Source: a bacterium (GTDB taxonomy: Bacteria > Bacillota_I > Bacilli_A > RF39 > UBA660). Taken from it: a stretch of 64,000 bases of DNA. This document shows, piece after piece, positions 1-64,000 of the stretch (positions within the stretch are counted from its first letter, which is position 1; the number at the start of each line of letters is the position of its first letter). The stretch is taken from contig JALFTB010000018.1 of NCBI GenBank assembly GCA_022779465.1, positions 8,773-72,772 on the forward strand, read 5' to 3'. A model generated the notes under the pieces. The model ran no database searches, was not told the DNA's origin, and worked only from the letters and a program-made list of their open reading frames with translations. The translations under genes and the position numbers were made by a program.

Positions 1-79
1 TATGATTTGTTATTGATGTTTAAAAATACTTTAATTCATGATACAATTAATATACATAGATAAGGAAGGATATAAAATT

Positions 80-1819
80 ATGGGTATTGTAAATGATTAT
101 ATATCTAAGTTAATGAGTTTTATTAAAAATGAAAAATATGATAAATCTAAACCATGGTTAAAATATTATGGTGATATGCCAGAACATTTAAGTTATTTTA
201 GTGGTAGTTTGTATGATGCATTAAAGATATCTGCTCTTACTAATGAAAGAAGAATAGCTTATCGTTATTTTGGCTTAGAGGTATCTTATAGAAGTTTTTT
301 AAAGAAAATTGATAGGATTGCTAGTGCTTTAAAACAATTTAATATCGTAGAAAATGAATGTGTAACTATGTGTTTACCTAATTCTCCAGAGAGTTTTGCA
401 CTTTTTTATGCGATAAATAAAATTGGAGCGATAGCTAATATTGTTCATCCATTATCTTCAACTGCTGATATTGAAAGAGCTTTAAGTGAAACTAATAGTG
501 AAATATTATTTTGTGGGGATGTTTCTATGCCTAAGGCTAGAGATATTAAAGTAAAACATTTTATAATGATTCCTACAAGTAATAGTTTTGGTAAAGTTAT
601 GCAATTAATGTACAGTATTAAAGCTGGAGATAATATGAAACTTGATGAAGGAATGCTTAGTTGGCATGATTTTCTAAGTAATGGTAACAGTGGAATTGAT
701 TGTTATGTTAAAAGAGGTTCTAATGATCCAGCTGCTATAATTTATAGTGGTGGTACAACTGGTAAACCTAAGGGAATTATTATTTCTAATGGTAATTTTA
801 ATGCAATGGCTTTACAGACTAAAACGGTTTGTAATGAAATTAAACCAGGTAATTCAGTATTATCGGCGTTGCCAATTTTCCATGTTTTTGGGTTAGCTTT
901 ATGTTGTCATACATGTTTATGTGCAGGAATGACTTGTATTATTGTTCCTAAGATTAATACTAAAAAGATAAATAGTGAAATAAAGAAATATAAACCTAAT
1001 GTTTATCCAGCAGTACCATCTTTACTTAAAATGAGTGTTGATGGTATGAAGCCTGGCAAAAATGCTTTAAAAGATATTAAGGTAGTTGTTGTTGGTGGAG
1101 ATTATTTACCTCAAGACTTAAAGATTCAGTTTGAAAAGTTTTTAAGAGAATGTGGTAGTGATGCGGTTGTTAAATCAGGTTATGGATTAAGTGAAGCAAC
1201 TGGATTTAGTTGTTGTACTGCTACTATGAATGAGAGTGATGTTATTAATGGTACTTTAGGTATTCCTAATCCAGATATGGATATTAGAATATTTGAACCA
1301 AATAGTGATGTTGAAAAAGAAACTGGTGAAATAGGTGAAATCTGTATTAATGGACCAACTATTATGATGGGGTATATTAATGAAGATGAAGAGACTGCTA
1401 AAACATTAGTAAATCATAGTGATGGTAAAATCTGGTTACATACTGGAGATTTAGGTTATAGAAATGAAGATGGATTATTATTCTATTCTTCTAGATTAAA
1501 GAGAATGATTATAACTAATGGTTATAATGTATATCCAATTGAATTAGAAGAAATTATTTCTAAATGTGAGTGCGTATCTTCTTGTACAGTTGTAGGTATT
1601 CCTCATAAAACTAAAGGGCAAACTCCTAAAGCGGTTATTGTTTTAAAAGATGGTTATGAAGATACTTTAGAAACTAAAGCTAAAGTAAGAGCTTACTGTA
1701 AAGAACATTTAGCTGCTTATGCAGTTCCTAGTGAGATTGAATATCGTAAATCTGTGCCGGTTACAGCTATAGGTAAAGTAGCTTACCGAGAACTTGAGAA
1801 AAAGCATAAGAAAAAATAG
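80..1819 (+). CDS. AMP-dependent acyl-CoA synthetase/ligase (FadD-like)
   Basis: AMP-binding signatures 'IIYSGGTTGKPKGIIIS', 'GYGLSEATG' and 'TGDLGYRNEDGLLFYSSRLKRMI'. Start moved from track position 38 to ATG 80, which has AAGGAAGGA about 9 nt upstream. Confidence 0.85.
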   Translation: MGIVNDYISKLMSFIKNEKYDKSKPWLKYYGDMPEHLSYFSGSLYDALKISALTNERRIAYRYFGLEVSYRSFLKKIDRIASALKQFNIVENECVTMCLPNSPESFALFYAINKIGAIANIVHPLSSTADIERALSETNSEILFCGDVSMPKARDIKVKHFIMIPTSNSFGKVMQLMYSIKAGDNMKLDEGMLSWHDFLSNGNSGIDCYVKRGSNDPAAIIYSGGTTGKPKGIIISNGNFNAMALQTKTVCNEIKPGNSVLSALPIFHVFGLALCCHTCLCAGMTCIIVPKINTKKINSEIKKYKPNVYPAVPSLLKMSVDGMKPGKNALKDIKVVVVGGDYLPQDLKIQFEKFLRECGSDAVVKSGYGLSEATGFSCCTATMNESDVINGTLGIPNPDMDIRIFEPNSDVEKETGEIGEICINGPTIMMGYINEDEETAKTLVNHSDGKIWLHTGDLGYRNEDGLLFYSSRLKRMIITNGYNVYPIELEEIISKCECVSSCTVVGIPHKTKGQTPKAVIVLKDGYEDTLETKAKVRAYCKEHLAAYAVPSEIEYRKSVPVTAIGKVAYRELEKKHKKK

Positions 1820-1952
1820 CAATATCTTTTGATATTGTTTTCTTTTGTGTTAAAATATGCTAAATGCAACTATAAGTTAACAAAAAACAACTAAAAATTG
1901 GTAGAATGCAACCAGTAGAAATTATATGATTTAGTTGTTAGGAGGAGATATT

Positions 1953-3332
1953 ATGAATTTATCTGACAATTTAAAAAGGATTAGAAAGGAAAATAATTTA
2001 TCACAAGAACAACTTGCGGATAAACTAGGAGTGTCAAGACAATCTGTATCTAAATGGGAATCTGGACAAGCTTATCCAGAGATGGATAAAGTTTTACAAT
2101 TATGTCAATTATTTAATTTAAATATTGATGAGTTATTAAATCAGAATATTAAAGACGTTAATAATAAAAAACAAGCAAAGAATACTTTTAATAAATTTTT
2201 AGAAAGTGCTTTAGATTATCTTACAAGAGTATATAAAATGCTTAGTGCAATGACTTTTAGGCAAAGAGTAAAATGTTTTTTAGAAATGTTTATATTTGGC
2301 TTTTTTATTGTTTTATGTTTAATGTTATTAGGTAGTTTCTTATCTTATATATATTATGGATTATTTGGATTCTTACCTTCATCTTTTTATTATGGTATAC
2401 ATAGAATATTATCTACTTTATATACATTAGCTATTAGCATTGTTACTATTATGATTTTACTTCATATATTTAAAATAAGATTTTTAGATTATTATGAAAA
2501 GTCAGTAATTGAAGAAAAAACAAGTGAAAAAGATGATAATGAGCAGGTTAAAGAAGAAAAGAAGTCTGAAAAGAAAAAAGATAATGTTAAAGAAACTAAA
2601 ATTATTATTAGAGATCCAGAACATTCTGATTTTAGATTATTTTCGGGATTAGCTAAGATTGTATTATTTTTTGTAGATTGTTTTGTAATATTTTGTGGAT
2701 TTTGTTTTTGCACTATACTTATTGCTTTATTAGCATGTTTAGTTATTAGTTTTTTAATAGCTAAATCAGGATTTGTATTTTGGGGAATCTTACTTATAAT
2801 TCTTTCTTTAATTGCATGTGATATTATTATATTGATTAAGATATATTCTTTCTTAAAAAATCGTAGAACTAAAGAAGGAATGTGTGCTTTAGTGTTTTTA
2901 TTATCATTAGTATGTTGTGGTATTGGTTGTGGATTATTTTCTTTAGGAATGTCTAATTTTAAGAGCTATTCTAATTATAGTGATAAGACAACTTTTAGTA
3001 CATTTAGTGAAACTGTTAAATATGATAAAGATTTAGTAATTCATAACTTTAATAAATATAATTTTGTTGAAAGTGATAATGATTCAATAGTTTTAGAGGT
3101 AGTAACTAATTACGGTAATACGGCGGAGTTAGAGGTTTATAAAAATACTATTGATTATCATGTTTATTATGGTGCTGATTTTAATTTCTTTGATGAAGTA
3201 CGTATGGTAATTAATGATGTTAATAGAAATAGATTAGTTGATTATAATTATAATAATTATACAATTTATACTAGTAAAGAAAATTATGAACAATTGATGA
3301 AGAATTATGAAGACTACTATTATTTTAGTTAA
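1953..3332 (+). CDS. membrane-anchored XRE-family HTH protein
   Basis: N-terminal HTH_3 motif 'LSQEQLADKLGVSRQSVSKWESGQAYPEMDKVLQLCQLF', then hydrophobic spans, a K/E-rich linker, more TM spans and a soluble C-terminal region. AGGAGG lies just upstream of ATG 1953. Confidence 0.8.
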   Translation: MNLSDNLKRIRKENNLSQEQLADKLGVSRQSVSKWESGQAYPEMDKVLQLCQLFNLNIDELLNQNIKDVNNKKQAKNTFNKFLESALDYLTRVYKMLSAMTFRQRVKCFLEMFIFGFFIVLCLMLLGSFLSYIYYGLFGFLPSSFYYGIHRILSTLYTLAISIVTIMILLHIFKIRFLDYYEKSVIEEKTSEKDDNEQVKEEKKSEKKKDNVKETKIIIRDPEHSDFRLFSGLAKIVLFFVDCFVIFCGFCFCTILIALLACLVISFLIAKSGFVFWGILLIILSLIACDIIILIKIYSFLKNRRTKEGMCALVFLLSLVCCGIGCGLFSLGMSNFKSYSNYSDKTTFSTFSETVKYDKDLVIHNFNKYNFVESDNDSIVLEVVTNYGNTAELEVYKNTIDYHVYYGADFNFFDEVRMVINDVNRNRLVDYNYNNYTIYTSKENYEQLMKNYEDYYYFS

Positions 3333-3376
3333 TAATAATTAAATTAAAGTTGCTTATAATATAATAAAGGTGTTTT

Positions 3377-3811
3377 ATGAAAAAATTTATTATATTGTTG
3401 ATAGCAACTTTTTTGATTGGAGTTGTTCCATCTTTATTAACTGGTAGTAGTGTTGAAGGTTTAACTTTACCGGCTTTATATCCACCAAAAATAGTTTTTC
3501 CAATAGTGTGGACAATCTTATTTATATTAATGACAATAAGTATTTATTTAGCTACTAAGTATGATGATATGCCGTATATTGTTTATTTTATTCAGTTATT
3601 AATTAATGCATGTTGGACATTTATCTTTTTTGGATTAAAGATGAGATTGTTTGCCTTTATTTGGCTTTTAATATTATTAGTAATAGTTGGATATATGACT
3701 TATTCTTTCTTTAAATATAATAAAGTTTCAGGATATTTATTAATTCCTTATATTGTATGGTTATTAATAGCTGGATATTTAAATTTTGCAATATATTTAT
3801 TAAATAAGTAA
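3377..3811 (+). CDS. tspO: TspO/MBR-family membrane protein
   Basis: 144 aa with about five hydrophobic spans. Segments 'PPKIVFPIVWTILFILM' and 'LLIPYIVWLLIAGYLN' resemble conserved TspO regions. Confidence 0.6.
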   Translation: MKKFIILLIATFLIGVVPSLLTGSSVEGLTLPALYPPKIVFPIVWTILFILMTISIYLATKYDDMPYIVYFIQLLINACWTFIFFGLKMRLFAFIWLLILLVIVGYMTYSFFKYNKVSGYLLIPYIVWLLIAGYLNFAIYLLNK

Positions 3812-3845
3812 ATAATTAATTATAAAATGGTAATAATAATAACAG

Positions 3846-4193
3846 GTGTTAGATGTGAAGAAGTACTGTGTTATATTACTATTTTTTTTATTTGTTTTAA
3901 TTATATCTTTAAATAATAATAGTTATGCTTATGTTGATTGTAATAATTATATTATAGAACCTAAAGAGGTTAATACTTTAAATTTAAGTAAATATTTAAA
4001 TAATATTAGATATAATGAATTAATTAGTTTTTGTTCGAATGAAAGATGTTATGAAGTTAGAGAAGGTAAAATTAAAGCTTCTATTAATAATTTTAATAAT
4101 ATTTATAATAAGACTTTAAGTAATGAAGAATATGAAGTGATTAGAGTTAAGGGATATCCGATAAGTAGAATAGTTATTAATAATTGTGAATAA
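3846..4193 (+). CDS. hypothetical small secreted or membrane protein
   Basis: Signal-like hydrophobic N-terminus 'YCVILLFFLFVLIISL'. No recognisable domain. Start ambiguous (GTG 3846 or GTG 3855). The 3' end overlaps the convergent helicase gene by 17 nt. Confidence 0.4.
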   Translation: MLDVKKYCVILLFFLFVLIISLNNNSYAYVDCNNYIIEPKEVNTLNLSKYLNNIRYNELISFCSNERCYEVREGKIKASINNFNNIYNKTLSNEEYEVIRVKGYPISRIVINNCE

Positions 4194-5535
4194 TTTCAAT
4201 ATCTTTTTTATTATCTTTAATTAATTCTTTTATAAATATACTTGGGTTGTTTTTAGGTACTAATAAATATATATAGTTTCTAGTTCTAGTTAAGGCGACA
4301 TAAAATAGTCGTCTTTCTTCTTCATAAGGATATTCATTTTGATTAAGAATTTCAGATATTATTTGATGATCTTTAGTTTTAGTTGGCATTGAATGATTTG
4401 AGTTTTCTAAGTTTATTAAGATAACATTATCTTCTTCTAATCCTTTAGATTTATGAATTGTTAGATATTTTATTTTATCTGATAAAGTGATATTCCAAGA
4501 TAAAATATCTTTATTGTTACGTCCAAGTATTAGGATATTAGTATCGATATTATTGATTAATTTGTTTATAACTTTTGATTTATTAACATAATAAATTATT
4601 TTTATAGGTTTATTTAAATCTTTGGGACATTTAGAATTTTTTAATAGTTGATTTTTATTTTTGGCGATAAAGTTATTGGATATTGTGATAAGGGTTTGAC
4701 TATTTCGATAGTTATATTTTAATTTTATTATTTTAAGGTTGTCTATATATTTATCTAAATGAATAAATACATTTAAATTACACCCACTAAATCGATATAT
4801 TGATTGATAATCATCACCAACTGCAAATATGGTTCCGTTATTTTGATTTAAGATTGCTTTTATTAGGTTTAATCTTATTAGTGATGTATCTTGGAATTCA
4901 TCAATCATAATAAATTTATATTTTGTTTTGACTTCGTTATTATTAATTTTATTTGTGGCCATGAGGATCATGTCGTTAAAATCTACATATCCAGAAGATT
5001 TTAATTCATTATTATATATTAGGTATATTTCTAGAATAGTTAGGTAATAATCTTTTTTTATATATTTACTTTGTTTTACTAAATTTATTAGTTTATCAAT
5101 ATCGTTATTATTGCATTTATAGAGGTTTATAAAGGTCATGATAAGTTTTTTTAGATTGTCTTTGGTATTTTCAAGTAAAAGTCTTTTTATTCTTATTTTG
5201 GCTTTAAAATGGTCTTTTAAATAAGAATTAAAGTATTCATCTATAATATAACTTAGCATGTTATCTTTAGCTATTTTTAAATTGTCAGTATGTATTAAAT
5301 CTAATGATAATTTATGGAAAGTTTTAATATCAATATTATAATTAATTTTTCTTTTTAAATCATTAACTGATTCATTAGTAAAAGAGATGATTAATAATTC
5401 ATCTTCTTTGTAAATATTATTATCTAATAAGTAGTTTATTTTATTAATAATTGTAAATGTTTTACCAGAACCAGCACCAGCAATAAGTAGGGTGTTAGAT
5501 AGTGATAAAACAGCTTCTTGTTGTTCTTCATTCAT
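4177..5535 (-). CDS. compact UvrD/Rep-superfamily (helicase IV-like) SF1 helicase
   Basis: SF1 motifs in order: 'AGAGSGKTFTI' (I), 'ISFTNESVNDLKRKI' (Ia), 'MIDEFQDTS' (II), 'VGDDYQSIYRFSG' (III), 'YNYRNSQ' (IV), 'IHKSKGLEEDNVILI' (V), 'RRLFYVALTRTRNYIYLL' (VI). Only 452 aa. Confidence 0.85.
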   Translation of the reverse strand: MNEEQQEAVLSLSNTLLIAGAGSGKTFTIINKINYLLDNNIYKEDELLIISFTNESVNDLKRKINYNIDIKTFHKLSLDLIHTDNLKIAKDNMLSYIIDEYFNSYLKDHFKAKIRIKRLLLENTKDNLKKLIMTFINLYKCNNNDIDKLINLVKQSKYIKKDYYLTILEIYLIYNNELKSSGYVDFNDMILMATNKINNNEVKTKYKFIMIDEFQDTSLIRLNLIKAILNQNNGTIFAVGDDYQSIYRFSGCNLNVFIHLDKYIDNLKIIKLKYNYRNSQTLITISNNFIAKNKNQLLKNSKCPKDLNKPIKIIYYVNKSKVINKLINNIDTNILILGRNNKDILSWNITLSDKIKYLTIHKSKGLEEDNVILINLENSNHSMPTKTKDHQIISEILNQNEYPYEEERRLFYVALTRTRNYIYLLVPKNNPSIFIKELIKDNKKDIEIIHNY

Positions 5536-5584
5536 AAGTAGAATATAGTATGTTTATAAATTTAAGTCAAGAAAAAACAAGAAA

Positions 5585-8500
5585 TTAATTCTTGTTTAAA
5601 TCGATAAGTTCTTTGTTTAATAGTGAATATAAATAAATATAAGTTGGTTTATTATTTTTATTTTCAATATATTCTTTGTAACCGTTTAATTGTTTTAAGT
5701 AAGCGGGATCATTAGTATTCTTTAGTTTGTAATCTATGATGTCAATATGATCTGGGTATTCTAACATTAGATCAATGATACCAGTTTTAATTTGTTTATT
5801 ATTTTCATAAATAAATTCATATTCGTGATAAATATTTGCATCTTTAATGTTAGACATAATTTGATTGTTTAATAATCCTTGGGTTATTTCTTGTTCTTCA
5901 TTGGTTAACAGAGAATAATCTGGATTTTTAAAATCTGTATTTTCCAGGATGTAGTGCATGTGAGTTCCATATTCCATGTTAGACACTTCTGTAGGTGTTA
6001 TTAATTTATTTTCACTTTTAGAATAATGTTCTTCGTTAATAAGTTCGGAAATATATTCTTTTTCATTAACTATAATTTTATGGTTATCTTCAGTATCGAT
6101 GTTAATGTTATTTTTTTGTGAATACTTATAACCAATGTTTATTTCTGGTAAATCTATATTTTCAATATATTTATGTATATATGGATAAACTGATTCTAAA
6201 ATATCTTTGTAAGAACGATAATTTATTCTAGTTAGGTAATCAATAATACCATTTTCATCAGTAGTACAATTATCGTTTTGAATTAAATTTGTAACCATAA
6301 TCATTTTTTCTTTTGCCCTGGTTAAAGCAACATAGAACAATCTAATTCTTTCAGATATTTCATCTTTAATATAGGTTTCTTTGTTTAAGAAGTTGACAAA
6401 AGTACTTTTAAAGCCATTGTCATAATTTGGTAAAATTAATCCGAATTTTGTATTAAAGATAATTCTATTATTTAAATCCATTAAATTAAATTCTTTATGT
6501 AAACTTGGAAAATAACAAATTTTATATTCTAGTCCTTTTGATTTATGAATATTAGTAATTGTTACTGAATCGTTTTTATTTAATAGAGCTGGTATTTTAA
6601 TACTTTCTTCGTCATTAATTAGAGAATCTAAATAATCATTTACTTCATAGATAGTCATATTAACCTTATTTAATTCTTTAAATTTATTAATTAAGTTATC
6701 TAGAATTATTGAACGGTAATTAAGATTACCAGCAATAATCATTTTGTCATAAAATTTATAATCATAAATTATTTTTTTAATTATTTCTTCATTACTTAAA
6801 CTATCCAAATTTTTTGAAATATTATAAGCAATTTCATATATTTCAGATTCATTAATTTTGTTTTGGCTGATTGTGTCATAAATAGTTTGATCATCTAATT
6901 GATAAAGATAACTTCTAGCAATACTTGCAAAACAGAATCTAGATGTTTCATTAAATTTGTTATTTTTTATGTTGATAATAAATTTAATTATATTATTTAT
7001 TAGTGATGTTTCATCAGAAATCATGATATTGTCATCTTTATAGATATTGATTGGAACATTAAGAAAGTCAAATATTTTTTTGTAGGTGTCAAATGCAGTT
7101 GTACGATCAATTAAAATACAGAAATCACTATATTTGCATGGTCTTAAAGTTTTATCAAAAACTTCATAATTACTTGTTACTTTTTTCTTAATGTCATTAG
7201 CGATGATAAATGCTTCCATTTCTTCTTTAGTAAAATTAGGATCTGGCAAATAATTATATATTTCTAAATTATTATTATAGTTATTATTTCCTTCTTCAAT
7301 AAAGGTATTATTACCAAAGATTAATTGATGTTCTTTTATATAATTAGCATTACCAATATTATCATCCATAATATGATTAAATATTTGATTAATACTATCT
7401 AGTACTTCACCACGTGATCTGAAATTTTTATTTAAATCTATTTTAAAACCATTGTTTCCTTCTTTATATGCATCATATTTTATTTTGAAGATATCGGGAT
7501 TAGCGTTTCTAAATCGATAAATTGATTGTTTAATATCACCAACCATATAAACATTATTGTTTTCAATGTATTTAATGAATTGTTCTTGAACATCACTAGT
7601 GTCTTGATATTCATCAATCATGATTTCTTTGTAATAATTTTTTAATTCATTTCTAATATCTTCATTTTTATCTAATATTTCAAGAGCAAATTTACTTATG
7701 TCATTAAATTCAAATACTTGATACTCAAATTTATAAGCATTTACTTTTTGAGTTAATTTTAATAGTATTTCGATAATTACTTCAGCATATTCTTTGGTTT
7801 TTAATAAATCATCTTTTAATACTTGTTCATGAAATTCAGTTAATGATTTTAAGTCTTTAATTATTTTAGATATTTGTTCTTTATAATATTTTGCTTTATC
7901 AGAAGCATTTCTTAAAGGTGATAATTTAAAATCTAAGTTGCTTCTTATTTCTTGATAATTAGAACTTTTAAGTAGTGGTTCTAAAGTTTTATAAATTTTG
8001 TCATAATAATCGCTGTCTACTTCAAAAGATAAGTTTAGTAGTAGGTTCTTGATAGATTCAACTCTTTTTAAAAGGATATTTTCAAACTGATGGAAAAGAT
8101 TATCTAAATTATTTTTATTATAGTATGATTCTATATAATTATTTAAATAATCTTCTTTTTTAGTTATTAGATCAAAAGAATAGTCTAAATTTAAAATTGT
8201 TTTTTTGGTTTGTCTAGCATTTTTAGTTCCGAAGTCAGTAACGAACTTGATAAATTTTTCATTCTTTTGAGTAAATAATTCCTCAAATATTTCTTCAATA
8301 AAATCTTTCTTTTTCTTTTTAATGATAGATGAATCAATTAATGTAATATCTGAATCTAAATTTAATAAATAGTGATATTTTTTTACTAGTGACAAGACAT
8401 AGGCATCAAAGGTTGTAATATCAGCTGAATCGGTGAGTTTAGCTTCATTTTTGATTTCTTCATCTTCTAGAATTGCTTTTTTAATTCTGGTTTTCATTTC

Positions 8501-8683
8501 CATAGCAGCATTATTAGTAAATGTTAGAATTAGTAATTCATTGATGTGCATACCTTTTTTTAAATTGGTTATAACTCTTTGGGTTAAAACGGCGGTTTTA
8601 CCAGAACCAGCACCGGCAGAAACAATGATGTTGGTGTTTCCTTTAACGATTGCAAGCATTTGTTCTTCGGTCCATTTAGTCAT
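5585..8683 (-). CDS. addA: ATP-dependent helicase/nuclease subunit A (AddA/RexA)
   Basis: 'AGAGSGKTAVLTQR', 'IDEYQDTSDVQ', 'VGDIKQSIYRFRNA', 'NFRSR', 'IHKSKGLEYK' and 'RLFYVALTRAKEKM'. C-terminal PD-(D/E)XK motif 'GIIDLMLEYPDHIDIIDYKL'. Start set to ATG 8683 (GGAGGT 7 nt upstream); the track start 8692 is a GTG inside the RBS. Confidence 0.9.
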   Translation of the reverse strand: MTKWTEEQMLAIVKGNTNIIVSAGAGSGKTAVLTQRVITNLKKGMHINELLILTFTNNAAMEMKTRIKKAILEDEEIKNEAKLTDSADITTFDAYVLSLVKKYHYLLNLDSDITLIDSSIIKKKKKDFIEEIFEELFTQKNEKFIKFVTDFGTKNARQTKKTILNLDYSFDLITKKEDYLNNYIESYYNKNNLDNLFHQFENILLKRVESIKNLLLNLSFEVDSDYYDKIYKTLEPLLKSSNYQEIRSNLDFKLSPLRNASDKAKYYKEQISKIIKDLKSLTEFHEQVLKDDLLKTKEYAEVIIEILLKLTQKVNAYKFEYQVFEFNDISKFALEILDKNEDIRNELKNYYKEIMIDEYQDTSDVQEQFIKYIENNNVYMVGDIKQSIYRFRNANPDIFKIKYDAYKEGNNGFKIDLNKNFRSRGEVLDSINQIFNHIMDDNIGNANYIKEHQLIFGNNTFIEEGNNNYNNNLEIYNYLPDPNFTKEEMEAFIIANDIKKKVTSNYEVFDKTLRPCKYSDFCILIDRTTAFDTYKKIFDFLNVPINIYKDDNIMISDETSLINNIIKFIINIKNNKFNETSRFCFASIARSYLYQLDDQTIYDTISQNKINESEIYEIAYNISKNLDSLSNEEIIKKIIYDYKFYDKMIIAGNLNYRSIILDNLINKFKELNKVNMTIYEVNDYLDSLINDEESIKIPALLNKNDSVTITNIHKSKGLEYKICYFPSLHKEFNLMDLNNRIIFNTKFGLILPNYDNGFKSTFVNFLNKETYIKDEISERIRLFYVALTRAKEKMIMVTNLIQNDNCTTDENGIIDYLTRINYRSYKDILESVYPYIHKYIENIDLPEINIGYKYSQKNNINIDTEDNHKIIVNEKEYISELINEEHYSKSENKLITPTEVSNMEYGTHMHYILENTDFKNPDYSLLTNEEQEITQGLLNNQIMSNIKDANIYHEYEFIYENNKQIKTGIIDLMLEYPDHIDIIDYKLKNTNDPAYLKQLNGYKEYIENKNNKPTYIYLYSLLNKELIDLNKN

Positions 8684-10988
8684 TGTTTTCACCTCCTAGA
8701 AATGTTAAATCATTATCAAGGGTAACAAATTCCTTATCATCTTCTTTAACGTAACATATAGATTTATATGGGCAAAATTCACAACTTAAATTTTTAAATC
8801 CATTAATTTTAGGTTTGATTTGAAAATTTCCTTGATTGATTTCTTTAATACATTCTTTTATTTTTTCTTCAGTTATATCTTTTAATTTTTCAAAATTGTC
8901 TTTATTTAATAGTTTGGCAGTACGGGCAAATCCATTTGAGGTCATTTTCATACCTTTTATATAATCGCTGTTTAGATAAGTTGGATCTAACTCGGAAATT
9001 AAGTCTTCATTATCGATTGAGTAACCTTGTAGTTTTAAATGATTTTCATATTGATTTTGTTCTGATTTATTTAAGTCATAATTAATATTTGGTTTTAAGA
9101 TATGCTCTAGATATATTCCAACAATATTGGAGTTTGGATATAATGTTTTGATTAAATAAGCATAAGTTGGTAATTGAAGATTTAAACCATATTTAGCTAG
9201 TCTTAAGTCAACATCTGGAGTACCAGTTTTATAATCGATGATGACTATATTGTTTTTATAATGCATTATTTTATCTACGATTCCAACAAAAGGAATGTCT
9301 TCTACTGTTGTTTGAATTAATTTTTCACATTCAACTTCTTGATATTTAGAAATGTTATTTAAACTTTTAATATGTGGTATAGCGTCTTTTAATTCATTTA
9401 AAACTTTATCTAAAAAGACTTTATTTTCTTCAGTTAAAGTTATAGGGTTGTTATTAATAAACTCTTCTTTTGATTTGTTAAAATCAAATCCTTCTTTATA
9501 CATTTCTGATAAAATATAATGACATATTGAACCTAACCAGGTGTCGTAAGTATCTTCATATGGTGTAAGTTTTAAAACATTATCACAATAATATTTAAAT
9601 GGACATTCAAAGAAGGTATTCATTTTTGAGTATGATAATTTATAGCTATAATTACTTAATTTAATAATATTAAATTTATTATTGTATGTCAGATAATTAT
9701 TTTCTGGATAAGTTAAATATAGGTGTTCTAGAGACTTTGTTTTAAGGTGTGATTTACTGTAATTGTCTAGAAGAATTCCTAAGTTATAGATATTACTTTT
9801 ATTTGAATATATTGATTCATTGTATTCTTTATTAATTACTTTTAAATTTAAATCATCTATTAGAGAAGATGGATTTAAAATTCCACTTAAGTTTTGATTA
9901 GAATAAGTAATTGTTAGATTTTTAATATTTTTAATAATTGTTTGCCAACTACTAACTTCATTAATATTTTTTTCATTTGTAGTTTCTAAATATTTTGGTT
10001 TTTCTTTATCATTAATAAAATCAGTATCTTTGTATATTTTAGGAATATACTCACGATTAAAATTTAAAAGATAAATATATTCATCATCATCTATTATATT
10101 ATCTTTTAGATCAATTATATTAATGGCATTATTATATTTCTGAGATGGCAATTTAGCTGCTTTAAATTCTTCTATGATGATATTTTTAATTTCTGTTATA
10201 TTAGTCCAGTAATACTTGTTTAAAATATTAATTATGATATTTTTTATTTCTTGATCTTTGATATTATTAAGTTCTTTTTGATAATTGAAAATATTATTTA
10301 AAAATGATTTGCCTATTTCTGTGTCAAATAAGGTACTTGAATTTTTAAAGTTGACTTTTATATTATAGTTATTAAATACTCTAAGGATTGTATTTTCATT
10401 ATCTTTGTTAACATTAGCTAGGTAAACTTTATTTAAATCTAAGTCTTTAGAAATAATATCATTTACAATAAATTCAATTTCATCATTTAAACTATTAAAA
10501 GAGATTACTTCATGTTCATAGTTATTATCATTATTTAATATAATTGAAACATTGAAGTTTTCTTCCCTTAAATCATTAATTATTTTTGATAAGTATTTGT
10601 CAATGTAAGTGAAACCATAAAAATAGATTTTTTTTCTTTTTAGAGTTTCTTTAAAATAAATATCTTTGATAATTAAATTGTTTATTTCTAAGTTTTCTTT
10701 AATTTGTAATAAGTAATTAATTTTTTTTGTTTTTGATGGTTCTAAAACATTATAGATATTATCTATATATTCTTTAGCTGTTTTAAAATTTAAGTTATAG
10801 TTATCCATTAAATATTTTATTGTTTTTTTGTTGTAGTCAAAAAAGTATGATTTTTTAAATTCATTTAATGTTAGAATTTTAATATCATACATTTTACTTT
10901 TATTATTTATATATTTAATTAATTTCTTTTTTATGTTATTAGGTATTATAAATATTATGTTGTTTTCTAAGTATTTGTCTATGTTCAT
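8676..10988 (-). CDS. addB: helicase/nuclease subunit B (AddB/RexB), shortened form
   Basis: C-terminal nuclease motif 'GIVDKIMHYKNNIVIIDYKTG'. Fe-S cysteines 'FECPFKYYC' and 'CEFCPYKSIC'. Lies directly upstream of addA and overlaps it by 8 nt. No Walker A at the N-terminus. Confidence 0.8.
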   Translation of the reverse strand: MNIDKYLENNIIFIIPNNIKKKLIKYINNKSKMYDIKILTLNEFKKSYFFDYNKKTIKYLMDNYNLNFKTAKEYIDNIYNVLEPSKTKKINYLLQIKENLEINNLIIKDIYFKETLKRKKIYFYGFTYIDKYLSKIINDLREENFNVSIILNNDNNYEHEVISFNSLNDEIEFIVNDIISKDLDLNKVYLANVNKDNENTILRVFNNYNIKVNFKNSSTLFDTEIGKSFLNNIFNYQKELNNIKDQEIKNIIINILNKYYWTNITEIKNIIIEEFKAAKLPSQKYNNAINIIDLKDNIIDDDEYIYLLNFNREYIPKIYKDTDFINDKEKPKYLETTNEKNINEVSSWQTIIKNIKNLTITYSNQNLSGILNPSSLIDDLNLKVINKEYNESIYSNKSNIYNLGILLDNYSKSHLKTKSLEHLYLTYPENNYLTYNNKFNIIKLSNYSYKLSYSKMNTFFECPFKYYCDNVLKLTPYEDTYDTWLGSICHYILSEMYKEGFDFNKSKEEFINNNPITLTEENKVFLDKVLNELKDAIPHIKSLNNISKYQEVECEKLIQTTVEDIPFVGIVDKIMHYKNNIVIIDYKTGTPDVDLRLAKYGLNLQLPTYAYLIKTLYPNSNIVGIYLEHILKPNINYDLNKSEQNQYENHLKLQGYSIDNEDLISELDPTYLNSDYIKGMKMTSNGFARTAKLLNKDNFEKLKDITEEKIKECIKEINQGNFQIKPKINGFKNLSCEFCPYKSICYVKEDDKEFVTLDNDLTFLGGENND

Positions 10989-11033
10989 TTAATCACCACA
11001 TTAATTATATCATTAAAAAAAATAACCTTATAG

Positions 11034-11324
11034 TTATTTTTTCTCTTTTTTCTCTTTTTGTTTTAACATTTTTTTAGAATTTTGGACTCTTAAATACATT
11101 GATAAACTTTTATCAAATGAAACAGCAAGATTTTCTGGTGATATTTCATATCTTTGTGCCATGTTTATAATAGCATCGGCAACTTCATCTTTTTCATTTG
11201 TATTTAATTTATGTAATGCCCAATCATCTTTATTTGTAAATCCTTGTGCTAGAGCATCTTCTGTATCTTTTTTCTGTAATACTTTTAATTCTAATTCTAA
11301 ATCTTTGATGTCAATTTGTTTCAT
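11034..11324 (-). CDS. hypothetical small protein with K-rich tail
   Basis: ATG 11324 is preceded by GGAGGG that overlaps the stop of the upstream gene. The track start 11384 would overlap the upstream CDS. No recognisable domain. Confidence 0.6.
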   Translation of the reverse strand: MKQIDIKDLELELKVLQKKDTEDALAQGFTNKDDWALHKLNTNEKDEVADAIINMAQRYEISPENLAVSFDKSLSMYLRVQNSKKMLKQKEKKEKK

Positions 11325-11332
11325 AAACCCTC

Positions 11333-12283
11333 CTAATTTGGATATTCTGATTTTAATCCGAAGTATTCTTCCATGGTTATCCAATTACCATTATTATATA
11401 ATTTTTTAGCTAAATCTTTACCGACATATCTTATATGCCATGGTTCAAAGATGTATCCAGTTTTATCTGTTGAGTTTTCTGGATATCTTAAAATATATCC
11501 GTATAGATAACAATTATTTTTTACCCATTTACCTTCAGCAGTATCTTTAAAAGCGGTTGTTATTGTGTTTAAATCAAATGCTAAACCAGTTTGATGTTCT
11601 GAATTTCCTGGTCTTGCTGATGATTTGTCAGCTGCTGCTTTACCTTTTCTTTTAACATAACTGTTATATAAATCTTTTTGATAATCATATGAGCGATATC
11701 CACTTTGAGCCCATAAGTTTAATCCGACAGCTTTAGAATCACTTAACATATCTTTCCATGCATTATATGCATCTTTATCTAATGGTTCTTTAGCAAAGCC
11801 AGAAGAAGGAACTGATTTCCAGACATTTTTAGGTTTCCAGGTGCTTGGCAAATCATATGTTTTATTAACAATTAAATAGCCGTCAACGTAGTAAGCACCA
11901 TCTTTATACGTTATTTGATAACCTTTACTAGAAGTACCAACATACTTTCCATTTGAACTTGTATTGTCACTTTTTTTAGTTGTCTTAGTTGTTTGATTTG
12001 ATGTCGTTGTAGTAGTTGTAGTGTTACTTGATGTCGTTGTACTTGTAGTGGTTGTTAATGTTGTAGTTGATGGTTTTTTATATTCATTTTTTTTATCATC
12101 ACATTTTTTTATCATTCCAAATAATAATATGTAAATAATTAATAAAATAATTATAGTAAATAATAATCTTATATTAAATTTTTTCTTTCTGATATGTTTT
12201 AATTTTAAGATAGTTAAATAGATTATTCCGAGTAAAACAAATCCTATAAATAAATATATTTGTAAATTACTTTCTAGACACAT
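11333..12283 (-). CDS. membrane-anchored VanY-type D-alanyl-D-alanine carboxypeptidase (peptidase M15B)
   Basis: VanY motifs 'SEHQTGLAFD' and 'EPWHIRYVG'. N-terminal TM spans and a Thr/Ser-rich linker 'TTTLTTTTSTTTSSNTTTTTTTSN'. Confidence 0.85.
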   Translation of the reverse strand: MCLESNLQIYLFIGFVLLGIIYLTILKLKHIRKKKFNIRLLFTIIILLIIYILLFGMIKKCDDKKNEYKKPSTTTLTTTTSTTTSSNTTTTTTTSNQTTKTTKKSDNTSSNGKYVGTSSKGYQITYKDGAYYVDGYLIVNKTYDLPSTWKPKNVWKSVPSSGFAKEPLDKDAYNAWKDMLSDSKAVGLNLWAQSGYRSYDYQKDLYNSYVKRKGKAAADKSSARPGNSEHQTGLAFDLNTITTAFKDTAEGKWVKNNCYLYGYILRYPENSTDKTGYIFEPWHIRYVGKDLAKKLYNNGNWITMEEYFGLKSEYPN

Positions 12284-12284
12284 A

Positions 12285-12878
12285 TTAACCTCTATATTCT
12301 ATGTTTTCTTCCTTTAATACAGGAATTGAATTAATTAATTTGTCGTAAGCTTTTTTATAATCATCGGTTGCTATTTTAATTTTATGAATTGATTTATATT
12401 TTATGTTGTCAATAAGTTTTAAATATTCTTCTTGTTGTTTAACACTACTTTCAATACTAAATTTTTGATATTGATGATGCTGTCTTACTAAACGTTTTTC
12501 ATATAATGATGTGTCTTTTAAGTATAAAACTACAAAATAAATATTAAAATCTAATTCTGAAAGTTTTCTTACTAATCTTTCATATACATCATCGAAACTA
12601 TAATCTTTATAACCTAATTTTGTATAAACTTCTTCGGTAAAAAATGTACGATCAAATAATAAATTTAATTCAGTTTCTTCTAATGTTTCCATATAATTTA
12701 ATAGACTTAAATACATAGTTTTATTTTTTTGATATCCGGTTTTAGTTTTGTCTTTTATTCCGGTTAATCTGTATAAATTAGAAGATGATAGATTATCTCT
12801 TAAGAAGTTAGCCATAGTACTTTTTCCAACTCCTTGTGGACCTTCTATTATTATGATGTTTCCTCTTGAATTTTTCAT
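12285..12878 (-). CDS. P-loop nucleoside/nucleotide kinase-like protein (dNK/TMPK fold)
   Basis: Walker A 'IIIIEGPQGVGKST' and 'FDRTFFTEEVY', which resembles the DR(Y/F) region of dNK/TMPK enzymes. Start ATG overlaps the upstream stop (ATGA). GAGGAGGTA RBS. Confidence 0.7.
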   Translation of the reverse strand: MKNSRGNIIIIEGPQGVGKSTMANFLRDNLSSSNLYRLTGIKDKTKTGYQKNKTMYLSLLNYMETLEETELNLLFDRTFFTEEVYTKLGYKDYSFDDVYERLVRKLSELDFNIYFVVLYLKDTSLYEKRLVRQHHQYQKFSIESSVKQQEEYLKLIDNIKYKSIHKIKIATDDYKKAYDKLINSIPVLKEENIEYRG

Positions 12879-13699
12879 TTTACCTCCTCAAATTCGATAT
12901 CGTTATCTTTTAAAAATTTTATAATTGTTTGACTATTAATTGATATACCTAAACTCATATTAAAGTCATCTCCTGGTATAGTACTTTTAATGATATTAGT
13001 GCCTGCTAGCATTCCTAAAACATTACCATCTTTATTTAATAGAACACCACCTTGGGTACCAGTTATTACTTCATTAGATGTTTCAATCATTGAAAGGTTA
13101 TCTTGTTTATCAATAATGTTTCTTGTAATCATTCCTTCAGTAGGAAACACAGGAAAATTCATAACTTCATTGGTAGATATTATTCTTTTGCTTTCTTGAT
13201 CATATTCAAAGGTTTTATATTCTGGAAAAGCAAATCCTAAATTACATACTGATGTTCCTATATCGATTGGTTTGTTAACAAATTTAGGAAATTCATCAAC
13301 TAAAATATTTTTTTTATTTTCGATTTTAACGATTGCTAAATCTAAATATGGATGTTTGATAATATTTAGTTTTCCTGGATTTTTAGCAATATCTATAATG
13401 ACATTGTGAATTCCAACTATTGAATTATCTTTAATACCATATTTTTCTTCAATTTTTTTCTTTTGTCTTTCTTTTGGAGCATTATCTATTTCATTTAAAA
13501 TATTAGGAAATACTTCATTATTATCATCTTCAATTAAAAATAATTCAGCATTTGTTAATGTTGTTAAGATATCACCATTTTTATTTAATACTATTAATGT
13601 AGATAAGCTATTAACAATACTTTTATCTTTATAAATTAGTTTACCTGTTATCAGGGGTCTTATATATTGTAATCCTTTTTTGATTGCATTTCTGAACAT
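12875..13699 (-). CDS. cytoplasmic trypsin-fold (S1/HtrA-like) protein with degenerate catalytic triad
   Basis: Collinear with the chymotrypsin fold: 'GDILTTLTNAELF' (expected TNAHV), 'DLAIVKIE' (Asp region kept), 'ITGTQGGVLLNKDGNVLGMLAG' (expected GNSGGPL). No signal peptide. Confidence 0.65.
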   Translation of the reverse strand: MFRNAIKKGLQYIRPLITGKLIYKDKSIVNSLSTLIVLNKNGDILTTLTNAELFLIEDDNNEVFPNILNEIDNAPKERQKKKIEEKYGIKDNSIVGIHNVIIDIAKNPGKLNIIKHPYLDLAIVKIENKKNILVDEFPKFVNKPIDIGTSVCNLGFAFPEYKTFEYDQESKRIISTNEVMNFPVFPTEGMITRNIIDKQDNLSMIETSNEVITGTQGGVLLNKDGNVLGMLAGTNIIKSTIPGDDFNMSLGISINSQTIIKFLKDNDIEFEEVK

Positions 13700-13742
13700 A
13701 GTCTCACCATATTAATTATATCACAGGGCATAAAAAAAGACA

Positions 13743-13955
13743 CTATTTTGCAGTATCTTTGATGATTTTGATTAATCCAATTACTTCTATAATTAAAGAC
13801 ATTAAAATAATTGATATATTAAGATTATCGCTTGTATCCATATTATGATTTATTATAATAGAAACTATTAATAATAATAGTCCTGAAATTAAAATTATTA
13901 AACCTAAATTACTACTTTTTTCCATTACATTCACTATCCAAATAAAGTATATCAC
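13743..13955 (-). CDS. hypothetical small membrane protein
   Basis: Two hydrophobic spans. Start ambiguous (ATG 13955 or ATG 13925). No recognisable domain. Confidence 0.4.
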   Translation of the reverse strand: MIYFIWIVNVMEKSSNLGLIILISGLLLLIVSIIINHNMDTSDNLNISIILMSLIIEVIGLIKIIKDTAK

Positions 13956-14005
13956 TTTAAAATATAATGTCTATTCTTATTTTTAATTTAAATGTAAAGT
14001 TTTTG

Positions 14006-14034
14006 TTGAACTTTATAAATGTGAATGTTATAAT
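14006..14034 (+). promoter_or_regulatory. sigma-A type promoter, TTGAAC-N17-TATAAT with TGT extension
   Basis: TTGAAC at 14006-14011, 17-nt spacer, TATAAT at 14029-14034, about 48 nt upstream of ATG 14082. Confidence 0.6.
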
Positions 14035-14081
14035 GGGTTTCAGGCTTTAGCCGGAGAATATAGATGGGTGGAGATGGTTAT

Positions 14082-14405
14082 ATGAAAACTTTTTATGCTT
14101 TAGGTTATGAAACTGAAACTGGTGTTAAATACTATAAATTAAGACTTGCTAAAGATAAGGAAGTAGGTATTTATTGCCAAAGATGTGATGATTTAACATT
14201 AGAATTAATGACAAAAAGAGATATAAATGAAATCGTGAGAGGAATAAGAAGTGATAGTCCTTTAGGATTAGTTCCTATAACTAGCGTTTCTCAAAAAAAG
14301 ATGATGAAAGAAGATCTTGAAACTATTTTAGAAAATTCTGAACAATATGTGGGAACTATAATTGATAACATTGCATTTGGCAAAAAGCGTGGATTTTCTG
14401 TTTAA
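14082..14405 (+). CDS. hypothetical protein
   Basis: GGTGGAG RBS before ATG 14082. 107 aa. No recognisable domain. Confidence 0.6.
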   Translation: MKTFYALGYETETGVKYYKLRLAKDKEVGIYCQRCDDLTLELMTKRDINEIVRGIRSDSPLGLVPITSVSQKKMMKEDLETILENSEQYVGTIIDNIAFGKKRGFSV

Positions 14406-14437
14406 TACTCTTTAGGAGTATTTTTTATTTTATTATT

Positions 14438-14464
14438 TTAGCACTTAGTGTTGACAAGTGCTAA
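14438..14464. promoter_or_regulatory. CIRCE-type (HrcA) operator TTAGCACTT-N9-AAGTGCTAA
   Basis: Perfect 9-bp inverted repeat with a 9-nt spacer. Matches the consensus TTAGCACTC-N9-GAGTGCTAA except for one compensated innermost pair. Confidence 0.8.
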
Positions 14465-14478
14465 AAAAGGAGTATAAT
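14451..14478 (+). promoter_or_regulatory. htpG promoter TTGACA-N16-TATAAT overlapping the CIRCE element
   Basis: TTGACA at 14451-14456 lies in the CIRCE spacer/right arm. TATAAT at 14473-14478. Confidence 0.7.
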
Positions 14479-14505
14479 TTAAATTGTTATAGAAAAGAGG
14501 ATATT

Positions 14506-16389
14506 ATGAAGAAAAAAGAATTTAAATCTTCTTCTAAAAGAGTTTTAGATTTAATGATTAATTCTATTTATACAAATAAAGAAATATTTTTGAGAGAGTT
14601 ATTATCAAATGCAAGTGATGCTTTAGATAAGTTGTCATATAAAGCTTTAACTGATAATTCTATTAATATTAATAAGGCTGATTTAGAAATTAATATTATT
14701 AGAGATAGTGATAATAGAATTCTTACTATTAAAGATAATGGTATTGGTATGGATGCATCTGAATTAGAAAATAATTTAGGTACTATTGCTGAATCTGGTT
14801 CTTTAAGATTTAAGGAAGAAAATAAGGAACAAAAGGATACTGAAATTATTGGTCAATTTGGTGTTGGATTTTATTCTGCTTTTATGGTAGCTAAAAAGAT
14901 TGAAGTTGTTTCTAGAAAATATGGTGAAGATAAAGGTCATATTTGGACTAGTGAAGGTGCTGATGGTTATACTATTAGTGAGTGCAATACTGATGATTAT
15001 GGAACTACTATTAAGTTATATTTAAAAGATAATACTGATGATGATAATTATGATACATATTTAGATGAATATACTATTAGATCTTTAGTAACTAAATATA
15101 GTGATTATTTAAGATATCCAATTAAAATGGAAGTACAAAATAGTAGATTAAAGGAGGGCTCAGATAAGGAATATGAAACTTATACTGAAGTTGTTACTTT
15201 AAATACTATGGTACCACTATGGAAAAAAGATAAAAAAGATATAACTGAAGATGATTACAATAATTTTTATAGTGATAAATTTATGGATTATGAAAAACCT
15301 TTAAGAGTAATTCATAGTAGTGTAGAGGGATTGGAATCATATAAATCATTAATGTTTATTCCTTCTCATGCTCCTTATGATTTTTATTTAAAAGATTATA
15401 AGAAAGGTTTAGAGCTATATACTAATGGAGTTTTAATTATGGAAAAGTGTGAAAAACTTTTACCTGATTATTATAGTTTTGTTAAGGGTGTTGTTGATTC
15501 AGCTGACTTATCTTTAAATATTTCTAGAGAGACTTTACAAAATGATAAACATGTTTTAGGTATTGCTAAAACTTTAGAAACTAAAATTCATAATGAACTA
15601 GCTGATATGCTTAAAAATGATTTTGATAATTATAAGAAATTCTTTGAAGCATTTGGCTCTCAAATTAAATATGGTGTATATGATATGTATGGTGCCAATA
15701 AGGATAAGTTAAAAGATTTACTTATTTTCTACTCTTCTAAAAATGAGAAGATGATAACATTAGATGAATATGTTAATAACATAGAAAAAGAACAAAAGAA
15801 TATTTACTATGCTTGTGGAGAAACCATTGATAAAATAAATATGCTTCCTCAAGTTGAACAAGTTAAGAATAAAAATTATGATGTATTATATTTTACTGAT
15901 TATTTAGATGAATTTGTTGCTCAAGTATTAGGAAGTTATAATGATTTAACATTTAAAAATGTTTCTGATGGTGATTTAAATCTTGATACTGAAGAAGAAA
16001 AAGAAGAATTAAAGAAAGTAAATGAAGATAATAAAGAAGCTTTAGATTATATTAAAACTGCTTTAAATGATGAGGTAGTTGAAGTTAGATTTACAAATAA
16101 ATTAACAAATCATCCAGTATGTTTAACTACTGAAGGAAATTTAAGTGTAGAGATGCAAAAAGTTATTAATGCAATGCCAACCGATGAAAAAGTTAAAGCT
16201 AAAATGATTTTAGAAATAAATGAAAAACATCCAATTGCTAATAAAATCAAAGAACTTTATAAAAATAATAAAGAAGAACTTAGTGGCTATGCTAAAATAT
16301 TGTATTCTGAAGCTAGATTAATTGAAGGATTACCAATCGAAAATCCAACAGAAATATCTAATTTAATATGCGAATTAATATCCAAGTAA
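14506..16389 (+). CDS. htpG: molecular chaperone HtpG (Hsp90)
   Basis: 'FLRELLSNASDALDK' and 'GQFGVGFYSAFMVA'. Full-length collinearity with Hsp90. Start set to ATG 14506 (AGAGGA RBS), downstream of the promoter. Confidence 0.95.
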   Translation: MKKKEFKSSSKRVLDLMINSIYTNKEIFLRELLSNASDALDKLSYKALTDNSININKADLEINIIRDSDNRILTIKDNGIGMDASELENNLGTIAESGSLRFKEENKEQKDTEIIGQFGVGFYSAFMVAKKIEVVSRKYGEDKGHIWTSEGADGYTISECNTDDYGTTIKLYLKDNTDDDNYDTYLDEYTIRSLVTKYSDYLRYPIKMEVQNSRLKEGSDKEYETYTEVVTLNTMVPLWKKDKKDITEDDYNNFYSDKFMDYEKPLRVIHSSVEGLESYKSLMFIPSHAPYDFYLKDYKKGLELYTNGVLIMEKCEKLLPDYYSFVKGVVDSADLSLNISRETLQNDKHVLGIAKTLETKIHNELADMLKNDFDNYKKFFEAFGSQIKYGVYDMYGANKDKLKDLLIFYSSKNEKMITLDEYVNNIEKEQKNIYYACGETIDKINMLPQVEQVKNKNYDVLYFTDYLDEFVAQVLGSYNDLTFKNVSDGDLNLDTEEEKEELKKVNEDNKEALDYIKTALNDEVVEVRFTNKLTNHPVCLTTEGNLSVEMQKVINAMPTDEKVKAKMILEINEKHPIANKIKELYKNNKEELSGYAKILYSEARLIEGLPIENPTEISNLICELISK

Positions 16390-16402
16390 TTGGATATTTT
16401 TT
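16378..16402 (+). terminator. rho-independent terminator after htpG
   Basis: ATATCCAA-GTAA-TTGGATAT hairpin followed by a T-run. Contains the htpG stop codon. Confidence 0.6.
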
Positions 16403-16459
16403 CTTTACAGCATATTCTAATTTAAAGCTTTTTGTGTTATATATAATGTAGGTGAAATT

Positions 16460-17755
16460 ATGAGTTTGTTTTTTTTAGTAATGGGAATTTTTTTACTAGG
16501 AATAGGGTGCTATTTTTTTATTAAAAAGCAGTTCAATATTTATATTAGATTGTTGATAGTGATTCTAGGATTATCTTTTATTTTTTTATCTATTTATAAA
16601 TATGTAAGTGATAAGAAATTATTAGAAAAATATCCAGCAAGTATTAAACTTAATAAGGATACTTTTGAATATTATGATAAGGTTTATATAAATGATATAT
16701 TAAATGTTAAAAATGCAGAAATAATAACTAAAAATAAAAAGATAGATACTTTAAAATTAGGTAAACAATTAATTGAAATTAGGTATAGGGATAAAGCAAA
16801 TAATATTAATTCAATTGGATTAAATATTAATGTAGTCGATACGACACCACCAAAAATTTATCATTCTTCATCTTATACGATTAAAAAGGGTAATGATTTT
16901 AATTATATGAGTAAAATAATATGTGGAGATAATTATGATCCAAATATTGAGTGTTTAATTGAAGGAGATTATGATGTTAATACCTCGGGAACTTATAATT
17001 TAAATTTTGTAAGTACGGATATGAATGGTAACAAGACTGTTAGCCCTTTTAAACTTTATGTTAAAGATAGATTAACGTCTTCATCTGGTGGTGGAGGAAG
17101 CTATACTCCAAGAACTAAACCTATTGAAGAGTTTATTACTAATTATAAAAATGATAAAAATTTAATTGGAATAGATGTATCTTCTTGGCAAGGTGATGTT
17201 GATTATGAAAAGGTTAAGAGCAGTGGGGTATCTTTTGTAATTGTTAGAGTTGGTTTTGCTAATTCTGATGGAATATGTAAAATTGATAGTAAATTTAAAC
17301 AAAACTTAGAAAATGCTAAAAAAGCAGGTTTAAAAGTTGGTGCATATTTTTATTCTAAAGCTAAGTCAGTTAAAATGGCTAAAGAACATGCTAAATGGGT
17401 TGTAGAACAGCTTGATGGAGCAAAGTTAGATCTTCCAATATCATTTGATTGGGAATGTTGGAGTAATTTTAATGAATATCATATTAGTTATGTAGGATTA
17501 AATTTAATTGCTCAAAGTTTCATGAATGAAGTTGAAAAACATGGGTATGTGGGAATGAATTATGGTAGTGCTTCATATTTAGAAAAAATGTGGGATACTA
17601 GTGCATCACTTATTTGGATGGCTCATTACACGAAAAAAACAGATTATGAAAAAGAGTATTATATATGGCAGGTAACAGATAGAGGTATAGTTCCGGGTAT
17701 TGATGCATATGTTGATTTAAATGTATTATATTTAAGTGAGGACGGTAAATTATGA
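16460..17755 (+). CDS. membrane-anchored GH25 muramidase (lysozyme) with Ig-like domain
   Basis: GH25 signature 'GIDVSSWQGDVDYEKVKSSGVSFVIVRVG'. N-terminal TM spans. Middle segment 'PPKIYH...GDNYDPNIE...SGTYNLNFVSTDMNGN' resembles a DUF5011/Ig-like domain. Confidence 0.85.
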   Translation: MSLFFLVMGIFLLGIGCYFFIKKQFNIYIRLLIVILGLSFIFLSIYKYVSDKKLLEKYPASIKLNKDTFEYYDKVYINDILNVKNAEIITKNKKIDTLKLGKQLIEIRYRDKANNINSIGLNINVVDTTPPKIYHSSSYTIKKGNDFNYMSKIICGDNYDPNIECLIEGDYDVNTSGTYNLNFVSTDMNGNKTVSPFKLYVKDRLTSSSGGGGSYTPRTKPIEEFITNYKNDKNLIGIDVSSWQGDVDYEKVKSSGVSFVIVRVGFANSDGICKIDSKFKQNLENAKKAGLKVGAYFYSKAKSVKMAKEHAKWVVEQLDGAKLDLPISFDWECWSNFNEYHISYVGLNLIAQSFMNEVEKHGYVGMNYGSASYLEKMWDTSASLIWMAHYTKKTDYEKEYYIWQVTDRGIVPGIDAYVDLNVLYLSEDGKL

Positions 17756-18282
17756 TTGAATTATATGGTTTTATTTTTATAGTTGTGTTAGGCACTTTGG
17801 CTCATTTTATTTATGATTGGTCTAACCATAACAAATATTTAGCTTTATTAGTTGCTGTTAATGAGAGTGTATGGGAACATATGAAGTTAATTGTTTTTCC
17901 ATCTTTGATATGGCTTCTTGTGGAGATTCCTTTTATAGGAAGTAATCCTAATTTTATGATGGCTAAATTAGTTTCATTACTAACAATGCTTGTTCTTATA
18001 CCGGTTGTATTTTATATTTATCAAGCTATATTTAAGAAAACATCATTAATTTTTGATATTGTTGAATTTGTTGTTGCGATAGGATTAGGTCAGTATTTTT
18101 CATATTTAGTACTTAATACTTATGCATTACCTAAAGTATTATCTTTTGTAAGTTTAGTAGTTTATATTTTTATTGATGGATACTTTTTAATTGCAACGTT
18201 AATGCCAGGCAAAAGTGAAATATATAAAGATCCTCGAAATAATAAAAGTGGCTTAGCAGGACATATTCATAATAAACATTAG
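17752..18282 (+). CDS. hypothetical polytopic membrane protein
   Basis: About five hydrophobic spans. 4-nt overlap with the muramidase gene. Confidence 0.65.
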   Translation: MIELYGFIFIVVLGTLAHFIYDWSNHNKYLALLVAVNESVWEHMKLIVFPSLIWLLVEIPFIGSNPNFMMAKLVSLLTMLVLIPVVFYIYQAIFKKTSLIFDIVEFVVAIGLGQYFSYLVLNTYALPKVLSFVSLVVYIFIDGYFLIATLMPGKSEIYKDPRNNKSGLAGHIHNKH

Positions 18283-18311
18283 TAAATGAGAAAATCATTT
18301 ACTTTTTTTTT
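18282..18311 (+). terminator. rho-independent terminator
   Basis: GTAAATGA-GAAAA-TCATTTAC hairpin followed by 8-9 T. Confidence 0.65.
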
Positions 18312-18352
18312 ACTTTTTTATATAATATATTTTATCTTTATAGGTGAGAAGT

Positions 18353-19660
18353 ATGAAATTAGTAGAAAGAGCACTTAGTTTTACAATTAGAGCACATGAT
18401 GGACAATATCGTAAACATGATAAGGATACACCTTATGTTTTTCATCCAATGGTTGTTAGTTTAATTTTAAAAACTGCTGACTTTGATGAAAAGGTTATTG
18501 CTGCGGGATTACTTCATGATGTAGTTGAAGATACAAGATATAATATTGATGATATATCTAAACTTTTTGGTGGAGAAATTGCTAGTTTAGTGATGACTGC
18601 TACTGAACCTGATAAATCTTTACCTTGGAAAGAAAGAAAAAAACAACAAATTAAAGTAATAAAAGATTTACCAGTAGCTAATAAAGCAATTGTATGTGCT
18701 GATAAAATAGCTAATTTAGAAGATTTAAGAATTCAATTAAGAAAAAATGGATATATAGATTTTTCGGTTTTTAAAGCAGATCGTAATGAACAAGAATGGT
18801 TCTTTAGAAATGTTTATAATGCTTTAAGTGAAAATAATAATGATGAAAGAATAAGTATTTTGTTAGAAAGATATTTAAATGTTTTTTATGATGTGTTTTA
18901 TGGTCTTAGTATAGTTGATCCTGATTATTATGATAATAGAAATAGAATATATGATAATCTTAGAACTAAGGGATATCTTGAAGAATTAACTAAATTAAAA
19001 GATGTTATTCAAGATAATAAACCTTATGTTATTGAGTTTACAGGAAGTCCTAGTGTTAGAGGTTCTTCAATAAGAATGTTGGAAGATTTCTTTGAAGATG
19101 CTAAATTTAGAGTTAAAGTTACTGATGAAGAAGAAAAAATTGGTAGATATACGACAGAGTTTTTATCTAATCCTAAAAGTTTATCTTTAGTAGAAAAGAA
19201 TTTACTTATAGCATCTGCTATAAAAGAAGATTTAATGAAAGATATTGTTGGAGATCAAAGTATTATTATGGCTAATGGGGCTTTATTTGAAATATTAAGT
19301 TATGTTAAATTATTAGCAAATAAAGGCGTTATTAGTGACAGAGATTTTATGATATTCTTTGCTGAATATGCTGAAGATTTAGATAAGATGATTAATCATG
19401 TTGTTGTTTGTTATAACAATCCAATAAATTTAAAGAGTAATAGAAGTGAAATATTAACAAAATCAGATAGTATGGTTGATTATAGTGAAGCTATTTCTCA
19501 GTGTGAAGCATTAATTAGTGGTTCTACAGTTGTTGATATGACTAAAATTAATCCTAATGATGCAACTTTAATGGTAGCAAGCTCACTTTTACCTATTATG
19601 CGCAATGAATACGTACTTAGATTAAAATCATTTTTAGAACAAAAAAAGAATCAATTTTAG
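18353..19660 (+). CDS. HD-domain (RelA/SpoT-type hydrolase-like) protein fused to a degenerate P-loop-like domain
   Basis: 'GQYRKHDKDTPYVFHPMVVSLIL...AAGLLHDVVEDT', 'FGGEIASLVMTATEP' and 'CADKIANLEDL' match the (p)ppGpp hydrolase HD module. The C-terminal ~240 aa start with 'YVIEFTGSPSVRGSSIRMLEDFF'. ATG 18353 follows an AGGTGAG RBS. Confidence 0.75.
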   Translation: MKLVERALSFTIRAHDGQYRKHDKDTPYVFHPMVVSLILKTADFDEKVIAAGLLHDVVEDTRYNIDDISKLFGGEIASLVMTATEPDKSLPWKERKKQQIKVIKDLPVANKAIVCADKIANLEDLRIQLRKNGYIDFSVFKADRNEQEWFFRNVYNALSENNNDERISILLERYLNVFYDVFYGLSIVDPDYYDNRNRIYDNLRTKGYLEELTKLKDVIQDNKPYVIEFTGSPSVRGSSIRMLEDFFEDAKFRVKVTDEEEKIGRYTTEFLSNPKSLSLVEKNLLIASAIKEDLMKDIVGDQSIIMANGALFEILSYVKLLANKGVISDRDFMIFFAEYAEDLDKMINHVVVCYNNPINLKSNRSEILTKSDSMVDYSEAISQCEALISGSTVVDMTKINPNDATLMVASSLLPIMRNEYVLRLKSFLEQKKNQF

Positions 19661-19667
19661 ATTCTTT

Positions 19668-19931
19668 TTATTTGTTAGTATTTTCGTAATAATTTCTTTC
19701 GGATAGTTCATCTAATACTTGTTCAAGTTCTTCATCAAGTGTATCTTCATAAACCTCTTCAGCTTCATATATAATATCGTGAAGAGATGCGACTGTCTGT
19801 AAATCTATGCCATTTCTTGTTAATACATCTATTTGATATTTAGTTAAAACTAGATTATCATTTACTTTTTGAAGTTTATTACTTTCAAAATCTAGTTGAG
19901 AGACTAATTCATTTATATCATATTTTTCCAT
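19668..19931 (-). CDS. hypothetical small acidic protein
   Basis: 87 aa with an acidic C-terminal half 'EAEEVYEDTLDEELEQVLDELSE'. Its ATG shares one base with the stop of the upstream 58-aa ORF. Confidence 0.6.
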   Translation of the reverse strand: MEKYDINELVSQLDFESNKLQKVNDNLVLTKYQIDVLTRNGIDLQTVASLHDIIYEAEEVYEDTLDEELEQVLDELSERNYYENTNK

Positions 19932-20107
19932 TAAATAAACTTAAAGATATCAATGTATCCTTTACTTTCTAGTAAATAGATAATACCAGCGATTATTAAA
20001 ACAAATAACATAACAAATAAGAAACCAACGAATGCATTTCCTTTCTTTTGTTTTGGCATAGCTTCTTCTACAACAATTCTTCTTTTTAATTTATTATCAT
20101 CTGCCAT
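19931..20107 (-). CDS. unlisted 58-aa membrane protein (single C-terminal-half TM)
   Basis: Hand translation: MADDNKLKRRIVVEEAMPKQKKGNAFVGFLFVMLFVLIIAGIIYLLESKGYIDIFKFI. AAGGAG lies 8 nt upstream of ATG 20107. Fills the gap between two co-directional genes. Confidence 0.55.
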   Translation of the reverse strand: MADDNKLKRRIVVEEAMPKQKKGNAFVGFLFVMLFVLIIAGIIYLLESKGYIDIFKFI

Positions 20108-20120
20108 AATTATTCTCCTT

Positions 20121-20894
20121 TTATTTCATTATTTTTTTTACTTCTTTTTTAAATTTTTTAGGGTTTACTTTATATAATAAAACAGCTCCGACTAAAACAA
20201 TTGCAATTTCTGTCCAACTTATTTTTTTGTTATATTTAGCTGTTAGAGTAAGATTTGAAGTTATCTTAGTATCAAAATCAAATTCTTTATCATTTAAATA
20301 CCAACCTTCAAAATTGTATCCTTCTTTGGAAACACTAAGGGGAGTTACTAATTCGTTTTCGTTAACTTTAACTTTAGTTTCATCATTGTCATCTATAAAG
20401 GTAACAATGTATGTTTTAGCAGTATAATCTTTCCATAATCCCTTTTTTTCATTTTTAGCTTCTTCTTCAATTTTTTCTAATTCATCTAAATAAGAATATT
20501 TGCCATAAACATATTTGATTTGGGCATAACCTATTTCTAATAATTCTTTTTGAAGAAGTGAATTATCAACCCATACCCAGGCAAGGGTTCTTCCATACTT
20601 ATCTAATTTTGTGCTTTTTGGATCGTATTCTAATTCGATTTTTTTAGCATTAGTAATTTTTTTACATGTATATTCACTAGCGTTTTTTCCATAAGGTTGT
20701 TCTTTTTTAGTAGGATGAACTGTTTCTGGTGTATCGATAGCTAGAAATCTTACTTTGATATCTTCATTATTAACTGTAAATACAGCAGTATCACCATCAA
20801 CACATTTTTTAAATTTAACAGTTTCTTTTTCATTTGCATATACATTTGCAGTAAATGTTAAAAAAGCACATATTATCAACATTATTTTTTTCAT
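20121..20894 (-). CDS. secreted thermonuclease (SNase family) with Listeria-Bacteroides repeat and C-terminal TM anchor
   Basis: Signal peptide 'MKKIMLIICAFLTFTANVYA'. SNase motifs 'VDGDTAVF' and 'RFLAIDTPE'. 'YIVTFIDDN...EGYNFEGWYLNDKEFDFDTKITSNLTLTAKY' matches the Flg_new repeat. Terminal TM 'IAIVLVGAVLLY'. Confidence 0.85.
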   Translation of the reverse strand: MKKIMLIICAFLTFTANVYANEKETVKFKKCVDGDTAVFTVNNEDIKVRFLAIDTPETVHPTKKEQPYGKNASEYTCKKITNAKKIELEYDPKSTKLDKYGRTLAWVWVDNSLLQKELLEIGYAQIKYVYGKYSYLDELEKIEEEAKNEKKGLWKDYTAKTYIVTFIDDNDETKVKVNENELVTPLSVSKEGYNFEGWYLNDKEFDFDTKITSNLTLTAKYNKKISWTEIAIVLVGAVLLYKVNPKKFKKEVKKIMK

Positions 20895-21015
20895 AAAAAC
20901 CTCTATAATAATAATAACCTTAAAAAGTATTTGATATCAAGTGTATTTACATTTTTTATTATTTCATAGATATAGATTTTATGATACAATATTTTAGAAT
21001 AGTGGGTGTATATAA

Positions 21016-22281
21016 ATGGCTGTGATAGATACATTTTTAAATAAATTACAAAGACTTATAAATGTTGCCGATAGTGTTAAAACTAATAAAGCAATAAATC
21101 GTAATGCTAGTTTAGAAATAGAGAATGTTTTATATGCTAATGGAATTACTGGTGAGGTTTCATATGATGATTTACTTACTTTAAAGAAAAATGATTTAAG
21201 AACTATTTTTAAAGCTATGTATAGTGAAAAGTTTGAGTCTGAATATAATAGATTTATGTCTAAAAGAGCAATAATTGATGAATTTAGAAATATTTCTTTA
21301 TCCCATGTTGGTGCTTTTGAACCAAAAGAATATAGTGGAGCAATGGATTATATTAGTGATTTTGCTAATAAATTAAATGAATTTTTAAGTAGCAATAAAG
21401 CTAATGATGTTTCTATTGGAAATGATTTATATAAAAAATATTTAAATATGTTTAGAGGAAATAAGTTAGTTGTTCCAGTTACTGATTTTGATGAATTTGA
21501 TAGCTTACTTGATTCAATGAAATTTTCTGATAAAGAATCTGGAGATATTAAAATGTTTGTTGGACTTGGCAATATTGAATTACTTCTACCGGATGATAAA
21601 GATGAATTAACTGTTCTTAATAAGTATGAAATTATTTTAAAAAATAAATATAGTAAGTATAAAGACACTATTGTTTTGCTTAAGGGCGAAAGTTTTTCAT
21701 TGGATACTTTTGATGAATCTTTAGATAAAATTAAAGGTAGATTGAATGTTAATTCTGATGATGTTAGACAAGCTATGTGTTGTGTTTTACTTGGTAAAAA
21801 AATATCTGAATACAAGGATGTTTCAGCTAAAAAGGATATGCCTGCAAATATTAAAGAAGAGTATTTAAGTTCTTTAGAAGAAGAATTAGATAAAATTACA
21901 ATTAAGTCTAGAGAACAATCATCTAAAAAGGAAGAAACTAAAGATGAGGTTAAACCTGAAATAAGTAGAGATCCAGTTTTAGATGAAGTGGAAAATATAA
22001 TTAGTTCGGAAAAGGCTTTAATTGATAGTGTTAATTTTGATGATTTAAATATGTATCTTTTTGAAGGAATTAAAGAACAAAGTGAAGAAACGATTGGATA
22101 TAGAATTGTTTCAGTAATAACTGCTTTATATAGTGAGATGGAAAAACTTAATAATTTTACAGATACACCATCAGTGTATAATGCTTGTTTAAATAATATT
22201 AAAGAATATGTTGATGCTTATCATAAGTTAAAAGAAGAACAAAAAGGTTACTTGGTTAAGAAACAAAGTATAAAGAAATAG
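21016..22281 (+). CDS. hypothetical protein, first gene of a 3-gene unknown operon
   Basis: 421-aa ORF with no recognised catalytic motif and a central K/E-rich linker. The next gene starts 13 nt downstream. Confidence 0.65.
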   Translation: MAVIDTFLNKLQRLINVADSVKTNKAINRNASLEIENVLYANGITGEVSYDDLLTLKKNDLRTIFKAMYSEKFESEYNRFMSKRAIIDEFRNISLSHVGAFEPKEYSGAMDYISDFANKLNEFLSSNKANDVSIGNDLYKKYLNMFRGNKLVVPVTDFDEFDSLLDSMKFSDKESGDIKMFVGLGNIELLLPDDKDELTVLNKYEIILKNKYSKYKDTIVLLKGESFSLDTFDESLDKIKGRLNVNSDDVRQAMCCVLLGKKISEYKDVSAKKDMPANIKEEYLSSLEEELDKITIKSREQSSKKEETKDEVKPEISRDPVLDEVENIISSEKALIDSVNFDDLNMYLFEGIKEQSEETIGYRIVSVITALYSEMEKLNNFTDTPSVYNACLNNIKEYVDAYHKLKEEQKGYLVKKQSIKK

Positions 22282-22294
22282 AAAGGGTTATGTT

Positions 22295-23722
22295 ATGGAT
22301 TATTTATTACATTTAATTGATGAAACTACATCTCATTATGATGATAAAGATAATGAATATATGCAAAATGATGTTAATTTAACTAATATAAAAAATGTTA
22401 TTAAATTAGCCGATAGTGATCCTTTATATAAATATGAATTTATAACTCTTTTAGGGGATGACTTTTTATCTTTAATGGTTGATCAAGTACAAGAGGAAAG
22501 TGAAAGAGAATCTTTTTTAGCATCATTATTGTATTTAAAGAAATTAATGAAAATTAATAAAGAAATGGCAGATAAGATTACTTTAAATGATAATCAACAG
22601 GAAGAAATATTAAAATTACTTGAAATAATGAAGCAATATGTAAATGAAAAGGAATACTCTAATTCTGAGCAGAGAAGTTTAAATGAAGTTTATAAAAAAA
22701 ATATTCTTAAATTAAAACGTAAATTAGAAGAAAAAGAGGTTCTTAATAAAACTGATTATGAATCAGTTGGATATTTGTTATCTAAAGAATCTGATGATAA
22801 ATATAGTGAGTTAATGAGTGCAGTTAATAGATATAATTTAATACTTTTACAAGGTAATAATGTAAGTGTTAGTCAAGTAAATTATGTAGAACAAAATGAT
22901 GATGATATTAACCATAATGATAGATTATTGAGTAAATTTGATGTTAATGTTGAAAAATTTAAGAAAGAATATCCAGTTTTCTTTTTAGAAAGTTACCAAG
23001 TAAATAATCGTAAGATGGATTTATTAGAAGATAATGGGATTGATATAAATGAAGTTTTAAAACATGCTCCTAAATTATTACTTAGTCCATATTATTTATT
23101 AGAAAAGAATATGACTATTATGAAGTCTTATGGATTTGATTTATCTTGTGAGGAAGATAAGTCCAATTATGTTGTTTTGGGAACAGGTAATTTGGATTTA
23201 GCTTTAGATTATTTTATTGAACTTGGATATAATGATTTTATTCATAAAGATGTAAAGAACTGTTTAAAAAATTTAAGAGCTTTAATAATTAAACGTATAT
23301 ATTATGCATATAAGAATAAAATAAATATTTGGAGAATTGACGGTACAAATGTAGAAATGTTAAGTAATCGTGAAAAAAATAAGGATTATGATAAATTAAT
23401 CAGAGAACAGGCTACCGCACTTGATGAAGAAACTATTGATGTATTAATATCTAAATATCCGATATTAGAAGGTATAGATGCTTCTCATCGTGCTTATATA
23501 TTTAAAGATAGTTATAATGCAGCGATTAAAAGAAAGACTGAACTTATTTTTGGAAATAAGATTATTTCTAGAATTAAGACTTATAGTTTATTTAAAGTAT
23601 TAGTTGAAAATAATGTTAATGTTCAAGAAGCTTTGCTATATGCTTTATCTTATAATACGATTTTAGATCAAAGTGAATATGATAATTTAAAATCTGTTGT
23701 TTATTTTAAGGAGGCTAGGTAA
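22295..23722 (+). CDS. hypothetical helical-repeat protein (mTERF-like repeats, tentative)
   Basis: Repeats such as 'KMDLLEDNGIDINEVLKHAPKLLLSPYY', 'LLEKNMTIMKSYGFDL' and 'LALDYFIELGYNDF'. See findings. Confidence 0.65.
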   Translation: MDYLLHLIDETTSHYDDKDNEYMQNDVNLTNIKNVIKLADSDPLYKYEFITLLGDDFLSLMVDQVQEESERESFLASLLYLKKLMKINKEMADKITLNDNQQEEILKLLEIMKQYVNEKEYSNSEQRSLNEVYKKNILKLKRKLEEKEVLNKTDYESVGYLLSKESDDKYSELMSAVNRYNLILLQGNNVSVSQVNYVEQNDDDINHNDRLLSKFDVNVEKFKKEYPVFFLESYQVNNRKMDLLEDNGIDINEVLKHAPKLLLSPYYLLEKNMTIMKSYGFDLSCEEDKSNYVVLGTGNLDLALDYFIELGYNDFIHKDVKNCLKNLRALIIKRIYYAYKNKINIWRIDGTNVEMLSNREKNKDYDKLIREQATALDEETIDVLISKYPILEGIDASHRAYIFKDSYNAAIKRKTELIFGNKIISRIKTYSLFKVLVENNVNVQEALLYALSYNTILDQSEYDNLKSVVYFKEAR

Positions 23723-24012
23723 TGGAATATTTAAAAGATTATGTTTCATCTGAAGTGTATGAAAAGTTAATTAGTTTACTTAGTTTAGATGTGCAAAGTT
23801 CTTTATCTAAAAATAAAGATAATATTATAAAAATATTTAAATATTTTAAGAGTATTGGTATTAATAAGTTTGATGATTTATTATTATTTAGATGTGATTT
23901 GTTGTTTGAAGATGTTGAATCTTTAAAAGATAAAATTAATAAAATGGATACTTCTTTTGTGAGTTTTATTATACAAAATGATGTGGGAAACTTAATAAAT
24001 TTGGGTATATAA
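23722..24012 (+). CDS. hypothetical small helical-repeat protein (mTERF-like, tentative)
   Basis: AAGGAGG RBS. ATG overlaps the upstream TAA (TAATG). Contains 'IIKIFKYFKSIGINKFDDLLLFRCDLLFEDVESLKDKI'. Confidence 0.65.
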   Translation: MEYLKDYVSSEVYEKLISLLSLDVQSSLSKNKDNIIKIFKYFKSIGINKFDDLLLFRCDLLFEDVESLKDKINKMDTSFVSFIIQNDVGNLINLGI

Positions 24013-24040
24013 TTTAAAATTTTACATAAAATAAAAATAA

Positions 24041-24067
24041 TTAGCACTTATACTTGACAAGTGCTAA
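24041..24067. promoter_or_regulatory. second CIRCE-type operator TTAGCACTT-N9-AAGTGCTAA
   Basis: Arms identical to the element at 14438-14464. The spacer again carries TTGAC. Confidence 0.8.
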
Positions 24068-24082
24068 TTAAAGTAGTATAAC
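24054..24082 (+). promoter_or_regulatory. hsp20 promoter TTGACA-N17-TATAAC overlapping the CIRCE element
   Basis: TTGACA at 24054-24059 and TATAAC at 24077-24082. Confidence 0.65.
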
Positions 24083-24110
24083 TATAATTGTGAAAGGAAG
24101 TGTGAGGATT

Positions 24111-24509
24111 ATGAATATAATCCCAAAAAGTTTTTTATTTGATGATGATTTCGACAATTTCTTCTTACCAGCAGTAAAAAGAAATAATGAAATGAAGTGT
24201 GATATTTATGAAAAGGATAATAAATATCATATTGAAATGGATGTACCTGGTTATGATAAGAAAGATATTAACATTGAAGTAAAAGATGGATACCTTACTG
24301 TAAGTGCTTCAAAAGAGCAAGAAGAAAAAGATGAAAAGAAAAATTATATTAGAAGAGAAAGAGTTTATGGATCATTTAGTAGATCATTTGCTTTAGGTGA
24401 TGTTGATATTGAAAATATTGATGCTAAATTTGATAAAGGTTTACTAACCATTATTATTCCTAAACAAGAAGTTGTCGAAAATAAGAAAAAAATTGAAATT
24501 AAAGGATAA
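24111..24509 (+). CDS. small heat-shock protein (Hsp20/alpha-crystallin family)
   Basis: Alpha-crystallin domain 'CDIYEKDNKYHIEMDVPGYDKKDINIEVKDGYLTVSA...ERVYGSFSRSFALG...DAKFDKGLLTIIIPK'. Start ATG 24111 lies downstream of the promoter. Confidence 0.9.
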   Translation: MNIIPKSFLFDDDFDNFFLPAVKRNNEMKCDIYEKDNKYHIEMDVPGYDKKDINIEVKDGYLTVSASKEQEEKDEKKNYIRRERVYGSFSRSFALGDVDIENIDAKFDKGLLTIIIPKQEVVENKKKIEIKG

Positions 24510-24537
24510 GACTAATGACTATTCATTAGTCTTTTTT
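24508..24537 (+). terminator. rho-independent terminator after hsp20
   Basis: AAGACTAATG-ACTATT-CATTAGTCTT hairpin followed by a T-run. Confidence 0.7.
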
Positions 24538-24538
24538 G

Positions 24539-24567
24539 TTGAACTTAATGATTAGATGTGTTAAAAT
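24539..24567 (+). promoter_or_regulatory. tRNA promoter TTGAAC-N17-TAAAAT (TGT extended)
   Basis: TTGAAC at 24539-24544 and TAAAAT at 24562-24567, about 20 nt upstream of the tRNA 5' end. Confidence 0.55.
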
Positions 24568-24586
24568 TACAATTGTTAAATTGATT

Positions 24587-24662
24587 GGCCCATTGGTGAA
24601 ATGGTTAACACATAACCCTCTCAAGGTTACATTCATGAGTTCGAACCTCATATGGGTCACCA
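24587..24662 (+). tRNA. tRNA-Glu (anticodon CUC), CCA encoded
   Basis: Hand-folded cloverleaf. Acceptor GGCCCAT/ATGGGTC. Anticodon stem TAACC/GGTTA with loop CTCTCAA (anticodon CTC). T arm ATGAG-TTCGAAC-CTCAT. 3' ACCA. Backbone resembles Bacillus tRNA-Glu. Confidence 0.85.
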
Positions 24663-24672
24663 ATATGTTTAT

Positions 24673-24698
24673 AAATCCCTGTAAACAGGGATTTTTTT
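24673..24698 (+). terminator. rho-independent terminator after the tRNA
   Basis: AAATCCCTG-TAAA-CAGGGATTT hairpin followed by a T-run. Confidence 0.75.
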
Positions 24699-24783
24699 GT
24701 TAATTAGATATCTTGAAAATAGATATTAAGTATAATATAATAAGTTTGTCTTAAGTGTTTATGCATTTAGATAAGAGGAAAAA

Positions 24784-25635
24784 ATGGAAAATATTAGATT
24801 ATTATTAATAAGAATTTCAGAAAGATTATTTAAATCTTTTTCGTTATTTGGTGGAGTTAAGAATGTTAGTGATTTAACTGATAGAATTAAGGAAGCACCT
24901 AAAGAAGAATTATATCGTATAGCTGTTTATATGTTAGATTTCGCAGTTACTAATAATAAATTTTATTCTTGTAAGGACTTCTTTAATGTTTTATATGATG
25001 AAACGGTTAGAATGCTTAGTGAAAGCGAACAGTATAATGAATATTTTGTAAGTAGTATTCTTGGATATTTTAAACAAATGAATTATCCAGTGTATTTAGA
25101 TGGTTCGATGAATACTAAAGATATTAGTAAAGGTTTATGTTCTAATAAAATTAAAGTTATGATTCCTGAAGAACTAACTGAAAATGTTTTAGTTGTTATG
25201 TATGGTAAAGGTGCTAGTATTTACGAATGTGGGACACCAGTATCAATAAGTGATAATATTATTTTTGATGATTTTGATGCTTTACTTTATTTTGGAAATG
25301 GTTTTGAAATGGATATTTCTTATTATAATAAAGATAATAGTGGTAATTTGGTTACTAGAAAATATTTTAAAGATGAAAATGGCCAAATGGTTATAAATCA
25401 TGATGTTTTTAATGAGGTTAGACAATCACTTTGTTATAGTTCGGTTAGTGGAACTAATATGTTTATTGAAACTCCTGAGTTAGAATATGTTAGAGCTAGT
25501 AAAGGTGGAACGGACTATGATTTTGTTAGAATGATGCGAATAAAAGATAAGGTAAATAGGAAGAAAATAGCTGCTATTAGAAGTTTTGAAGATAATAGTA
25601 CAGTAAAGAAGGAGGATAAGACATATGGACTATAA
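24784..25635 (+). CDS. hypothetical protein
   Basis: 283-aa ORF with an AGAGGAAAAAA region before the ATG. The 3' end overlaps gltX by 11 nt. No recognisable domain. Confidence 0.6.
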   Translation: MENIRLLLIRISERLFKSFSLFGGVKNVSDLTDRIKEAPKEELYRIAVYMLDFAVTNNKFYSCKDFFNVLYDETVRMLSESEQYNEYFVSSILGYFKQMNYPVYLDGSMNTKDISKGLCSNKIKVMIPEELTENVLVVMYGKGASIYECGTPVSISDNIIFDDFDALLYFGNGFEMDISYYNKDNSGNLVTRKYFKDENGQMVINHDVFNEVRQSLCYSSVSGTNMFIETPELEYVRASKGGTDYDFVRMMRIKDKVNRKKIAAIRSFEDNSTVKKEDKTYGL

Positions 25636-27259
25636 AAAATTAGCGGATTTATTATATCCAAATGTAACTGAAACAATAGGGGATTTAGAAAAGAAATATC
25701 CAGAAAGAACTTTGCCTGCAAGTGCTGAAGTGTGTAGATTTGCACCATCTCCAACTGGTAGAATGCATATGGGTAATTTATTTGCTTCTTTTATTCCAGA
25801 AGTTATTGCTCATCAAACTAATGGAGTATTTATTTTAAGAATAGAAGATACTGATGAAAAAAGAGCAATTGAAAATGGAGTTCAACTTATTTTAGATGAT
25901 TTAAAAGCTTATAATTATATAGTAGATGAAGATCCTATTCAAGGTGGGGCATATGGTCCTTATGTACAAACTCAAAGAGCTGATATTTATCATATTGTAG
26001 CTAAGTATTTAGTTTCAATTGGAAGAGCTTATCCTTGCTTTTGTTCAGAAGAAGATTTAGCTTCTATGAGAGAAAAACAAGAGCATAGAAAAGACAGAAT
26101 AGGATATTATGGCAGTTATGCTAAATGTCGTAATTTATCTTATGAAGAAGTTAAAGCTCATATAGATAATGGAGATAAATGGGTTTTAAGATTAAAATCT
26201 ATGGGTAACTTTAATAAGAAGTTTGTATTTAAAGATTTAGTTAAGGGAACAATAGAGTTACCAGAAAATGATATGGATCAAGTTATTGTTAAATCTGATG
26301 GTATTCCTCCATATGCATTTGCTCATGTTTGTGATGATCATTTTATGAGAGTAACTACTGTTACAAGAGATGATTCTTATATTTCTTCTGTTCCTTATCA
26401 TTTAGAATTATGGAATGCTTGTGGATTTAAAGCACCTAAATTTGCTCATTTATTACCATTAAATAAAAAAGATGGAGATACAATTAGAAAGATAAGTAAG
26501 AGAAAAGATCCGGAAGCAGCAGTAGCGTTCTATCATGAAAGAGGAATTCCGGTTGAAGCAATAAAATTATATTTTGCAACTGTAATGAATTCAAATTTTG
26601 AAGGTTGGTTCTTACAAAACCAAGATAAAAGTTATAGAGAATTTACTTTTGCTTTTAATAAAATGAGTACAAGTGGTTCATTATTTGATTTAGAAAAGTT
26701 AATTAATATTTCTAAAAATTATTTAAGTAAACTAAAAGCTAGTGAAGTGTTTAATGGTTTAGATGAATGGTCAAAAGATTTTGATCCTGAATTCAACGAT
26801 TTAATTAATCAATATAAAGAATACACAATTAGTGTTTTAAATATTGAAAGAGAACAAAAGAAGCCAAGAAAAGATTTTGCTGCTTATAATGAAATAAAGG
26901 GTCAAATATGGTATATGTTTGATGAATTATTTACAGATGTTAATTATGAGTTTGGAGAAAATGATTTGAATTCTGTTAAAGAAATCATTAATAAATATAA
27001 AGAAATGTTTGATATTAATGATGATAAGGAAACTTGGTTTAATAAAATTAAGGATTTATCTGAAGAATTAGGATATGCTTCTGATATGAAAGCATATAAA
27101 GAGAATCCTGATAATTATAAAGGTAGTGTAGCTGATGTATCTAATATTATTAGAGTATCTTTAACTACTAAAACTACTACTCCGGATTTATATGAAATAA
27201 TGAAACTTTTAGGTAAAGAAAGAATTTTAAAACGTTTTGAAAATATAGCAAATATGTAA
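25625..27259 (+). CDS. gltX: glutamate--tRNA ligase
   Basis: Class I signature 'RFAPSPTGRMHMGNL' (HIGH variant) and 'KISKRKD' (KMSKS). 'ILRIEDTD' core. Confidence 0.9.
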   Translation: MDYKKLADLLYPNVTETIGDLEKKYPERTLPASAEVCRFAPSPTGRMHMGNLFASFIPEVIAHQTNGVFILRIEDTDEKRAIENGVQLILDDLKAYNYIVDEDPIQGGAYGPYVQTQRADIYHIVAKYLVSIGRAYPCFCSEEDLASMREKQEHRKDRIGYYGSYAKCRNLSYEEVKAHIDNGDKWVLRLKSMGNFNKKFVFKDLVKGTIELPENDMDQVIVKSDGIPPYAFAHVCDDHFMRVTTVTRDDSYISSVPYHLELWNACGFKAPKFAHLLPLNKKDGDTIRKISKRKDPEAAVAFYHERGIPVEAIKLYFATVMNSNFEGWFLQNQDKSYREFTFAFNKMSTSGSLFDLEKLINISKNYLSKLKASEVFNGLDEWSKDFDPEFNDLINQYKEYTISVLNIEREQKKPRKDFAAYNEIKGQIWYMFDELFTDVNYEFGENDLNSVKEIINKYKEMFDINDDKETWFNKIKDLSEELGYASDMKAYKENPDNYKGSVADVSNIIRVSLTTKTTTPDLYEIMKLLGKERILKRFENIANM

Positions 27260-27264
27260 AGTAT

Positions 27265-27293
27265 TTGCTTTTTTTTGCGTTTTGTGGTATAGT
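27265..27293 (+). promoter_or_regulatory. promoter TTGCTT-N17-TATAGT with TGG extended -10
   Basis: TTGCTT at 27265-27270, TG at 27285-27286, TATAGT at 27288-27293. Upstream of the sigma-factor gene. Confidence 0.55.
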
Positions 27294-27323
27294 AACACGC
27301 AATAAAAAAGGGGGGGTTGAATA

Positions 27324-27971
27324 ATGTCAAGAGTGAATACTTTGTCTTCAGCCAAAAATAGAGAATTATTTACAAAACTTAAAAACGGTGATACCAGTGT
27401 AAGAGAAACTATTATAAAAGGAAATATTAATCTTGTTTATTATACTTTTTCTAGATATTTTAAAAATCTTGAAGTAAAAGAATATGAAGATTTGGGATTA
27501 ATCGGTTTAATTAAAGCTGTGGACAGCTATGATGTCGAAAAAAATGCTGATTTTGCAACTTTTTCCATTATTTGTATTAAAAATGAAATTTTAGGTGAAT
27601 TAAAAAAAATTAGTAAAACTAAAGGAGATGTTAGTTTATACGATGGTATACCATGGTTAATTGAAGATGATGAAGATATGCAACTTATTAATTGTATACC
27701 TGATTCAAAAGATTTGATAGATGATTTTATCTCTTCAGTATCTTATGAGAAAATTACTAGTGAATTATTTGCAACTCTAACTGATAAAGAAAAGGAACTT
27801 TTAAAATTATTTTTTGGATTTTATGAAAAAAAGTATACTCAGAAAGAAATCGCAAGTATTTATGGCGTACATCAATCGCAAATTAGTAGAACAATTACTA
27901 GAATTTGTTATAAATTAAAAGAAGTGGCATTAAGTAACTGCCCTGAAATTAAAAATGACTTTGAAATATAA
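27324..27971 (+). CDS. sigma-70 family RNA polymerase sigma factor (group 3-like)
   Basis: Region 2 'DLGLIGLIKAVDSYDVEKNADFATFSIICIKNEILGELKK'. Region 4 HTH 'TQKEIASIYGVHQSQISRTITRICYKLKE'. Confidence 0.8.
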   Translation: MSRVNTLSSAKNRELFTKLKNGDTSVRETIIKGNINLVYYTFSRYFKNLEVKEYEDLGLIGLIKAVDSYDVEKNADFATFSIICIKNEILGELKKISKTKGDVSLYDGIPWLIEDDEDMQLINCIPDSKDLIDDFISSVSYEKITSELFATLTDKEKELLKLFFGFYEKKYTQKEIASIYGVHQSQISRTITRICYKLKEVALSNCPEIKNDFEI

Positions 27972-28001
27972 GTCATTTTTGCTTTATTTAGTAGTTTTTT
28001 A

Positions 28002-28030
28002 TTGACTTTTAAGGTGGTTTCACATATAAT
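28002..28030 (+). promoter_or_regulatory. rplM-rpsI promoter TTGACT-N17-TATAAT
   Basis: TTGACT at 28002-28007 and TATAAT at 28025-28030. Leaves a leader of about 75 nt. Confidence 0.65.
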
Positions 28031-28112
28031 TCATATTGGTACATTTTTATTTGTTCGAATCTGGATGAAATGGGTAATCGGAAGGAAGAGAATAAAATGA
28101 AAGGATTTATTT

Positions 28113-28544
28113 ATGAAAACATTTATGCAAACAAAAGAAACTGTTGATCGTAAGTGGTATGTAATTGATGCTGAAAATTTACCTTTAGGACGTGTAGCTA
28201 CTAAAGCTGCAACTGTTTTAAGAGGAAAACATAAAGCAACTTTTACACCTCATATTGATTGTGGAGATTATGTTATTATCATTAATGCTGATAAAGTTAA
28301 ATTAACTGGAAACAAAGTAAATGATAAAATGTATTATAATCATTCTGGATTCCCAGGAGGATTAAGAGAACGTAACGCTAAGACTATGTTAGAAAAGTAC
28401 CCTGAAGAAATGGTAGAAAGAGCTATTAAAGGAATGTTACCTAATGGACCTTTAGGAAGACAAATGTATAGAAAATTATTTGTTTATGCTGGTAGCGAAC
28501 ATAACCATGCAGCTCAAAAACCAACAGAGTTAAAGATTGATTAG
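28113..28544 (+). CDS. rplM: 50S ribosomal protein L13
   Basis: '[47 protein letters not shown]' is a typical L13 N-terminus. Confidence 0.97.
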
Positions 28545-28555
28545 GAGGATAACTA

Positions 28556-28972
28556 ATGAAGAAAACTGAAATTACTGCTACTGGTAGAAGAAAACGTTCT
28601 GTTGCTCAAATCAGAATGGTTACTGGTAAAGGAAAAATTACTGTTAATGGAAAAGATGTAAATGAATACATGCCATTTCCTACATTAGTAATGGATTTAA
28701 AACAACCTTTAGTTTTAACTAATAATGAAAATACTTTTGATATTACTGTTAAAGTTAATGGTGGTGGATTCTCAGGTCAAGCTGGTGCTATCAGATTAGC
28801 TATTGCTAAAGCTTTAGTTGAATATGATGCTGGTACTGATCAAACTAGAGATGATGCTTATCATAAAGTATTAAAAGTAAATGGATTTTTAACTCGTGAT
28901 CCACGTGTTAAAGAACGTAAAAAATATGGTCTTAAAAAAGCTCGTAGAGCACCACAATTCTCAAAACGTTAA
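28556..28972 (+). CDS. rpsI: 30S ribosomal protein S9
   Basis: 'GTGRRKRSVAQIRM', 'GGGFSGQAGAIRLAIAKAL' and the C-terminal 'KKARRAPQFSKR'. Confidence 0.97.
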   Translation: MKKTEITATGRRKRSVAQIRMVTGKGKITVNGKDVNEYMPFPTLVMDLKQPLVLTNNENTFDITVKVNGGGFSGQAGAIRLAIAKALVEYDAGTDQTRDDAYHKVLKVNGFLTRDPRVKERKKYGLKKARRAPQFSKR

Positions 28973-28990
28973 TTTTTTCAAATGTTGCCA

Positions 28991-29023
28991 ATCCCAAAAG
29001 ATATTCTTTTGGGATTTCTTTTG
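28991..29023 (+). terminator. rho-independent terminator after rpsI
   Basis: ATCCCAAAAG-ATATT-CTTTTGGGAT hairpin followed by a T-rich tail. Confidence 0.8.
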
Positions 29024-29095
29024 TTTATAAGACAATTTTTTTACTTGCTTTATATAGTTAAATAATGTAAACTATTCTATGATTTGGAGGTCTAT

Positions 29096-30424
29096 ATGGA
29101 TAATGTTAATGAATTTATTAAATTACTTAATATTAGTGAAGATGAATATGTAGTTTTAGCCTGTTCATATGGTCCTGATTCAATGTGTTTACTTGATATA
29201 TTAATTAAAAATGGAATTAATGTTATAGTTGCACATGTAAATCATAAATTGAGAGAAGAATCTGATCAAGAATATGTTGATTTAGAAGAGTATTGTCATA
29301 AAAATAATATTATATTTGAAGGAAGTATTATTGATAAATATCCTAAAGGAAATATTGAAGCATATGGCAGAAGTTTTAGATATAATTTTTTTGAAAGTAT
29401 TGTAAAAAAGTATAAATCTAAATATTTATTTACTGCTCATCATGGTGATGATTTAATTGAAACTATTTTAATGAGAATAGCAAGAGGTGCATCTTTAAGA
29501 GGATATGCTGGTTTTAAAAAAATTACAAAGCTAGATAGTTATAATTTAGTTAGACCATTAGTATATTTAACTAAAGAAGATATTTTAAATTATGTTGATA
29601 AATTAGATATTCCATATGCGATAGATAATACTAATTTAGAATTAATTCATACAAGAAATGTTTATAGACATAAAATATTACCTGTTTTAAAAGAAATTAA
29701 TCCAAAAATTCACATGAAATTCATTAAATTTAGTGATACTATTAATGAATGCAATGATTATTTAGAAAATGAAATAGATATACTTTTAGATGAATTATAT
29801 AAAAATAATCGATTGGATTTAAATGAATTTAATTTATTGCCTTACTTGTTAAAAAAATATTTATTAAATAGAATATTACTTTCAATATATAACAATAATA
29901 TTAATAGGATTACTGATGAACATATTAATTTAATATTTAATTTAATTGATGGTGATAAAGTAAATGGTAGTATTAATTTACCTTGTAATTATGTTGTTAC
30001 TAAATATTATAATATTTTGGAATTTAAAGTGCGTGATGATGTAAGTGATTATGATTATATTTTAGATGATAAGTTAAATATTAATGAGGGATTAATTACT
30101 TTTATAGATGAAACTGATATTAAGAAGAGTAATTATTTGATTAGGTTAAGTAGTAATGATATAAAGATGCCTCTTCATGTTAGAAATAGAAGAGTTGGTG
30201 ATAAGATTACTTTGAAGAAGGTTGGAACTAAAAAAGTTGGCGAAATTTTAAGTGAAAGTAAGATTCCTAGTGATGTGAGAAAAAGTATGCCAATTGTAAC
30301 TGATGATAATGGTAAAATTTTATGGATTCCAGGCGTAAAGAAGAGTAATTTTGATAAACAATATGATGAAGAATATGATATAATAATTAAGTACATTAAA
30401 AAGGAGAACGAAGATGAAAAATAA
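29096..30424 (+). CDS. tilS: tRNA(Ile)-lysidine synthase
   Basis: PP-loop 'VLACSYGPDSMCL' (SGGxDS variant), 'AHVNHKLREESD' and 'TAHHGDDLIETILMRIARG'. C-terminal 'RRVGDKI' region. GGAGG before ATG 29096. Confidence 0.9.
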   Translation: MDNVNEFIKLLNISEDEYVVLACSYGPDSMCLLDILIKNGINVIVAHVNHKLREESDQEYVDLEEYCHKNNIIFEGSIIDKYPKGNIEAYGRSFRYNFFESIVKKYKSKYLFTAHHGDDLIETILMRIARGASLRGYAGFKKITKLDSYNLVRPLVYLTKEDILNYVDKLDIPYAIDNTNLELIHTRNVYRHKILPVLKEINPKIHMKFIKFSDTINECNDYLENEIDILLDELYKNNRLDLNEFNLLPYLLKKYLLNRILLSIYNNNINRITDEHINLIFNLIDGDKVNGSINLPCNYVVTKYYNILEFKVRDDVSDYDYILDDKLNINEGLITFIDETDIKKSNYLIRLSSNDIKMPLHVRNRRVGDKITLKKVGTKKVGEILSESKIPSDVRKSMPIVTDDNGKILWIPGVKKSNFDKQYDEEYDIIIKYIKKENEDEK

Positions 30425-32330
30425 AAATAATTATGCAAAACAATCAATGCCATATGTAATTTTATTATTAGTTATTGTTGGCTCATTGGTGTTTTTTAGA
30501 TTATCTCAATATGAGGTTCATGACTTAAGTTATGATAAATTTATGACTGAACTACAAAATGGTGAGGTTAAAAAAATAGAAATAACTCCTAAAAATGGTG
30601 CAGGAGTGTATTATATTACTGGTAGTTTAGATGGTTATAAGTCGACTGAAACTTTTACTGTTAATATTCCTTTAAGTGAAGGTGTATTAGACAAAGTAAT
30701 GAAATATGTTGATGAAGATAATATTGAAGTTAAAACTAATACTAATCCAGAAAACAATGGTTTATTAACTGTTGTAGTTAATGTTGTTCCAATTGTTTTA
30801 CTTGGAATAATGGCATTATGGTTATTTTCAAGAATTAATGGAAGTAATAAAAATAGTATGGATTTTGGTAGAAGTAAAGCTAAACTTAATGAAGAAGCTA
30901 AGGCTCATTTTAAAGATGTGGCTGGTTTAGTTGAAGAAAAAGAAGAAGTTGCTGAATTAATTGACTTCTTAAAGAATCCTAAAAAGTTCCAAAAATTAGG
31001 TGCTAGAATTCCTAAAGGTGTTTTGCTTGTAGGGCCTCCAGGAACTGGTAAAACTTTACTTGCTAAAGCTGTAGCTGGTGAAGCTAATGTACCATTTTAT
31101 TATATAAGTGGTTCTGATTTTGTAGAATTATTTGTTGGTGTAGGTGCTTCAAGAGTTCGTGATATGTTTAAACAAGCTAAACAATCTGCACCATGTTTAA
31201 TATTTATTGATGAAATTGATGCAGTTGGTCGTCAAAGAGGTACTGGTTTAGGTGGTGGACATGATGAAAGAGAACAAACATTAAACCAATTACTTACTGA
31301 AATGGATGGCTTTGGTGCTAATGAGGGTATTATAATTATTGCTGCAACAAATAGACCTGATGTTTTAGATCCAGCTTTACTTAGACCTGGTAGATTTGAT
31401 AGACAAGTTACAGTTAGTTTACCTGACCAAAAAGAACGTGTGGAAATATTAAAGGTTCATGCACGTAATAAGACTTTTACTAAAGATGTTAATTTAGAAA
31501 ATTTATCTAAGAGAACTCCTGGATTTAGTGGAGCTGATTTAGAAAATTTACTTAATGAAGCAGCACTACTTGCTGTTAGAAGAAATTTATCTGCTATTGG
31601 AATGGCGGAAATTGATGAAGCTACTGACCGTGTATTAATGGGACCTGCTAAAACTTCTAGAAGATATACAGAAAATGATCGTAAGTTAGTTGCTTATCAT
31701 GAAGCAGGGCATGCAGTTATTGGCTTAAAACTTGCACATGCTAATGATGTTCAAAAAGTAACTATTATTCCTAGGGGTGCAGCCGGTGGATATAACATGA
31801 TGGTTCCTAGTGAAGAAAAGATTTGTTCTACTAAGACTGATTTATTAGAAGAAATTACTGGTTTATTAGGTGGTAGATCTGCTGAAGAAATCGTTTTTGG
31901 AGAAATTACTACTGGTGCTCATAATGACTTTGAAAAAGCTACTAAAATAGCTAGAGCTATGGTAACTGAATATGGTATGAGTGAACTTGGACCTCTACAA
32001 TTAGAGCAACAAGAAGGTAGTGTATTCTTAGGAAGAGATTATAATAAGTCACAACATTTCTCTAATGAAGTAGCGAATGAAATTGATATGGAAATGAGAA
32101 AGATTATTAATACTTGTCATGATAATGCTAAAAAGATTATTAATGATAATAAGAAATTATTGACTTTAATTGCTGAAGCTTTATTAGAAAAAGAAACATT
32201 AACTAAAGAAGAAATTGATTATTTAGTTGAAAATGGAAAACTTCCAGAAGAACCAAAAGAAGAAGTCAAGGAAGAAAATCCTAAAAAAGAAACTAAAAAA
32301 GTAAATATAAATAAAAAAGATTCTGAATAA
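30414..32330 (+). CDS. ftsH: ATP-dependent zinc metalloprotease FtsH
   Basis: '[18 protein letters not shown]', '[11 protein letters not shown]', the SRH '[20 protein letters not shown]' and zinc site 'HEAGHA'. Confidence 0.97.
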
Positions 32331-32345
32331 GAATCTTTTTATTTG
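32316..32345. terminator. bidirectional hairpin between ftsH and the convergent small gene
   Basis: AAAGATTC-TGAATAA-GAATCTTT hairpin flanked by A- and T-runs. Confidence 0.5.
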
Positions 32346-32623
32346 CTTTTTAATGAACTGATATTTAATTTGATAAAACCAATACAAGTACCTATTATTA
32401 AAATAAATGGAATAGATATTAGTGATGTTGTAATCCAGAATTTATTTTCTTCCATATCTATCTGATTATATATATTTTCTCTAACAAAATTCATTACATT
32501 GGGATTAAGTAATAATAAAATTACAATGCATATACATAGGGTTTTAAATAATGATACTAACACTATTTCTTTTCCACTTTTTTCACTTACGTATTCTTTT
32601 TTTAGTAAACTATTCTTTTTCAT
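32339..32623 (-). CDS. hypothetical small membrane protein
   Basis: Two hydrophobic spans. GGAGAGG-like RBS upstream on the minus strand. Confidence 0.55.
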   Translation of the reverse strand: MKKNSLLKKEYVSEKSGKEIVLVSLFKTLCICIVILLLLNPNVMNFVRENIYNQIDMEENKFWITTSLISIPFILIIGTCIGFIKLNISSLKSK

Positions 32624-32811
32624 AAACCTCTCCTTACTAAGTTTATTATATCATAATTTTGAGTAATGGCTATTTTTATTTTATAATGATTCTTTTTGTG
32701 ATAAAATTATGTTTGTCTAAATAGTAAATAAGGTAGAATTGAAAATACTTTTTTTTAGACAATTATATTTATATATGATAAAATATTTAGTAGTAGAAAG
32801 CAGTGGTTAAA

Positions 32812-33600
32812 ATGACAAAAGTAATTTCTTTAGTAAATCAAAAGGGTGGAGTTGGTAAAACAACAACTAGTATTAATCTAGCTGCTTCTTTAGGTAAATT
32901 AGGTAAAAAATCTTTATTAGTAGACTTAGATCCTCAGGGTAATTGTACTACAGGATTAGGTGTTAATAAGGGTAATATTAAGTATAGTATTTATGATGTT
33001 TTAAATGGAACAGTTGAAGCTAAAAAAGCTATTGTTAAAACTGGTTTTACTTTATTATCTATTATTCCAGCAACTATTAACTTAGCTGGATTAGATATTG
33101 AATTATTAGAAAAAGGTTATCAAAATGCTGCTTTTAAGAAAAATGAACAATTAAGAAATGCACTTGAACCTATTAAGGATAATTATGACTTTATTATTAT
33201 AGATTGTCCCCCTTCTTTAGGATTATTAACTACTAATGCTTTAGTTGCTAGTGATTCTGTTATAATTCCAGTACAATGTGAATTCTTTGCTTTAGAAGGT
33301 ATTACTCAATTATTAAATACTATAATTATGACTCAAACTAGATTAAATCCTAATTTAAAGATAGAAGGAGTTTTATTAACTTTATTAGATTCAAGAACTA
33401 ATCTAGGGTTAGAAGTTGTTGAAGAAGTAAGAAAGTTCTTTAAGGATAAAGTATTTAATACTATTATTCCTAGATTAATAAGATTAGTAGAAGCACCAAG
33501 TCATGGTGAACCTATAAATGAATATGATCCGACAAGTCGTGCAGCTGAGGCTTATATGAATCTAGCCAAGGAGGTTATAGATAGAGATGGAAACGAATAA
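32812..33600 (+). CDS. parA: chromosome partitioning ATPase ParA/Soj
   Basis: Deviant Walker A 'NQKGGVGKTTT', 'IIIDCPPSLG'. Followed by parB. Confidence 0.93.
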   Translation: MTKVISLVNQKGGVGKTTTSINLAASLGKLGKKSLLVDLDPQGNCTTGLGVNKGNIKYSIYDVLNGTVEAKKAIVKTGFTLLSIIPATINLAGLDIELLEKGYQNAAFKKNEQLRNALEPIKDNYDFIIIDCPPSLGLLTTNALVASDSVIIPVQCEFFALEGITQLLNTIIMTQTRLNPNLKIEGVLLTLLDSRTNLGLEVVEEVRKFFKDKVFNTIIPRLIRLVEAPSHGEPINEYDPTSRAAEAYMNLAKEVIDRDGNE

Positions 33601-34483
33601 CAAAAGAAAAGCATTAGGAAAGGGTTTAGAACAATTATTTAATAGTGAACAATTAAATTTTGAAACTTTTGAACAAGAAATAGTTGATAATACTCCTCAT
33701 GGAGATATTATGGAAATTCCAATTAGTGAGATTAGAAGTAATCCATATCAACCAAGGGTTCATTTTGATCCGCTTGCTTTACAAGAATTAGCTGAATCTA
33801 TAAAGCAACATGGGGTACTTGAACCAATTATTGTTAAAAAGAGTATTCATGGTTATGAATTAGTTGCTGGTGAAAGAAGAACTAAAGCTTCTAAGATTGC
33901 AGGTAAGGAAACTATTCCTGCTATTGTAAAAGATTTTAGTGATCAAGAAATGATGGATATTGCTATTTTAGAAAATATTCAAAGAGAAGATTTATCACCA
34001 ATTGAATTAGCTGAAGGATTTCAAAAGTATATTAATTCTACTGGTTTAACTCAAGAAGAAATGGCTGTTAAGTTTGGTAAAAGTAGAAGTTATATTACTA
34101 ATCTTTTAGGTTTATTAAATTTACCTAAGAGTGTTAGAGATAAGATTACTAGTAAAGAGTTAAGTGCTTCTCATGCTAGAGTATTATCTAAGCTAGATGA
34201 TGAAGAATTAATTAATGCTTTAGCTAATAGAGTAATTAGAGAAGATTTATCTGTTAGAGAACTAGAAAATTTATGTAGAGAAGAAACGATTGTTAAAAAG
34301 AAACCTATTAATAGAACAGTTAAAATTAGACCTTTAAAATATAATGCTTATGAAAATATTTTAAGAGATAAACTAGGATGTAAGGCTCAAGTTATGAAAG
34401 ATAAGGTTATAATACCTTTTGATAGTGATGGCGATTTAGCTAGAATATTCGAAGTTTTAAATATAGAATTGGATGAGGAATAA
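33587..34483 (+). CDS. parB: chromosome partitioning protein ParB/Spo0J
   Basis: 'NPYQPRVHFD', 'HGVLEPIIV', 'LVAGERRTKASKIAG', and the HTH 'TQEEMAVKFGKSRSYITNLLGLLNLP'. Confidence 0.93.
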   Translation: METNNKRKALGKGLEQLFNSEQLNFETFEQEIVDNTPHGDIMEIPISEIRSNPYQPRVHFDPLALQELAESIKQHGVLEPIIVKKSIHGYELVAGERRTKASKIAGKETIPAIVKDFSDQEMMDIAILENIQREDLSPIELAEGFQKYINSTGLTQEEMAVKFGKSRSYITNLLGLLNLPKSVRDKITSKELSASHARVLSKLDDEELINALANRVIREDLSVRELENLCREETIVKKKPINRTVKIRPLKYNAYENILRDKLGCKAQVMKDKVIIPFDSDGDLARIFEVLNIELDEE

Positions 34484-35301
34484 TGGAGGCTTTAGATAAG
34501 ATTATTTTGTTTATTAAATCTGTTAAATTTTATGGACCAATAATAACTGTTGCTGGCTGTATTATTCTATATAATTTTATTATTGGATTACTTGATAAAG
34601 CGGTTATTGTTGGTAAGACTGATTACGATAAGAAAAAGAGAAGAACTATTATTATTCTTTTTAAAAATATTATTAAATATGTAATGCTTATTTTAGGTTT
34701 ATTAATTATTTTAAATATTTATGGGGTTGATACTACTTCAATTATTGCTGGTTTAGGTGTTGTAGGAGTTGTTATTGGTTTAGCACTTCAAGATGCTTTA
34801 AAAGATATAATTGGTGGTATTAATATCATTATGGATAATTATTATGTTGTAGGTGATTTAGTAACTTTTAATAGTTTTACTGGTACTGTTTCTGAGTTTG
34901 GTTTAAAAAGTACAAAAATTATTAATGCCAATGGGGAAACTTTAATTGTAGCTAATCGTAATATTGATAAGATTATTAATTTAAGTCAAAAGAAGGTTAC
35001 TATGTATTTACAAATACCTACGGCTTATGAATGTAATGAAAAAGATGTGGAAAAGGTGTTAGTTGGAGCGCTTGATAAAGTTAAAAAACTTGATGATGTT
35101 GTTCCTTCTGAATGTAAATATTTAGGGATTGATCAATTGGCTGATTCAAGTGTTAATTATTTAATTCAAGTTAAATGTAGTCAAGGAAAACAATTTGCTG
35201 TGAAAAGAGCAGTACTTGGTATTGTTAAAGAAGCTTATGATAATAATGATATTAAGATTCCTTATAATCAATTAGAGGTGCATAATGGAAAAGATATATA
35301 A
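34483..35301 (+). CDS. small-conductance mechanosensitive channel (MscS family)
   Basis: Three TM spans, then 'VGDLVTFNSFTGTVSEFGLKSTKIINANGETLIVANRNI', the MscS beta-domain signature. Confidence 0.85.
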   Translation: MEALDKIILFIKSVKFYGPIITVAGCIILYNFIIGLLDKAVIVGKTDYDKKKRRTIIILFKNIIKYVMLILGLLIILNIYGVDTTSIIAGLGVVGVVIGLALQDALKDIIGGINIIMDNYYVVGDLVTFNSFTGTVSEFGLKSTKIINANGETLIVANRNIDKIINLSQKKVTMYLQIPTAYECNEKDVEKVLVGALDKVKKLDDVVPSECKYLGIDQLADSSVNYLIQVKCSQGKQFAVKRAVLGIVKEAYDNNDIKIPYNQLEVHNGKDI

Positions 35302-35476
35302 TTTAGGAACTAAAGTTGTTATGAAGAAACCTCATGCATGTGGAACTAATGAATGGGTAATTACTAGGGTTGGCGTTGATATTAAACTTAAATGTATTAA
35401 TTGTAATAGAGAAATTATGATGGATAGATTAGAGTTTGAAAAAAAATTAAGGAGAATTATTAATGAAAAGGATTAG
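35285..35476 (+). CDS. DUF951-family small protein (YyzM-like)
   Basis: 'MKKPHACGTNEWVITRVGVDIKLKCINCNREIMMDR'. CxxC-type small protein in the conserved position downstream of parB. Confidence 0.75.
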   Translation: MEKIYNLGTKVVMKKPHACGTNEWVITRVGVDIKLKCINCNREIMMDRLEFEKKLRRIINEKD

Positions 35477-36995
35477 AAGAGTAAGAGAAAAAATTGTATT
35501 ACATCCTATAATGACTTTTTGTATTTTAATTTTACTGACTATTATAACTAGTGGTATTTTAACTTTATTTAATGTTAGTGCTTCTTATAATACTATTTCA
35601 ACTAATGGTTCTTATGTTAGACAATTTGTTTTTGTTGAGAATTTATTTAGTTTAAGTGGATTAAAATATATTTTTAGTAATGCAGTTTCTAATTTTGCTT
35701 CTTTTACACCGTTATCTATGCTTATTATTATTTTAATAGGTTTTGGAATAATGGATAAGAGTGGTTTTTTAGATTCTTTATTTTATATATTAACTAAAAA
35801 TGCTAATAAAAGAGTTGTAACATTTATATTATCTTTAATATGTGTTTTAGCTTCTATTGTTGGTGATTTAAGTTATATTGTATTAATTCCAACAGCTGCT
35901 TTATTATTTAAATATGGTAAGAGACATCCAAAAGCGGGTATTATTTGTGCTTTTGCTTCAATGTCATGTGGTATTGGAATTAATATATTTATGAATAGTA
36001 TTGATTCTAGTTTGTTATCATATACAACGTTAGCTGCTAGCATTTTTACAAGTAATTATAGTATAAGTGTATTTGCTTATGTATTAATTATGTTAATTGC
36101 TGCTGTTGTAGCTGCGTTAATTGTATCTGATGTAACTGAAAGAATAATTGTTCCTAGATTAGGACATTATGAATTAATGGATGAGAAAGAAGATTATTTA
36201 ACTAAAAGAGAAAAAAGAGGTTTAATTCTTTCTTTAGGAGCAGGTATTATATATTTATTAATATTTATATATAATATTATTCCTAATGCACCTTTAGGTG
36301 GTAATCTATTAGATTATAGTCAAACTTTATATATAGATAAGTTATTTGGTTATAATTCTTTCTTTAATCAAGGATTTGTATTTGTTGTTACATTGTTATT
36401 CTTTATATTAGGTTTAACTTATGGATTTGGATCTAAGAACTTTAAGAGTGGTAAAGAAGTTTGGGAATCTTTAAGTTATTCTTTAGATAAAATTGGTAAA
36501 GTATTAGTATTAATATTCTTTGCTTCTTCATTTATCTTTATATTTAAGAAGTCTAATATAGGTACTTTAGTTACTGCTAGTTTAGCTAGTGTTATTAGTG
36601 CAAGTGAATTTACTGGCCTACCTTTAATTTTATTATTGTTTATAGTTAGTGCTTTATCAACATTAGTTTTGCCAAGTAGTATAAGTAAGTGGGCTATATT
36701 AAGTGCATCTGCTGTTCCAGTATTTATGAATGCAGGATTATCTCCTGAATTTGCTACTGTTATTTTTAGAGCTGGTGAATGTTGTAGTTATGCATTAACT
36801 CCAGTAATGGCATATTTTGTAATTTATATTGCATTTATGGAATTGTATAGTACTGATGATCAAGAGGGTTTATTTGGTAATATTAAATATTTAATGCCAT
36901 ATAGTGGATTTATAACTATTATGTGGATAGTAATTCTTTTAGCTTTCTATTTAATTGCTTTACCTCTTGGTGTTGGGGCATATCCGGGATTATGA
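35463..36995 (+). CDS. AbgT-family transporter
   Basis: 510-aa polytopic protein. 'NFASFTPLSMLIIILIGFGIMDKSGFLDSLF' resembles the conserved AbgT/MtrF N-terminal region. Confidence 0.7.
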   Translation: MKRIRRVREKIVLHPIMTFCILILLTIITSGILTLFNVSASYNTISTNGSYVRQFVFVENLFSLSGLKYIFSNAVSNFASFTPLSMLIIILIGFGIMDKSGFLDSLFYILTKNANKRVVTFILSLICVLASIVGDLSYIVLIPTAALLFKYGKRHPKAGIICAFASMSCGIGINIFMNSIDSSLLSYTTLAASIFTSNYSISVFAYVLIMLIAAVVAALIVSDVTERIIVPRLGHYELMDEKEDYLTKREKRGLILSLGAGIIYLLIFIYNIIPNAPLGGNLLDYSQTLYIDKLFGYNSFFNQGFVFVVTLLFFILGLTYGFGSKNFKSGKEVWESLSYSLDKIGKVLVLIFFASSFIFIFKKSNIGTLVTASLASVISASEFTGLPLILLLFIVSALSTLVLPSSISKWAILSASAVPVFMNAGLSPEFATVIFRAGECCSYALTPVMAYFVIYIAFMELYSTDDQEGLFGNIKYLMPYSGFITIMWIVILLAFYLIALPLGVGAYPGL

Positions 36996-37636
36996 TAGTT
37001 AAAGGTTATTTATTTACATATTTATATTTAATTTTGTTATTATTAATAACAGATATTTTACATAAAAAATTTAATGTTTCAGAAATGATTACAAGAAAGA
37101 TTATACATATATGTGTGTCTTTTTGTTGGATTTTTTTATATGTTTATTTTAAGAATACAATACATATAATAATTCCGCCTATAACGTTTATTATTGTTAA
37201 TTATATTTCTTATAAGAAGAACTTGTTTAAAGGGATGGAAAATGATGATAATTCGATAGGAACGGTATTATATCCTGTTAGTGTTCTTATTATGTGTATT
37301 GTTACTTATTTTGAACCAAAATTTTATTTACCTTTTGGAATAGGATTATTTATAATGGCTTTTGGTGATGGATTGGCTCCATTAGTTGCTAAGAAAATTA
37401 AAAGTAAAGAGTTAATAAATGATAAAACTATTTCTGGGTCATTAACTGTGTTTGTAGTGTCAATACTTGTTATGTTAACATTTGATTTAGTATTTGATAT
37501 TAGTTTTAAATTATATCAATATGTAATTGTTGCAATTATAAGTACATTACTTGAATTAATTGGAACTAAGGGGTTAGATAATTTATATATACCTTTAGGA
37601 GTATCTATTGTTGTATATTTAATGGGAGTGTTGTAG
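36992..37636 (+). CDS. CTP-dependent polyprenol/phytol kinase-like membrane protein (SEC59/DGK1/VTE5 family)
   Basis: 'MAFGDGLAPLVAKKIKSKELINDKTISGSLTVF' matches the GDxxA...K(T/S)xEGS-type motif of dolichol/phytol kinases. Start ATG 36992 overlaps the abgT stop (ATGA). Confidence 0.7.
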   Translation: MIVKGYLFTYLYLILLLLITDILHKKFNVSEMITRKIIHICVSFCWIFLYVYFKNTIHIIIPPITFIIVNYISYKKNLFKGMENDDNSIGTVLYPVSVLIMCIVTYFEPKFYLPFGIGLFIMAFGDGLAPLVAKKIKSKELINDKTISGSLTVFVVSILVMLTFDLVFDISFKLYQYVIVAIISTLLELIGTKGLDNLYIPLGVSIVVYLMGVL

Positions 37637-38377
37637 ATGTATTTAGCTGTATTGTTACCGTCTATTTTTGCTTTATATGCTTTATATAAAAAGAAGCTTA
37701 CAAACCTAGCTGTGTTATGTGCATGGGTAATGGGTGTAGTGATAGCTTATTGTGGTGGCTTATTTCCGTTTTTTGCTTTAGCATTAACTTTTGTATTAAC
37801 TTTGTTAAGTGATAAGTTAAAAAAGGGTGAAAAAGATGAAAAAAGAAATGCCTACCAAATGATAAGTAATATTTTAACTTCTTTTGTTGCTATAGTATTA
37901 TTTTATGTTACTAAACAAGATGTTTTTTATGTAACATATTATGCCGTTATTGGAACTAGTTTAGCAGATACCTTAGCATCTTCTTTAGGTAGTTTATCTA
38001 CAAAGAAACCTGTTAATCCTTTAAATTTTAAAAAAATGAAAAAAGGAGAAAGTGGAGCTATTAGTTTTTTAGGAATAAATGCTTCAATTTTAGGTGGTAT
38101 TATTGTAGGACTTGTTTATTATTATGTTTCTTATAATGTTAAGATGTATTTATTTATTATACTTATGGCATTTGTTGGAACATATATTGATAGTATTTTA
38201 GGAGCTTTTTTCCAAGCTAAATATGAATGTAAAGTTTGCTATGAACAAGTTGAGGTAGATATACATTGTAAAAAGAATACTAAGCTTATAAAAGGTTATA
38301 AATGGATGACGAATGATACGGTTAATCTACTAAATAATATAAGTGTGTTTATAATTAGTTATTTAATATTAAAATAA
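37637..38377 (+). CDS. DUF92 (TMEM19/VTE6-like) membrane protein
   Basis: 'GTSLADTLASSLGSL...KKGESGAISFLGINASILGG' resembles the ADTxASExG...G(G/A)(V/I)S motif of DUF92. Starts immediately after the upstream stop. Confidence 0.65.
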   Translation: MYLAVLLPSIFALYALYKKKLTNLAVLCAWVMGVVIAYCGGLFPFFALALTFVLTLLSDKLKKGEKDEKRNAYQMISNILTSFVAIVLFYVTKQDVFYVTYYAVIGTSLADTLASSLGSLSTKKPVNPLNFKKMKKGESGAISFLGINASILGGIIVGLVYYYVSYNVKMYLFIILMAFVGTYIDSILGAFFQAKYECKVCYEQVEVDIHCKKNTKLIKGYKWMTNDTVNLLNNISVFIISYLILK

Positions 38378-38400
38378 AAAACTACGAAATGTAGTTTTTT
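38376..38400. terminator. bidirectional terminator
   Basis: AAAAAACTAC-GAAAT-GTAGTTTTTT hairpin between convergent genes. Confidence 0.7.
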
Positions 38401-38656
38401 ATTTTTCTCTATGATCAATAAGAAAATCATCTAGCTTTTTATTAAATATTATTGATATTTTATAAAGAAGAGTTAATGAACAATTCTTTTTATCATCATT
38501 AGGTGACTCTATTCTCTTTAAGTATTCTGGAGTAACACCTAATAATTCAGCTAAGTCCATTAATTTAATTCCTTTTTCTTTACGATAATATTTGATGTTA
38601 TAAGCAATAATAGATTTAAAATCTTCGTTATAATCATCTTTAAAATTTGTATTCAT
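38399..38656 (-). CDS. XRE-family HTH transcriptional regulator (small)
   Basis: 'YRKEKGIKLMDLAELLGVTPEYLKRIES' HTH_3 motif. 85 aa. Confidence 0.75.
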   Translation of the reverse strand: MNTNFKDDYNEDFKSIIAYNIKYYRKEKGIKLMDLAELLGVTPEYLKRIESPNDDKKNCSLTLLYKISIIFNKKLDDFLIDHREK

Positions 38657-38756
38657 TTAACTTCACCTATTTATATTGTTGCATAATCCTGAAAATAAAT
38701 AAGTAAACTTTTTGTCCTAATAAATTTTATATATTTTTAAAATAATGTATTTATTA

Positions 38757-38780
38757 ATATTGTATTATGTGATACAATAT
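38757..38780. promoter_or_regulatory. perfect 9-6-9 inverted repeat, candidate TetR operator overlapping a TACAAT -10
   Basis: ATATTGTAT-TATGTG-ATACAATAT, 24 nt upstream of the TetR-family gene start. Confidence 0.55.
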
Positions 38781-38803
38781 TTTTGTAATAGGGAGGAGTA
38801 GTT

Positions 38804-39409
38804 ATGCCAACAACTATAAAAATATCAAAACAAATGATATTAGATGCTGCTTTTGAAATAGCAAGAGAAAAAGGTGTTGATCAAATAAGTAATAGAGAAT
38901 TAGCTAAAATACTTAATTGTTCAATTAGACCTATTTATTATCAATTTAAAAATGTTGAAGAATTAAATAAAGAACTTAATGAAAAGATTGAAGAATATTT
39001 TTTTAGTTATTTAATTAATAATGTTATAGAAGGAATTCCTAAATATAAACAAATTGGAATTAATTATATAAAATTTGCGAAAAATGAACCTAAATTATAT
39101 ACTTATCTTTTTATGAGTGAATCAAAATTAGGAATTGAAAAGTTTGTCGGTAAAAATGATAGTAATTTTACTACACTTGAAGGTATTATTAGAAAAAGTA
39201 CTCAATTAAGTCATGAAGAAATTATGACATTTCATACTAAGATGTGGATATTTACTCATGGATTAGCAACACTTATTGCTTGTAAAACACTTGAATTAAC
39301 TGATAAAGATATAAGTGATTTATTATCTAGTGAATTTCAAGCACTTATGTTACTTGAAGAAAATCCAAATAATAAATGGGTTTTGAATAATTGGAAAGAG
39401 GAAAAATAA
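38804..39409 (+). CDS. TetR-family transcriptional regulator
   Basis: N-terminal HTH 'ISNRELAKILNCSIRPIYYQFKNVEEL'. GGGAGGAG RBS. Confidence 0.85.
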   Translation: MPTTIKISKQMILDAAFEIAREKGVDQISNRELAKILNCSIRPIYYQFKNVEELNKELNEKIEEYFFSYLINNVIEGIPKYKQIGINYIKFAKNEPKLYTYLFMSESKLGIEKFVGKNDSNFTTLEGIIRKSTQLSHEEIMTFHTKMWIFTHGLATLIACKTLELTDKDISDLLSSEFQALMLLEENPNNKWVLNNWKEEK

Positions 39410-39410
39410 T

Positions 39411-40124
39411 ATGATAGAAATTAAAAATGTTAGTAAGAGTTATGATGGCAAAGTAAAAGCTTTAAATGATATTAGTTTTAAGATTGATAATGGGGAAATA
39501 TTTGCATTTATTGGACATAATGGTGCTGGTAAAACTACTATGATAAAGTCTTTAGTAGGAATATTAGATTTTGATAGTGGAGATATTTTAATTAATGGTA
39601 AATCTATAAAAAAAGAACCTATTGAATGTAAAAGAGAAATGGCTTATGTTCCAGATAATCCTGATTTATATGAGAATATGACTGGGTTAGATTTTATTAA
39701 TTTTATATGTGATATATATGATGTATCTTTAGAAGATAGAAAAGTAAATATTGAAAAATATTCTAAAATGTTTGAAATGGATGGTAAATTAGGTTCTGAT
39801 ATTTCAAGTTTCTCTCATGGTATGAAACAAAAAGTAGCTTTAATTGCGGCACTTAGTCATAATCCTGATGTCTTAATTATGGATGAGCCTTTTGTTGGAC
39901 TTGATCCAAAAGCAGTTTTTGATATGAAAGAAGTAATGCATAAAATGGCTAAAGAGGGTAAAACTATCTTCTTTTCCACACATATTTTAGATGTTGCAGA
40001 AAAGTTATGTGATAGAGTAGCAATAATTAAAAAAGGTGAAATTGTTAAAATAGGTAAAATGAAAGATATTAAGGGTGATGAATCTTTAGAACAAGTATTT
40101 CTTGAGTTAGGAGATAATCAATAA
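39411..40124 (+). CDS. ABC transporter ATP-binding protein
   Basis: 'GHNGAGKTT', 'SHGMKQKVALIAAL' and 'LIMDEPFVGLD'. Confidence 0.92.
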   Translation: MIEIKNVSKSYDGKVKALNDISFKIDNGEIFAFIGHNGAGKTTMIKSLVGILDFDSGDILINGKSIKKEPIECKREMAYVPDNPDLYENMTGLDFINFICDIYDVSLEDRKVNIEKYSKMFEMDGKLGSDISSFSHGMKQKVALIAALSHNPDVLIMDEPFVGLDPKAVFDMKEVMHKMAKEGKTIFFSTHILDVAEKLCDRVAIIKKGEIVKIGKMKDIKGDESLEQVFLELGDNQ

Positions 40125-41722
40125 TGAAAACATATTCTTTAATCAAAGCTGTTCTTAGTCAAGATATGAATATGTTTAATTATTCAGCAAAAAGAAATTC
40201 TAGTAAATTTGTAAAAACTATATTACCAATTATATTATTTTTAATTGTTGCACTTGGAATTGGAACATATGCCTATATGTTAGGAAAAGCTTTACATGAA
40301 GTTCATCTTACTTATATAATGCTGACAATGTTTTTATTCCTTGTTACTGTTTTAACTTTTATAGAAGGTATTTATAAATCTCAAGGTATTTTATTTGAAG
40401 CTAAAGATAATGATTTGTTATTTTCATTGCCAATATCAAAATCTAAAATTTTATTTTTAAGAATTTTTAAATTATTATTATTTGAATATATTTATAACTT
40501 GATGTTTTTGTTACCAGCTTTTATAATTTATATTTATTTTGAACATCCAGGAATTAGTTTTTATTTATTATCATTTTTGATGACAATATTGCTACCAATT
40601 ATTCCAACTATTATATCTAGTTTTTTAGGGTATTTAGTTAAGATGTTTTCTAGTAAATCTAGATTTAAAAAGATAATACAAACTGTACTATCATTAGTCT
40701 TATTTTTTGTGATTTATATTGGAAGTATAAAATTAGAAGGCTTTGTTCAAAATATTGCAAGTAAAGCAGTAAGTATCAATGATATGCTAGTTAAAATTTA
40801 TTATCCAATAGGTGCTTATGTTAATTTAATTAATCATTTTGATATTTTAACTTTTTTAAAATTATTGTTAATAAATATTATTCCATTTATGTTATTCATT
40901 TATATTGGAGCTAAATATTATTTTAAAATTATATCTAATGAGAAAAGTGGTAATACAAAAGTAAGATTTAAAAAAGAAAAATTTGTTAAAAATAGTCCTT
41001 TAATTGCTTTGGTGAAAAAAGAGTTAAAAAGATATTTTTCTTCCCCGGTTTATATGCTTAATACTTCAATAGGTTTGGTTATTGTTCTTATTGTTACAAT
41101 AGCAATGGCCGTAAAGGGAAGCAGTGTTTTTGAACTAATATTGAAAGATTATGGTTATACTGGTGGTTTATCTATTGAGGTTTTATATTATTTCTTAATG
41201 ATATTTGCTGCCTCTTTAACTTCTATTACGTCTTCTTGTATTTCTTTAGAAGGAAAAACTATTAATATTACTAAAAGTTTACCTGTTAGTGAAAAAGCAA
41301 TTATGAGATCTAAATTAATATATCCATATATTATTGAATTACCATTTATATTAATTAGTGAATTTATTTTCTTTATAGTTTTTAAACCAAGTGTTTTTTA
41401 TATTATTGTTATTATTTTATGTAGTTTATTATCAATATTATTATCATCAAGTATAGGTTTATTTATTAATTTGAAATATCCGAAGATGAATGCGATGAAT
41501 GACACTGAGGTTGTTAAACAGAGTATGAGTTCAATGTTATCAGTATTTATGGGAATGATTGTGTTTTTTGGTAGTATTTTTGGTTATGGGTTATTGATAG
41601 ATAAAATTAATTCGAAAATGTTACTTTGTTTTAATTTATTAGTAATTAGTTTACTTGATGTTTTGTTTTACTATTTGATTATTAAAGTTGGAACTAAAGA
41701 TTATAAAAATTTAAATGTATAG
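40124..41722 (+). CDS. polytopic membrane protein, putative ABC exporter permease partner
   Basis: 532 aa with many TM spans. Start overlaps the ATPase stop. Confidence 0.65.
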   Translation: MKTYSLIKAVLSQDMNMFNYSAKRNSSKFVKTILPIILFLIVALGIGTYAYMLGKALHEVHLTYIMLTMFLFLVTVLTFIEGIYKSQGILFEAKDNDLLFSLPISKSKILFLRIFKLLLFEYIYNLMFLLPAFIIYIYFEHPGISFYLLSFLMTILLPIIPTIISSFLGYLVKMFSSKSRFKKIIQTVLSLVLFFVIYIGSIKLEGFVQNIASKAVSINDMLVKIYYPIGAYVNLINHFDILTFLKLLLINIIPFMLFIYIGAKYYFKIISNEKSGNTKVRFKKEKFVKNSPLIALVKKELKRYFSSPVYMLNTSIGLVIVLIVTIAMAVKGSSVFELILKDYGYTGGLSIEVLYYFLMIFAASLTSITSSCISLEGKTINITKSLPVSEKAIMRSKLIYPYIIELPFILISEFIFFIVFKPSVFYIIVIILCSLLSILLSSSIGLFINLKYPKMNAMNDTEVVKQSMSSMLSVFMGMIVFFGSIFGYGLLIDKINSKMLLCFNLLVISLLDVLFYYLIIKVGTKDYKNLNV

Positions 41723-41734
41723 AAAGAGGTATTT

Positions 41735-42673
41735 ATGACAAATGTTATTGAAGTTAAAAATTTAACTAAATGTTATAAAAATTTAAAAGCTGTTGATGAC
41801 TTATCTTTTAATGTTAAAAAGGGTGAAATATTGGGATTACTTGGGCCTAATGGAAGTGGTAAATCAACAACTATTAATTGTTTACTTTCTTTACTTAAAT
41901 ATCAAAATGGGAATATTAAAATATTCGGAAAAGAAATGAATGTTGATTCTTATGATATTAAAAGTAAGATTGGAGTTATATTTCAAGAGATTGCCGTATT
42001 TGATGAATTAAACGTTTATGATAATATTGATTATTTTTGTGGCTTATATATAACTGATAAAGATAAACGTAAGAAATATGTTAAGGATGCGATTGATTTA
42101 GTTGGTCTTAATGATTTTGTTAAATTTTATCCTAAACAATTATCTGGTGGTTTACTTAGAAGATTAAATATAGCTTGTGGAATAGCACATAAACCAAGTT
42201 TAATATTTTTAGATGAACCTACTGTAGCAGTTGATCCTCAAAGTAGAAATAATATTTTAGATGGAATTAAAAAGTTGAGAGATGAGGGAGCTACAATTGT
42301 TTATACAACACATTATATGGAAGAAGTTGAAATACTTTGTGACAGAATTATCATTTTAGATAAAGGTAAGATAATAGCAGAAGGAACATCTGATGAATTA
42401 AAAGAAAAAGCTAATATAGAAGAAAAAATAACAGTAGAATTAAATAAAATAAGTGAAAAAGAAATAAAAGAAATAAAAGAATTTAAAACAGTTGATGATA
42501 TTAATTATGGTAATGGTATTTTAGTTATTAAATATAAGAAAGGTAAAAATAATTTAGGAGATTTAATAGATTATTTTAATAGTAAAAAGATTAAATATAA
42601 TAAAATATTCTCAGAAAGACCAACATTAAATGATGTATTCTTAGAACTAACTGGAAAGGAATTAAGGGATTAA
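41735..42673 (+). CDS. ABC transporter ATP-binding protein (ABC-2 type, with C-terminal extension)
   Basis: 'GPNGSGKST', 'LSGGLLRRLNIACGI' and 'IFLDEPTVAVD'. Confidence 0.92.
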   Translation: MTNVIEVKNLTKCYKNLKAVDDLSFNVKKGEILGLLGPNGSGKSTTINCLLSLLKYQNGNIKIFGKEMNVDSYDIKSKIGVIFQEIAVFDELNVYDNIDYFCGLYITDKDKRKKYVKDAIDLVGLNDFVKFYPKQLSGGLLRRLNIACGIAHKPSLIFLDEPTVAVDPQSRNNILDGIKKLRDEGATIVYTTHYMEEVEILCDRIIILDKGKIIAEGTSDELKEKANIEEKITVELNKISEKEIKEIKEFKTVDDINYGNGILVIKYKKGKNNLGDLIDYFNSKKIKYNKIFSERPTLNDVFLELTGKELRD

Positions 42674-43836
42674 TGTTTTGGCATAATTTTGTTTATTCTT
42701 TAAAAACTTTATTTAAGAGTAAATCATTAATATTTTGGACTTTTGTTTTTCCAATATTGCTTGGTACTTTCTTTAAATTAGCGTTTTCAAATATTGAAAA
42801 AAATGAAGTTTTAGAAGTTTTTAATATTGCAGTTGTTGATAATGAAGAATTTAAAAGAGATGAGTTTTTTAATGAATCATTAAAAAGTTTAAGCACTGGT
42901 GAAAATAGGATATTTAATGTTAGTTATTTAGATCAAAAGAAAAGTGAAAAATTACTTGATGATAATAAGATAACTGGTTATTTATTATTTACTGGTGATG
43001 ATATTAAAATTAATGTTAATAATAGTGGAATTAATGAAACTGTTTTAAGATATGTAGTTGATGAAATTAATAGTGAAAAGACTATTATAAATAATATTAT
43101 TAAAGATAAAGTTAGTAATAGTTATGAAGTAGATTATGGAAAAATTTATGATGAAGTTTTAAATATTGTTAATAATGATAATGAAGTAAAACTTAATAAT
43201 GTTTCTAATAAAAATTTAAGTTATACAATGGTTGAGTTTTATTCTTTAATAGCAATGGCATGTTTATATGGTAGTATGCTTTCGATGTATATTATTAATT
43301 ATAAATTACCGGATATGAAAAGTGTTGGTAAGAGAATTTTTATTTCACCTATAAGTAAAAGTAAAACGGTTATTAGTAGTTTACTTGCTAGTTATGTGGT
43401 ACAAATTATAGGGATAGCTTTATTATTTTTATATACTATATTTATTTTAAATGTTGATTATGGCAATACGCTTTATTTAAGCATAATTTTAGCTCTTGTA
43501 GGCTCTTTATCAGGATTATCTTTAGGATTAATGGTTGCAACATCAATTAAGGCTAATGAAGGCTCTAAAGTAGGTATTTTAATATCTATTACAATGCTGT
43601 GTTGTTTCTTGTCGGGGATGATGGGTGTAGGAATGAAGTATGTTATAGATACTAATGCATCATTTTTAAATAAGATTAATCCAGTTGCAATGATTACAGA
43701 TGGTTTTTATAGTTTATATTATTACGATACTTTAAGCAGATATTATTTTGATTTAATTAGTCTATTAGTATTTTCTTTAATATTAATTATTATATCTATA
43801 TTAGCATTAAGGAGACAGAAGTATGACAGTATTTAA
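42673..43836 (+). CDS. ABC-2 family permease
   Basis: N-terminal TM, large extracytoplasmic loop, then five C-terminal TM spans. Coupled to the upstream ATPase. Confidence 0.75.
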   Translation: MFWHNFVYSLKTLFKSKSLIFWTFVFPILLGTFFKLAFSNIEKNEVLEVFNIAVVDNEEFKRDEFFNESLKSLSTGENRIFNVSYLDQKKSEKLLDDNKITGYLLFTGDDIKINVNNSGINETVLRYVVDEINSEKTIINNIIKDKVSNSYEVDYGKIYDEVLNIVNNDNEVKLNNVSNKNLSYTMVEFYSLIAMACLYGSMLSMYIINYKLPDMKSVGKRIFISPISKSKTVISSLLASYVVQIIGIALLFLYTIFILNVDYGNTLYLSIILALVGSLSGLSLGLMVATSIKANEGSKVGILISITMLCCFLSGMMGVGMKYVIDTNASFLNKINPVAMITDGFYSLYYYDTLSRYYFDLISLLVFSLILIIISILALRRQKYDSI

Positions 43837-44965
43837 GACTTTTTGGAAAATAGTAAATAAATATAAGGGAACTATTATTTTATATACAGTTATGTTAATT
43901 GGTTTTGGTGCTATAAATATGAATTCTGGTGATGTTAATATGACATTTACGGATACAAAACCAGATATTGTAATTGTTAATCATGATGTAAATATAGGTT
44001 TAACTGAGAATCTAATAGATTATTTAAAAGATAATGCTAATGTTAAAGTGTTTGGTAGTGAAGAAGAAATTAATGATGCTTTATTTTATAGAGATATATC
44101 TTATGTTATTTATATACAAGAAGGATATAGAAGAAATGTATTAAATGGAGAAAATCCAAGTATTGATATAAAAACAAATGGTACTTATGATTCTTCTTTA
44201 ACAGAAATGATGTTAGAAAGATATGTTAAAACTCAAAATACTTTTAGAAAGCTTTATGATGATGAAAAAACGATAATAAAGAATATTAATGATAGTTTAA
44301 GTAAGAAATCTGAGATGCTCATTAATTCCAAGTTAGATGCGGGAGAAATGAGTAATATATCATTTTATTATAGTTTTGCTAGTTATAGTATAATGGCAGT
44401 AGTTATTTACATAGTATGCTTAGTATTAGGAAGCTTTAATAAAGAATACGTTAATAAAAGAATTATTATAAGTGAGATGGATTATAAGAAACATAATTGG
44501 TTATTGTTAATTTCTAGTTTTGGGTATGGCTTGCTTGTTTGGATTCTTTATAATTTAATTGGAGTAATGATTCTTGGCAAAACGGTATTTACTTTAAATG
44601 GATTATGGTATGTTATTAATTCATTTGTATTTACACTTTGTTCACTTACTATGGCTTTGTTTATAAGTAGTTTGGTAAGTAATAAAAATGCGATTGCTGG
44701 AGTAGTTAACGTGGTAGCACTAGGATCTGCTTTCTTATGCGGAGCATTTATTCCGATGAGTATGCTTCCAGATGGAGTTTTAAAGTTTGCTCATGTCTTA
44801 CCTTCTTATTGGTATATTAAATCTAATGAATTATTAAAGACTATGGAAATATTTGATTTAACAAATTTGAAACCAATTTTGTTAAATTTGGGAATGCTTT
44901 TGTTGTTTTCTGTAATTTTTATAATTTTAAATAATTATGTAACTCGAAAGAAAAGAAGTATTTAG
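43823..44965 (+). CDS. ABC-2 family permease
   Basis: Same topology as the preceding gene, which it overlaps by 14 nt. Confidence 0.75.
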   Translation: MTVFKTFWKIVNKYKGTIILYTVMLIGFGAINMNSGDVNMTFTDTKPDIVIVNHDVNIGLTENLIDYLKDNANVKVFGSEEEINDALFYRDISYVIYIQEGYRRNVLNGENPSIDIKTNGTYDSSLTEMMLERYVKTQNTFRKLYDDEKTIIKNINDSLSKKSEMLINSKLDAGEMSNISFYYSFASYSIMAVVIYIVCLVLGSFNKEYVNKRIIISEMDYKKHNWLLLISSFGYGLLVWILYNLIGVMILGKTVFTLNGLWYVINSFVFTLCSLTMALFISSLVSNKNAIAGVVNVVALGSAFLCGAFIPMSMLPDGVLKFAHVLPSYWYIKSNELLKTMEIFDLTNLKPILLNLGMLLLFSVIFIILNNYVTRKKRSI

Positions 44966-45020
44966 AGACACCTTTTATTAGGTGTTTTCTTTTGTTATAA
45001 TTGGGATAGAGGTGATATTT

Positions 45021-45785
45021 ATGAGAATGGTAGATATTATGTATAAGTACGTTAATAGATTTATTAATGCCGATGATGTGCTTAAATTAATGGATGAGTT
45101 AGAAGGATATTCTAAAGATGATGAGGAAAATATTGAAAACACTAAATTGGAAATTAAAAAAATTATAGAATCTGTTCCTAACGAAGAAGATGAAACTGAA
45201 AGAAAAAGAAAAGAGACTATAAATCATTTTCTTGAAAAGATAAAAAATGCAAAGATAGATAATGAAAAGATTCAAGCAAAAATAGATAAGAAAAAAGAAG
45301 AACTTCAAAGTGATTTGTTGCTAGTTAAAGATGGCGGAGAAAAATATAAACAAATTTTTAACAAATTAACTCATAATGAAATTGTCAATAGAGAAGCTAC
45401 GGCGATGGATGCTAAAGATTTACTTGAATTTATAACTCATTATATAAGTGTTCCATGTCCACCACAAATTGATCAAGAAGCTTTTGATGATATGGTTGAA
45501 GTTGGTATCAAAGAAGATAAAAGAGAAGCTTTATGGAGACTTGCTTTCAATTATGATTTTAAAGGTATGAACTTTAATAGAATTGTAGATTATTTTATTT
45601 TAAAAAGAGATGTTTATTATTTGATGGAACTAGTTTGCGCTGTTCAAGAATCACTAGATATGGATTATTTAATAAATAAAGTCATTGAAACCAATGATAA
45701 AGTTTTTATAAATAAAATAATAGAAGATAATAAAAATTTAGATAGAATTGAAGATAAACATTTGGAGATGTTAAAGAATGCTTAA
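45021..45785 (+). CDS. hypothetical protein
   Basis: AGAGGTGA RBS before ATG 45021. K/E-rich coiled region, then a helical C-terminal domain. No recognisable motif. Confidence 0.6.
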   Translation: MRMVDIMYKYVNRFINADDVLKLMDELEGYSKDDEENIENTKLEIKKIIESVPNEEDETERKRKETINHFLEKIKNAKIDNEKIQAKIDKKKEELQSDLLLVKDGGEKYKQIFNKLTHNEIVNREATAMDAKDLLEFITHYISVPCPPQIDQEAFDDMVEVGIKEDKREALWRLAFNYDFKGMNFNRIVDYFILKRDVYYLMELVCAVQESLDMDYLINKVIETNDKVFINKIIEDNKNLDRIEDKHLEMLKNA

Positions 45786-46272
45786 TGTTTATTCATCTAA
45801 GGATTTGAGTGATAATCAATTTGCAAAGATGTATGAAATATTAATAAATAATTTGTTTAAAACTTATCCTGAGTTTTTGGATGATAAAGATAAGCATGAT
45901 AATAAGGATAATTATAATAATTTGTTCAATTCTATAAAAACGTCAGAGCAATATAATGTGATATGTCTTGAAGAAAGAGATTTGGTAATTGGGTATTTAA
46001 GTTATTCTGTGATAAATGATGAACTTTGGATAAGTGAGATTCAGATTAGAGAAGAGTATCAAGGTAAGGGTGTTTTAAGAAAACTTATCGGAAAGTTTGT
46101 AAGTATGCCGGAATTAAACAGTTATGAATATATAAAAATACATATTAATAAGAGGAACATTCATTCACAGGAAGTTTTTGGTCATATTGGATTTGAAAAG
46201 ATAGGTGAAAGTACAATTTATAAAATTGATACTGATAATTTAATAAAATGGAATCAAAAAAACATATATTAG
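45778..46272 (+). CDS. GNAT-family N-acetyltransferase
   Basis: Motif A 'IREEYQGKGVLRKLI'. 8-nt overlap with the upstream gene. Confidence 0.75.
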   Translation: MLNVYSSKDLSDNQFAKMYEILINNLFKTYPEFLDDKDKHDNKDNYNNLFNSIKTSEQYNVICLEERDLVIGYLSYSVINDELWISEIQIREEYQGKGVLRKLIGKFVSMPELNSYEYIKIHINKRNIHSQEVFGHIGFEKIGESTIYKIDTDNLIKWNQKNIY

Positions 46273-46310
46273 CAAAGTATATGTTTTTTTCATACAATAT
46301 TTTAGGTGAT
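46255..46310 (+). promoter_or_regulatory. terminator hairpin, then CATACAATA -10-like box, then GGTGAT RBS (copy 1 of a shared element)
   Basis: AACATATA-N9-TATATGTT hairpin and T7. The string ATGTTTTTTTCATACAATA-N5-GGTGAT recurs at 55398-55427. Confidence 0.5.
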
Positions 46311-46314
46311 GTAT

Positions 46315-47526
46315 ATGGCTATAAAAAGTGTAGTTATTGATGCGGGACATGGTGGAGCTGATAATGGTGCATCAGGCAATGGTATTATTGAAAAGAATTT
46401 AACTTTAGATATAAGTAAATATATGTATGACAGGTTTAAAGAATTGGGAGTACCAGTAAAGATGACTAGAACTAGTGATGTGGATTTGGATGCAAATGCT
46501 AGACCTAAAGTTGTATTGGATCAATATGGTAATGGTAAGGATGTAATAGTGTTATCTAATCACATAAATGCAGGAGGTGGCGAAGGCGCTGAAGTAATAT
46601 ATGCACTACGTAATAGAGACACTTTAGCTGCTAAGATAATTAATGAATTAGAGAAATCTGGTCAAGTTGTTAGAAAGTATTATCAAAGACGTTTACCTAG
46701 TAATACCTCTAAAGATTATTATTATATTATTCGTAATACTCCTAATACTGAAGCTTTAATTGTTGAATATGGTTTTTTAGATAATGTTAATGATGCTAAT
46801 AGGCTTAAAAATAATTATAAAGATTATGCCGAAGCTGTAGTTAGAGCTGTAACTGAATATGCTGGATATAAGTATGTTCCTAAAACTGCAAGTGGATATT
46901 ATGTTGTTAAAAAAGGAGATACTTTATGGAGTATTGCTAAAAATTATGGTTTAACTGTGGATAAACTTAAAGATATTAACAATTTATCTTCTAATTCTTT
47001 AAATATTGGTGACGTTTTACTAGTTAAGGATAATAGTGTTCCTTCTAATACTGAAGAACTTACTGGTTATGAATATTATACTGTTAAAAAGGGAGATACA
47101 TTGTATGGTATTGCTAGTAAATATGGTTTAACTGTTGCTGAACTTAAAAAATATAATAATTTAGATAGTAATACTTTGGCAATCGGTCAAAAGTTAATTG
47201 TTGGTGAAACTAGTTCTTCAAATGTTTATGTTGTTAAGAAGGGTGATACTTTATATGGTATTGCTAGGGAATTTAATGTTAGTGTTGATGAGATAAAGAA
47301 AGCTAATGGATTAAGTAGTAATACACTTACGATAGGAATGTCTTTAATTATTCCTAGTGAAAGTAATGATCAAAATATAAGTACTACTGTGTATACTGTT
47401 AAAAAAGGAGATACTTTATATAATATTGCTAAAAATTATAATGTTAGTGTAGATGAAATTAAATCTTTAAATAATTTAAGTTCTAATGTCTTGAGTATTG
47501 GTCAAAAATTAACTATTCCTATTTAG
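46315..47526 (+). CDS. N-acetylmuramoyl-L-alanine amidase (Amidase_3) with four LysM domains
   Basis: 'VVIDAGHGGADNGASGNG' and 'LSNHINAGGGEGAEVIY'. Four copies of 'Y.VKKGDTL..IA..Y(G/N)..V.E(L/I)K..N.L.S..L.IGQ.L'. Confidence 0.92.
   Translation: MAIKSVVIDAGHGGADNGASGNGIIEKNLTLDISKYMYDRFKELGVPVKMTRTSDVDLDANARPKVVLDQYGNGKDVIVLSNHINAGGGEGAEVIYALRNRDTLAAKIINELEKSGQVVRKYYQRRLPSNTSKDYYYIIRNTPNTEALIVEYGFLDNVNDANRLKNNYKDYAEAVVRAVTEYAGYKYVPKTASGYYVVKKGDTLWSIAKNYGLTVDKLKDINNLSSNSLNIGDVLLVKDNSVPSNTEELTGYEYYTVKKGDTLYGIASKYGLTVAELKKYNNLDSNTLAIGQKLIVGETSSSNVYVVKKGDTLYGIAREFNVSVDEIKKANGLSSNTLTIGMSLIIPSESNDQNISTTVYTVKKGDTLYNIAKNYNVSVDEIKSLNNLSSNVLSIGQKLTIPI
46894..47520 (+). repeat. four tandem LysM-coding repeat units
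   Basis: Repeated DNA blocks beginning 'gttaaaaa(a/g)ggagatac(t/a)tt(a/g)t(a/g)tgg' and separated by S/N/T-rich linkers. Confidence 0.75.
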
Positions 47527-47585
47527 GAATGGTTTTTTTATGGTTTAATATATGTTATGATTATTAATAGAAAGGAATGGATATT

Positions 47586-47996
47586 ATGGATATGTATGAT
47601 TATAGTTATTTAGGAGAAACTAGTAGTACTAGTTCTTTAGCAGGTAGTTTAGTTTGGACTATAATTGCTGTAGTACTTGCTGTTATTGGCGGAATTGCTT
47701 TATATTTTACAGTATTTAGTAAAAATAATGAAAAAAAGTATACTGGATTCATGGCTAAATTATATGAGTGGTTTCAATTTAAATATTTTGTAATTGATGA
47801 TTTATTTAGAATAACTTATATTGTTAGTGCACTTGCTTTAACTTTATTATCATTTAATTTAATTTCAACTAGTTTCTTATCATTTATTTTAGTTTTAGTA
47901 CTTGGTAATATAGGATTAAGAGTTTCTTTTGAATTATTAATGTTGTTTACTGAGATGTGTTATAACATTAGATCTATTAATAAAAAGATGAAATAA
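47586..47996 (+). CDS. hypothetical membrane protein (DUF4282-like, tentative)
   Basis: Hydrophobic spans. 'MAKLYEWFQFKYFVIDDLFRITYIV' resembles the DUF4282 pattern. Start ambiguous (47577 or 47586). Confidence 0.55.
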   Translation: MDMYDYSYLGETSSTSSLAGSLVWTIIAVVLAVIGGIALYFTVFSKNNEKKYTGFMAKLYEWFQFKYFVIDDLFRITYIVSALALTLLSFNLISTSFLSFILVLVLGNIGLRVSFELLMLFTEMCYNIRSINKKMK

Positions 47997-48023
47997 AAAA
48001 ACCATTATATAATGGTTTTTTTT
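47995..48023. terminator. bidirectional terminator
   Basis: AAAAAACCATTAT-AT-AATGGTTTTTT palindrome between convergent genes. Confidence 0.7.
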
Positions 48024-49920
48024 ATTGAGTTTCTTCAACAGTACTTGAAGTAGTTGTTGTAGTTGGTTTAACGACAGGATTGTTTTTACATACTTTAACA
48101 TTTAAGGTCATTCCTTTTGTTATTAAAGTTCCTTTATGAACGTTTTGACTTAGTATTTGATTATTCATACATGTTGTACTTTCTTGATATTCTTTGGTTA
48201 GAGTTATTTCTCTACCAGATACCCATGATTCTAAATAACCAATAGTGCTACCTACAAAGTTTGGCATCGTTTCATTTCTTTGACCAGTTGTATAAATCTT
48301 ACCGATAACTGGTACTTTGTATTCTTCATTTACTGAGAAGTTAAATGTTTTAATTAAGGTTGGTTTAGTAATTTCTAGATTTTCTTTCATGGCTTTTACT
48401 ATTTCATCTAAACTTTCTTTATTATATTGGAAAGTATACATATTATAACCTTGGAATATTGTTAAATCATATCCTGTAAGATATGTTTTTTGGATGTTAA
48501 TGAAATCGTTAGCTGAGAAGTTTTCACTTGTTATAATTGTTTTAAATACGTTATAGAAGTTTAATATTTCTTTTGGATCCATATTTGTATCAATGTTATT
48601 TGAAACAGCATTTAGTACTTTATAAAATGTGTTTACATCTCTTATTGTTTTAGCTTTATTAGCGATAGCTGTTACAACTGCTTGTTGATGTTCGATACGT
48701 TTAAAATCTGATAGTGCCCATTGGTGTCTATTACGAGCATAAGCAAGAGCTTGTTCGCCATTTAAAGTTTTATTCTTACCTGGTTCGATAAATACTAAGT
48801 TGTTACCAAATTGACGATTTGAATTTTGTTCACAAATCTTTCCTTTACAATCTACTCTTAAATTTTTACTGAAATCTGGTTTATCAATATCCATTGTGAT
48901 ACCACCCAAAGCATTAACTAGAGCAACAACTCCTTTGAAGTTAATTTTTACATAGTAGTCGATATTAATATCTGTTAGGTTGTGAATTGTATCTATCATA
49001 CATTTGGTACCATAAGCTGCTGCTGAATTTATTTTGTGTCCTTTATTATTGTTACATGCGATAGGTACATATGTATCTCTTGGAATACTAAACATAGTTG
49101 CAGATAATGTTTTAGGATTAAATGTTACTAACATGATTGAGTCACCATTAAATGCGGCGTTATTTGATAATCCATCATATTCAGAGTCTACACCAAGAAG
49201 TAATACAGTAAATGGTTCAGTTACAGATTTATTAGTTGATTCTACTGTATCTTGATTATTTAATTTTTTACTAAATTCTGCTAATTCTACGGTATCTGTA
49301 GCAATATTTGCAAATTTTTCCGTTTCTCGATATTTAATTTTGTAGTTTGAACCAATAAAGATCGCATCAACTTTTTTATCGTATAAAGCTTCTAACAATT
49401 TATAATAATCTTCATAGTAAACTATTTTGTATTTTAAATTATTTGTTGCAATATATTCTTGAGGTAAGGTATATCCTTCTATATCATTTTCATTTTTAAT
49501 TAGTCCAATTGTTTTAATATTAACATCTTTTGATAGTGCGATTAATTTTGTTGTGTATATAACTTTTTCTTTACTAGTATTATCTACAATTTGATAAGTT
49601 TTGTTGATGTAGTAATATGCAAATACGTTACCGACAGCAAATATTAAGGTTAATATAGTTACTATGATTAATTTGGTATGCTTTTTAGTTATAAGAGTTG
49701 TTAATCCAAATATTAGATAAATAAATAAATAAATAAATAATATTAAGATAATAATGGCTCTTATAAAGGTTTCGATACCGGCAAGTAAAAGAATACTATA
49801 AGATAGTAAACAAATGCTTATTAAATATAGTATAAATGTTATATAAAAGGTTATTCTAAAACCTAATTTTGTTTTATGTAATTTTTTAAATAAATTTTTG
49901 AATTTTCTATTCTTTTTCAT
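48022..49920 (-). CDS. LytR-CpsA-Psr (LCP) family phosphotransferase with extra N-terminal ectodomain and C-terminal PASTA-like domain
   Basis: LCP core 'FTVLLLGVDS...NGDSIMLVTFNPKTLSATMFSIPRDTYVPI'. C-terminal 'MPNFVGSTIGYLESWVSGREITLTKEY...QILSQNVHKGTLITKGMTLNVKV' fits the PASTA pattern. N-terminal TM bundle. Confidence 0.85.
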   Translation of the reverse strand: MKKNRKFKNLFKKLHKTKLGFRITFYITFILYLISICLLSYSILLLAGIETFIRAIIILILFIYLFIYLIFGLTTLITKKHTKLIIVTILTLIFAVGNVFAYYYINKTYQIVDNTSKEKVIYTTKLIALSKDVNIKTIGLIKNENDIEGYTLPQEYIATNNLKYKIVYYEDYYKLLEALYDKKVDAIFIGSNYKIKYRETEKFANIATDTVELAEFSKKLNNQDTVESTNKSVTEPFTVLLLGVDSEYDGLSNNAAFNGDSIMLVTFNPKTLSATMFSIPRDTYVPIACNNNKGHKINSAAAYGTKCMIDTIHNLTDINIDYYVKINFKGVVALVNALGGITMDIDKPDFSKNLRVDCKGKICEQNSNRQFGNNLVFIEPGKNKTLNGEQALAYARNRHQWALSDFKRIEHQQAVVTAIANKAKTIRDVNTFYKVLNAVSNNIDTNMDPKEILNFYNVFKTIITSENFSANDFINIQKTYLTGYDLTIFQGYNMYTFQYNKESLDEIVKAMKENLEITKPTLIKTFNFSVNEEYKVPVIGKIYTTGQRNETMPNFVGSTIGYLESWVSGREITLTKEYQESTTCMNNQILSQNVHKGTLITKGMTLNVKVCKNNPVVKPTTTTTSSTVEETQ

Positions 49921-49980
49921 ACTAGCACCCTATTTTAGATTATACTATAAATTTAAATATAAATAAAGAAATTTTAATGC

Positions 49981-50010
49981 AAAAAAAAACAAGTTTTACC
50001 TTGTTTTTTT
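49981..50010 (-). terminator. rho-independent terminator of the YfhO-LtaS gene
   Basis: The minus-strand RNA forms an AAAAACAAG-GTAAAA-CTTGTTTTT hairpin that includes the stop codon. A U-run follows. Confidence 0.65.
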
Positions 50011-53000
50011 AGCAAAATAATCAGATTTGATAACGGCATCATTTAATGACATTTTTCTTTTTACGATTGAATTATATTTTTGAAGTTTTTCATCGCTAAT
50101 TTTTCTTCCTTTATAGTATTCACCATTTGTTACATAAGTTTGACCATTATACCAAGAACCATCTGGGAAGAATACTAATGGGTCATAATCATTTGATAAG
50201 ATATCTCTACCAATATAATTATTTGGATAATATGTAATTCCGAATAAATTTAAAATTGTTGGAAGAATATCTAATTGTGAATTAACATTTTTTACAGTTT
50301 TCTTAATTTCACCATTATGATAAATCATAAATGGAGTTTTATTAATAAGATTTGTATCTGTTTCTTTATATTCGTCTAATAAACTTTTATTTTCAAGAGT
50401 ATAAACATAATGATCTGAGAATAAAACTAATACAGTGTTTTCCATCATGTTCTTTTCTTTTAATGTTTCTAAGATTAAATTTAACATATCATCTGTTTCT
50501 TTTGCTTGAATTTTTAAACATTCATATTCAGTTAATCCTTGTTTATCTGTTAACATTGGACATGTACCTTTTGTTGTTTTGTAAGGCATGTGTGCAGAAT
50601 AAGTAATTATATATGATAATGTTTTTTTATTTGGATTAAATATTTTTTCATTAAATGTTTCATTTTTTATTAATTCGGTATCTAACCAGAATTCATTATT
50701 TTCATAGATACCTAAATCTTTTAAACCGTTATATGAGTCATAACCAAATGCTTTATAATTAACGCCTCTAGAATAGTACTCTGATGAGTTCATATGGAAA
50801 GCATTTACTTCATATCCTTGTTCTTTAAATAGATTTGCAAGAGAGTAAGCATAGGTATTTCTACTGAATGTATAAGCACTTTGATTGTAATTGTAAGCAC
50901 TTGAGTAACCAGTATTAACCATGAACTCTGAATTAAATGTTGAACCACCACCTGATGTATAACTAAAATGCTTTGTAAAGTTAATAGAGTTTCTAGATAG
51001 TTTATAGAAAGTTGGCATGATATTTTTATCTAGTAAGAAATCATCAACACTTTCAAGTTGCACTATAATTAAATTTTTATCTTTAAAGATGCCAGTATAT
51101 TTATTTGTTTCACTTTGTTTTAAATCTTTAAAGTTATCATTTAAAACTTCTTCTTCTTGTTTAGATAATTTGGTATTATCTTGCATGAAATTGATGTAGA
51201 AGTTTCTTACGTTATATTCAAACATACCAGATACCATTAAACTCTTATTGTTATCGTTATATGATGTGTATACACTTCTTGAATTACGCCAGTCATCCCA
51301 TTCAACATTTTTACGTTGAGGTCCAAAACCAAATGGTAAAATAAATTTTAATGTGATAAATATAATTATGATTAAAAATACTTTTAGACCATTAGTCTTT
51401 TTAACTTGATCGATTTTTTTAATACCTAATACAGTTAATGCAATACTTGCTAAGAAGATAATTATAATCCATAATGGAATATTTAATAAAACGGTAGATA
51501 AATAATCAGTTCCTTCACCCGCAACTTGCATGACACTATAATCAAAGAATTCTTTAAAGTATGAGAAATATATACTATGAACTAAGAACATTATTAATGA
51601 GAATATATAGAAAACAAAATATATAATTTTTCCTATAATACCTTTTATGTTTTTAGTTAATGTTAAGATAAATGTAATCCATACTAATGAGAATATATTT
51701 GGCATTGGATTGAACCAGTGATAATAGTTGATTTGATTGTTGTAGAATAATCTAAGTGATAAATCTAATATAAATAGTGATGCTCCAAGCAGAAGATATC
51801 CTTTGTTATTCTTAACAAATTTTTTTATATTTAAATTTAATTTTTTTATACATGATTTAATTTTATTGCCAATTTTTTGATATTGTTTTTTGTATTTATT
51901 GTAGAAAATTATTGGAATAAATAATACTAATCCAAGTAATGAAAGATATTTTCCAGTTTTAAATAATGGAGGATTATAAGTAATTTCTACTTTATGGGTT
52001 CCTTGAGTTATTTTAGCTCCGATAAAGGCTGTGTCAGTTTTAACTAAATCAGCTTTTTCTCCATCGATATAAATCTTATATCCTTTTTTCTCATATGGAA
52101 GGGTAATTTTTAAATATCCATCATTTTGAACGTTGATTGTGCCGCTTATATATGAATCAGTTAATTTTTCTTGATCAATAACTAATTCATCAATGTTTGT
52201 ATTTAAATTTTTAATTGTGTTGTAGTCAATTGTATAAAATTCTAGATCACTTATATCAAATTCGTCATTTGTAAATTCAATGTTTATTGTTTTTAGTGGT
52301 TCGTTTGATGATAATACGTATTCAAATGTATTATTGTTATTGTTGTATTTCCATTTATCACATGAAAGGGCATTTGTAACACCATTTATTGTGATGTTTG
52401 AACTACAAGCATATCCACTCTTAGCTTTATTCATATTGAATTTGATTATTAAAATTTGATTTTTAATTGGGGTTTTTAGTTCGATTTCAGCATTAGCATT
52501 TTTACCAGCTTTAATAATGTAATGACCATCTTTTTTAGAGTATTCTAAATTGTTTATTTTATTTATTTGATATTTTCCAGTATATTTTTTTATTGTTTTA
52601 TTTTTATAAACGTTTTCTAAACTTTCATCAACTATAACGTAGTTTAATAATGCATCTAATGTTTCTGGATATGTTAAGTTTTCAAATTCTCTTTGACTCA
52701 TTACTTTATTTGAAGCATAAGCAATGGGTAAGACATTTTCATTTTGATAAAGATTAATATTGTTTTCACTTTTAATTTTGGTGTAACCGATCGGAACATT
52801 ATCGCTTGATGAAACAATATATTTTGTGCCACTATAGATATCAAATAATATATTTGGAGTATCTGTTAAGGTTGTATTATCGCGGTTTATTTCTTCAATT
52901 TGGAAATATTCTCTCATGAATTTAAGATAGTATTTATTAGAAGTTGAAGAATAAATTGATGAACGATAACCGTTGTAAGTTTTATTTGGTGTATAGATGG

Positions 53001-54381
53001 TATTGTCTAAAATACTAGTTCTATATAAATTGTTATCTTTAATATTTGTAAGATTATAATATGCTTGATCATTAATATTTTTGATATCACTTATTTTAAG
53101 ATAATGTTCATTATATGAACTGATAGATGCAGTTGCAATTGTTATTAAAATAATAGGAATATAAATTAATTTTGGATGTTTATTTGATAGATATAAAGTT
53201 ATTGTTACTAAAACTATATCTATTAATAAAAGTGGTAAATTATTTACTTTTAAGGCTCCTAATATAATAAATAAAGAAATAATTAGTGAATATATTATTG
53301 TCTTTTTAATGTTAATTTCTTTTTTAGAGATTTGATTTAACAAGTTAGCAACGGTTAATATGGCTACTGGTAAAAATGGTATAAAGCATTTGCCATCAAC
53401 GTACATTAATCCGTTTAATAAATAACTACTTGCGGGAATAAACATAAATAAAGACATAATAATTGCTAAGAAAGTATTACTTTTTTTCTTTGATAAAAAT
53501 AAGTTAACAATAGAAATTATATATATAAATGTTACTCCCCAAGAATAATAACTACTATAGAAAGTTTTATTAAAATTACTAAATGGAATTAATAATTTTA
53601 AATAATTGATTGATTCAGCTACATTAGTTGACATTCTTCCTCTTGATAAAGCATAAATTGTTGGAAGTAAGATAATAGCAGATAATAGTATAGATATTAT
53701 TACATAATACATTATTTTAAATAATGATTTAAATGATTCTTTTTTAGTTTCAAGAATTTTGTATATTGTATAGATGCCAGTAATTATTATTCCTGAAAAA
53801 CTAAAATAGTAATTTGTTAATATTAATAATAAGGAAGAAATAATTAAAGGTATAGGTTTTTTCTTTTCTATATATAAATCGACACTTCTTAAAGCTAATA
53901 ACATAAATGGCATATATATTACAAACATAATATGTCTATGACATTGATATATATATGTTGAATTTAAAATTAACATTAGGGTACTAATGAAAGCTATTTC
54001 ACTATTATATTTATTATTAATCCATTTATAAAATAGGATAGATGAAGCAGTTATTGATAAGAAAACTGCTATTAACATGTATATATACATAGGTATAAAT
54101 GGTAATAAATAGGAAAGTAAAATTATAGGACTTAGTAAACCATAGTATGTAAAATAGAATATGTTTTGTCCCATTCCTAGATTTAAAGCTAAATGAGGAA
54201 TAAGATGTCCTGTTTTATAAAACATATTTCTAAAATATTCGGTAATTACTATGTGTTGATTTGCCCAGTCTATTTCTGAACCAAAAATGTATCCTTTACA
54301 TAATAAATAAATTATGAACCCGATTGGTATAATTAATGTTAATAATATATATAAATAATCCTTTTTATTTAACTTTTTCAT
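49996..54381 (-). CDS. fusion protein: YfhO-family glycosyltransferase-like membrane domain plus LtaS-type (sulfatase-fold) lipoteichoic acid synthase domain
   Basis: N-terminal 'DWANQHIVITEYFRNMFYKTGHLIPHLALNLGMGQNIFYFTYYGLLSPIILL' (YfhO-like). C-terminal five TM spans, then 'NLIIVQLESVDDFLL...FSYTSGGGSTFNSEFMVNTGY' (LtaS-like). ATG 54381 follows GAGGTG. Confidence 0.8.
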   Translation of the reverse strand: MKKLNKKDYLYILLTLIIPIGFIIYLLCKGYIFGSEIDWANQHIVITEYFRNMFYKTGHLIPHLALNLGMGQNIFYFTYYGLLSPIILLSYLLPFIPMYIYMLIAVFLSITASSILFYKWINNKYNSEIAFISTLMLILNSTYIYQCHRHIMFVIYMPFMLLALRSVDLYIEKKKPIPLIISSLLLILTNYYFSFSGIIITGIYTIYKILETKKESFKSLFKIMYYVIISILLSAIILLPTIYALSRGRMSTNVAESINYLKLLIPFSNFNKTFYSSYYSWGVTFIYIISIVNLFLSKKKSNTFLAIIMSLFMFIPASSYLLNGLMYVDGKCFIPFLPVAILTVANLLNQISKKEINIKKTIIYSLIISLFIILGALKVNNLPLLLIDIVLVTITLYLSNKHPKLIYIPIILITIATASISSYNEHYLKISDIKNINDQAYYNLTNIKDNNLYRTSILDNTIYTPNKTYNGYRSSIYSSTSNKYYLKFMREYFQIEEINRDNTTLTDTPNILFDIYSGTKYIVSSSDNVPIGYTKIKSENNINLYQNENVLPIAYASNKVMSQREFENLTYPETLDALLNYVIVDESLENVYKNKTIKKYTGKYQINKINNLEYSKKDGHYIIKAGKNANAEIELKTPIKNQILIIKFNMNKAKSGYACSSNITINGVTNALSCDKWKYNNNNNTFEYVLSSNEPLKTINIEFTNDEFDISDLEFYTIDYNTIKNLNTNIDELVIDQEKLTDSYISGTINVQNDGYLKITLPYEKKGYKIYIDGEKADLVKTDTAFIGAKITQGTHKVEITYNPPLFKTGKYLSLLGLVLFIPIIFYNKYKKQYQKIGNKIKSCIKKLNLNIKKFVKNNKGYLLLGASLFILDLSLRLFYNNQINYYHWFNPMPNIFSLVWITFILTLTKNIKGIIGKIIYFVFYIFSLIMFLVHSIYFSYFKEFFDYSVMQVAGEGTDYLSTVLLNIPLWIIIIFLASIALTVLGIKKIDQVKKTNGLKVFLIIIIFITLKFILPFGFGPQRKNVEWDDWRNSRSVYTSYNDNNKSLMVSGMFEYNVRNFYINFMQDNTKLSKQEEEVLNDNFKDLKQSETNKYTGIFKDKNLIIVQLESVDDFLLDKNIMPTFYKLSRNSINFTKHFSYTSGGGSTFNSEFMVNTGYSSAYNYNQSAYTFSRNTYAYSLANLFKEQGYEVNAFHMNSSEYYSRGVNYKAFGYDSYNGLKDLGIYENNEFWLDTELIKNETFNEKIFNPNKKTLSYIITYSAHMPYKTTKGTCPMLTDKQGLTEYECLKIQAKETDDMLNLILETLKEKNMMENTVLVLFSDHYVYTLENKSLLDEYKETDTNLINKTPFMIYHNGEIKKTVKNVNSQLDILPTILNLFGITYYPNNYIGRDILSNDYDPLVFFPDGSWYNGQTYVTNGEYYKGRKISDEKLQKYNSIVKRKMSLNDAVIKSDYFAKKTR

Positions 54382-54466
54382 AAACACCTCGACTGCAAGA
54401 ATTATACCATTTTTGGTTTTCTCATTCAATTGTATTGTGTTAAACTATAGTTAAGTAGGTGGTAAG

Positions 54467-55384
54467 ATGAAAAAATTAATAAATGGCAATAAAGTTTTAG
54501 TTATAAGTCATGAAGACGATATAGATGGTTTAGGTGGAGTTATTCTAGGTTATTTGGCTTTTAAAGACGTTGATTATATGTTAATACACATTAAAGAACA
54601 AACTGAAATTGTTGATTTTGTAAAAAATAGTAATTATGAAAAAGTGTTTATAACTGATTTAGGTTTAGATGATAAAATAGCAGATGAGATTAATGAATTA
54701 GGAATGAATATTTTACACTTCGATCATCATGAAACCAATGTGTATGCTAGTAAATATGCTTTTTCTACAGTTGAAATTCAAAGAAATGGAATTGGTACTT
54801 GTGGAACAGAATTGTTTTATTTGTACTTGAAAGAAAATAATTTACTTAAAGATAATGCTTTGATAAAAAGATTTATTGAAGATACAAGAGCATATGATAA
54901 TTGGGAATGGGTGAAAAATAAAAATATTGAAGCTAATGATTTAAATAAATTATTTAGTATTGTTGGAATTGATAACTATATTAGCAAAATGGTTGTTAAA
55001 TTAAGAAACAACAAAAAAGATATTTTTGATGAAACTGATAAATATTTAATAGAGTTACATACTCAGGAAGAAAATGAATTAATTGAATTATCTGATAAAT
55101 CTTTAATTATTAGAGAAAAAGATGGATTAAAATTTGGAATTGTATTTGGTAATAAGTTCTTTAGTATAATAGGTAATACTTTATGTAATAGACATCCAGA
55201 ATTAGATTATATGTTATTAATAGATCCACTTAATATGAAAGTTAGTTTAAGAAGCGTTAGAATTGATGTTTCTAAAGTTGCGGAATCATATGGTGGTGGC
55301 GGACATAAATATGCTGCTGGGTTCAGTTTAAATGAAGAAAAATTTAAATCTTTATTAAAAATTATAATTAATAGTGATAAATAA
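54467..55384 (+). CDS. DHH-family phosphoesterase (NrnA-like)
   Basis: 'VISHEDDIDGLGG', 'FDHHETN' (DHH motif) and the DHHA1 motif 'GGGHKYAAGF'. Confidence 0.85.
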   Translation: MKKLINGNKVLVISHEDDIDGLGGVILGYLAFKDVDYMLIHIKEQTEIVDFVKNSNYEKVFITDLGLDDKIADEINELGMNILHFDHHETNVYASKYAFSTVEIQRNGIGTCGTELFYLYLKENNLLKDNALIKRFIEDTRAYDNWEWVKNKNIEANDLNKLFSIVGIDNYISKMVVKLRNNKKDIFDETDKYLIELHTQEENELIELSDKSLIIREKDGLKFGIVFGNKFFSIIGNTLCNRHPELDYMLLIDPLNMKVSLRSVRIDVSKVAESYGGGGHKYAAGFSLNEEKFKSLLKIIINSDK

Positions 55385-55427
55385 ACATTCATATAGAATG
55401 TTTTTTTCATACAATAAAATGGGTGAT
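55383..55427 (+). promoter_or_regulatory. terminator hairpin, then CATACAATA box, then GGTGAT (copy 2 of the shared element)
   Basis: AAACATTC-ATATA-GAATGTTT hairpin and T-run, then the same 19-mer ATGTTTTTTTCATACAATA-N5-GGTGAT as at 46281-46310. Confidence 0.5.
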
Positions 55428-55655
55428 ATGGTGGATAGTACTATTATAATGATAGTTGGTTTTATTGTATCTCTAATTGCAATTGTAACTCCGATAGTAA
55501 AACTTAATACTAATATAACTAAACTTAATATGACTATGACTTGTTTAAATGAAGCAATGGAAGAAGTTATTAAAAATATAGATAATCATGAGAAGAGAAT
55601 CATATACTTAGAGAGTATAGTTAAAGGAGGTACTGATGGAGATTACAATTCCTAG
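55428..55655 (+). CDS. BhlA/UviB-like small membrane protein (holin-like, tentative)
   Basis: Single N-terminal TM 'IIMIVGFIVSLIAIVTPIV', then the coiled segment 'LNEAMEEVIKNIDNHEKRIIYLESIV'. Start uncertain (ATG 55419, ATG 55428 or GTG 55431). Confidence 0.5.
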   Translation: MVDSTIIMIVGFIVSLIAIVTPIVKLNTNITKLNMTMTCLNEAMEEVIKNIDNHEKRIIYLESIVKGGTDGDYNS

Positions 55656-55881
55656 TATTATAACTTTTGTCACACTTATTATGGGTATGATAAGTAAAAA
55701 GTTTAGTATTATGAATAGTAAACATATACCATTTCAAAATGTTTTAATAGGTATAGTATCTGGTGTATTAGTTTTTTTAACTGATTTAGAACCAAATATT
55801 TTAAATGCTATTATTACATGTTTGATTGCATCACTTGGTGCTGGTGGATTATATGATACTATAAAAGCCAAAAGTAAGTAA
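55636..55881 (+). CDS. phage-type holin-like small membrane protein (tentative)
   Basis: 81 aa with 2-3 TM spans: 'IITFVTLIMGMISKKF', 'NVLIGIVSGVLVFL' and 'IITCLIASLGAGGLYD'. 20-nt overlap with the preceding gene. Confidence 0.5.
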   Translation: MEITIPSIITFVTLIMGMISKKFSIMNSKHIPFQNVLIGIVSGVLVFLTDLEPNILNAIITCLIASLGAGGLYDTIKAKSK

Positions 55882-55907
55882 AAGGGATTCGTCTCTTTTA
55901 TTTTGAC

Positions 55908-55965
55908 TTGACAATTGAATGAGCATTCAACTATAATTGTAATAGTTGAGTAAGTGTTCAACTAT
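55908..55965 (+). promoter_or_regulatory. promoter TTGACA-N18-TATAAT with two ArsR/SmtB-type palindromic operators
   Basis: TTGACA at 55908-55913. TTGAATG-AG-CATTCAA at 55915-55930, between -35 and -10. TATAAT at 55932-55937. ATAGTTGA-N8-TCAACTAT at 55942-55965. Confidence 0.65.
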
Positions 55966-55975
55966 GGAGGACGTT

Positions 55976-56338
55976 ATGACAAAGAATGAATTTGTTTGTG
56001 ATTGTAATATAATACATGAAGATAGAGTTAGTAATGTTAAAAAGAATATTCCAAATGAATATACTTTTAATGATTTAGCCGATCTTTTTAAATTAATTGG
56101 TGATACTACAAGATGTAAAATTTTATTTACTTTAGATAATAATGAAATGTGTGTGTGTGATATTGCAAATGTTCTTAGTATGACTAAGTCAGCTGTATCA
56201 CATCAGTTAGCTACTTTAAGAAGAAGTGGTGTTGTAAAATGTCGTAAAAGTGGTAAAGAAGTTTATTATACTTTGGATGATGAACATATAACAAAATTAT
56301 TTGAAATTGGCTTAGAACATATAAGCCATAGAAGATAG
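55976..56338 (+). CDS. ArsR/SmtB-family metalloregulator (CadC-like)
   Basis: 'FVCDCN' N-terminal Cys pair plus 'EMCVCDIANVLSMTKSAVSHQLATLRRSGVV' (the ELCVCD-type alpha3 site and HTH). GGAGG before ATG 55976. Confidence 0.88.
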   Translation: MTKNEFVCDCNIIHEDRVSNVKKNIPNEYTFNDLADLFKLIGDTTRCKILFTLDNNEMCVCDIANVLSMTKSAVSHQLATLRRSGVVKCRKSGKEVYYTLDDEHITKLFEIGLEHISHRR

Positions 56339-56345
56339 GTGGATT

Positions 56346-58178
56346 ATGGAAGAAAAAGAAGATTTATATAAAGTTATTATATCTACATTAATATTTTTTA
56401 TTGCTTTATTAATTGATAATGTAACTTTAAAAATAATTTTATATTTTATTGCTTATATTGTGGTTTCTTATGAAATAATAATTAATGCAGTTAAGAATAT
56501 TTTAAAAGGTGAAATTTTTGATGAAAATTTCTTAATGGCACTAGCAACAATAGGAGCAATATGTATAAAAGAATATCCAGAAGCTGTAACTGTTATGCTT
56601 TTATATCAAATAGGTGAATTATTTCAAGATTATGCTGTTAACAAATCAAGAAAATCTATTAGTGAATTAATGGATATTAAACCTGATTATGCTTGGCTTA
56701 TTAAAAATAATAAAACTAACAAAGTTGATCCAAGTGATGTTAATATTAATGATATTATTGTTGTTAAACCAGGAGAGAAAATTCCTCTTGATGGAATTAT
56801 TGTAGAGGGAGAATCAATGCTTAATACAGTTGCTTTAACTGGTGAAGCACCTTATCGTAATGTTCAAGTTAATGATGAAGTAATAAGTGGGTGTATTAAT
56901 GTTAATGGCACTTTAAAAGTCAAGGTAACTAAGACTTATGAAAATTCAACTGTTAGCAAAATTTTAGATTTAGTGGAAAATGCTAGTAACAAAAAATCTA
57001 AATCTGAAAATTTTATTACTAAATTTGCTAAATATTATACACCGATAGTTATTATAATTGCAGTAATTCTTGCTTTTATTCCCCCATTAGTAACTCATAG
57101 TAGTTTTACTCCATGGCTTTATAGAGCATTATCATTTTTAGTTGTTTCTTGTCCATGTGCATTAGTTATATCTGTACCTCTAAGTTTTTTTGGAGGTATA
57201 GGAGCAGCATCAAGAGATGGTATTTTAATTAAAGGAAGTAATTATTTAGAAAAATTAGCTAATTGTGAAATAATTGTTTGTGATAAGACGGGAACTTTAA
57301 CTGAAGGTGTATTTAAGGTTCAAAAGGTTGTTTCTAAAGATTATAAAGAAGAAGATTTATTATTTTATGCTTCTGCAGCTGAATATTATTCTAATCATCC
57401 AATAGCTTTATCTTTAAAGGAAGCTAGTCAAAAGGAAGTTGATATTAATAAAATAAAAAATACTAAAGAATATGCTGGTAAGGGTGTAGAGATATCTTAT
57501 GACCATAAAAAAATTATAGTTGGAAATGAAAAGTTATTTAAAGATAAAAAGATAGAAATTGAAGAAGTTAGTGATAAGGGTACAATTATTTTTGTAGCAG
57601 TTAATAATAAGTATGCTGGTTATATTGTAATATCTGATAAAATTAAAGATGATTCATATGTAGCAATGGAGTTGTTTAAAAATAGTTCTATTAATAAAGT
57701 GGTAATGCTTACTGGAGATAAAGAAAGTGCATCAAAGGATGTTTGTGATGAGTTAGATATAGATGAATATTATTCTGAGTTGCTTCCACAAGATAAAGTT
57801 GAACTTGTTGAAAAATTAATGGAAGAGAAAAATCCTAGCAATAGTTTAGTATTTATTGGTGATGGAATTAATGATGCACCAGTACTTGCTCTTTGTGATA
57901 TTGGTATTTCAATGGGAGCAATTGGTTCTGATGCGGCAATAGAAGCTTCTGATGTAGTTATTATGACTGATGAAATATCTAAGGTTAGTAAAGCTATAAA
58001 TATTTCTAAAAAAACTATGAGAATAGTTAGAGAAAATATTATTTTAGCAATTGCTGTAAAGGTGGCTATATTAATACTGGCTTCAATAGGAGTTGCAAAT
58101 ATGTGGGCAGCGGTATTTGCTGATGTTGGAGTATCGTTCTTAGCGATTTTAAATGCACTTAGATTATTGAAAAAATAA
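56346..58178 (+). CDS. P1B-type heavy-metal (Cd/Zn/Pb-type) translocating ATPase without an N-terminal metal-binding domain
   Basis: 'VSCPCALVIS' (CPC), 'CDKTGTLT', 'LTGDK' and 'GDGINDAPVLA'. The protein begins directly with TM segments. Confidence 0.92.
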   Translation: MEEKEDLYKVIISTLIFFIALLIDNVTLKIILYFIAYIVVSYEIIINAVKNILKGEIFDENFLMALATIGAICIKEYPEAVTVMLLYQIGELFQDYAVNKSRKSISELMDIKPDYAWLIKNNKTNKVDPSDVNINDIIVVKPGEKIPLDGIIVEGESMLNTVALTGEAPYRNVQVNDEVISGCINVNGTLKVKVTKTYENSTVSKILDLVENASNKKSKSENFITKFAKYYTPIVIIIAVILAFIPPLVTHSSFTPWLYRALSFLVVSCPCALVISVPLSFFGGIGAASRDGILIKGSNYLEKLANCEIIVCDKTGTLTEGVFKVQKVVSKDYKEEDLLFYASAAEYYSNHPIALSLKEASQKEVDINKIKNTKEYAGKGVEISYDHKKIIVGNEKLFKDKKIEIEEVSDKGTIIFVAVNNKYAGYIVISDKIKDDSYVAMELFKNSSINKVVMLTGDKESASKDVCDELDIDEYYSELLPQDKVELVEKLMEEKNPSNSLVFIGDGINDAPVLALCDIGISMGAIGSDAAIEASDVVIMTDEISKVSKAINISKKTMRIVRENIILAIAVKVAILILASIGVANMWAAVFADVGVSFLAILNALRLLKK

Positions 58179-58234
58179 TAATTTCTAAATAAGATAAAAT
58201 ATGTTATACTTTTGTTATAGTAAAGAGGTGCTTT

Positions 58235-58624
58235 ATGAAAAAAATATTAAAAGTGCTTATTGTGATTTTAGTTTTATTAGTTATTGGAGGAGTTTGCTTT
58301 TTTGCTTTTCAAGAAATTACTCCAGTTGATGATACTAAAAAATTATATATAACATGTAATAATAATACTAATAGTTATGATTTATACTCGAGTGCTAAAT
58401 TTACATTTGCTGAAAATGATGAAAATTGTAAATTAGAAATTGATGTTAGAAACGTAGAAAGATCATATTTAAAGATTGTTACTAATAGAAATTTTTATGC
58501 TTTAAATGGAAATCAAGAAATTGATATTAATTCATTAAATGAGAATGTTTATTTAATTCCTAATGAAAAAAAAGTATTGTATGGATTAGATAAAAAAACT
58601 AAATTTGAATTCATATATAGATAA
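58235..58624 (+). CDS. hypothetical secreted or membrane-anchored protein
   Basis: N-terminal anchor 'VLIVILVLLVIGGVCFFAF'. AAGAGGTG RBS. No recognisable domain. Confidence 0.6.
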   Translation: MKKILKVLIVILVLLVIGGVCFFAFQEITPVDDTKKLYITCNNNTNSYDLYSSAKFTFAENDENCKLEIDVRNVERSYLKIVTNRNFYALNGNQEIDINSLNENVYLIPNEKKVLYGLDKKTKFEFIYR

Positions 58625-58651
58625 GATGCAATTGCATCTTATTTTTATTTT
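58623..58651 (+). terminator. rho-independent terminator
   Basis: AAGATGC-AATT-GCATCTT hairpin followed by a T-rich tail. Confidence 0.6.
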
Positions 58652-58743
58652 ACATTCTACTTGATTATCAAAAAAAGTCTGATAAAATATGGTTATAAAT
58701 TTATTTGTTTATGATATAATTTAATTGGATGAGGAGCTTGTAT

Positions 58744-60297
58744 ATGAAGAAAATATTATTATTTTTTAGTTTATTATTACTTCCTTTAGGAGTTAACGCA
58801 GATAATGGGAATTTAGTTGTTACTTGTGATAATGATAAGATTAAATTAAATGATCAAGTTATATGTAGAGTATCTGCTAATGGTGAATATTCTTATAATA
58901 AAATAAGTTTTAAATTGAATATTGATGATAAGTTATCTCTTGTTGATATTAGAAGTAATTATGAAAAAGTATGGTCAATAAAAAATAATAATAATGTTAT
59001 AGAAGCTACTTCTAAAAGTTATCAAAATGGATTACAAGAATTTGGAATTATATTACTTAAAGGAAAGAGTTCTGGTGTAAGTAACATTAAATTAAGTAAT
59101 GTTAAATTTCATTCTGAAAATGAAGATTTGGAATTAGAAGATTCTGAAACTAATATAAAAGTAATATCTGCAGATAATTATTTAAGTGATATTAAGATTA
59201 ATGATAAATCATTAAGTGGTTTTGATGTTGATACTTTAAAATATACTTATGAAGTAGATAAAGATACTAAAAAAATTAAAATTGAAGGTATAAGTAGAAA
59301 TGAATTTGCTAATGTAAGTGGTACTGGTGAATTTGATTTATCTTTAAAAAATAATGAATTTATTTTTCCAATTAAAGTAATTAGCGAAAGCGGAAATTCT
59401 AAAATATATGTTGTAAGAGTTGTTAGAAAAGATTTTAATACTAATAATATAGATAAGACTTTAAAGTCTATTATGCTTAAGGATGATTCAGGGAATACTT
59501 TACTATTTAGTTTTAAAAGTAATGTTTATGATTATAATATTGATGTAAAAAATAATGTTACTAGTTTAACTATTAGTCCTACTTTAAATAATGAAGATGT
59601 CTCTTTTGTAAAAAATTATGGTAAACAAACGATAAAACTAAGCCCAGGTGCTAATTTAGTTTTAATTAAAATTAAAGATAGTGATGGACAAATAGTTACT
59701 TATAGTTTAAATATTACTAAACCTTTAGATAATTCATCTTCTGATAGTTATTTAAAATCTCTTGTTATTAAAGATTATAAATTAGATTTTAGTAAGAAAG
59801 TTAAACGATATATATTAAATATAAATAGTGGAACTAAAAAGTTAGACATTAGTGCAATTGCTAATAATGATAAAGCAAGCATTAAAATTAGTGGTAATGA
59901 CAATTTAAAAGAAGGAAGTATTATTAAAATTATAGTTACTGCGGAAAATGAAACTAGAACGGTTTATCAAATTACTGTTCATATTGTTAAAAAGAGTATT
60001 ATCCCATATATTGTTTCATTTATTATAGTTTTAGCTTTAGCTTATGGTGGATACAATTATTATAAAAACTTAAAACTTAAACGAAAGAGAGAATTAGAAA
60101 TTAAATTAGAACAAGAACGTTTAAGATTAGAAGAAGAAAAAAGAAGACTTGAAGCTGAAAAGAAAAAGAATACTAAAAAGAAAACTACTGCTAAGAAAGG
60201 TACTATTAGGAAAAATAACTCTAGTACTAAAAAGAAGAGTAGTGGTACTAAAACTTCTGTAAAGAAAAATGTTAAAAAGGTTTCTAAGAAAAAATAG
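58744..60297 (+). CDS. surface protein: cohesin-like N-domain, three cadherin-like beta-sandwich repeats, TM anchor and K-rich tail
   Basis: Signal peptide 'MKKILLFFSLLLLPLGVNA'. Three repeats beginning 'YLSDIKINDKSLSGFD...', 'LKSIMLKDDSGNTL...' and 'YLKSLVIKDYKLDF...'. TM 'IIPYIVSFIIVLALAYGG'. Tail 'KKKNTKKKTTAKKG...'. GAGGAG before ATG 58744. Confidence 0.75.
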   Translation: MKKILLFFSLLLLPLGVNADNGNLVVTCDNDKIKLNDQVICRVSANGEYSYNKISFKLNIDDKLSLVDIRSNYEKVWSIKNNNNVIEATSKSYQNGLQEFGIILLKGKSSGVSNIKLSNVKFHSENEDLELEDSETNIKVISADNYLSDIKINDKSLSGFDVDTLKYTYEVDKDTKKIKIEGISRNEFANVSGTGEFDLSLKNNEFIFPIKVISESGNSKIYVVRVVRKDFNTNNIDKTLKSIMLKDDSGNTLLFSFKSNVYDYNIDVKNNVTSLTISPTLNNEDVSFVKNYGKQTIKLSPGANLVLIKIKDSDGQIVTYSLNITKPLDNSSSDSYLKSLVIKDYKLDFSKKVKRYILNINSGTKKLDISAIANNDKASIKISGNDNLKEGSIIKIIVTAENETRTVYQITVHIVKKSIIPYIVSFIIVLALAYGGYNYYKNLKLKRKRELEIKLEQERLRLEEEKRRLEAEKKKNTKKKTTAKKGTIRKNNSSTKKKSSGTKTSVKKNVKKVSKKK

Positions 60298-60360
60298 AAA
60301 TCTTTTTTATTGTCTTTTTTTACGATTTATGATAATATATGCAGGCTTGGGGGTTAAAAA

Positions 60361-61146
60361 ATGAAATTAAAAGTAACAAGTGTAAATGAATTAATTTTAA
60401 ATGGTGCGTTATGGCCTACTTATAGAGTTTCAAAACCACAATATAGTGATAGTCAAGTAAATAGATATTTTTATTATTCAAAGACATCTAATCACCATTT
60501 ATATTTTTTAGTGAAGAAATTATTTAAAACTATTTCTGACAATTATGATATTTGTTTAACAAATGCAAGAGATACTAAATTAATTGAAAAAATTGATAAA
60601 GTTATTGAATTATTACATTTTGATGATATTTCTTTTACTGATACTTATAAATGTTTGGATATGTCTGCTGCTTTATTACTTGAAGATAATGCTTATAGTA
60701 GTAGATATAAGACTAAACCTAATGTTGTAGAGCAGGTTGATACTCATTATTATGGGGGTGGATATGGCGTTAAAGGCTTATGGGCTGAATTATTTGATTT
60801 ATTAACAATTTGTGAAAAACAAAAAATATTACATTCACAAGATTTTATTGCTTATTTAAGATATTTAAAAAATCTTATTCAAGAATATGGAACAAATAGT
60901 TATAAGAACTTAAAGTTAACAGCAGCAGATTTAGTTCTTGCTGATAAAGAAAGTAATTTTATAGTTAAGCCTGAGTTAGAATTAGTAACTGCTGAAGATA
61001 TTGCTTATAAAATGGCAGAAATTCAGGCCACAGATTTATGTCATTCAAGAGGCTTATTTAATAAAATGCCATTATCAGTAATGATAAAAACTGTTGATTC
61101 GTTTGATAGTACTAGAAGACTAGTTTTAGAAAAAGCTAAAAATTAG
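60361..61146 (+). CDS. hypothetical protein
   Basis: 261-aa ORF with a GGGGG RBS region. No recognisable motif. Confidence 0.6.
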   Translation: MKLKVTSVNELILNGALWPTYRVSKPQYSDSQVNRYFYYSKTSNHHLYFLVKKLFKTISDNYDICLTNARDTKLIEKIDKVIELLHFDDISFTDTYKCLDMSAALLLEDNAYSSRYKTKPNVVEQVDTHYYGGGYGVKGLWAELFDLLTICEKQKILHSQDFIAYLRYLKNLIQEYGTNSYKNLKLTAADLVLADKESNFIVKPELELVTAEDIAYKMAEIQATDLCHSRGLFNKMPLSVMIKTVDSFDSTRRLVLEKAKN

Positions 61147-61180
61147 TCTTTTTTTATGTTAAGATATATTTGGTGATAAA

Positions 61181-61690
61181 ATGACAATTAAAGTTTTAAA
61201 AGAAGATATAACTAATCTTGATGTTGATATTATTGTAAATGCTGCAAATAAGTCTTTACTTGGTGGTGGCGGAGTAGATGGAGCAATTCATCGTAAAGCA
61301 GGAAGGGAATTATATAATGAATGTTTGACTCTTGGTGGATGTGAAACTGGTGAAGCTAAGATGACTGATGCTTATAATTTGCCTTGTAAAAAAATTATTC
61401 ATACTGTCGGGCCAGTTTATAATGGTGGTAAGTATAATGAAGTTGTAAAGTTAAAAAATTGTTATAAAAATTCTATGCTATTAGCTAAAAAGTATATGAA
61501 TGATAATAACTTAAATGAGATTAGTATAGCTTTTCCTTGTATAAGTACTGGTGTTTATCATTATCCAAAAAGGGAGGCAGCTACGATTGCAATTAATACT
61601 ATAAAAGAATTTGATAATGAAAATATAAATGTGATTTTTGTTTGTTTTTTAGATGAAGATTATCTATTATATTTAAATTTACTAAAATAA
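61181..61690 (+). CDS. macro-domain protein (MacroD/YmdB-type ADP-ribose hydrolase)
   Basis: 'VDIIVNAANKSLLGGGGVDGAIHRKAG', 'IIHTVGPVY' and 'IAFPCISTGVYHYP'. Confidence 0.9.
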   Translation: MTIKVLKEDITNLDVDIIVNAANKSLLGGGGVDGAIHRKAGRELYNECLTLGGCETGEAKMTDAYNLPCKKIIHTVGPVYNGGKYNEVVKLKNCYKNSMLLAKKYMNDNNLNEISIAFPCISTGVYHYPKREAATIAINTIKEFDNENINVIFVCFLDEDYLLYLNLLK

Positions 61691-61711
61691 AAAGATGCTC
61701 AGCATCTTTTT
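61689..61711. terminator. bidirectional terminator
   Basis: AAAAGATGC-TCA-GCATCTTTT hairpin between convergent genes. Confidence 0.65.
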
Positions 61712-62258
61712 ATAATATATCTTTAATTAAACTATTGGCTTTTTCTTTTAAATCTTCAATACTTCCATCATTTTGGATAATGTAATCATAATTTGTATAG
61801 TTATTTAAGCCAATTTCAGTGGCATGATGTTGTTCTTTAGAAGTTAGTTCACTTTCAAGTGATGGTCTTTCGATTTTAATTTTTACTGAATTATCATAAG
61901 CTTTTGTAACTAAATCTAATTCTTCTGGTAATCTTGCATCAGAAATGGTAATAATATCACAAAAATAACTTAATACTTTAATGTCATCAATTATTCTTTT
62001 AATAAAAAACTCATTATCGATTTGATATCTGATTACTTCGGTACCTAATTGTTGAAGTAGAGTTCTTGGCTTAGTTTCTTCAGAACCATCCCAATCACTT
62101 AAGATTTTAGCATACATTTTAATATAATAAGAAAATTGTAAATTAGCATATTTTAGATTATTTTTTTCGGCATAATCTTTAACGAAAGATGCAAAGGTAT
62201 CTTTGCCTGCTCTAGCTTTACCAGCTAATATAATTATTTTGGGATTTTTTGTATTCAT
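61710..62258 (-). CDS. P-loop kinase, phage-type dNMP kinase-like
   Basis: 'KIIILAGKARAGKDTFA' and 'RTLLQQLGTEVIRYQIDNEFFIKR' resemble the deoxynucleoside-monophosphate kinase family. Confidence 0.65.
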   Translation of the reverse strand: MNTKNPKIIILAGKARAGKDTFASFVKDYAEKNNLKYANLQFSYYIKMYAKILSDWDGSEETKPRTLLQQLGTEVIRYQIDNEFFIKRIIDDIKVLSYFCDIITISDARLPEELDLVTKAYDNSVKIKIERPSLESELTSKEQHHATEIGLNNYTNYDYIIQNDGSIEDLKEKANSLIKDIL

Positions 62259-62371
62259 AATTTTTCTCCTTGTAAAAATTATAACATAATATTCATAAGA
62301 TATTCACAAAAATGAATTATATTGATAATGGAAATTTTTGATGATATATTATTATGGGATGGTGGGTTTTT

Positions 62372-64000
62372 ATGCTAGAAATTAAGAAAATTCATAAAGT
62401 TTATACTACAGATAATTTTAAACAAACTGCTTTAGATAATGTTAGTTTAAATTTTAGAGAAAGTGAATTTGTTTCAATTTTAGGCCCTTCTGGTAGTGGT
62501 AAAACTACGTTATTAAATATTATTGGTGGCTTAGATAAGTATACTTCTGGTGATTTAATTATTAATGGAGTAAGTACTAAAAAATATAATGATAGAGATT
62601 GGGATACTTATCGTAATCATAAGATAGGATTTGTTTTTCAAAGCTATAATTTAATATCTCATCAAAGTGTTTTATCTAATGTAGAACTTGCTTTAACTTT
62701 ATCTGGTGTTTCTTCTTCTGAAAGAAAAGAAAGAGCTAAAGAAGCCTTAAAACAGGTAGGTTTAGAGAAACACATTAATAAAAGACCTAATCAATTATCT
62801 GGTGGACAAATGCAGAGAGTTGCCATAGCTAGGGCATTAATTAATGATCCAGATATAATATTAGCCGATGAACCTACTGGAGCATTAGACTCAGAAACTA
62901 GCAAACAAATAATGGATATTTTAAAAAAGATATCTAAAGATAAATTAGTAATAATGGTTACACATAATCCAGAACTTGCTAAAGAATATTCAAGTAGAAT
63001 AATTAAGTTAAAAGATGGTAAGGTAATTGATGACTCTAATCCTTATAAAGAAGCTAAAAAAGAAGAAAAAGAAAATGTTAAAGTTAATAAGACTTCAATG
63101 TCATTTTGGACTGCGCTTAGTTTATCGTTTAATAATTTGATGATAAAGAAAAAAAGAACTATATTGGTTGCGTTTGCAGGATCAATTGGAATAATTGGAA
63201 TTGCTTTAATTTTATCTTTATCTAATGGTTTTCAAAAATATATAGATAAGTTACAAGAAGATACTTTAACTTCTTATCCTTTAATGATAACTAAACAAAA
63301 TGCAGATATGACTTCGATGTTACTTTCAATGGTTAGTGGAGATAAGAGTGATACTAACAATGATAAGAAAGTTACTGAGAAACAATATATGACTTCGATG
63401 TTTTCAAGTGTAAGTGCTAATAATTTAAAAAATTTTAAGAAATATTTAGAAGAAAATTATAGTAAAGTAGAAAATGATATTTCTTCAGTTAAATATAATT
63501 ATGGAATTAGTCCTTTAATATATACTTATGATGTTAATGGTAATTTAGCTAAGTTAAATCCTAGTACGATGATAAATAATTTTTATAGTAGTAGTGCATC
63601 ATCAATGATTTCAACTTATTCTAGTGTATTTAGTCAAATGATAGATGATCAAGAAATGCTTAAAGAGCAATATAACTTGCTTGAAGGTAAATGGCCTAGT
63701 AATTATGATGAACTTATAATTGTTTTGTCTGAACCTAATTCGATATCTGATATGCTTGTTTATTCACTTGGATTAAGAGACACTAATGAATTAAATACAA
63801 TGATAAGTGAAATGATGGCTGGAGAAGAAATTGATATTAAAAATGAACCTAAAACTTTTACTTATGATGATTTAATGAATATAGATTTAAAACTTTTTAA
63901 AGCAACAGATCTATATAAATATAATGTAAAATATAATATTTATGAAGATATGTCTGATGATAACAGCTATATGAAAGATTTATATAGGAATGCAACTAAA
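62372..64000 (+). CDS. MacB/FtsX-type ABC transporter, fused ATPase-permease (3' partial, runs off the window)
   Basis: Not in the ORF track because it is open-ended. 'GPSGSGKTTLLNIIGG', 'LSGGQMQRVAIARAL' and 'ILADEPTGALD', then TM 'ILVAFAGSIGIIGIALILSL' and a large extracytoplasmic region. Confidence 0.88.
   Translation, partial: MLEIKKIHKVYTTDNFKQTALDNVSLNFRESEFVSILGPSGSGKTTLLNIIGGLDKYTSGDLIINGVSTKKYNDRDWDTYRNHKIGFVFQSYNLISHQSVLSNVELALTLSGVSSSERKERAKEALKQVGLEKHINKRPNQLSGGQMQRVAIARALINDPDIILADEPTGALDSETSKQIMDILKKISKDKLVIMVTHNPELAKEYSSRIIKLKDGKVIDDSNPYKEAKKEEKENVKVNKTSMSFWTALSLSFNNLMIKKKRTILVAFAGSIGIIGIALILSLSNGFQKYIDKLQEDTLTSYPLMITKQNADMTSMLLSMVSGDKSDTNNDKKVTEKQYMTSMFSSVSANNLKNFKKYLEENYSKVENDISSVKYNYGISPLIYTYDVNGNLAKLNPSTMINNFYSSSASSMISTYSSVFSQMIDDQEMLKEQYNLLEGKWPSNYDELIIVLSEPNSISDMLVYSLGLRDTNELNTMISEMMAGEEIDIKNEPKTFTYDDLMNIDLKLFKATDLYKYNVKYNIYEDMSDDNSYMKDLYRNATK

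Follow-up and report, generated by a model that had tools for sequence, protein, structure and literature searches.

The 64-kb window analysed here, a stretch of 64,000 nucleotides from an uncultured gut bacterium, encodes a 274-aa protein with the fold of HtrA proteases and a dead catalytic site, which descended from a widespread family of ~290-aa proteases with intact triads. We found that its gene, together with that of a 96-aa protein (K97), joined an older locus for a two-TM protein and an LdcB-type peptidase while still catalytically intact, and that, within one genus, the catalytic His and Ser, sometimes the Asp, and the constraint on the S1 pocket were lost several times independently, with the rest of the protein kept under strong purifying selection. 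On balance we lean, if only moderately, towards reading the locus as a genus-restricted envelope operon with a non-catalytic HtrA-fold protein, which probably acts with K97 at the membrane.

Organization of the locus

The host belongs to the class Bacilli and has a genome of ~1.1 Mb with a GC content of ~23%. The operon lies on the minus strand, as do all features described below, and runs from a 60-aa two-TM protein through the pseudoprotease (PsP), a kinase found in some species, and LdcB/VanY to K97. The first gene of the conserved module (13743..13925) encodes a two-TM hairpin protein, and a homologous ORF of 59–75 aa is found 1–93 nt upstream of the pseudoprotease in every relative examined. 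It is followed by the genes for the 274-aa cytoplasmic HtrA-fold pseudoprotease (12875..13699), a 197-aa P-loop kinase-like protein of dNK/TMPK fold (12285..12878), a 316-aa LdcB/VanY-type M15B peptidase (11333..12283) and K97 (11034..11324), an acidic, predicted cytoplasmic helical protein with a Lys-rich tail that forms an orphan family. The pseudoprotease stop overlaps the P-loop gene start in the ATGA at 12875-12878, a single nucleotide separates the stop of the latter from the VanY ATG (12283), and the GGAGG of the small downstream ORF overlaps the VanY TAG. These overlaps and spacings are as the original prediction had described them, including the K-tailed protein whose ribosome-binding site overlaps the VanY stop, but its length from the ATG at 11324 is 96 aa and not 97. 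The unit also extends beyond the four genes named there, since the conserved two-TM gene upstream of the pseudoprotease is part of it.

RNA folding revealed two terminator-like elements. The one after the two-TM gene (13732..13760; a hairpin with a U7 run, −8.5 kcal/mol, z −2.5) has the same layout in several relatives, and in others the genes abut. The other, formed by an A-tract, a hairpin and a U8 run (11013..11044; −9.5 kcal/mol, z −4.8, none of 200 shuffles as good), closes the four-gene unit. Directly upstream of the pseudoprotease ATG lies the 20-nt motif TGATATAATTAATATGGTGA (13704..13723), with an extended −10-like box and a GGTGA ribosome-binding site, and a motif scan placed its second copy, TGATATAATTAATGTGGTGA, before addB (10993..11012); the motif occurs exactly twice in the window, against 0.14 occurrences expected by chance. 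We considered this shared motif as a co-regulatory operator and rejected the idea, as it is the generic extended −10 plus GGTGAT ribosome-binding site layout of these genomes; the TGnTATAAT...GGTGAT arrangement recurs upstream of the same genes in relatives. A consensus promoter and terminator scan was uninformative in this 23%-GC DNA, as it gave 31 sites where 29 were expected and found no terminators rich in GC.

The unit has hairpins resembling terminators and −10 motifs at its borders, and contigs assembled from RNA runs span the PsP/kinase, kinase/VanY and VanY/K97 junctions, these being low-depth metatranscriptome assemblies that may contain DNA. The addB gene does start (10988) 45 nt after the K97 stop (11034), as had been pointed out, but this adjacency is incidental, given the hairpin and promoter-like motif in between and the separation of addBA from the module in basal members. 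The second motif copy probably marks a separate transcription start for addBA.

Fold and catalytic site of the pseudoprotease

The AF2 model of the pseudoprotease (pLDDT 93.9) displays the double β-barrel chymotrypsin fold, and its top Foldseek matches are the protease domains of DegS, DegP and HtrA (E 2e-10, prob 1.00), with TM-scores of only about 0.5-0.67; a PDB profile search also retrieved HtrA, at 1.7e-6. The model includes a helical hairpin insert of 40 aa at residues 48-87. No N-terminal hydrophobic stretch was seen on inspection of the sequence, and the N-terminus is conserved from Met1 throughout the family, with residues 1-37 forming part of the first β-barrel, which supports a predicted cytoplasmic protein devoid of a signal peptide. 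Searches in Pfam and NCBIfam gave no match to a PDZ domain, and the protein ends ~40 residues past the Ser box. Apart from this one, the genome has a single Trypsin_2 gene, for a canonical HtrA.

Alignment of the family profile to this HtrA with hhalign assigned D120 (codon 13340..13342; YLDLAIV versus YADIAVL) to the catalytic Asp, which is kept, and Q216 (codon CAA, 13052..13054), in the sequence G-T-Q-G-G, to the nucleophilic Ser of GNSGG. The position of the catalytic His is occupied by T49 (codon ACA, 13553..13555; ILTTLTNA versus ILTNHHVV), where intact relatives read LTCxH[VI]. The His-Asp-Ser triad is therefore absent from the window protein, in which T49, D120 and Q216 take its three positions, and in some lineages the Asp at position 120 is itself replaced by Asn. 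The window protein scores 25.4 bits against Pfam Trypsin_2 (PF13365; gathering cut-off 27.6) and aligns to profile positions 32-144 only, whereas triad-intact relatives pass with 28.7-44.9 bits over positions 2-144. The original prediction of a cytoplasmic pseudoprotease of trypsin/HtrA fold, with these residues at the triad positions, is thus borne out by the model, the fold and profile searches and the alignment. The His of VGIHNV (H98), which had been singled out as a residue that might restore the triad, is not conserved. We also discarded a conserved pseudogenisation or recoding event, suggested by a TAA inside eight orthologues, which is the natural stop, the alignment having run one codon past it.

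Evolutionary origin and loss of the triad

A profile search with the pseudoprotease family retrieved 2265 representatives, and the sampled members outside the clade almost all carry His-Asp-Ser. This parent family consists of signal-less serine proteases of ~290 aa with intact triads, found at at least 591 loci in Bacteroidota, Acidobacteriota, Chloroflexota and Bacillota, and across these loci it has no conserved neighbours, lying among housekeeping genes. The pseudoprotease occurs in all 24 species of the genus and in none of the 13 sister genera; of 200 further genera in the family, only 4 have a homologue, with 36-42% identity and in no case next to VanY or K97. Each genome of the genus gave a single match, so that no recent paralogue was found in any of them.

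In the 73-sequence clade we count a minimum of 26 changes in the His column and 19 in the Ser column, and 5 in the Asp column; at least four transitions from active to dead are required. Of the catalytic columns, one now holds K, R, S, T, N, Y, G, Q or E, and another E, N, Q, A, T, Y, K or D. Basal members of the module retain His-Asp-Ser and derived ones lost the His and/or the Ser repeatedly, so that one genus presents, within the same four-gene module, proteins with the triad intact, with only the His missing, with only the Ser missing and, in one subclade, with all three residues missing. Six columns, and no others, combine conservation in the broad family with relaxation in the clade, namely H49, P210, G211, S216, P219 and Q231, which are the catalytic residues and the flanks of the nucleophile, the latter read as S1-pocket and substrate-strand positions. 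The dN/dS values are 0.04-0.20 in dead lineages and 0.08-0.10 in intact relatives, with 0.089 for the window protein against an 84%-identical orthologue. Since the triad is dead, the S1-pocket columns are relaxed and dN/dS is low, a non-catalytic role of the pseudoprotease is well supported.

It is highly improbable that the protein is still a protease acting through non-canonical residues, for instance the invariant His116 with the conserved Ser208 or Asp120. H116 is indeed invariant in the clade, the clade and the parent family alike conserve E206, S208 and R193, and the oxyanion-hole glycines G214, G217 and G218 are kept. However, the same residues are conserved in triad-intact relatives and are therefore not replacements, P210, G211, P219 and Q231 lost constraint together with the His and Ser, and the catalytic columns now hold chemically unrelated residues, down to the subclade with no triad residue at all.

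A phage or defence origin was also considered, as triad-intact relatives of 35% identity in one clade lie beside serine recombinase, Bro-N and LysM proteins, and it was dropped, as wider sampling revealed no mobile-element or defence context that recurred consistently. PADLOC returned only generic protease-domain matches to RT-Protease_XI, the PHROGs search gave no match to the pseudoprotease, and a viral fold search recovered generic trypsin folds only.

The conserved module and K97

The conserved unit is a genus-restricted module of the two-TM protein, the pseudoprotease, VanY and the 96-aa protein. More than 30 distinct loci were compared, and all of them keep these four genes together, even in basal members with different flanks; start/stop overlaps or gaps of less than 50 nt between the pseudoprotease and VanY are common in relatives; the synteny on which the original prediction depended is thus present. 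Sister genera have an older 2-TM/(murE)/VanY/addBA arrangement that lacks both the pseudoprotease and K97, with a longer two-TM homologue directly upstream of VanY or murE-VanY, and compared with it, the genus gained the pseudoprotease on one side of VanY and K97 on the other.

The VanY gene product has an N-terminal two-TM hairpin, a Thr/Ser-rich linker and a C-terminal catalytic domain, which matches PF02557 at E 9e-40 (135.9 bits, cut-off 25). SEHQTGLAFD and EPWHIRY in the translation provide the Zn ligands H-x6-D and H and the catalytic Glu, motifs that we take, by inspection against those of LdcB structures, to be the Zn-binding and catalytic ones. With the domain match and the motifs intact, the membrane-anchored VanY/M15B peptidase proposed earlier can be retained. 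The LdcB model NF041194, which bears on LD- versus DD-specificity, is matched at E 1e-38 with 133 bits, below its cut-off of 275. The enzyme is predicted from these features to be intact and membrane-anchored, trimming peptidoglycan stem peptides outside the cell.

The two-TM protein has a K-rich N-terminus, a conserved Glu in TM2 and a C-terminal IIKDTxx, and matches no Pfam or NCBIfam family. A holin identity was rejected, with one of 23 members matching a holin PHROG (E 0.025) and a weak match to holin_phiLC3 (TIGR01598; E 0.019) that reaches 15 bits against a cut-off of 39.7. This bears on an export system in which the two-TM protein would be a holin-like channel, the M15 peptidase would open the wall and the signal-less pseudoprotease would be the secreted cargo. 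Serratia ChiW/ChiX provide a precedent for such holin/peptidase-type export, and a small two-TM protein, a signal-less protein and an M15 peptidase do share one operon here, in addition to the weak holin_phiLC3 match. Nevertheless, we consider it very unlikely: similarity to holins is not consistent among the members, the peptidase has its own membrane anchor and an S/T-rich stalk, features that housekeeping LdcB typically shows, the 2-TM/VanY pair is older than the supposed cargo, and the parent family is uniformly signal-less and found in housekeeping contexts.

K97 always lies downstream of VanY in the clade; its family comprises only 46 protein clusters, all from the same clade, and it is absent from the sister genera examined. 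With addA or addB as the control, the partial distance correlation is 0.57-0.61 between PsP and K97 (Mantel p 0.0005, a test that over-rejects on phylogenetically structured data) and −0.07 to −0.23 between PsP and VanY, the latter aligned over the extracellular domain only. The pseudoprotease also covaries with addB when addA serves as the control (r 0.52), and shared evolution that is fast and saturating may therefore account for some of the PsP-K97 signal. From the co-gain, the identical distribution and the rate covariation, we infer that the likely partner of the pseudoprotease is the 96-aa protein and not the LdcB catalytic domain.

It is possible, and in our estimate the chance is far from negligible, that the synteny is incidental, and that the pseudoprotease, with or without K97, continues the cytoplasmic role of the parent family non-catalytically and has no tie to LdcB, in which case only co-transcription and the slow rearrangement of reduced genomes would preserve the gene order. 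The lack of conserved neighbours in the parent family, the absence of PsP covariation with the extracellular domain of VanY, the VanY and two-TM genes without PsP in sister genera and the tolerance of an unrelated kinase gene inside the operon all fit this view, and inertia can be enough to preserve gene order in streamlined genomes of 1 Mb. On the other hand, the four genes stay together at all loci, even where the flanks differ, the tight PsP-VanY spacing is common, and the pseudoprotease and K97 flank VanY rather than being placed elsewhere. We therefore prefer the envelope operon, in which the pseudoprotease would most likely act at the cytoplasmic side of the membrane, jointly with the 96-aa protein, its selected function being binding, scaffolding or a chaperone-like activity, as in protease-dead DegP or MamO.

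The kinase gene

The P-loop protein contains the motifs GPQGVGKST (P-loop, Walker A) and FDRTFF, and its AF2 model (pLDDT 87) has a P-loop NMP/dN-kinase fold with dCK, TMPK and dNK as Foldseek neighbours (E about 1e-6, TM about 0.6), in accordance with the dNK/TMPK identity first assigned to it. Its sole significant family match is phrog_761 'thymidylate kinase', at 1e-11; it falls below the cut-offs of the family HMMs (Thymidylate_kin 19.8 and dNK 17.4 bits, cut-offs 27; TIGR00041 19 versus 83). We rejected a zeta-toxin/UNAG-kinase identity, by which it would be tied to the cell wall, as no such matches were obtained. The genome has a canonical tmk elsewhere, and a canonical dNK was not found in it.

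The original prediction had proposed an obligate, stoichiometric complex of the pseudoprotease, the nucleotide-kinase-fold protein and a D,D-carboxypeptidase. Where present, the kinase is always translationally coupled between the pseudoprotease and VanY, through ATGA or 8-nt overlaps (in the window and at loci L007, L009 and L121), and it is very strongly conserved, with a mean column identity of 81%. However, it is present in only 10 of the 24 species of the genus, the other 14 keeping the rest of the module, and many modules that lack it are the same in all other respects; in one species it is solitary at another locus, and in genome G001 the sole homologue, 55% identical, lies on a different contig from the module. 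Furthermore, triad-intact and triad-dead pseudoproteases are both found with and without it. The obligate complex is thus already largely refuted and hardly credible, and the kinase is a facultative insert in the module, most likely a nucleoside/nucleotide salvage enzyme that is merely co-transcribed.

Comparison with known systems

To our knowledge, few bacterial pseudoproteases have a history that has been worked out, the main examples being MamO and the Csp proteins. MamO of magnetotactic bacteria is a trypsin/HtrA-fold pseudoprotease that has a TauE domain, is associated with the envelope and magnetosome, binds metal through a di-histidine site and arose beside an active paralogue, MamE (PMC4794232). 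The window protein shares with it a Trypsin_2-type fold whose triad has degenerated and which selection keeps in a non-catalytic role, at the dN/dS values given above for lineages with dead sites, and repeated independent triad loss among related lineages. In contrast to MamO, it consists of a single cytoplasmic domain of 274 aa that stands alone, carries a 40-aa helical insert and is encoded in a peptidoglycan-peptidase operon, and an origin by duplication beside an active paralogue finds no counterpart in the genus, with its single match per genome; among the clade columns there is no conserved His pair besides H116 that could form a di-histidine site. HtrA, DegP and DegS are the closest solved folds, with collinear Asp and Ser boxes, but the window protein lacks their signal peptide, anchor, PDZ domain, His and Ser, and has the extra helical hairpin after the His position. 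DegP keeps chaperone activity without its nucleophile, a precedent for a function independent of catalysis.

CspC and CspA of Clostridioides difficile are dead serine-protease homologues that regulate a pathway ending in a peptidoglycan hydrolase (PMC6636752, PMC7200643). The likeness to our system is that of catalytically dead serine-protease homologues linked to such a hydrolase, a link that is experimentally shown for the Csp proteins, which are of subtilisin fold and spore-specific, and is only suggested here. The 316-aa peptidase itself resembles the M15B enzymes LdcB (YodJ/DacB) and VanY in its VanY domain, intact motifs and membrane anchor, and in the literature we found no description of an LdcB or VanY that always shares its operon with a cytoplasmic pseudoprotease, a two-TM mini-protein and a helical protein with a K-rich tail.

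Implications

The two-TM protein and the loop of the LdcB hairpin would be available at the cytoplasmic face of the membrane. A more specific and rather doubtful proposal is that the pseudoprotease and K97 dock on them and control the extracellular carboxypeptidase from inside, with a control logic analogous to that of FtsEX-EnvC-amidase, although the parts are entirely different. If true, wall trimming would be under the control of an inside-out module made from an inactive HtrA fold, and the genus would provide, inside a single conserved complex, a natural gradation from active protease to pseudoenzyme.

As the organism is uncultured and the proposed function is inferred, the finding has a modest impact for now. 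Still, one genus provides a usable natural experiment on how a protease fold passes to a non-catalytic role, and suggests that the non-catalytic function was already present in the active ancestor. The analysis further reveals a large unstudied family of ~290-aa trypsin-like proteases, which lack signal peptides, are presumably cytoplasmic and form more than 2000 representative clusters, and a group of accessory proteins that accompany an LdcB-type wall peptidase in gut Bacilli that are abundant, uncultured and reduced in genome size.

Organization and transcription of the locus

Five closely packed ORFs occupy positions 11034-13955 on the minus strand of the window, whose genome has 1.07 Mb and ~23% GC. 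They encode a 60-aa protein with two transmembrane (TM) segments (13743-13925), the 274-aa protein that we call the pseudoprotease (12875-13699), a P-loop protein of 197 aa (12285-12878), its ATG sharing an ATGA with the pseudoprotease TGA, a 316-aa VanY-domain protein (11333-12283) starting 1 nt past the P-loop stop, and a Lys-tailed protein of 96 aa (11034-11324), with its GGAGG overlapping the VanY TAG. The start of addB lies 45 nt beyond the 96-aa gene. When the ORFs were re-read, the positions, overlaps and spacings of the original prediction were all correct, and only the length of the Lys-tailed protein had to be amended, from 97 to 96 residues. Between the module and htpG there is a further ORF of 104-113 aa (14064-14405), on the opposite, plus strand, which has no family match and keeps 60% identity in the closest sister species (loci L007 and L008).

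An identical 20-nt motif, TGATATAATTAATRTGGTGA, is found directly upstream of the ATG of both the pseudoprotease (13704-13723, minus strand) and addB (10993-11012, minus strand), these being its two occurrences in the whole 64 kb. It looks like the generic design of the genus, an extended -10 with a short-leader RBS, and this layout recurs in relatives. The 2-TM gene and the 96-aa gene are each followed by a terminator-like hairpin with a U-run, of -8.5 kcal/mol for the former and -9.5 kcal/mol (z -4.8) for the latter. Several relatives have a 2-TM gene that directly abuts that of the pseudoprotease. Assembled RNA-library contigs, of low depth and with possible DNA carry-over, bridge the pseudoprotease/kinase, kinase/VanY and VanY/96-aa junctions, which is consistent with a single transcript.

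Fold and active site of the pseudoprotease

The 274-aa protein scores below the Pfam Trypsin_2 threshold (25.4 bits versus 27.6), but its trypsin/HtrA fold is secure. The AlphaFold2 model, built from 26 homologues, has a mean pLDDT of 93.9, its best structural neighbours in the PDB are protease domains of the HtrA type, DegS and DegP among them (E 2e-10), and the family profile retrieves HtrA from the PDB at 1.7e-6. A helical hairpin of 40 residues (48-87) is a family-specific insert. In an hhalign alignment of the family with the genome's own canonical HtrA, YLDLAIV matches YADIAVL and TGTQGGVL matches SGNSGGPI, so that Asp120 is the triad Asp and Gln216 occupies the place of the nucleophile. 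Likewise, ILTTLTNA aligns with ILTNHHVV, and the triad-intact relatives have LTCxH[VI] in this segment, which places Thr49 at the position of the His. The protein thus has a trypsin fold that lacks a catalytic site, as had been proposed, with His and Ser replaced and Asp retained. The His of VGIHNV, raised as an alternative catalytic residue, is not conserved. The lack of a signal peptide also holds, since the N-terminus is kept from Met1 across the family and belongs to the first barrel.

Searching 1.84 billion representative proteins with a profile retrieved 2265 relatives, 225 of them at E ≤ 1e-30; with few exceptions they have ~290 aa and match end to end. The His-Asp-Ser triad is present in 135 of a sample of 217 aligned family members, and the degenerate ones are almost all in the clade of the window. 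A genome scan located at least 591 loci, distributed over Bacteroidota, Acidobacteriota, Chloroflexota and Bacillota, and no conserved partner gene was found beside the parent-family loci, whose neighbours are unrelated housekeeping genes. The parent is therefore a large family of serine proteases without signal peptides, apparently uncharacterised, and none of the curated NCBIfam models covers it. Examples of members standing alone among housekeeping genes are loci L057-L112 (Bacteroidota, Acidobacteriota, Chloroflexota). Three loci of spore-forming Firmicutes (L004-L006) encode triad-intact, 287-aa homologues with 35% identity. These are preceded by genes for a serine recombinase and a Bro-N protein and followed by genes for multi-LysM proteins, which may represent a mobile-element context with another peptidoglycan-binding neighbour. 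Another genus of the same taxonomic family has a 291-aa homologue outside the VanY module (L128, G205 C57:494-1354), with GQQGGP (Ser to Gln) and intact His and Asp, so that the nucleophile was lost there independently.

Evolution of the active site

We built a tree from 73 sequences of the clade and from outgroups, as well as a smaller one from genomes only. The larger tree requires at least 26 changes in the His column, at least 19 in the Ser column and 5 in the Asp column; losses or regains number at least 13 for His and at least five for Ser, and at least four transitions from active to dead are needed. The triad-intact members (P0049, P0054, P0039, P0041, P0208, P0036 and P0006) are basal or scattered and sit in the same module as the dead ones. 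One subclade has lost all three triad residues (Glu/Asn/Asn); other combinations in the clade include H-D-E and S-D-S, compared with T-D-Q in the window protein. When the 274 columns are ordered by variability, the two catalytic ones come 50th and 69th, while the flanking L45, T46, A51, G214, G217 and G218 are invariant. Residues 67-89 of the helical insert, MNFP (180-183) and H116 would make up a conserved surface specific to the clade. A column-by-column comparison of constraint shows just six positions that the parent family conserves and the clade has relaxed, namely His49, Pro210, Gly211, Ser216, Pro219 and Gln231. They comprise the catalytic residues and a segment read as forming the S1 wall and substrate-binding strand. 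On a Glu216 background, position 49 has repeatedly become Lys or Arg, as would fit a simple compensation of charge at the former active site. The dN/dS values of dead lineages (0.04-0.20) are in the same range as those of intact relatives (0.08-0.10). Judged from these sequence comparisons, the pseudoprotease appears to be a genuine pseudoenzyme under purifying selection, and not a decaying gene.

Distribution and composition of the module

Every one of the 24 species of the genus has the pseudoprotease gene, which occurs in none of 13 sister genera. Related MAGs carry the labels uncultured Bacilli, Tenericutes or Mollicutes, and the DNA is common in pig-gut metagenomes. Only four of 200 other genera of the taxonomic family have a homologue (36-42% identity), three with a His-Asp-Ser triad and one with His-Asp-Gln, and no VanY gene was found beside these. 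The order 2-TM protein, pseudoprotease, VanY, 96-aa protein is maintained in every clade locus long enough to reveal the flanking genes. The P-loop gene interrupts it, between pseudoprotease and VanY, only in some lineages. The obligate complex of protease fold, kinase and carboxypeptidase that was originally proposed is not supported, since the P-loop gene occurs in only 10 of the 24 species, and in one species stands alone between unrelated genes. The locus is thus a genus-restricted, four-gene envelope module, in which the kinase is a facultative insert.

The P-loop protein has a predicted dNK/TMPK kinase fold and is extremely conserved (81% mean column identity), and its gene is missing from 14 of the 24 congeners. 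A canonical tmk is found elsewhere in the window's genome (G000 C23:6876-7367), and no Pfam-level deoxynucleoside kinase was detected in that whole genome, where this gene is the only dNK-like sequence; the simplest reading of its role is nucleoside or nucleotide salvage.

In the VanY homologue, two TM segments form an N-terminal hairpin with a basic loop, followed by a stalk rich in Thr and Ser and by a catalytic domain that is intact (SEHQTGLAFD and EPWH motifs). An RNA-run contig (X25) lacks 27 nt in the stalk (region of position 11979), which suggests that the linker length is polymorphic between strains. The ~1-Mb genomes of the window (G000 C26 and C36) and its relatives have 2-4 VanY/LdcB-type paralogues each, often in tandem (for example G085 C9, G029 C99, G084 C9), which is an unusually large number of M15B peptidases for genomes so reduced. 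Neither the 2-TM nor the 96-aa protein matches known families; the former was considered as a holin, a similarity that was not supported, and the latter forms a family of 46 clusters confined to the window's clade.

In most loci addBA comes next, sometimes past inserted glycosyltransferase genes. A functional tie to the module is not supported, as in two basal triad-intact members a DUF2779 gene follows and not addBA. The stretch between the 96-aa gene and addB holds, in the closest sister species, genes for a GT2 glycosyltransferase and for a 464-aa protein of unknown function (L007 8766-11091, L008 4899-7224), showing that this junction is permissive to insertions.

Partner of the pseudoprotease

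Two sister genera have the order 2-TM protein, (murE), VanY, addB, addA, without the pseudoprotease and without the 96-aa gene. An older locus thus gained the two genes together, one on either side of VanY. We analyzed rate covariation using pairwise protein distances from 18 distinct loci, with species divergence (addA or addB) regressed out. The pseudoprotease covaries with the 96-aa protein (partial r 0.57-0.61, Mantel p 0.0005); the values are -0.07 to -0.23 for pseudoprotease and VanY, and ~0 for VanY and the 96-aa protein. The pseudoprotease against addB, with addA as control, gives 0.52, so that part of the signal with the 96-aa protein may be due to shared fast evolution, and the signal is no more than suggestive. 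Considered alongside the joint gain and the identical distribution of the two genes, it favours the 96-aa protein as the most likely direct partner.

Discussion

The second gene of the module encodes an HtrA-fold pseudoprotease in which catalysis was lost repeatedly and selection was kept. The closest precedents are DegP, MamO and the Csp pseudoproteases. DegP without protease activity is still a chaperone. MamO is likewise a trypsin-fold pseudoprotease whose triad was independently lost several times (PMC4794232), and the Csp proteins work in a pathway ahead of a cortex hydrolase (PMC6636752, PMC7200643). The protein described here differs from MamO, DegP and Csp in cellular location, domain content and partners, and has no recent active paralogue. 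Its selected function would be non-catalytic binding or scaffolding, which may already have been present in the catalytically active ancestor, and together with the 96-aa protein it probably acts at the cytoplasmic face of the module's membrane proteins.

Follow-up and report, generated by a model that had tools for sequence, protein, structure and literature searches.

The mTERF proteins, best known from mitochondria and chloroplasts, are regarded as a eukaryotic invention for the control of organelle genomes, and a survey published in 2026 still described prokaryotes as lacking them (PMC12977773). A preliminary description of the stretch of bacterial DNA analysed here, 64,000 nucleotides in length (the window), proposed that three tightly packed genes, g1, g2 and g3, form an undescribed operon of proteins built from repeats that resemble those of mTERF, a nucleic-acid-binding solenoid, with a heat-shock promoter beside them. 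The locus raises the question of whether this is a dedicated bacterial operon of mTERF-type proteins and, if so, what such proteins might do.

Gene order, selection and neighbours of the triad

The list of open reading frames bore out the layout that had been described, with three co-directional ORFs of 421, 475 and 96 aa, 13 nt between g1 and g2, and a TAATG overlap in which the g2 stop and the g3 start share one base (Table 1). The six peptides quoted in support of the repeats are also all present in the proteins named for them. Among relatives, ORFs occupy all three positions in the same order in each of the 22 species-level loci retrieved, from genomes whose GltX identity falls to ~56%. 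In these loci, tblastn placed g1 directly 5′ of g2 in 21 and g3 after g2 in 18, all 22 have an ORF of 96–107 aa after g2 that carries the conserved C-terminal motif, and in most the starts and stops of the triad genes overlap or are tightly spaced. Four distant loci (L023, L024, L027 and L028) keep the arrangement in part: g3 follows g2 in every one (E 3e-27, 1.7e-18, 1.8e-15 and 1.8e-14), and a g1 homologue was detected in L027 (E 6e-28). Against a sister species, dN/dS was 0.25 for g1, 0.135 for g2 and 0.71 for g3, which has only 96 codons, and the dN of the triad genes was 4–8 times that of neighbouring genes; the triad genes are under purifying selection, yet evolve faster than their neighbours. 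The gene order kept in 22 species-level genomes and these dN/dS values show that the three ORFs are real genes. The triad is a conserved, vertically inherited operon of uncultured low-GC gut Bacilli, its members almost certainly act together, and their synteny suggests that they form one complex.

Rapid evolution could also be the trace of an arms race, with the triad as a mobile or conflict module such as a defence system, a toxin–antitoxin pair or a polymorphic toxin cassette. The raised dN, the dN/dS of g3, the restriction of the g2 family to a narrow set of lineages and an extra variable C-terminal module in some g1 orthologues are consistent with this. However, in the 22 species-level genomes the same core genes (SNase, hsp20 and gltX) flank the triad, whose borders show no integrase, transposase or repeats, and searches against PADLOC and PHROG gave no match. 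Moreover, g1 and g2 are clearly under purifying selection, the C-terminus of g2 is its most conserved part, which is the opposite of polymorphic toxins, and the extra g1 module matched no toxin family. The fixed synteny largely refutes a conflict module, which we consider very improbable.

The hsp20 heat-shock promoter reported downstream of the triad was found, with a CIRCE operator that overlaps the promoter TTGACA (24054–24059)-17-TATAAC (24077–24082); its naming as an HrcA operator is based on the established CIRCE consensus, TTAGCACTC-N9-GAGTGCTAA. Because hsp20 follows g3 in 21 of the 22 loci, that is, in all that reach so far (L022 ends ~130 bp past g3), and no intrinsic terminator was found on the + strand between g3 and hsp20, the triad might be co-regulated with hsp20 as part of the heat-shock response. 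Yet the 78-nt spacer holds a separate, CIRCE-controlled promoter for hsp20, no CIRCE lies upstream of g1, and in none of the four distant loci does hsp20 adjoin the triad. The proximity to hsp20 thus reflects lineage-specific synteny, and there is very little likelihood that the triad belongs to the heat-shock response. For the triad itself, a consensus scan and direct reading gave a promoter with TACAAT at 20985–20990 and a TG at 20982–20983 that yields TGATACAAT; it is a candidate only, since promoter-like sites were no more frequent in the scan than in shuffled sequence.

Divergently from g1 lie two small genes. The product of the first, small87, carries an invariant C-terminal motif, ERNYYENT.K, and has homologues upstream of g1, in divergent orientation, in L027 (E 4e-27) and L028 (E 1.7e-17). 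In both of these loci a small single-pass membrane protein (162 aa in L027 and 109 aa in L028) occupies the same position beside the small87 homologue as the membrane protein does in the window; conservation of the membrane protein across the three is positional. With these two conserved, divergently transcribed partners counted in, the module may comprise five genes. The gene neighbours in the four distant loci revealed no consistent functional theme; in L023 the triad is directly downstream of gpr and spoIIP.

Table 1 Features of the triad locus (positions in the window)
Feature	Positions	Strand	Description
small87	19668–19931	−	87-aa acidic protein; synteny kept in most of the 22 loci
Membrane protein	19931–20107	−	58-aa single-pass ORF with hydrophobic segment AFVGFLFVMLFVLIIAGIIYLL; immediately upstream of small87
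Candidate triad promoter	20963–20990	+	TTCATA-16-TACAAT
g1	21016–22281	+	421-aa ORF; acidic, soluble orphan; first triad gene
g2	22295–23722	+	475-aa ORF; three-domain protein
g2 N-terminal domain	22295–22855	+	Residues 1–187; long helices; kept across the family
g2 repeat arc	22901–23251	+	Residues 203–319; mTERF-type by profile and model evidence
g2 C-terminal domain	23252–23719	+	Residues 320–475; helices and a β-hairpin at 416–425 (model)
g3	23722–24012	+	96-aa ORF; partner protein; start overlaps g2 stop
CIRCE operator	24041–24067		TTAGCACTT-N9-AAGTGCTAA; separate hsp20 promoter; downstream boundary of the triad

mTERF-type repeats in the central part of g2

A profile search of 1.84 billion proteins placed the g2 family in 151 clusters at 50% identity, with protein lengths of 330–760 aa; g2 has 186 homologues, and the 120 listed all lack Pfam domains and source names. 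The recurring unit of ~30 aa that had been noticed in g2 exceeds chance. The profile of the repeat region aligned with itself off the diagonal at a shift of 32 residues (hhalign 81%, E 1.2e-5); likewise, a family member of 621 aa matched itself at a shift of ~35 residues (88.7%, E 2.6e-6). In the AlphaFold2 model (mean pLDDT 89.0), the units at residues 203–233 and 234–265 are each formed by a long helix followed by helices of 7 and 5 residues (pLDDT 90–95); the unit at 266–299 is looser, that at 300–319 is partial, and the period is 31–34 residues. The arc shares with the mTERFs a tandem motif of ~30 aa with two α-helices and a very short third helix, in the order hydrophobic helix, G-(I/F/V)-(D/N/S), second helix and P.(l)L. 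A conserved Pro and regularly spaced leucine or other hydrophobic positions mark each mTERF motif (PMC11417379, citing Roberti et al. 2009); in g2 the signature Pro occurs in units 1 (EYPVFF) and 2 (HAPKLL) and is missing from units 3 and 4.

Profile comparisons linked this arc to the mTERFs in both directions. The g2-family profile reached eight Pfam-validated mTERFs among the 1.84 billion proteins (hmmsearch, E 7.5e-10 to 8e-4), whose own Pfam scores are 70–162 bits against a PF02536 gathering threshold of 23.1 bits, and an HMM made from mTERFs only found g2 as its sole match among the ORFs of the window (28.6 bits, residues 208–311). hhalign probabilities of the arc against mTERFs were 95.9–97.0%, with 97.0% and E 1e-10 against the eight Pfam-validated proteins; alternative alignments shifted by one repeat reached 95–96%, compared with 0.2–0.3% for reversed-sequence controls. 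The alignments cover ~105–210 columns at an identity of ~10–18%. When PDB sequences were searched with two independent family profiles, MTERF3 (E 0.0012) and MTERF1 (E 6.8e-5) came out on top, and designed armadillo repeats and PDCD4 MA3 domains ranked lower (E 0.007–0.1). Such reciprocal similarity to bona fide mTERFs was found for g2 only, at residues ~203–319.

Two of the checks put forward with the original proposal yielded no significant match. PF02536 matched none of g1, g2 and g3 at E ≤ 1 and none of the 12 g2-family members scanned, even at E ≤ 10. With the pLDDT-89 model, none of the mTERF matches of whole-chain Foldseek was significant: the best E was 1.4, and the highest-ranking mTERF was MTERF4, in 50th place with E 9.4. 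An earlier, poor model had MTERF1 at the top (E 0.88, probability 0.51). These results, together with the low identity, the armadillo and MA3 domains among the lower PDB matches and a signature Pro in two of four units, are what convergence might produce, residues 203–319 being a generic three-helix α-solenoid and L...G(I/F)D a chance match. We regard convergence as improbable, because the matches are reciprocal and significant across the whole library, the top PDB matches of both profiles are mTERFs rather than TPR, PPR, HEAT, ARM or PUF proteins, the shifted alignments far outscore the reversed controls, and repeat length and helix pattern agree with mTERF. PPR, PUF, TALE and HEAT/ARM-like MA3 proteins are likewise tandem helical repeats that form an arc, but they score consistently below the mTERFs; a PPR repeat has two helices in ~35 aa and an ARM repeat three helices in ~42 aa. 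Composition bias is an unlikely source of the matches, since the matched mTERFs (Euglena proteins and a protein designated P0198) differ visibly from the query family in amino-acid make-up. Judged from the profiles and the predicted model, residues ~203–319 of g2 are genuine, degenerate mTERF-type repeats, 3.5 units of ~32 aa with three helices each, and by the same profiles their units are homologous to those of eukaryotic mTERFs and of bacterial proteins of the pTERF type.

Outside this arc, the mTERF reading of the operon did not hold. The arc makes up only about a quarter of g2, so that g2 is not built from such repeats throughout, and its N-terminal (hhalign probability 0.1%) and C-terminal (0.6%) domains are unrelated to mTERF. 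The weaker copies reported for g1 and small87 were matched by the mTERF HMM in neither protein (hhalign 0.2% and 1.2%, respectively). No Pfam, NCBIfam, PHROG, PADLOC or PDB relationship was found for g1, a fast-evolving orphan helical protein, and small87 likewise had no family or PDB relative. The case of g3 is ambiguous: one unit aligned with mTERF at a probability of 45–66% (E 5.5e-5 to 2e-4), and its residues ~29–73 possibly form a single mTERF-like unit.

Net charge and the function of a proposed complex

The domains on either side of the arc differ in character. The predicted helices of the N-terminal domain (residues 2–41, 68–90, 99–145 and 167–185; pLDDT ~90–97) gave only non-significant Foldseek matches, to helical bundles. 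The C-terminal domain, for which no Pfam or PDB relative was found, is the most conserved and the sole net-basic part of g2, with the motifs LIIKRI..A.KN...W and RK.E..F....ISR.K; every position conserved as basic at 80% or more lies within it (333, 334, 340, 399, 412, 426, 428 and 466), and the family alignment shows none inside the repeat segment. That segment has a net charge of −11 in the window protein, and its mean charge per 100 aa is −4.0 in 53 family members versus +2.7 in eight true mTERFs. The basic surface that runs along mTERF repeats is thus absent from g2 at the sequence level. All three triad proteins are acidic overall and mostly helical, and no TM segments were found in any of them.

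These charges bear on the nucleic-acid-binding solenoid that had been proposed. Bacterial mTERF-like repeats can bind DNA, as pTERF1 and pTERF2 do (PMC11417379), but the inference is weakened for g2 because the repeat segment is acidic across the family. The calculated acidity of the three proteins speaks against direct contacts with nucleic acids over most of their surface, and 3.5 repeats are too few to wrap a duplex in the manner of MTERF1, which has ~7–9 units. We therefore favour, as the probable reading, a soluble complex of the triad proteins on a short mTERF-type scaffold, for which we infer a role in nucleic-acid biology. A scaffold is preferred to a binding groove because the repeat segment is acidic and the conserved basic positions are all C-terminal. 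In such a complex, the acidic arc of g2 would serve mainly as a docking platform for partner proteins, comparable to MTERF4 for NSUN4, and the basic C-terminal domain would provide whatever contact there is with RNA or DNA. g3, the constant companion of g2 at ~96 aa, may add one mTERF-like unit. The likely role would be a housekeeping one in the handling of nucleic acids or ribonucleoproteins.

The same data could describe a protein–protein scaffold with no nucleic-acid role at all, in which the repeats are simply a convenient α-solenoid. Such an assembly might be cytoplasmic and anchored to the membrane by small87 and the small membrane protein, with a part in envelope biogenesis or cell division, say, or in the sporulation of spore-forming relatives. 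The family-wide acidity of the triad proteins and of the arc, the resemblance of the g2 N-terminal domain to long helical bundles, and the position of the L023 triad after gpr and spoIIP would fit such a scaffold; the divergent membrane protein and small87, present in the window, L027 and L028, could instead indicate an envelope-associated role. However, the most conserved part of g2 is basic and has invariant K/R positions, and the characterised members of this repeat class, eukaryotic mTERFs and pTERF, are all nucleic-acid binders (PMC11417379, PMC4005652). Sporulation genes adjoin the triad in one locus and in no other retrieved, and no homology to division, envelope or sporulation families was found. 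We consider a scaffold of this kind rather unlikely, though it deserves consideration.

It is conceivable, if unlikely, that the triad, small87 and the membrane partner together form a housekeeping RNA/DNA machine of small-genome gut Bacilli, with a ribosome-assembly adaptor or a transcription termination or pausing factor as candidate roles, and that its mTERF-type subunit is the ancestral bacterial form of the organellar mTERF family. If this were true, the mTERFs of eukaryotes would be of bacterial origin, by inheritance or by acquisition, and not a eukaryotic invention.

Relation to eukaryotic mTERFs and pTERFs

Like the eukaryotic mTERFs (PF02536; MTERF1, 3MVA/3MVB; MTERF3, 3M66; MTERF4–NSUN4), g2 has degenerate repeats of ~30–35 aa, and like MTERF4 it is plausibly used with a partner protein. 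Unlike them, it is bacterial and chromosomally encoded within an operon, its arc is acidic instead of basic and is flanked by two unrelated domains, and it falls below the Pfam threshold with no significant match in three dimensions by whole-chain Foldseek. The arc has 3.5 units in the window protein and about 7 in longer relatives.

Bacterial mTERF-like proteins are not new as such, because the prokaryotic pTERF family was published in 2024 (Nucleic Acids Res; pTERF1 is MBQ3414883.1). The pTERFs have 3–11 nearly identical tandem units of 35 aa; mTERF motifs are annotated in them, and their affinity for specific dsDNA is in the nM range (PMC11417379). They share with g2 an origin in gut-metagenome Bacillota and low-identity repeats related to mTERF. 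The tie between them is indirect and runs through P0198 only, which the g2 profile matches at E 7.5e-10 and which has a Pfam mTERF score of 102 bits and near-perfect tandem units of 35 aa; from this architecture, we infer that P0198 is a pTERF-type protein. In contrast, g2 does not possess 3–11 nearly identical 35-aa units; its units are few, highly degenerate and recognisable at the profile level only, and, by comparison with the published description of pTERF, its arc is acidic and sits between additional N- and C-terminal domains, and g1 and g3 are its obligatory partners.

The claim of novelty therefore stands for the triad, none like it having been found in the literature searched, and for its variant of the repeat, but not for the occurrence of mTERF-like proteins in bacteria (PMC11417379). 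The pTERFs, engineered-looking tandem-repeat DNA binders, were the only bacterial relatives described previously, and g2 represents a second and quite different bacterial use of the repeat: a short, degenerate, acidic arc inside a multidomain protein of a core-genome operon that is fixed across the retrieved lineages of abundant, uncultured gut Bacilli. The arc contributes data on how the mTERF fold arose and provides the first structural handle on a dark family, whose more than 150 sequence clusters have no Pfam, NCBIfam or source name. The products of g1, g2 and g3, with small87 and the membrane protein, make up a defined set for the study of complexes and ligands.

Organization and conservation of the triad

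ORF calling confirmed the three open reading frames of the preliminary description at the sizes it gave, with 13 nt between g1 and g2 and one base common to the g2 stop and the g3 start (TAATG), and all the peptides that it quoted are present in the proteins to which it assigned them. The window is AT-rich (about 22–31% G+C in 2-kb windows). The three products are all acidic (net charges −15 for g1, −17 for g2 and −3 for g3), and none has a transmembrane-grade hydrophobic segment (maximum Kyte–Doolittle 19-residue mean ≤1.04). The extended −10 site in front of g1 is listed only as a candidate promoter because promoter-like sites were no commoner than in shuffled sequence. No convincing operator-like inverted repeat was found upstream of g1, and the g3–hsp20 interval contains no plus-strand terminator, the first terminator-like hairpin on that strand lying past hsp20. 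A CIRCE operator in the same interval overlaps the promoter in front of hsp20, which is therefore under its own heat-shock control. The ORF finder places the hsp20 start at the GTG at 24090, but translation probably begins at the ATG at 24111 (MNIIPKSF...), as it does in orthologues.

Features of the triad region and related loci, with divergence from the sister species (L001); positions refer to the window unless a locus or protein is named
Feature	Position	Strand	Size	Basis	aa identity	dN	dN/dS
HD-domain protein	18344-19660		438 aa	ORF and family search
small87	19668-19931	-	87 aa
Membrane protein, single-pass, adjoining small87	19931-20107	-	58 aa
small87/membrane-protein pair	19668-20107	-
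Same pair, L027	3180-3897
Same pair, L028	3148-3719
Staphylococcal-type nuclease (SNase), secreted or anchored	20121-20894	-		ORF and family search	94%	0.031	0.07
Candidate triad promoter, extended -10	20963-20990			consensus scan
g1	21016-22281	+	421 aa	ORF calling	70%	0.217	0.25
g2	22295-23722	+	475 aa	ORF calling	78%	0.130	0.135
g3	23722-24012	+	96 aa	ORF calling	61%	0.251	0.71 (96 codons, noisy)
CIRCE operator TTAGCACTT-N9-AAGTGCTAA, in 78-nt g3-hsp20 spacer	24041-24067
hsp20 promoter, TTGACA-17-TATAAC	24054-24059, 24077-24082
hsp20	24090-24509			ORF and family search	97%	0.012	0.17
Terminator-like hairpin	24508-24533	+
tRNA-Glu (anticodon CTC)	24587-24662			Rfam
Terminator-like hairpin	24673-24694
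Orphan ORF	24784-25635		283 aa		59%		0.31
gltX	25625-27259			ORF and family search	94%	0.034	0.08
g2 N-terminal domain, long helices (predicted)	g2 residues 1-187			alignments and model
g2 repeat region	g2 residues 203-319			alignments and model
g2 C-terminal domain, helices and one beta-hairpin (predicted)	g2 residues 320-475			alignments and model
Apparently split g2 homologue, L027	5001-6408		331 + 140 aa	motif resemblance
Extra g1 module, L011	~4580-4966
Extra g1 module, L016	~5470-5901
Extra g1 module, L023 (C-terminal part of the interval)	3463-5214
Extra g1 module, L024 (C-terminal part of the interval)	4396-5826
Helical-repeat protein, L023	9961-12111		716 aa
P0198, L026	6001-7470

The HD-domain protein consists of an N-terminal HD_4 domain (RelA/SpoT-type HD) followed by ~300 residues without a family match, and its synteny with the triad holds in many relatives. 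The Listeria-Bacteroides repeat domain and hydrophobic C-terminal segment of the SNase suggest an extracellular nuclease anchored at the cell surface; L028, one of the distant loci, likewise has an SNase gene close to the triad. On the other side, the tRNA-Glu gene stands isolated between hsp20 and the next gene, with a terminator-like hairpin on either side, and was the sole Rfam match across the whole 64-kb window. The orphan ORF that follows, whose end overlaps the gltX start, has no family match, is syntenic in some relatives only and evolves fast compared with gltX.

The triad is conserved in relatives. With one genome scanned per species, 22 loci were recovered, all from uncultured gut or rumen MAGs labelled 'Bacilli', 'Tenericutes' or 'Erysipelotrichaceae', in which tblastn and ORF calling showed a near-universal order of HD protein, small87 (minus strand), SNase (minus strand), g1, g2, g3, hsp20 and gltX. 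ORF calling placed an ORF at each of the three triad positions in 22/22 loci, while tblastn detected g1 in 21 and g3 in 18 of them. Sizes ranged from 268 to 581 aa for g1, 475 to 762 aa for g2 and 96 to 107 aa for g3, and overlapping stop and start codons were frequent. The g2 homologues numbered 186, with neither a source name nor a Pfam domain in any of the 120 matches listed; the 13 g1 homologues were confined to the same species and to relatives with ~70% identity. The dN and dN/dS values against L001 thus mark g1–g3 as genes under selection whose proteins evolve 4–8 times faster than those of gltX and SNase. Searches of the single proteins against Pfam, NCBIfam, PHROGs and PADLOC gave nothing better than E ~0.02, and it is unlikely that the triad is a mobile or defence module.

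The same pattern recurs without hsp20 around distant g2 relatives at L023 (583/589/95 aa; a spore-former with gpr and spoIIP upstream), L024 (476/61/695/94 aa), L027 (320/331/140/100 aa) and L028 (386/428/99 aa). The g3 HMM matches the small protein in each (E 1.7e-18, 1.8e-15, 3e-27 and 1.8e-14, respectively), and the g1 HMM matches an L027 protein (E 6e-28). Judging from motif resemblance, the g2 homologue of L027 appears to be split into two overlapping genes, of which the longer would encode the N-terminal domain and repeats and the shorter, whose product the g2 HMM does not match, probably the C-terminal domain. The split may reflect either true fission of the gene or a frameshift introduced by assembly; a fused 450-aa version is present in a related organism (P0217). 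Among 289 fetched proteins there was no g2–g3 fusion and, as regards a g1–g2 fusion, no g1-profile match longer than 450 aa.

The divergent pair of the window has counterparts upstream of g1 in both L027 and L028, each locus encoding a homologue of small87 (E 4e-27 and 1.7e-17, respectively) and a small membrane protein with one membrane-spanning segment. small87 is acidic, has an invariant C-terminal motif (ERNYYENT.K) and shows no relationship to any known family, and searches with the pair gave no known family matches. Both proteins may be part of the same functional module as the triad. The module would then extend beyond three genes; it is independent of hsp20, whose adjacency is a lineage-specific synteny, and a heat-shock role for the triad is unlikely. 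Near the triad of L023 we also observed a protein with ~100-aa helical repeats, each with G-Y-G...I..F, that has no Pfam match.

Repeats of g2 and their relation to mTERF

The domains of g2 were defined from three family alignments (A1, A3 and A7) and an AlphaFold2 model (53 sequences, mean pLDDT 89.0). Conservation is highest in the C-terminal domain, with the motifs LIIKRI..A.KN...W and RK.E..F....ISR.K. Most relatives have an acidic low-complexity linker and about three extra repeats between the N-terminal domain and the repeat region (alignment A3 columns ~200–560); these are present in orthologues of 600–760 aa and absent from the window g2; no full-length member seen was shorter than this protein and those of its two closest relatives. 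In the model, units 203–233 and 234–265 each comprise three helices (long, short and very short) and retain the signature proline, unit 266–299 is looser and 300–319 is partial. When compared with itself, the repeat region matched off the diagonal at a shift of 32 residues (81%), and a 621-aa family member did so at a shift of ~35 residues (88.7%) over about seven units.

A phmmer search with g2 alone found no match among PDB sequences. Two weak leads pointed to mTERF: human MTERF3 (3M66, E 0.0012) was the top PDB sequence match of a 12-sequence g2 profile, and MTERF1 was the best Foldseek match of a first, poor g2 model (probability 0.51). An hmmsearch with the g2-family profile retrieved 151 proteins at E≤1e-3 from 1.84 billion representatives, and when 80 of the weakest g2-profile matches were scanned with Pfam, 11 contained the mTERF family PF02536. 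Eight PF02536 proteins checked singly scored 70–162 bits against a cutoff of 23.1 bits; the g2-family profile had reached them at E 7.5e-10 to 8e-4. Six of the eight are from Euglena, and the others are P0198, on an 877-kb contig with bacterial neighbours, and P0280, on a short 2.8-kb metagenomic contig. Another remote match, P0240, was discarded as a junk repetitive translation. Reciprocally, an HMM built from the eight mTERFs alone matched only g2 among the 132 window ORFs of at least 40 aa (residues 208–311, 28.6 bits, E 4.8e-9 in this small set). Profile–profile comparison by hhalign gave 95.9% for the g2 family against the mTERF set (E 5.9e-9, 209 columns) and 97.0% for residues 203–319 (E 1e-10), with one-repeat-shifted alternatives at 95.8% and 94.8% and reversed-sequence controls at 0.2–0.3%. 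With a deeper g2 profile, the PDB search ranked eight entries for human MTERF1 first (E 6.8e-5 to 8.4e-4), with a mitoribosomal protein and designed armadillo repeats below them.

We conclude from these profile comparisons that the repeats of g2 form a short mTERF-type arc, homologous to mTERF at the repeat level, in keeping with the resemblance pointed out in the preliminary description; a likeness produced by convergence is unlikely. g2 is not a canonical mTERF protein. PF02536 matched neither g1–g3 nor any g2-family member scanned. The N-terminal domain was rejected as mTERF (hhalign 0.1%), as was the C-terminal domain as a terminal mTERF motif ('ISRIKTYSLFKVL' compared with 'L.PRFLYLKSLG'; hhalign probability 0.6%). 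Foldseek with the whole-chain pLDDT-89 model gave no significant match (the best had E 1.4, and MTERF4 ranked 50th with E 9.4), nor did the first g2 model; such whole-chain searches are dominated by the multidomain chain and its N-terminal bundle.

Comparison of g3, g1 and small87 with known families

Residues ~29–73 of g3 can be aligned, in the same register, to a single mTERF unit and also to unit 2 of g2 (45–66%, E 5.5e-5 to 2e-4), so that one mTERF-like unit in g3 is plausible. The original mTERF reading, which covered the triad and small87, stands for the g2 repeats, remains unproven for g3 and fails for g1 (hhalign 0.2%) and small87 (1.2%). Between g1 and the N-terminal half of g2 there was faint co-linear similarity, no more than a hint (13%), and between g1 and g3 there was none. 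Neither Pfam nor PDB searches revealed g1 relatives beyond noise, to which we also assign a 68-residue match of the g1 profile to a conjugative coupling protein (E 0.003), and its distant relatives in profile searches were all named 'hypothetical protein'. The PDB matches of small87, to designed acidic helical proteins, were composition-driven. Some g1 orthologues or positional equivalents carry an extra C-terminal module of ~130 aa (motif like ..IRIYYIPVGNNDTLLLGV..) that is absent from the window g1; an impression from its sequence of a RelE/HigB/Gp49-like toxin fold found no support in Pfam, NCBIfam or the PDB.

Possible role of the triad and relation to pTERF

Taken together, the triad is a conserved operon in which g2 has three domains, including the mTERF-type arc, and g3 is a constant partner. 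The suggestion that the repeats form a nucleic-acid-binding solenoid was overstated, given the acidic repeat segment: family-wide, this segment has an average net charge of −4.0 per 100 aa, where true mTERFs average +2.7. All positions conserved as basic in at least 80% of sequences fall within the C-terminal domain of g2, which is a candidate nucleic-acid contact. The triad products may form a complex in which the acidic arc would act as a docking scaffold, much as MTERF4 serves as an adaptor for NSUN4. The chief alternative is a scaffold for protein–protein contacts alone, possibly tethered to the membrane; the acidity of the triad proteins and the co-occurring membrane protein speak for it and the conserved basic positions against it, and we hold it the less likely reading. 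An operon with mTERF-type repeats of this kind bears on the origin of the mTERF fold and on the 'dark' proteome of gut Bacilli, with a significance limited by how distant the homology is, by structure searches that gave no match and by a function that we infer.

mTERFs are nucleic-acid binders with degenerate ~30-aa helical repeats from metazoan and plant organelles (PMC4005652, PMC7826268), and a 2026 HMM survey reported no mTERFs in either fungi or bacteria (PMC12977773). The first prokaryotic mTERF-like proteins, pTERF, were described in 2024 from gut-metagenome Bacillota; each consists of 3–11 tandem units of 35 aa that are almost identical, and their affinity for specific dsDNA is in the nM range (PMC11417379). 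Set against that description of pTERF, the g2 family is distinct in the degeneracy of its repeats, in the domains that it combines, in charge and in its operon setting. Our literature search found no description of the g2 family or of the triad operon, in agreement with the preliminary description. P0198, with a PF02536 score of 102 bits and near-perfect 35-aa tandem units, appears to be a pTERF-type protein. Its neighbours on the 877-kb metagenomic contig are typically bacterial (UvrC, an SBP_bac_5 solute-binding protein and a holin), and P0198 is direct evidence for canonical mTERF motifs in bacteria.
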